Source: Candidatus Heimdallarchaeota archaeon
GTDB taxonomy: Archaea; Asgardarchaeota; Heimdallarchaeia; Hodarchaeales; Hodarchaeaceae
Length of the DNA stretch: 12,040 bases
NCBI GenBank assembly: GCA_019057635.1
Contig: DXJL01000146.1
Coordinates: forward strand, 1 to 12,040
Reading direction: 5' to 3'
Numbering within the stretch: position 1 is the first letter of the stretch; each line of letters opens with the position of its first letter. Shown in pieces: positions 1 through 12,040 of this stretch. A program made the position numbers and the translations under genes. The notes under the pieces were generated by a model that was not told the DNA's origin, did no database searches, and was given only the letters and a program-made list of their open reading frames with translations.

Positions 1-13
1 AGAGGAGTAATAA

Positions 14-751
14 ATGTCACTTCAACGAATTTTAGCTCGAGGACGTTCATTTGATGAAAAAAATTCATCACAAGATTATAAAAAGGAAGATATTACTGTT
101 AGGTTTTACAGAATATTAGCAAGACCAATTGTCGCCCGTCTTGAACCACATACATTCATCACACCTAATCGTCTTACTTGGTTTGGCTTTTATTTTGTTC
201 TTCTTGGAGCAGGCTTACTCGTTGTAGCTGAAAGCAATATTATCTTGCTTTTTATTGTTGGATTTAGTTACTGGTTTGCAGCATATGTAGATACATTGGA
301 TGGAATGCTTGCACGTTTACGTAATGCTTCAAGCAAAAATGGAGAATGGTTAGATAGTGTTCTTGAAGAGGGAAAAGGGTACATTTTCTTTCTTGCATTA
401 GGATTACATATACAGGATGCGGCTGGCCAATTTACCCTAACGCTCGGATCATGGGAATTTGGCCCATTAAATATTTGGTTCATGTTATTCCTAATGTATG
501 GGGCGGAACGATGGGTAGCTTTGATGGCAGTATGGGGAAATTTTATTCTTGATGAACCTAGAGTAGTATCATTTGGAAACGTATACATTTTTTGGGTTAT
601 CCTTGTTTTATATCCGATTCTTCTTCCCACTTTGAATATCTTTAGTTGGACCATTGTTATCTACACAATTGGATCAATTTTTGCAGCTAGTTGGACACTT
701 TTTGAGAAGACTTTTCTTTATTCACCGCAAAAAGCTTCTGATAAATCTTAA
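14..751 (+). CDS. CDP-alcohol phosphatidyltransferase family membrane protein
   Basis: Contains TPNRLT and the family signature DxxDGxxAR(x8)GxxxDxxx[D/E] as DTLDGMLARLRNASSKNGEWLDSVLE. About 6 hydrophobic segments. GAGGAG Shine-Dalgarno-like sequence at 2-7. Confidence 0.88.
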   Translation: MSLQRILARGRSFDEKNSSQDYKKEDITVRFYRILARPIVARLEPHTFITPNRLTWFGFYFVLLGAGLLVVAESNIILLFIVGFSYWFAAYVDTLDGMLARLRNASSKNGEWLDSVLEEGKGYIFFLALGLHIQDAAGQFTLTLGSWEFGPLNIWFMLFLMYGAERWVALMAVWGNFILDEPRVVSFGNVYIFWVILVLYPILLPTLNIFSWTIVIYTIGSIFAASWTLFEKTFLYSPQKASDKS

Positions 752-767
752 ATGCCAGTCAGGATAA

Positions 768-1562
768 TTAACGTTTTGGGGGAGGAGTAAAAAATAGAAA
801 TTGTGCATATGCCGGCAATTCTACTACTTTAGAAAAGTCAACGTTTCGGACTTCTAATTCTGCGTAAAGATGTTTTAAACCAATTTCATAGATTTGCTCA
901 GGAATTTGTCGTTGGTGTGTAAATACTTTGTTCTTAAGAAATCGAACTAAGGTACTAATTGTGATGTTGTAAGATCGCTTGAGATTAGTTTCGCGATATC
1001 CCCATCCTCTCTGACTAAAAAATACTTTTAACCCTTTTCTAATAAGGTCATTTTTAAAATAATGTCTATATCCTTCCTCCAGCAATCGTTGATAGAATAT
1101 TTTAAATGGTAAAGACTGTTCATGATCAACGTAGGCATTTAGGTCAATATAAATACCAGAGGAGGATAGGGAATCTAAAATACTACTAATAAGATGAAAG
1201 TGATCTTTCACTTGATGTAAAACATGAGAAGTCAATATCAAGTCAAATTTTGATTTAAAAGGTAGGTGATTTCCATCCGCGGCAATTAGAGCTAATGTTT
1301 CGCTCACAGCAGGATTTTGCAGACATTGATACAACATCGATTGTGAAATATCAACACCATACACGTCAGTAGAAAAAGCGTTGGCTATACAATGTGCTAT
1401 TCTTCCTGTTCCTACCCCGATTTCCAAACTTTTCATAAGTGAGCTAAGTGGAACTGTTTCTTTCAAAGTCGTACATATATCGCGATATAATCCAGAAGGA
1501 AGTGCTCGAGTTTCATCATAAAATGAAGCACTCCAATCGAAGCAACCGAGATTGTCTTTCAT
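768..1562 (-). CDS. Class I SAM-dependent methyltransferase, substrate unknown
   Basis: N-terminal FDxxAxxYDxxR, motif I LEIGVGTGRIA, GVDIS-x-SML, ADGNHLPF and FDLILTSHVLH. Confidence 0.9.
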   Translation of the reverse strand: MKDNLGCFDWSASFYDETRALPSGLYRDICTTLKETVPLSSLMKSLEIGVGTGRIAHCIANAFSTDVYGVDISQSMLYQCLQNPAVSETLALIAADGNHLPFKSKFDLILTSHVLHQVKDHFHLISSILDSLSSSGIYIDLNAYVDHEQSLPFKIFYQRLLEEGYRHYFKNDLIRKGLKVFFSQRGWGYRETNLKRSYNITISTLVRFLKNKVFTHQRQIPEQIYEIGLKHLYAELEVRNVDFSKVVELPAYAQFLFFTPPPKR

Positions 1563-1734
1563 GACAGATTTTTCCCTTCGTTACTTCTTATCAATGAAGG
1601 AAAAGCAAATTGGAATAAAAGAATGTTGCCAAAAACAATAATATTATATCCCGAAGACAACTCTCTCGAGATAGCATCTAGAAAAATCAAAATTTCTTAT
1701 CAAATAAAATATTAAGAACTGAACATTTTTCCAT

Positions 1735-1750
1735 ATCAAAGTTTTAAAGT
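1735..1750 (+). promoter_or_regulatory. Candidate archaeal BRE/TATA promoter for cysS
   Basis: ATCAAAGTTTTAAAGT: A-rich stretch followed by TTTTAAA about 65 bp upstream of ATG 1814. AGGTG SD-like sequence at 1802-1806. The region is AT-rich, so a chance match is possible. Confidence 0.35.
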
Positions 1751-1813
1751 AGCCATTGTTACTAGAGCTCACTCAAATTAAATAAAAGTGGGTATAAACA
1801 TAGGTGTTACATT

Positions 1814-3229
1814 ATGAGACTTTATAATTCCCTTACACGACAGATTGAAGAACTCAAACCAATAGAAAAGAATAAAATCCGCTTTTATTCCTGTGGTCAG
1901 ACTATTTATCTTGATATGCATATAGGGAATGCTCGGACATATTCATTCTGGGATGTCCTTGTCAGATACTTACGATGGAGAGGATATGACGTATTCTGGG
2001 TTCAAAATTTCACTGATGTGGGTCATCTAACCGATGATGCGGACGAAGGAGAAGATAAAATCATAAAAAGTGCAAGAGATAAAAATATTGAACCAATGGT
2101 TTTGGTAGAAACAAACATCAGAAGTTTCTATGACGATATTGACCCTTTGAATATACAGCGTGCCGATATTTACCCTCGTGCTTCAGGGCATATTGTCGAA
2201 CAAATTGATCACGTAAAGGATTTACTTGACAAAGGATACGCCTACGAGGTAAATGGATCAATTTATTTTGACACAACTAAATTTCCGACGTATGGACAGC
2301 TGAGTCCTACACGTTATGAAGAGGAATCAGCAGAAGCAAGAATTGCGGTTAACCCAGATAAAAAAAATCCACGGGATTTCGCTTTGTGGATACGTGCTCC
2401 TCCAGAGCATTTGATGAAGTGGACATCCCCATGGGGACTGGGCTACCCTGGTTGGCATCTCGAGTGCAGCGTTATGTCTCAGAAATATTTAGGAGACACT
2501 CTAGATATTCATTCAGGCGGTATAGACCACCTTAATCTTCATCATGATAATGAAATTGCCCAATCAGAAGCTCGGACAGGAAAAAAGTTCTGCAATATGT
2601 GGTTACATGCAGCTTTTTTGACTGTAGATGGAGAGCGAATGGGGAAATCTAAAGGAAACTACATTTTTGTCCGAGAATTACTCCAAAAAAATGATCCTAT
2701 GTTAGTCCGACTATTCTTAGTAAACGGACATTATCGAAAAGCTGTAGATTTTAATCAAGATGTCCTCAAACAGACACAAATTCTCCTTGACCGGCTACGA
2801 ACCGCTGTTGCATCACTCGAACACGCACCAGGTGGAAAGAAAACTGGTTTAAAGGCAGCTATTACTGAGGTTGAAGAAGCATTTATCAAAGCCATGGATG
2901 AAGATCTAAATACCGTAGGGGCTATTCAAGCGATAATGCAATTTACCAAGAAAGTTAACAACTCCTTAGATAATAAAAAGATAATCTTAAAACAAGCTCA
3001 AGAAAAAATTATAACTCTTATGGGTGTATTAGGAGTTCGGTTAGATATGACTACAACTACAGGAGAATCGTCTCTTCCTGCTCTTGTAGAATTACTTATT
3101 GAGTTACGAGCTGATTTACGAGTAGCAAAACAGTATGAACTGGCAGATAAAATAAGAAGCTCTTTAACTGACTTGAATATTCAGCTCGAAGACAAACCTG
3201 AAGGAACCATCTGGAAATTCAAAAGCTAA
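1814..3229 (+). CDS. cysS: Cysteine--tRNA ligase
   Basis: LYNSLTR start, YSCGQTIY..HIGN (HIGH motif), NFTDV..EDKII, DFALW, SPWGLGYPGWHLECS, DIHSGGID..HHDNE, RMGKSKGN (KMSKS variant), AMDEDLNT and C-terminal ADKIRxxL..LED anticodon-binding region. Confidence 0.97.
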   Translation: MRLYNSLTRQIEELKPIEKNKIRFYSCGQTIYLDMHIGNARTYSFWDVLVRYLRWRGYDVFWVQNFTDVGHLTDDADEGEDKIIKSARDKNIEPMVLVETNIRSFYDDIDPLNIQRADIYPRASGHIVEQIDHVKDLLDKGYAYEVNGSIYFDTTKFPTYGQLSPTRYEEESAEARIAVNPDKKNPRDFALWIRAPPEHLMKWTSPWGLGYPGWHLECSVMSQKYLGDTLDIHSGGIDHLNLHHDNEIAQSEARTGKKFCNMWLHAAFLTVDGERMGKSKGNYIFVRELLQKNDPMLVRLFLVNGHYRKAVDFNQDVLKQTQILLDRLRTAVASLEHAPGGKKTGLKAAITEVEEAFIKAMDEDLNTVGAIQAIMQFTKKVNNSLDNKKIILKQAQEKIITLMGVLGVRLDMTTTTGESSLPALVELLIELRADLRVAKQYELADKIRSSLTDLNIQLEDKPEGTIWKFKS

Positions 3230-3241
3230 TGAACTTATAGA

Positions 3242-5032
3242 CTAGATTCCTAATTCTCTTATTTTTTCAGATATGGGCACACCATTGGAATCCCATCCAC
3301 GGAGGGAATAATATTCACTTTTTGTGTCTTCAAATTCGCTTTGTTTGATAACTTGGCCTTTAGGATCTCCTCTAGGAGCAGGTTCGTCCGAGAATCGTTG
3401 AGGAAGTACGTCATCTTTCGCTGAAATCCCTTCACGTACATTAAACATACGAGTAAGATTCCAGATTCGTTCTCCAGTTAATAAATAGCTTTTTTCTGTA
3501 TAATCCAAGCCTGTAGCCGCATTCAACATCTCAACCATTTCGGGGACATCAAAGGGTAGAAAATCACATACTACGAGCGAATTACAGGCCGCTCTCTCGT
3601 CCTGCGAAGTTTTAACAAACTGAGGAACTCCTTCAAATGAGAACCGCGTCAATCGTCCATCCAATTCTGCACCAGGAGTCCAACATCTTTGATGACACCC
3701 ACCTCTATCTGAAGTAGCATATGCTAAAGCCATTCCAAAAGATCCACGAGGTTCAACACCGGCTAATTCTAGTCCTTTTACTTGAATCGCGTACGAACTA
3801 CTGTCATGGCCTAATTTTTTGGCGGCAGATAATGATCCTTGGGCAAAAAAGTCACCAATTCCTTTTCTAAAAGCTATCAGTCGAAGCATTGCATGGACAG
3901 CATCATCATTTCCAAATTCAAGGGTATTAATTTCATTTTGACAGAGCAGTCCTTTTTCTGTGGCCTCCATTGCAAAAGCTATGGTACCACCTGCAGTGAT
4001 CGTATCAAAGCCTAGATCGTCACAGATCTCATTTGCCTTTGCAATAGCTCCCAGATCATTCAGACCACAACTTGCTCCAAGAAGAGCAGTGGTTTCGTAT
4101 TCCGGCCCATCTACTTCGAGTCCAGCGTACTTTCCCTGGTCAAAGCGAGTGGTTTTTCCGCACGCAATACTGCATCGATAACAAGCTGTATGTCCCACCA
4201 CAAATTCGTCACGCATACGCTCTCCTGAAATTTTGTCTGCGTCTTCGAACACTCCTGCTTGAAAATTGTGCGTGGGAAGAAATCCAGCCTCATTCGCCAT
4301 TTTAACCCACATAACGGTACCAATTTCATGTCTGCGTTTTACTCCAGGATTATTGCGGACCTTCTTTGTAAAAGTTCGAGTAAGTTTTTTGAACAGCTCT
4401 GGGTCATTAGCATCTATTTTTTCAGTACCATGGGTAACAATTGCCTTCAGGTTCTTCGAACCCATGACTGCTCCTGCTCCTCCGCGTCCTGCTGTGTGAG
4501 TTCGATCTGTGACAATATTAGCGAAAGTCACCAGATTTTCACCCGCTGGACCAATAGCACACACTTCAACCCCTGGATGTTGCTTCTTAAGTAACGATTC
4601 TGTTTCATATGTCCCTTTTCCCCAGTAATCAGTGGCTGTATGAAGATCTATACCGTCGGACGTAACCTCTAAATATTTTGGTTCTGCAGCTTGGCCTTTA
4701 ATAGTAATGTAATCAAAACCTGCTCGTTTTAGACGGTGACCAAATTTTCCTCCTACATGACTATCTAAGAAGATCCCAGTATGAGGTGATTTAGTAACAA
4801 CAGTCCAACGTCCTGAAGTTTGAACTGAAGTTCCTGTTAACGGCCCAGTCATCAGCAGTAATACATTTTCTGGACTGAGGGGATCAACCTTTGGCGATAG
4901 AGTATCATAGAGGATTTTTGCTCCGAGTCCCTTCCCTCCGATCCATGTCTTACCATATGATTTATCGATTGTTTTCTCCGCGATTTTTTCTGTACTCAAA
5001 TTAACCTCTAGAAATTTGCCCATATAACCCAT
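3242..5032 (-). CDS. aor: Aldehyde:ferredoxin oxidoreductase family (W/Mo-bis-pterin, 4Fe-4S) protein
   Basis: GYMGKFLEVNLS, IGGKGLG, KSPHTG, IGPAGENLV, GRGGAGAVMGSKNLKAI, CYRCSIAC, GPEYET, CDDLGFDTI, DRGGCH, LVVCDF and YYSLRGWD. Confidence 0.95.
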   Translation of the reverse strand: MGYMGKFLEVNLSTEKIAEKTIDKSYGKTWIGGKGLGAKILYDTLSPKVDPLSPENVLLLMTGPLTGTSVQTSGRWTVVTKSPHTGIFLDSHVGGKFGHRLKRAGFDYITIKGQAAEPKYLEVTSDGIDLHTATDYWGKGTYETESLLKKQHPGVEVCAIGPAGENLVTFANIVTDRTHTAGRGGAGAVMGSKNLKAIVTHGTEKIDANDPELFKKLTRTFTKKVRNNPGVKRRHEIGTVMWVKMANEAGFLPTHNFQAGVFEDADKISGERMRDEFVVGHTACYRCSIACGKTTRFDQGKYAGLEVDGPEYETTALLGASCGLNDLGAIAKANEICDDLGFDTITAGGTIAFAMEATEKGLLCQNEINTLEFGNDDAVHAMLRLIAFRKGIGDFFAQGSLSAAKKLGHDSSSYAIQVKGLELAGVEPRGSFGMALAYATSDRGGCHQRCWTPGAELDGRLTRFSFEGVPQFVKTSQDERAACNSLVVCDFLPFDVPEMVEMLNAATGLDYTEKSYLLTGERIWNLTRMFNVREGISAKDDVLPQRFSDEPAPRGDPKGQVIKQSEFEDTKSEYYSLRGWDSNGVPISEKIRELGI

Positions 5033-5056
5033 AATTCTTCATCTCTTTATGTACAC

Positions 5057-6100
5057 TCAAAGTCGGGTAATTGTTCGATGAATGTCCAGAATATCGGTTA
5101 GGAGGGCATATCCCGTGGCTGCACGACCCGCACCAGGACCTATAATGGTGACTTCCCCTAGATGTTTGGTTGTATAGGTCAAAGCGTTAATCGGACCACT
5201 CACAGCTGCAAGAGGGTGTTCCAACGGTAATTTCTCTGGTTTTACAGCAGCTTTTACAGATCCATCTGACTGGATTTCTGCACTGGCGATTAATTTCCAT
5301 CGATTTCCTTCCTGTTTAGCTGTTTCGATATCTTGAGGAGTGATTTTAGTAATTCCTTGGCAAGAAACCTCATCTTTTGTCAAATTCGCATTCATAACTA
5401 CATTTGCTAGAATGACAATTTTCCCTAAGGCATCAAATCCCTCTACATCGGCGGTTGGATCAGCTTCTGCATATCCTAATTCCTGTGCTTGCTTCAAGGC
5501 GCTAGTATAATCAAGACCCTTTTCCATTTCAGTAAGAATATAATTTGTAGTCCCATTTACGATTCCAGCTACCTTTGATATCTGTACTCCAGCCAAATTA
5601 TTAAGCCCCAAATTAATAGCGGGCGTTCCACTCAAAACAGTGCCTTCAAAGCGTACTTGAACACCATTATTCTCGGCCATAGCAAGCAATTCACGTACGG
5701 CGAGAGCAATTGGGCCTTTATTTGTCATAACAATGTGTTTGTAACATTTAATTGCTGATTTCACGTGAGAAATAGCTGGTTCACCTGTTTTGATATCTGT
5801 CCATGATACCTCGACAATCAGGTTTGCATTTGTTTCTGTTATCGTTTTCTGACTATCCCAGCCCTTTATTCCTTCAGGATAGTCGTTAATCTTTCCTGTT
5901 GCTTTCACAATATCTAAGATCTTCTGAAGATGAAGACCATTTTCATCATAAACTGACCCTTTCATCATATCAGAAATGGCCACGACTTGAAAATTAAATC
6001 CATAGCGTTCTGAAAGCTCTTCTTTTTGTTCTACTAAGATTTCAGCGAGTCCTTGACCGACTACACCAAATCCAATGAATGCTATTCTTGTTAAACTCAT
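5057..6100 (-). CDS. hom: Homoserine dehydrogenase (short form, no ACT domain)
   Basis: Rossmann GFGVVG, TNKGP, FEGTVLSGTP, GIVNGTTNYIL, AQELGYAEADPTADVEGFDALGK and GPGAG. 347 aa with no C-terminal ACT domain. Confidence 0.95.
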   Translation of the reverse strand: MSLTRIAFIGFGVVGQGLAEILVEQKEELSERYGFNFQVVAISDMMKGSVYDENGLHLQKILDIVKATGKINDYPEGIKGWDSQKTITETNANLIVEVSWTDIKTGEPAISHVKSAIKCYKHIVMTNKGPIALAVRELLAMAENNGVQVRFEGTVLSGTPAINLGLNNLAGVQISKVAGIVNGTTNYILTEMEKGLDYTSALKQAQELGYAEADPTADVEGFDALGKIVILANVVMNANLTKDEVSCQGITKITPQDIETAKQEGNRWKLIASAEIQSDGSVKAAVKPEKLPLEHPLAAVSGPINALTYTTKHLGEVTIIGPGAGRAATGYALLTDILDIHRTITRL

Positions 6101-6146
6101 TTTTTTTGCCTTCTAAATTCTTTATCATCAAAAATTGTAGTTTTTC

Positions 6147-7310
6147 TTATACCAAAGCTTCCTTAATCTGAGAAATTGCCTGTTGAATAGTGGTAACATC
6201 AGTAGCATAGGAAAACCGAAGATATCCCTCACCATTAGCACCAAATATTGTACCAGGTAAACAAGCCACTCCAGAATTATTGAGAAGAAAATCTGCTAAC
6301 TCCTTGGAAGACATTCCAGTTTTCCTGATGTTGGGAAAGGCATAGAAAGCCCCCTGAGGTGTTAAACAGGAAAATCCAGGAATTTTATTCAATCCTTTAA
6401 CGATGGCATCACGTCGTTTCCGAAAAGCTTGCATATTAGCATGCAAATCGGTTTGTGGCCCCGTTAAGGCTGAAATTCCCGCTTTTTGGATGAAAGATGT
6501 TACACATGAAACTGTTGTAGAGATTAACAAGCCCATTCGATCCATGATTCTTTCAGGAGCAATTGCATACCCCAATCTCCAACCTGTCATATTATAAGCT
6601 TTGGAAAACCCATCCAGAATTATCGTTCTTTCTTTTGTCTGATCTCGAATACTTGGAGAATAGAACTTCTGGTCATAAGTCATTTTTGAGTAGATCTCAT
6701 CAGTCAACAGATAAAAATCATGTTCCTCAGCTAATTCAGCAACCCGATTGATTTCATCTTGCTCCATAACTGATCCAGTCGGATTCATCGGAGAGTTGAT
6801 TATTACTACTTTTGTATTTTTAGTTATAGTGGATTCTATATCATCGGGATCTAATCGAAACTTGTTCTCTTCCTTCAATGGTATAGGTTTCTTTTTACAA
6901 CCCAGATAATTAAGAACAGCACCATAGGTAGGAAAACTGGGATCAGAATAGATTACTTCATCTGTATGATGAGAGACTATTGCTCGGAGTGTGAAGTAGA
7001 TTCCGGGATTTGCGCCTGGGGTGACCAATATTTGTTCTACCGTTGGCCTAAAACCCCGAGTGGATTCTATTTCATTCTGAATCGCCTGGCGAAGCTCAAG
7101 AACACCTGCTGCTGCTACATACCCAGTGAAATTATCATCTAAAGCTTGTTTAGCTGCCTCTTTTACATGGGTGGGAGTGGGAAAATCTGGTTGACCTATT
7201 TCGAAGTGAAGAATAGTTTTACCAGCTCGTTCCAAGGCTTTGGCTTTTGATAGTACTTCGAAAATACCCGCACCTGTCCTAAGACTCTCAAAATCCAGTT
7301 CTTCATTCAT
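6147..7310 (-). CDS. PLP-dependent class I/II aminotransferase (aspartate aminotransferase-like)
   Basis: IGQPDFPTP, NSPMNPTG, DEIY, GFSKAYNMTGWRLG (PLP lysine), PQGAFYAF and GYLRFSYA. Confidence 0.93.
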   Translation of the reverse strand: MNEELDFESLRTGAGIFEVLSKAKALERAGKTILHFEIGQPDFPTPTHVKEAAKQALDDNFTGYVAAAGVLELRQAIQNEIESTRGFRPTVEQILVTPGANPGIYFTLRAIVSHHTDEVIYSDPSFPTYGAVLNYLGCKKKPIPLKEENKFRLDPDDIESTITKNTKVVIINSPMNPTGSVMEQDEINRVAELAEEHDFYLLTDEIYSKMTYDQKFYSPSIRDQTKERTIILDGFSKAYNMTGWRLGYAIAPERIMDRMGLLISTTVSCVTSFIQKAGISALTGPQTDLHANMQAFRKRRDAIVKGLNKIPGFSCLTPQGAFYAFPNIRKTGMSSKELADFLLNNSGVACLPGTIFGANGEGYLRFSYATDVTTIQQAISQIKEALV

Positions 7311-7336
7311 GGTTCTGCCACTATCCGTTAATAGTA

Positions 7337-8617
7337 TTACCGATGGTGAAGATGACGCGCAGCAATGAAACTCAAACCTTTTTCCGTCAATGCATATGCC
7401 GTTGAATTGATAGCATCCATACGATCGAAATAATTTTGTTTCATGTAATCCCAGTGGCCAGCTTCTATGATTTCCGATTTATCACGAAAATAATCGAGGA
7501 TGTCAGTAGGATAATCCCGGGTTGGTTCCACATCTACGTTTCCTCCCTCATGCTTCGCACTAATGTTCTTCACATTTGGTGCAAGTTCTACTAACTCTGC
7601 CCGTCGATCGTAAGGTTGTCGTACAATGCTTTTCCAAGTTTCGGTTATATGATGTTCTAAGCGTACGACATCTTCAAAACCGAAATTATTCCTGATATAT
7701 GCACTCAATTCCAGTGTTTGGTTATTTACTGAGTTAGAAAGATTAAACCCAATTAAAGGACTTGATCCATCATCTCGTGCAAATAGTTTAGCCGCTAATA
7801 ACGTCCAGAAACAGGAAAAAGGGTTGTCATTACCAACAAAAACAGAAATCTTGAACTCATTATTGATCCCCAATTTATGTATGAAATAGCCAAGCAAAAT
7901 TGTTCCCAGATTAATGTTTAAAACTTGCTGGACTCCGTACGTGGTATAGTAATAGAGGTATTCATCGATCCATTTCATAGCAAAATCATTTGGTTGGCCA
8001 ACTCCTCCGAAATATCCCGTTATAGTCGCAGGGCCTCCTAGATGCACATTCACAGGGGCGCCATCTGGTCCTGGAGCAGTTCCTTTCGTATCCAACGTTT
8101 CAACAATAGAAGCGCCAATAATTTTCGTTGCGGCAGACATTGCTAAAAGATCCCCATCATCCTCCTGTTCTTTCATTTTCCGTACACGGATAATTCTGCC
8201 AGGAAGTAAGGTTTCCCTTCCAAGCGCTTGATTGGCTCCTTCCATGAAAAATGGAAAGTACTGACATGCCGATAGTTCGAGGGTGACAGCAAATTCGTCG
8301 TTAAAGGAAATATCTGGTAATCGACCCCCTAAAACTCGTCTACGATATTCTGACACACTTATAAAAGCTTCATTATCACGTTTGTCAATTAACCAATCCA
8401 GATCTTTCACGTAATCAGGTTGTTTGTTTTGAAGACGAGTCATGAGATTATCTAACTGACCAGCTTCATCCGCTTTCTTATTTATCTCATCCACTCCTCC
8501 ATATTTGTCTATTACTTGTAAAAGATCATTTATGAGTGGATTATCAGGATTCAGTAAAAAATCATTAATTTCTTTAAGATTCTTATCAGGAATCTGTAGT
8601 TTATGACGAAGATCCAT
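7337..8617 (-). CDS. Uncharacterised soluble protein (~426 aa), probable (beta/alpha)8 barrel enzyme; first gene of the aminotransferase-hom-aor operon
   Basis: Long ORF. Start moved from GTG 8662 to ATG 8617 (MDLRHKL), which has GTGAGG just upstream. Helical N-terminus, then alternating strand/helix pattern and a Gly-rich loop. No family motif recognised. Confidence 0.8.
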   Translation of the reverse strand: MDLRHKLQIPDKNLKEINDFLLNPDNPLINDLLQVIDKYGGVDEINKKADEAGQLDNLMTRLQNKQPDYVKDLDWLIDKRDNEAFISVSEYRRRVLGGRLPDISFNDEFAVTLELSACQYFPFFMEGANQALGRETLLPGRIIRVRKMKEQEDDGDLLAMSAATKIIGASIVETLDTKGTAPGPDGAPVNVHLGGPATITGYFGGVGQPNDFAMKWIDEYLYYYTTYGVQQVLNINLGTILLGYFIHKLGINNEFKISVFVGNDNPFSCFWTLLAAKLFARDDGSSPLIGFNLSNSVNNQTLELSAYIRNNFGFEDVVRLEHHITETWKSIVRQPYDRRAELVELAPNVKNISAKHEGGNVDVEPTRDYPTDILDYFRDKSEIIEAGHWDYMKQNYFDRMDAINSTAYALTEKGLSFIAARHLHHR

Positions 8618-8677
8618 AGGCCTCACATTTTCAGCAAAAAAATGAACGAATTCAGTTTGCACAACTCCGTATCTTAC

Positions 8678-8701
8678 GCCTATTTATTTATTATTATAGG
8701 C
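8678..8701. promoter_or_regulatory. Inverted repeat in the divergent promoter region between the operon and the Lrp-RAM gene
   Basis: GCCTAT-TTATTTATTATT-ATAGGC: 6-bp arms around a 12-nt all-A/T spacer. The minus strand reads TATAATAA at 8698-8691. Confidence 0.4.
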
Positions 8702-8823
8702 AGGAAAAAAAAGAGGCACACAAACATTTTTTAATCCCTTAGTGAGACAAATGGGTTTGTAGTCAAAATAGACAAAAGAAAGATATTTTCTTGTGTGACA
8801 CAAAAATCAAGAGTGGATATATC

Positions 8824-9063
8824 ATGAGCCGTCCAACAGCGTTCGTAATGATCAATGCCGAAATTGGCGAAGAAGAAGAAGTTCTCAGATTCTTAAATGA
8901 GGATATTAAAGTTGATGAAGCCTACGTAGTTTATGGGGTTTACGATCTAGTGTGTAAAGTCTCATCCGATACCATGAAGAATTTAAAAGACATGGTTATT
9001 AATCAAATTCGACAAGCTAAAGGTGTTAGGTCAACTCTAACAATGGTTATTGTTAGTAAATAG
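8824..9063 (+). CDS. Stand-alone Lrp/AsnC ligand-binding (RAM) domain protein
   Basis: MSRPTAFVMINAEIG...EAYVVYGVYDLVCKV...IRQAKGVRSTLTMVI is a typical RAM domain with no HTH. ATG 8824 is preferred over TTG 8791, giving 79 aa. Confidence 0.92.
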   Translation: MSRPTAFVMINAEIGEEEEVLRFLNEDIKVDEAYVVYGVYDLVCKVSSDTMKNLKDMVINQIRQAKGVRSTLTMVIVSK

Positions 9064-9140
9064 TCCCACAGTGACTATAGACCCTATTCTGCCGAATACT
9101 TCACTTATTTTCTTCCACCTACATTTTATATTTATTTTAG
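9060..9140 (+). terminator. Possible terminator region after the Lrp-RAM gene
   Basis: Short hairpin ATAGTC-CCACAGT-GACTAT (9060-9078) over the stop codon, followed by T-rich tracts (TTATTTTCTT, ATTTTATATTTATTTT). Confidence 0.3.
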
Positions 9141-9194
9141 TGTCTCTGTTGCCATTGAAATGCAAATTAGCCCCCATATTCCGAATCGATGTGT

Positions 9195-9232
9195 GAATAA
9201 ACTTATATAATATGCAAAAGTCATATTATGAC
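9195..9232 (+). promoter_or_regulatory. Candidate BRE/TATA promoter with downstream palindromic operator for the membrane protein gene
   Basis: GAATAAAC-TTATATAA (TATA at 9203-9210) followed by the palindrome GTCATA-T-TATGAC at 9220-9232, near the expected transcription start. Confidence 0.5.
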
Positions 9233-9313
9233 CTGACTATTTTCTGAAAAAGTGGTTAGGTGTTAAAATTTTTACCAATTAATTTTCAAATTATTGTACG
9301 TTTGTGATCAAAA

Positions 9314-10777
9314 ATGAGTGTCTCAAATTATAAAAAACCCGATATTAAAACTAATTTTTCAAGTACGCCCACGTGGCTTTATTTGATTGTTGTAGTTGCC
9401 CTCTATGTTTTCGGGGCGTATGCATTTTACGATTTTATTGTTAAGCCTGAAAATGCTAGTATATTAGCTGAAATGTCTGAAGCATTGAAAGTTTTAGTCC
9501 CTATTTCTTTAGACTTTCTACCGCTCTTAATCGCGTTTATCTTAACGTTTCTAGTCGTAACTGTCATTCTAGCATTTGTAATTTTATGGATCATGAGTAA
9601 AGTTGCTAAACAGGTCACAATATTTGTTTCAGTTCTCTTTCCCGTACTGATGATGGTAGTAGGTGTTCTTATGATTGGAGGAGGAATAATAATGCCTGGG
9701 GATGAACAATTAGGCGCTTCGATGATGGGAATGTTTATTGCTGGCTTTGGATTTCTACTTTTAGCATTTGTCGTCTGGAAGTTTCGAGTGATTGAACGCA
9801 GTGGAAAATTTGTTGAATTTTCGGCTCAACTTGTACTCGATGAAAAAGCGGTCTTAGCTATGCCCTTATTACTGGGAATATATTCCATAATAACGGGGTT
9901 TTTCATGCTTTTTGGCTTTCTCAAAATCTACTCTCTCTTTGAGGTTACTAATGCTTTAGGTGAAACGGAATTAAGTTATCCTGGTCTAATAATGGCTATT
10001 ATCTTTGAATATTTCTATTTAATCGTGTACCTAGGTGTATATTACAGCCTATCTGCTGGAGTCATCTCTTATGCCAGTGATTGGTATAGAGGATTAGATC
10101 CTGATTTGGGATCTGCTATGAAAGATGTTCGTCAAGTATTTCCGATCATTCTCAAATTTGCTTTTGCGATGGCGACGGTAAAAATAATTATGCAGATTTT
10201 TACAGGTGCTGCTCGTGGTCAAACAACACGTACTGGTGGTAGAAATGCTGGTGCAGCAATTGGTGGTTTAATATTCGCTGCTATTGCAAGTCTCCTGATC
10301 TCCATTATTGGTGCAATCTGGATGTTTTTGAACTATTTTACCTTGGTGAGTATCGTGCAGAATAAGAAAGGCCTAGGAGATTCGATCAAAGATTCGGCCA
10401 AAACTACCTGGGGTGCACTAGTCGATGTCCTCGTTGGTGAGACAGGTTTTGGATTGACGACATTTATCTTTGCTGTTGTAAATTCATTGCTTTGGATCGG
10501 AATAGGATTCAGTCTAGGATTTGCTGTAACTCAAGAATTAACGTATGGAATTGTATTTGCGGTAATATTCGTTTTCCTTGGAACACTTCCCTACAATGTA
10601 GTTACTATGCCTATGAAAGTGGCTTTCCGCACCTTTATTTACTCTTATGCCAAAGATTCGGTTGAAGGGTTTAAAAAACCAAGCAGATTACCAGCAGAAT
10701 TACGAAATGAGTTTAAAACACTTTCTCGTAAAGATGTCAAAAAGCGCGGAATGCGTGATCCTTCTGAATATTTCTAA
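9314..10777 (+). CDS. Polytopic membrane protein (~10 TM), CTL/SLC44 choline-transporter-like / DUF6159-like
   Basis: About 10 hydrophobic segments. Segments FRVIERSGKFVEFSAQLVLDEKAVLAMP, AGVISYASDWY and FLNYFTLVSIVQNKKGLGDSIKDSAKTTWG..GFG resemble by eye conserved blocks of the CTL/Pns1 and DUF6159 families. The CDS is solid; the family call is tentative. Confidence 0.6.
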   Translation: MSVSNYKKPDIKTNFSSTPTWLYLIVVVALYVFGAYAFYDFIVKPENASILAEMSEALKVLVPISLDFLPLLIAFILTFLVVTVILAFVILWIMSKVAKQVTIFVSVLFPVLMMVVGVLMIGGGIIMPGDEQLGASMMGMFIAGFGFLLLAFVVWKFRVIERSGKFVEFSAQLVLDEKAVLAMPLLLGIYSIITGFFMLFGFLKIYSLFEVTNALGETELSYPGLIMAIIFEYFYLIVYLGVYYSLSAGVISYASDWYRGLDPDLGSAMKDVRQVFPIILKFAFAMATVKIIMQIFTGAARGQTTRTGGRNAGAAIGGLIFAAIASLLISIIGAIWMFLNYFTLVSIVQNKKGLGDSIKDSAKTTWGALVDVLVGETGFGLTTFIFAVVNSLLWIGIGFSLGFAVTQELTYGIVFAVIFVFLGTLPYNVVTMPMKVAFRTFIYSYAKDSVEGFKKPSRLPAELRNEFKTLSRKDVKKRGMRDPSEYF

Positions 10778-11418
10778 GTCAGCTTAGAATTATTCTCTTT
10801 TTCCCTTTTTTTCCCTTCCAATTGAAAAGTAATTGATTCTGTTTTTTCAATTTCCTTAGATAATGATAAAATATCATGGATTTTCTCTACTAAGCCTAGG
10901 GATGATTGTATCGTATCTTCATGGTCTTTAAATAATATCATGGTTTCTATTGGTGAAGTTACTTTTTCTTGATAATCTACTTCAATTCTGTATGATTTGT
11001 TGACCCCAAATTGGTCTAGTAGAATTGAATGTAATCGAAGAGTCACAATTTGATTTTTAAGAATATCTGTGGTGCGTATCCACCGAAATAACCTTATATC
11101 TTTCCGTATTCCAGGAATTTCCTGAAAAAGATTTGTTTTAATGATTAAGGACTCTTGCCAACCAAATTCACGAATAGCCACTAATATACAGCCTGCCCCA
11201 AAAACAAACAAAATAAACGTAAAAGGAAACATCTCACTATGAATAATTGTAAGCCAAAAGATTGCCCAAGGACCTGTTTCGTCTAGAAAACTCCAATATC
11301 CCCACAAAAACATAATTTGAAACAATAAGCCCATTACCCCAAAGAAGAGGCCTCGTTCTTTACTACCCTTTCGTATAAACTTGACTTCATTTGATAGGGA
11401 TTCGTATTGAACGTTCAT
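10774..11418 (-). CDS. Hypothetical membrane protein (2 TM plus soluble beta-rich C-terminal domain)
   Basis: ATG at 11418 (MNVQYES) preceded by GGAGGAAAAAAA, giving 214 aa. Two hydrophobic helices. Its stop overlaps the stop of the convergent gene (CTAA, 10774-10777). Confidence 0.72.
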   Translation of the reverse strand: MNVQYESLSNEVKFIRKGSKERGLFFGVMGLLFQIMFLWGYWSFLDETGPWAIFWLTIIHSEMFPFTFILFVFGAGCILVAIREFGWQESLIIKTNLFQEIPGIRKDIRLFRWIRTTDILKNQIVTLRLHSILLDQFGVNKSYRIEVDYQEKVTSPIETMILFKDHEDTIQSSLGLVEKIHDILSLSKEIEKTESITFQLEGKKREKENNSKLT

Positions 11419-11530
11419 TTTTTTTCCTCCAATGTTGATGAGTGTTACGTTTTTAATTGAAAACCTTTTCATATTTATGAATTATCTTCGTTCTGAAATG
11501 TGATTCAAAGAGAAAAACTTGGTTATCAAT

Positions 11531-12040
11531 ATGAAAATCCTTCTAATAGAACCACCCAAAAAATTCTGGTTTGTTATGGGAGAATACCTACCCCCCCCTT
11601 ACAATCTACTCTTACTCGCAGCTGTAATAGAACAGCAATTACCAGATTCTACTGTAAAAGTAATCGACTCACAAGCGGAGAATCTCGACTGGTTTGGATT
11701 AGAAGAAGTAATAAAACGGGAAAAACCGGATATAGTGGGTTCTGGGAGTCATGCGACGTGTAATGTTTATAAAACGGTACGAACTCTTGATTTAGCCAAG
11801 CGAATCGATCCAGAGATCGTCACCATTGCGGGAGGCGCCCATTTCACCATGATGGATGAAATTTCTCTCAAGGAATACCCAAATATCGATCTGATCGTGC
11901 GATATGAAGGAGAAAAAGCTTTAATTGCAGTATTAACTCATGTACAGCAACAAGGATTTGCAAAAGAAGGGTTAAAATCCATCAAGGGAATATCGTTTGT
12001 TCATAATGAAAAATTTTATCGAACTGAAGATCATCCTCCG
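11531..12040 (+). CDS. Cobalamin-binding domain protein, most likely a B12-binding radical SAM enzyme (N-terminal part, runs off the window)
   Basis: My translation: MKILLIEPPKKFWFVMGEYLPPPYNLLLLAAVIEQ...VKVIDSQAE...KPDIVG...IVTIAGGAHFT...IDLIVRYEGE...IKGISF. This matches the N-terminal B12-binding domain of BchE-like radical SAM proteins. No stop before 12040. The CxxxCxxC motif is not within the window. Confidence 0.88.
   Translation, partial: MKILLIEPPKKFWFVMGEYLPPPYNLLLLAAVIEQQLPDSTVKVIDSQAENLDWFGLEEVIKREKPDIVGSGSHATCNVYKTVRTLDLAKRIDPEIVTIAGGAHFTMMDEISLKEYPNIDLIVRYEGEKALIAVLTHVQQQGFAKEGLKSIKGISFVHNEKFYRTEDHPP

Follow-up and report, generated by a model that had tools for sequence, protein, structure and literature searches.

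Modules that couple a hydratase or dehydratase to a 4-hydroxy-2-oxo-acid aldolase are represented by MhpD/MhpE, HpaH/HpaI and YagF/YagE. In modules of this type, a maker of the 4-hydroxy-2-oxo acid is combined with a pyruvate aldolase, which often belongs to the DHDPS family, and then with an aldehyde handler. Steps of a 4-hydroxy-2-oxobutanoate (HOB) aldolase and an HOB aminotransferase also appear, in the accessible parts of the publications, in reviews and engineering studies of one-carbon (C1) use. According to the accessible part of its description, the engineered homoserine cycle leads from pyruvate and formaldehyde to HOB and then to homoserine, using promiscuous E. coli enzymes. In addition, the archaeal Fae-Hps fusion (NF009833) joins an aldehyde-releasing barrel enzyme to Fae. 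Here, we analysed a window of 12,040 nucleotides from a Candidatus Heimdallarchaeota archaeon (contig DXJL01000146.1) that contains the gene of an orphan enzyme, referred to as X. Compared with the systems above, the operons of X can be likened to the hydratase-aldolase modules, with Fae or an aldehyde:ferredoxin oxidoreductase (AOR) family protein as the aldehyde handler, and they have several distinct features. First, the hydratases and dehydratases of the modules belong to the FAH or IlvD/Edd families, unlike the predicted TIM barrel of X, and the aldehyde in the X systems appears to be a carrier-bound C1 unit. Second, the intermediates that we propose are the same as those of the homoserine cycle, but the accessible part of its description includes nothing equivalent to X. 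Third, the likeness to Fae-Hps concerns the Asgard partner of X and not X, and the catalytic domain of that partner is DHDPS-like rather than Hps. A literature search, covering publications apart from their supplementary files, found no natural pathway of the homoserine-cycle kind, and the X family was absent from the literature searched with the same coverage on the operon, PanB paralogues, HOB with PanB and HOB with methanethiol.

The limits of X and its neighbours are given in Table 1. The plus strand of this interval is dense with stop codons, and X was therefore placed on the minus strand. Its open reading frame covers 7337..8662 on the minus strand (441 aa counted from GTG); in the alignment, position 8617, an ATG, is where the homologues start (query coverage 96%), which sets the length of the protein, and a GAGG-like ribosome-binding site lies directly 5' of this ATG in the minus-strand reading. 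The divergent region upstream has a TATA-like run at 8680-8700 with a surrounding GC of 0.33, and, judged from its sequence, it is a putative promoter. This AT-rich spacer and the closely spaced same-strand genes downstream, with gaps of 26 bp (X to the aminotransferase, AT), 46 bp (AT to the homoserine dehydrogenase, HSD) and 24 bp (HSD to AOR), agree with the preliminary description of X as the head of an operon. The operon AT scores below every NCBIfam equivalog cut-off, and the operon HSD is the sole HSD copy found by tblastn in its own genome. The AOR gene is convergent with cysS, and AOR-family matches were found on nine further contigs of the genome. On the other side of X, the stand-alone RAM-domain protein is possibly an amino-acid sensor; a gene of this kind is found upstream of X, in the opposite orientation, at 8 of the 49 Asgard loci.

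Table 1. Coordinates of gene X, its parts and its neighbours in the window.
Feature	Position	Strand	Basis or remark
AOR family protein	3242..5032	-	PF02730 and PF01314; last gene of the cluster
HSD	5057..6100	-	NF004912, 440.5 bits (cut-off 373)
Class I/II AT	6147..7310	-	PF00155, E 2e-70
Gene X (orphan enzyme)	7337..8617	-	426 aa; stop codon 7337-7339; open reading frame and homologue-aligned start
X, predicted (βα)8 barrel	residues 103-426 (7340-8311)	-	AlphaFold2 model
X, Gly/Pro-rich loop after strand 3	residues 176-210 (7988..8092)	-	conservation, low pLDDT
X, predicted helical N-domain	residues 1-102 (8312-8617)	-	AlphaFold2 model
X, segment VTLELS	residues 111-116		
X, segment RIIRVR	residues 141-146		
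X, segment SIVETL	residues 170-175		
X, segment QVLNIN	residues 231-236		
X, segment FKISVF	residues 255-260		
X, segment IGFNLS	residues 289-294		
X, segment VRLEHH	residues 318-323		
X, segment ISAKHE	residues 352-357		
Divergent intergenic region upstream of X	8618..8790	.	173 bp, AT-rich; read from sequence
Small stand-alone Lrp/AsnC ligand-binding (RAM) domain protein	8791..9063	+	PF01037, E 4.7e-10

The family of X counts thousands of proteins among Asgard archaea, Chloroflexota and further anaerobes. An intact single copy was found in 227 of 400 Asgard genomes, which is not expected by chance, and the family occurs in at least 585 species genomes, mostly of Chloroflexota. Sequence identities are 60-97%, apart from a human-gut subfamily at 39%, and conservation at 60-80% extends across the two domains, archaea and bacteria. 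In spite of this wide occurrence, the family is unnamed, and it is represented neither by a domain model nor by a solved structure. When X was searched against Pfam with E up to 10, only two unrelated chance matches were obtained; nothing matched in NCBIfam, and no PDB entry was matched by sequence or by profile. The ESM Atlas gave no useful neighbour for X or for the protein P0276, and an initial scan of genomes using P0276 turned up no relative. The preliminary description had been unable to assign X to a characterised family, and these searches bear it out, with no confident profile match to an unrelated characterised family.

The fold of X was predicted by AlphaFold2 on a 27-sequence alignment, with strands assigned by DSSP, and the model has a mean pLDDT of 90.2 and a pTM of 0.89. 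Residues 3-102 form seven helices in the model, in line with the helical N-terminal region noted before, and they are followed by eight strands (111-115, 141-144, 170-174, 231-234, 254-257, 288-292, 319-325 and 352-356), each with a helix after it as in a (βα)8 TIM barrel. All eight segments that had been named as strands from the sequence (Table 1) coincide with these modelled strands. The model is a barrel and the top fold matches are all TIM barrels, so the earlier barrel prediction holds at the level of the model. Conservation was examined in 120 unique family members, including the 39%-identical subfamily. Thirteen residues at the strand ends, E114, S116, R141, R146, N234, K256, N292, R319, E321, H323, K355, H356 and E357, are invariant in 120/120, and three more (D176, H322 and S258) are conserved in at least 97%. 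This is consistent with the polar and charged strand ends described earlier, and the EHH motif (E321 and H323 invariant, H322 at least 97%) and the KHE motif (all three invariant) proved to be conserved. The Gly/Pro-rich loop after strand 3 was found exactly where it had been placed. It is the most conserved segment of X (mean column identity 0.80, compared with 0.52-0.69 elsewhere), with invariant G179, G186, N190, H192, G201, G205, G207, P209 and N210. The loop is poorly modelled (pLDDT 48-55), and it is probably a mobile active-site lid. The invariant histidines of X are H192, H323 and H356. The protein also has four invariant arginines and two lysines, which suggests that the substrate carries more negative charge than HOB, as a phosphate ester or a dicarboxylate would. 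We conclude that X is a genuine enzyme whose family is undescribed, with a (βα)8 barrel as its modelled fold. A non-catalytic role, in which X would bind, scaffold or regulate the adjoining enzymes, would suit the one fusion of X with an aldolase-like domain. However, some twelve charged or polar residues that are invariant at the strand ends and an invariant Gly-rich lid make up the usual active-site layout of a TIM barrel, and X occurs with several different types of partner; we regard such a role as extremely improbable.

Structural comparison did not single out one superfamily, since the Foldseek (pdb) and VIA searches returned a flat list of barrels with none prominent. The best Foldseek matches were class II aldolases (FBP, tagatose-bisphosphate and YdjI; PF01116; E 3e-4 to 5e-3) and DAHP synthases (E about 1e-3), which are (βα)8 barrels like the model of X. 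X also resembles metal-dependent enolate enzymes in its acidic and His residues at the strand ends. In contrast to the class II aldolases and DAHP synthases, it has an additional helical N-domain of 100 residues and a conserved lid of 35 residues after strand 3, and no profile match to them was found, with PF01116 and PF00793 absent even at E up to 10. X could be a class II-like (metal-dependent) aldolase or a DAHP-synthase-like condensing enzyme for a second C-C bond, using a 4-hydroxy-2-oxo acid or acting with aspartate semialdehyde or formaldehyde, and AOR would then oxidise the freed aldehyde. The operon AOR fits an aldehyde product, and the gut subfamily adjoins an IlvD-family dehydratase; dehydratase-aldolase pairs are usual in sugar-acid routes. 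We consider this role distinctly unlikely, because the Foldseek TM-scores are just 0.27-0.35, the VIA-align Z values (10.4-11.1) are not above those of hundreds of unrelated barrels, and another aldolase is usually paired with X, which would make X redundant. X has no PF05853 match to the BKACE (DUF849, Kce) barrels and no PF01136 match to the U32 (Mk0906) barrels, and neither fold match was above other barrels; for U32, the fold is compatible and the sequence gives no support. U32 hydroxylases such as UbiU/UbiV bind an Fe-S cluster through cysteines, and no U32 gene was found in the genome of X; no cysteine is conserved among the 120 members, which argues against an iron-sulfur cluster in X. 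Moreover, no B12-binding small subunit or domain, as expected for a B12-dependent mutase (e.g. glutamate mutase E), is encoded near X.

The genes beside X differ among Asgard families. In 21 of the 49 Asgard loci, X is followed by an AT gene of the same orientation, and the order X-AT-HSD-AOR is kept in five (L031-L035) of the seven wide loci of families f1 and f4; among the other two, L037 has one reverse-strand gene after AT and L036 is without HSD and AOR. In 23 of the 49 loci, compared with 2 of 80 bacterial loci, X is followed by a fusion of a DapA-like aldolase with Fae, whose Fae domain scores 183 bits with TIGR03126. When three genomes of f20 and one of f7 were checked, this fusion was present in addition to DHDPS-family genes of normal length, and the fifth genome checked (G314 of f31) has only two long DHDPS-family genes, neither beside X. 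A divergent DHDPS-like gene is directly upstream of X in two f19 genomes, and the protein P0293 is a fusion of this same pair, DHDPS-like and X. The choice of partner follows the presence of the C1 (H4MPT) pathway. The marker Mch was found in 0 of 21 f1 and 0 of 31 f4 genomes, where the context of X is AT-HSD-AOR, and in 12 of 12 f7 and 131 of 135 f20 genomes, where it is aldolase-Fae; this contrast spans few lineages, and related genomes are not independent. The same holds within f19, where the Mch-positive genome G131 has aldolase-Fae and the Mch-negative genome G137 has AT. In the genome of X itself, which is 91.6% complete, Fae, FolD and Mch were looked for and none was found. This genome carries ThrB (216.6 bits, above the cut-off) adjoining ThrC, and Ask with an Asd-like gene, all outside the operon. 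X was thus rejected as a missing homoserine kinase, since ThrB is present beside ThrC, and as a substitute for aspartate kinase or aspartate semialdehyde dehydrogenase, since Ask and the Asd-like gene are present.

Of the 80 bacterial loci, 74 have at least 900 bp upstream of X, and in 58 a PanB-like gene precedes X on its strand at a distance of no more than 3 kb; the other 22 show no such gene and have mixed contexts. An ORF cluster (c9) that seemed to be a further conserved neighbour was discarded, because it lies at the tblastn position of the PanB-like gene without a Pfam or PDB match, and it is probably an antisense ORF over that gene in high-GC genomes. Fhs and FolD are divergent from X in 11 of the 80 loci, and a Glu/Leu/Phe/Val-type dehydrogenase is downstream in nine and upstream in three. 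The human-gut subfamily is flanked by a branched-chain-type ABC transporter and by IlvD (TIGR00110, 638.5 bits with a cut-off of 618.15). These neighbours could place X in ketoisovalerate or pantoate metabolism, acting on ketopantoate, or on a homologue produced by the adjoining PanB-type enzyme, or beside IlvD. The commonest neighbour scores above the PanB equivalog cut-off (292 bits with a cut-off of 207.55), LivHM-type permeases and IlvD flank the gut subfamily, the neighbours include a Val/Leu-type dehydrogenase family, and an ECF S component, of a type often used for vitamin uptake, is upstream of X in f31. However, the X-linked PanB is a second, lower-scoring copy among two or three in 5/5 genomes checked, and the single PanB of the Heimdallarchaeota genome lies away from X, beside a GHMP-kinase-like gene. 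The usual donor of DHDPS-family aldolases is pyruvate and not a branched 2-oxo acid, and HSD, AOR and ThrC-like contexts do not fit either, which leaves the pantoate role very unlikely. The genes named DapA and PanB beside X are largely extra copies in the genomes checked (G314 apart) and are probably mis-annotations with other jobs. X itself showed no profile-profile similarity to these partners (hhalign probability 0.1 with the PanB-like alignment, for the PanB/ICL-PEP mutase superfamily, PF02548, and 0.2 with the DapA-like/Fae alignment, for the DHDPS/NAL class I aldolases, PF00701). Across loci, the transporters adjoining X (TRAP DctPQM in L064, MFS, ECF S component and Liv-type ABC) suggest an imported acid.

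Using these contexts, we tentatively propose, at rather less than even chances, that X forms or consumes HOB as a metal-assisted lyase or hydro-lyase. HOB was chosen because it is a metabolite common to the neighbours of X. The proposal draws on the confident model, with E114, R141/R146, N234, K256, N292, R319/E321/H323 and K355/H356/E357 at the C-terminal ends of the strands and H192 in the lid, on partner enzymes that attach a C1 unit to C3 of a 2-oxo acid or take it off, on AT and dehydrogenase neighbours that interconvert amino acids and 2-oxo acids, on the change of partner with the C1 pathway and on the adjoining transporters. From the neighbours we infer that HOB is the intermediate they share, in which direction the route runs and what X catalyses. 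In this scheme, X, assisted by a metal or by Lys256, would act on a four-carbon 2-oxo acid. As candidate reactions, a 4-substituted 2-oxobutanoate (e.g. the keto acid of methionine) could lose its C4 substituent by elimination or have it exchanged, 2-oxobut-3-enoate could be hydrated, or a C4 sugar acid could be dehydrated. In genomes with the C1-carrier pathway, a pyruvate-type aldolase (the DapA-like/Fae fusion, the divergent DHDPS-like protein or the PanB paralogue) would split HOB to, or build it from, pyruvate and a carrier-bound C1 unit. In genomes without that pathway, including the one described here, AT would turn HOB into homoserine, HSD would convert homoserine to aspartate semialdehyde, and AOR would oxidise the latter to aspartate, reducing ferredoxin. 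The operon could also be biosynthetic rather than catabolic, because the sole HSD is in it and Ask, the Asd-like gene, ThrB and ThrC are elsewhere. The proposal in the preliminary description that X acts on a C4 amino or oxo acid was borne out in part, by the neighbourhoods of X across many genomes; a good many of these neighbours would also suit pyruvate or oxaloacetate.

X may instead act on pyruvate or oxaloacetate, e.g. as a metal-dependent beta-keto-acid decarboxylase or tautomerase. Homoserine would then pass through aspartate semialdehyde (HSD), aspartate (AOR) and oxaloacetate (AT) to pyruvate (X), and elsewhere X would supply pyruvate to the adjoining aldolases. The DapA-like, DHDPS-like and PanB-like partners all take a 2-oxo acid donor, typically pyruvate; pyruvate-forming tyrosine phenol-lyase and the C-S lyase PatB occur in some X operons; TRAP DctPQM and class I fumarase-like genes adjoin X in some bacteria; the invariant Arg/Lys cluster suits a dicarboxylate; and no unknown substrate is required in this window. 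On the other hand, pyruvate is a central metabolite, and the tight clustering and the aldolase fusion better fit a rare shared intermediate. There is also no likeness to oxaloacetate decarboxylase barrels (hhalign probability 0.1 with a PanB/ICL-superfamily member; isocitrate lyase as a weak Foldseek match, E 1.8e-3), and we judge this alternative unlikely. Extending the HOB proposal, X and its aldolase partners may form a natural, widespread pathway that connects carrier-bound C1 units (methylene-H4MPT or methylene-THF) with C4 amino-acid metabolism via HOB, with a reaction of X for which there is no known enzyme. There, X would for example free methanethiol from the keto acid of methionine, or dehydrate a C4 sugar acid, to give HOB. 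We put this forward as possible, if doubtful.

In conclusion, X probably marks an undescribed metabolic step, as judged from sequence and gene context. Its association with enzymes of C1-2-oxo-acid and homoserine/aspartate conversions suggests that anaerobic carbon and amino-acid metabolism, as now described, lacks a part. Should the HOB link be true, a reaction sequence that is discussed in C1 reviews and engineering studies, as far as their accessible parts show, would already be natural, and it would be one that is absent from current Asgard metabolic reconstructions. If the wider pathway is also true, it would be the counterpart in nature of the engineered homoserine cycle, and it would give sediment anaerobes a hitherto unrecognised metabolic link of methionine, homoserine or aspartate with pyruvate plus C1.

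The gene for the orphan TIM-barrel enzyme (X) is coded on the minus strand, with many stop codons on the plus strand across 7337-8617. The ATG at 8617 is taken as the start, which gives a protein of 426 aa, since the alignments of more than 100 homologues (426-428 aa) begin there at a query coverage of 96%. The 173-bp spacer upstream is AT-rich and contains two putative signals, and the proposed place of X at the head of a four-gene cluster is borne out by three same-strand genes at short distances downstream. Divergent from X, a protein of about 80-90 aa consists of an Lrp/AsnC ligand-binding (RAM) domain alone, with no DNA-binding domain; the same layout is found in 8 of 49 Asgard loci, and a second copy, 51% identical, lies on contig C56 of the same genome. 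The next gene encodes a 487-aa multi-pass membrane protein matching the eukaryote-type choline-transporter-like family PF04515 weakly (E 6e-5, 22.8 bits, below the cut-off of 26.9), and in a gene that runs off the end of the window the N-terminus, judged by eye, resembles the B12-binding domain of a class B radical SAM enzyme.

Features of the X operon and its surroundings in the window
Feature	Position	Strand	Remarks
AOR-family aldehyde:ferredoxin oxidoreductase (AOR)	3242-5032	-	24-bp gap; third gene downstream of X
Homoserine dehydrogenase (HSD)	5057-6100	-	46-bp gap; NF004912 440.5 bits vs cut-off 373
Class I aminotransferase	6147-7310	-	26-bp gap; downstream of X
X, open reading frame	7337-8662	-	441 aa from GTG
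Gly/Pro-rich loop of X	7988-8092	-	residues 176-210
GAGG	just before X ATG	-	putative signal
TATA-like run	8680-8700	-	putative signal, in spacer upstream of X
RAM-only protein	8791-9063	+	divergent from X
Membrane protein	9314-10777	+	
B12-binding-like N-terminus	11519-12040	+	runs off end

The AlphaFold2 model of X (27-sequence alignment; mean pLDDT 90.2, pTM 0.89) has seven helices at residues 3-102 followed by eight strand-helix units, and the fold is thus predicted to be a TIM barrel. The eight strand-like segments read from the sequence in the preliminary description match the model strands one for one, and the long Gly/Pro-rich loop described there was confirmed. This loop is the sole poorly modelled part (pLDDT 48-55) and at the same time the most conserved segment (mean identity 0.80), a combination that suggests a mobile lid. 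Among 120 unique sequences, the 39%-identical subfamily included, the invariant residues are E114 and S116 (strand 1), R141 and R146 (strand 2), N190, H192 and N210 (lid), N234 (strand 4), K256 and D264 (strand 5 and its loop), N292 (strand 6), R319, E321 and H323 (strand 7), Q334 and R338 (after strand 7), and K355, H356, E357 and G358 (strand 8), and conservation reaches 97% or more at D176, S258 and H322. The set has no conserved cysteine, which argues against an iron-sulfur cluster.

No Pfam family (even at E up to 10), NCBIfam family or PDB relative, by sequence or by profile, was matched by X. The best Foldseek matches were class II FBP aldolases and DAHP synthases (E 3e-4 to 5e-3) with TM scores of just 0.27-0.35, and profile-profile comparisons with the PanB-like and DapA-like/Fae neighbours were negative (probability 0.1 and 0.2, respectively). 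Within TIM barrels, a superfamily for X is not established. Full-text literature searches returned nothing on the family; in the papers listed, 4-hydroxy-2-oxobutanoate (HOB) is a subject of reviews and of engineering work on C1 use.

The family is widespread. A word-indexed protein search was saturated, with all 8000 scored candidates significant and hence at least 8000 matches; among the matches listed, those with names came from Hodarchaeales, Heimdall-, Loki- and Thorarchaeota MAGs, and every one is annotated as 'hypothetical'. An exhaustive search of 50%-identity representatives gave 516 matches, mostly fragments; as few were full-length divergent members, the family appears tight. X is present in 227 of 400 genomes of the phylum, nearly always as one match (59-97% identity), with a patchy spread across Asgard families. 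One homologue in a closed genome (G142:C1:934758-936008) has one in-frame TAA, which may reflect recoding, a sequencing error or decay into a pseudogene. Species-representative genomes hold at least 585 X loci, the best 80 of which, ranked against a bacterial-type member, belong to Chloroflexota (mostly Anaerolineae), Syntrophaceae/Deltaproteobacteria, Zixibacteria, Armatimonadota and Vulcanimicrobiota. All 50 archaeal rows of a 132-sequence tree group in a single clade (SH-aLRT 99), which is nested among rows from Chloroflexota; because the root depends on two very long branches, no direction of transfer is claimed.

In Asgard archaea, we compared 49 loci, a non-random set made up of the 29 top-ranking genome matches other than the window and 20 chosen for spread, in which six genomes are counted twice. 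A DapA-like/Fae fusion of about 495 aa (PF00701 and PF08714; TIGR03126 at 183 bits) directly follows X in 23 loci, and an aminotransferase is found downstream in 21, with HSD and AOR after it in families f1 and f4 where the flank is long enough. Four f31 loci carry an ECF S component before X and a divergent ThrC-like/PadR fusion. Eight further loci comprise one with aldolase-Fae, two with an aminotransferase, two with a DHDPS-like gene and three in which X adjoins no tested neighbour, although an AOR-like gene lies some 2.6 kb upstream in two of these three. The DHDPS-like gene of the two loci, directly upstream of X, is a divergent one of 348 aa (PDB DHDPS match E 6e-7). P0293 (759 aa) fuses this pair, its N-terminal part being 41-42% identical to the 348-aa gene and its X part 55% identical, and this single record is possibly an assembly or gene-calling artefact. 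In four f20/f7 genomes the DapA-like/Fae fusion (DHDPS-family score 243-265 bits) is an extra copy, since ordinary-length DHDPS-family genes coexist (286-305 bits in f20, about 182 in f7); in the fifth genome checked, of f31, two long DHDPS-family genes alone were found, neither beside X. The fusion genes of loci L038-L044, L050 and L158 (e.g. L040:9302-10789) score as DapA over the cut-off (TIGR00674 247.7 bits), and their consensus reads YNIPxCTG where E. coli DapA presumably carries its aspartate-semialdehyde-binding arginine. The operon of three related genomes (L031-L033) continues after AOR with a PatB-family C-S lyase (TIGR04350 479 bits); this gene is absent from the window, where cysS follows AOR directly.

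The partner of X tracks the C1 pathway, as observed in a handful of contrasts among related, hence dependent, genomes. Methenyl-H4MPT cyclohydrolase (Mch), a marker of the H4MPT C1 pathway, was found in 0 of 21 f1 and 0 of 31 f4 genomes, where X stands with aminotransferase, HSD and AOR, and in 12 of 12 f7 and 131 of 135 f20 genomes, where it stands with aldolase-Fae. Family f19 shows both states, aldolase-Fae in the Mch-positive G131 and an aminotransferase in the Mch-negative G137; an aminotransferase is also the partner in the Mch-negative f3 genome G010. Fae, FolD and Mch were looked for in the window's own genome (91.6% complete) and none was found.

Bacterial context was examined in the best 80 of at least 585 loci (tblastn, neighbours within 3 kb). 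In 58 loci X is preceded on its own strand by a PanB-family gene (the upstream flank is 900 bp or longer in 74 loci). This gene is the lower-scoring of two or three copies in all 5 genomes checked (328-346 vs 382-404 bits), still over the PanB equivalog cut-off. Formate-THF ligase and FolD are divergent from X in 11/80, an amino-acid dehydrogenase of the Glu/Leu/Phe/Val type with CBS domains is downstream in 9/80 and upstream in 3/80, CoA-transferase subunits and class I fumarase-like genes are each nearby in 8/80, the DapA-like/Fae fusion in 2/80, and Lrp regulators with tyrosine phenol-lyase in 2-4 loci. A complete TRAP transporter directly precedes X in L064, and a homocysteine-methyltransferase/MTHFR fusion directly follows it in L060. 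In Anaerolineae (L079, L084, L086, L090, L096, L109, L123 and others), a second PanB copy and X are divergent from formate-THF ligase and FolD, the next genes being CoA-transferase A/B, a methyltransferase, a GH3-like ligase and a GAF-HD signalling protein. The 39%-identical subfamily occurs on 616 metagenome contigs; in L152, L153 and L155 it is flanked by LivHM-type permeases with an ABC ATPase on one side and by a bona fide IlvD on the other, with DhaK, DhaL and IclR 750 bp beyond.

The neighbours of X fall into four groups. First, enzymes that add or remove C1 at C3 of a 2-oxo acid (PanB paralogue, DapA-like/Fae, DHDPS-like); second, enzymes interconverting 2-oxo acids and amino acids (aminotransferase, amino-acid dehydrogenase); third, enzymes acting on homoserine or aspartate semialdehyde (HSD, AOR, ThrC-like protein); and fourth, sources or sinks of carrier-bound C1 (Fhs, FolD, MTHFR). 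HOB, at once the homoserine keto acid and the aldol product of pyruvate and formaldehyde, would be the one uncommon metabolite linking all four. Because operons usually cluster around rare intermediates, X is placed on the far side of HOB from its partners. On the model of known hydratase/aldolase and dehydratase/aldolase modules, and given the many acidic, His, Lys and Arg residues of the active site, X may perform a metal-dependent or Lys256-dependent enolate-type elimination or addition at C3-C4, on a 4-substituted 2-oxobutanoate (e.g. the keto acid of methionine), 2-oxobut-3-enoate or a C4 sugar acid. Against HOB, the very cationic pocket suggests a more anionic substrate, the divergent 39%-identical gut subfamily sits with IlvD and a branched-chain transporter, the PanB-like partner scores at equivalog level, and the remaining bacterial contexts are heterogeneous.

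In the window's own genome, the operon HSD is the sole HSD found, and its role is possibly biosynthetic, which also counts against HOB. Aspartate kinase, an Asd-like gene, ThrB and ThrC are all present elsewhere, so that X as a replacement for any of them is ruled out. The single PanB is on another contig, beside a GHMP-kinase-like gene, and nine further contigs of this 3.2-Mb genome have AOR-family matches, the window copy being 25-40% identical to the others. On the HOB reading, the operon would carry HOB through homoserine and aspartate semialdehyde to aspartate. As transporters stand beside X in four unrelated contexts, we lean towards an imported substrate and the catabolic direction.

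The preliminary interpretation is partly supported: the TIM barrel and the orphan status hold, and the proposed metabolic placement of X is coherent, with substrate, direction and reaction class all inferred. X represents an orphan, widespread family of TIM-barrel enzymes that may act around HOB.
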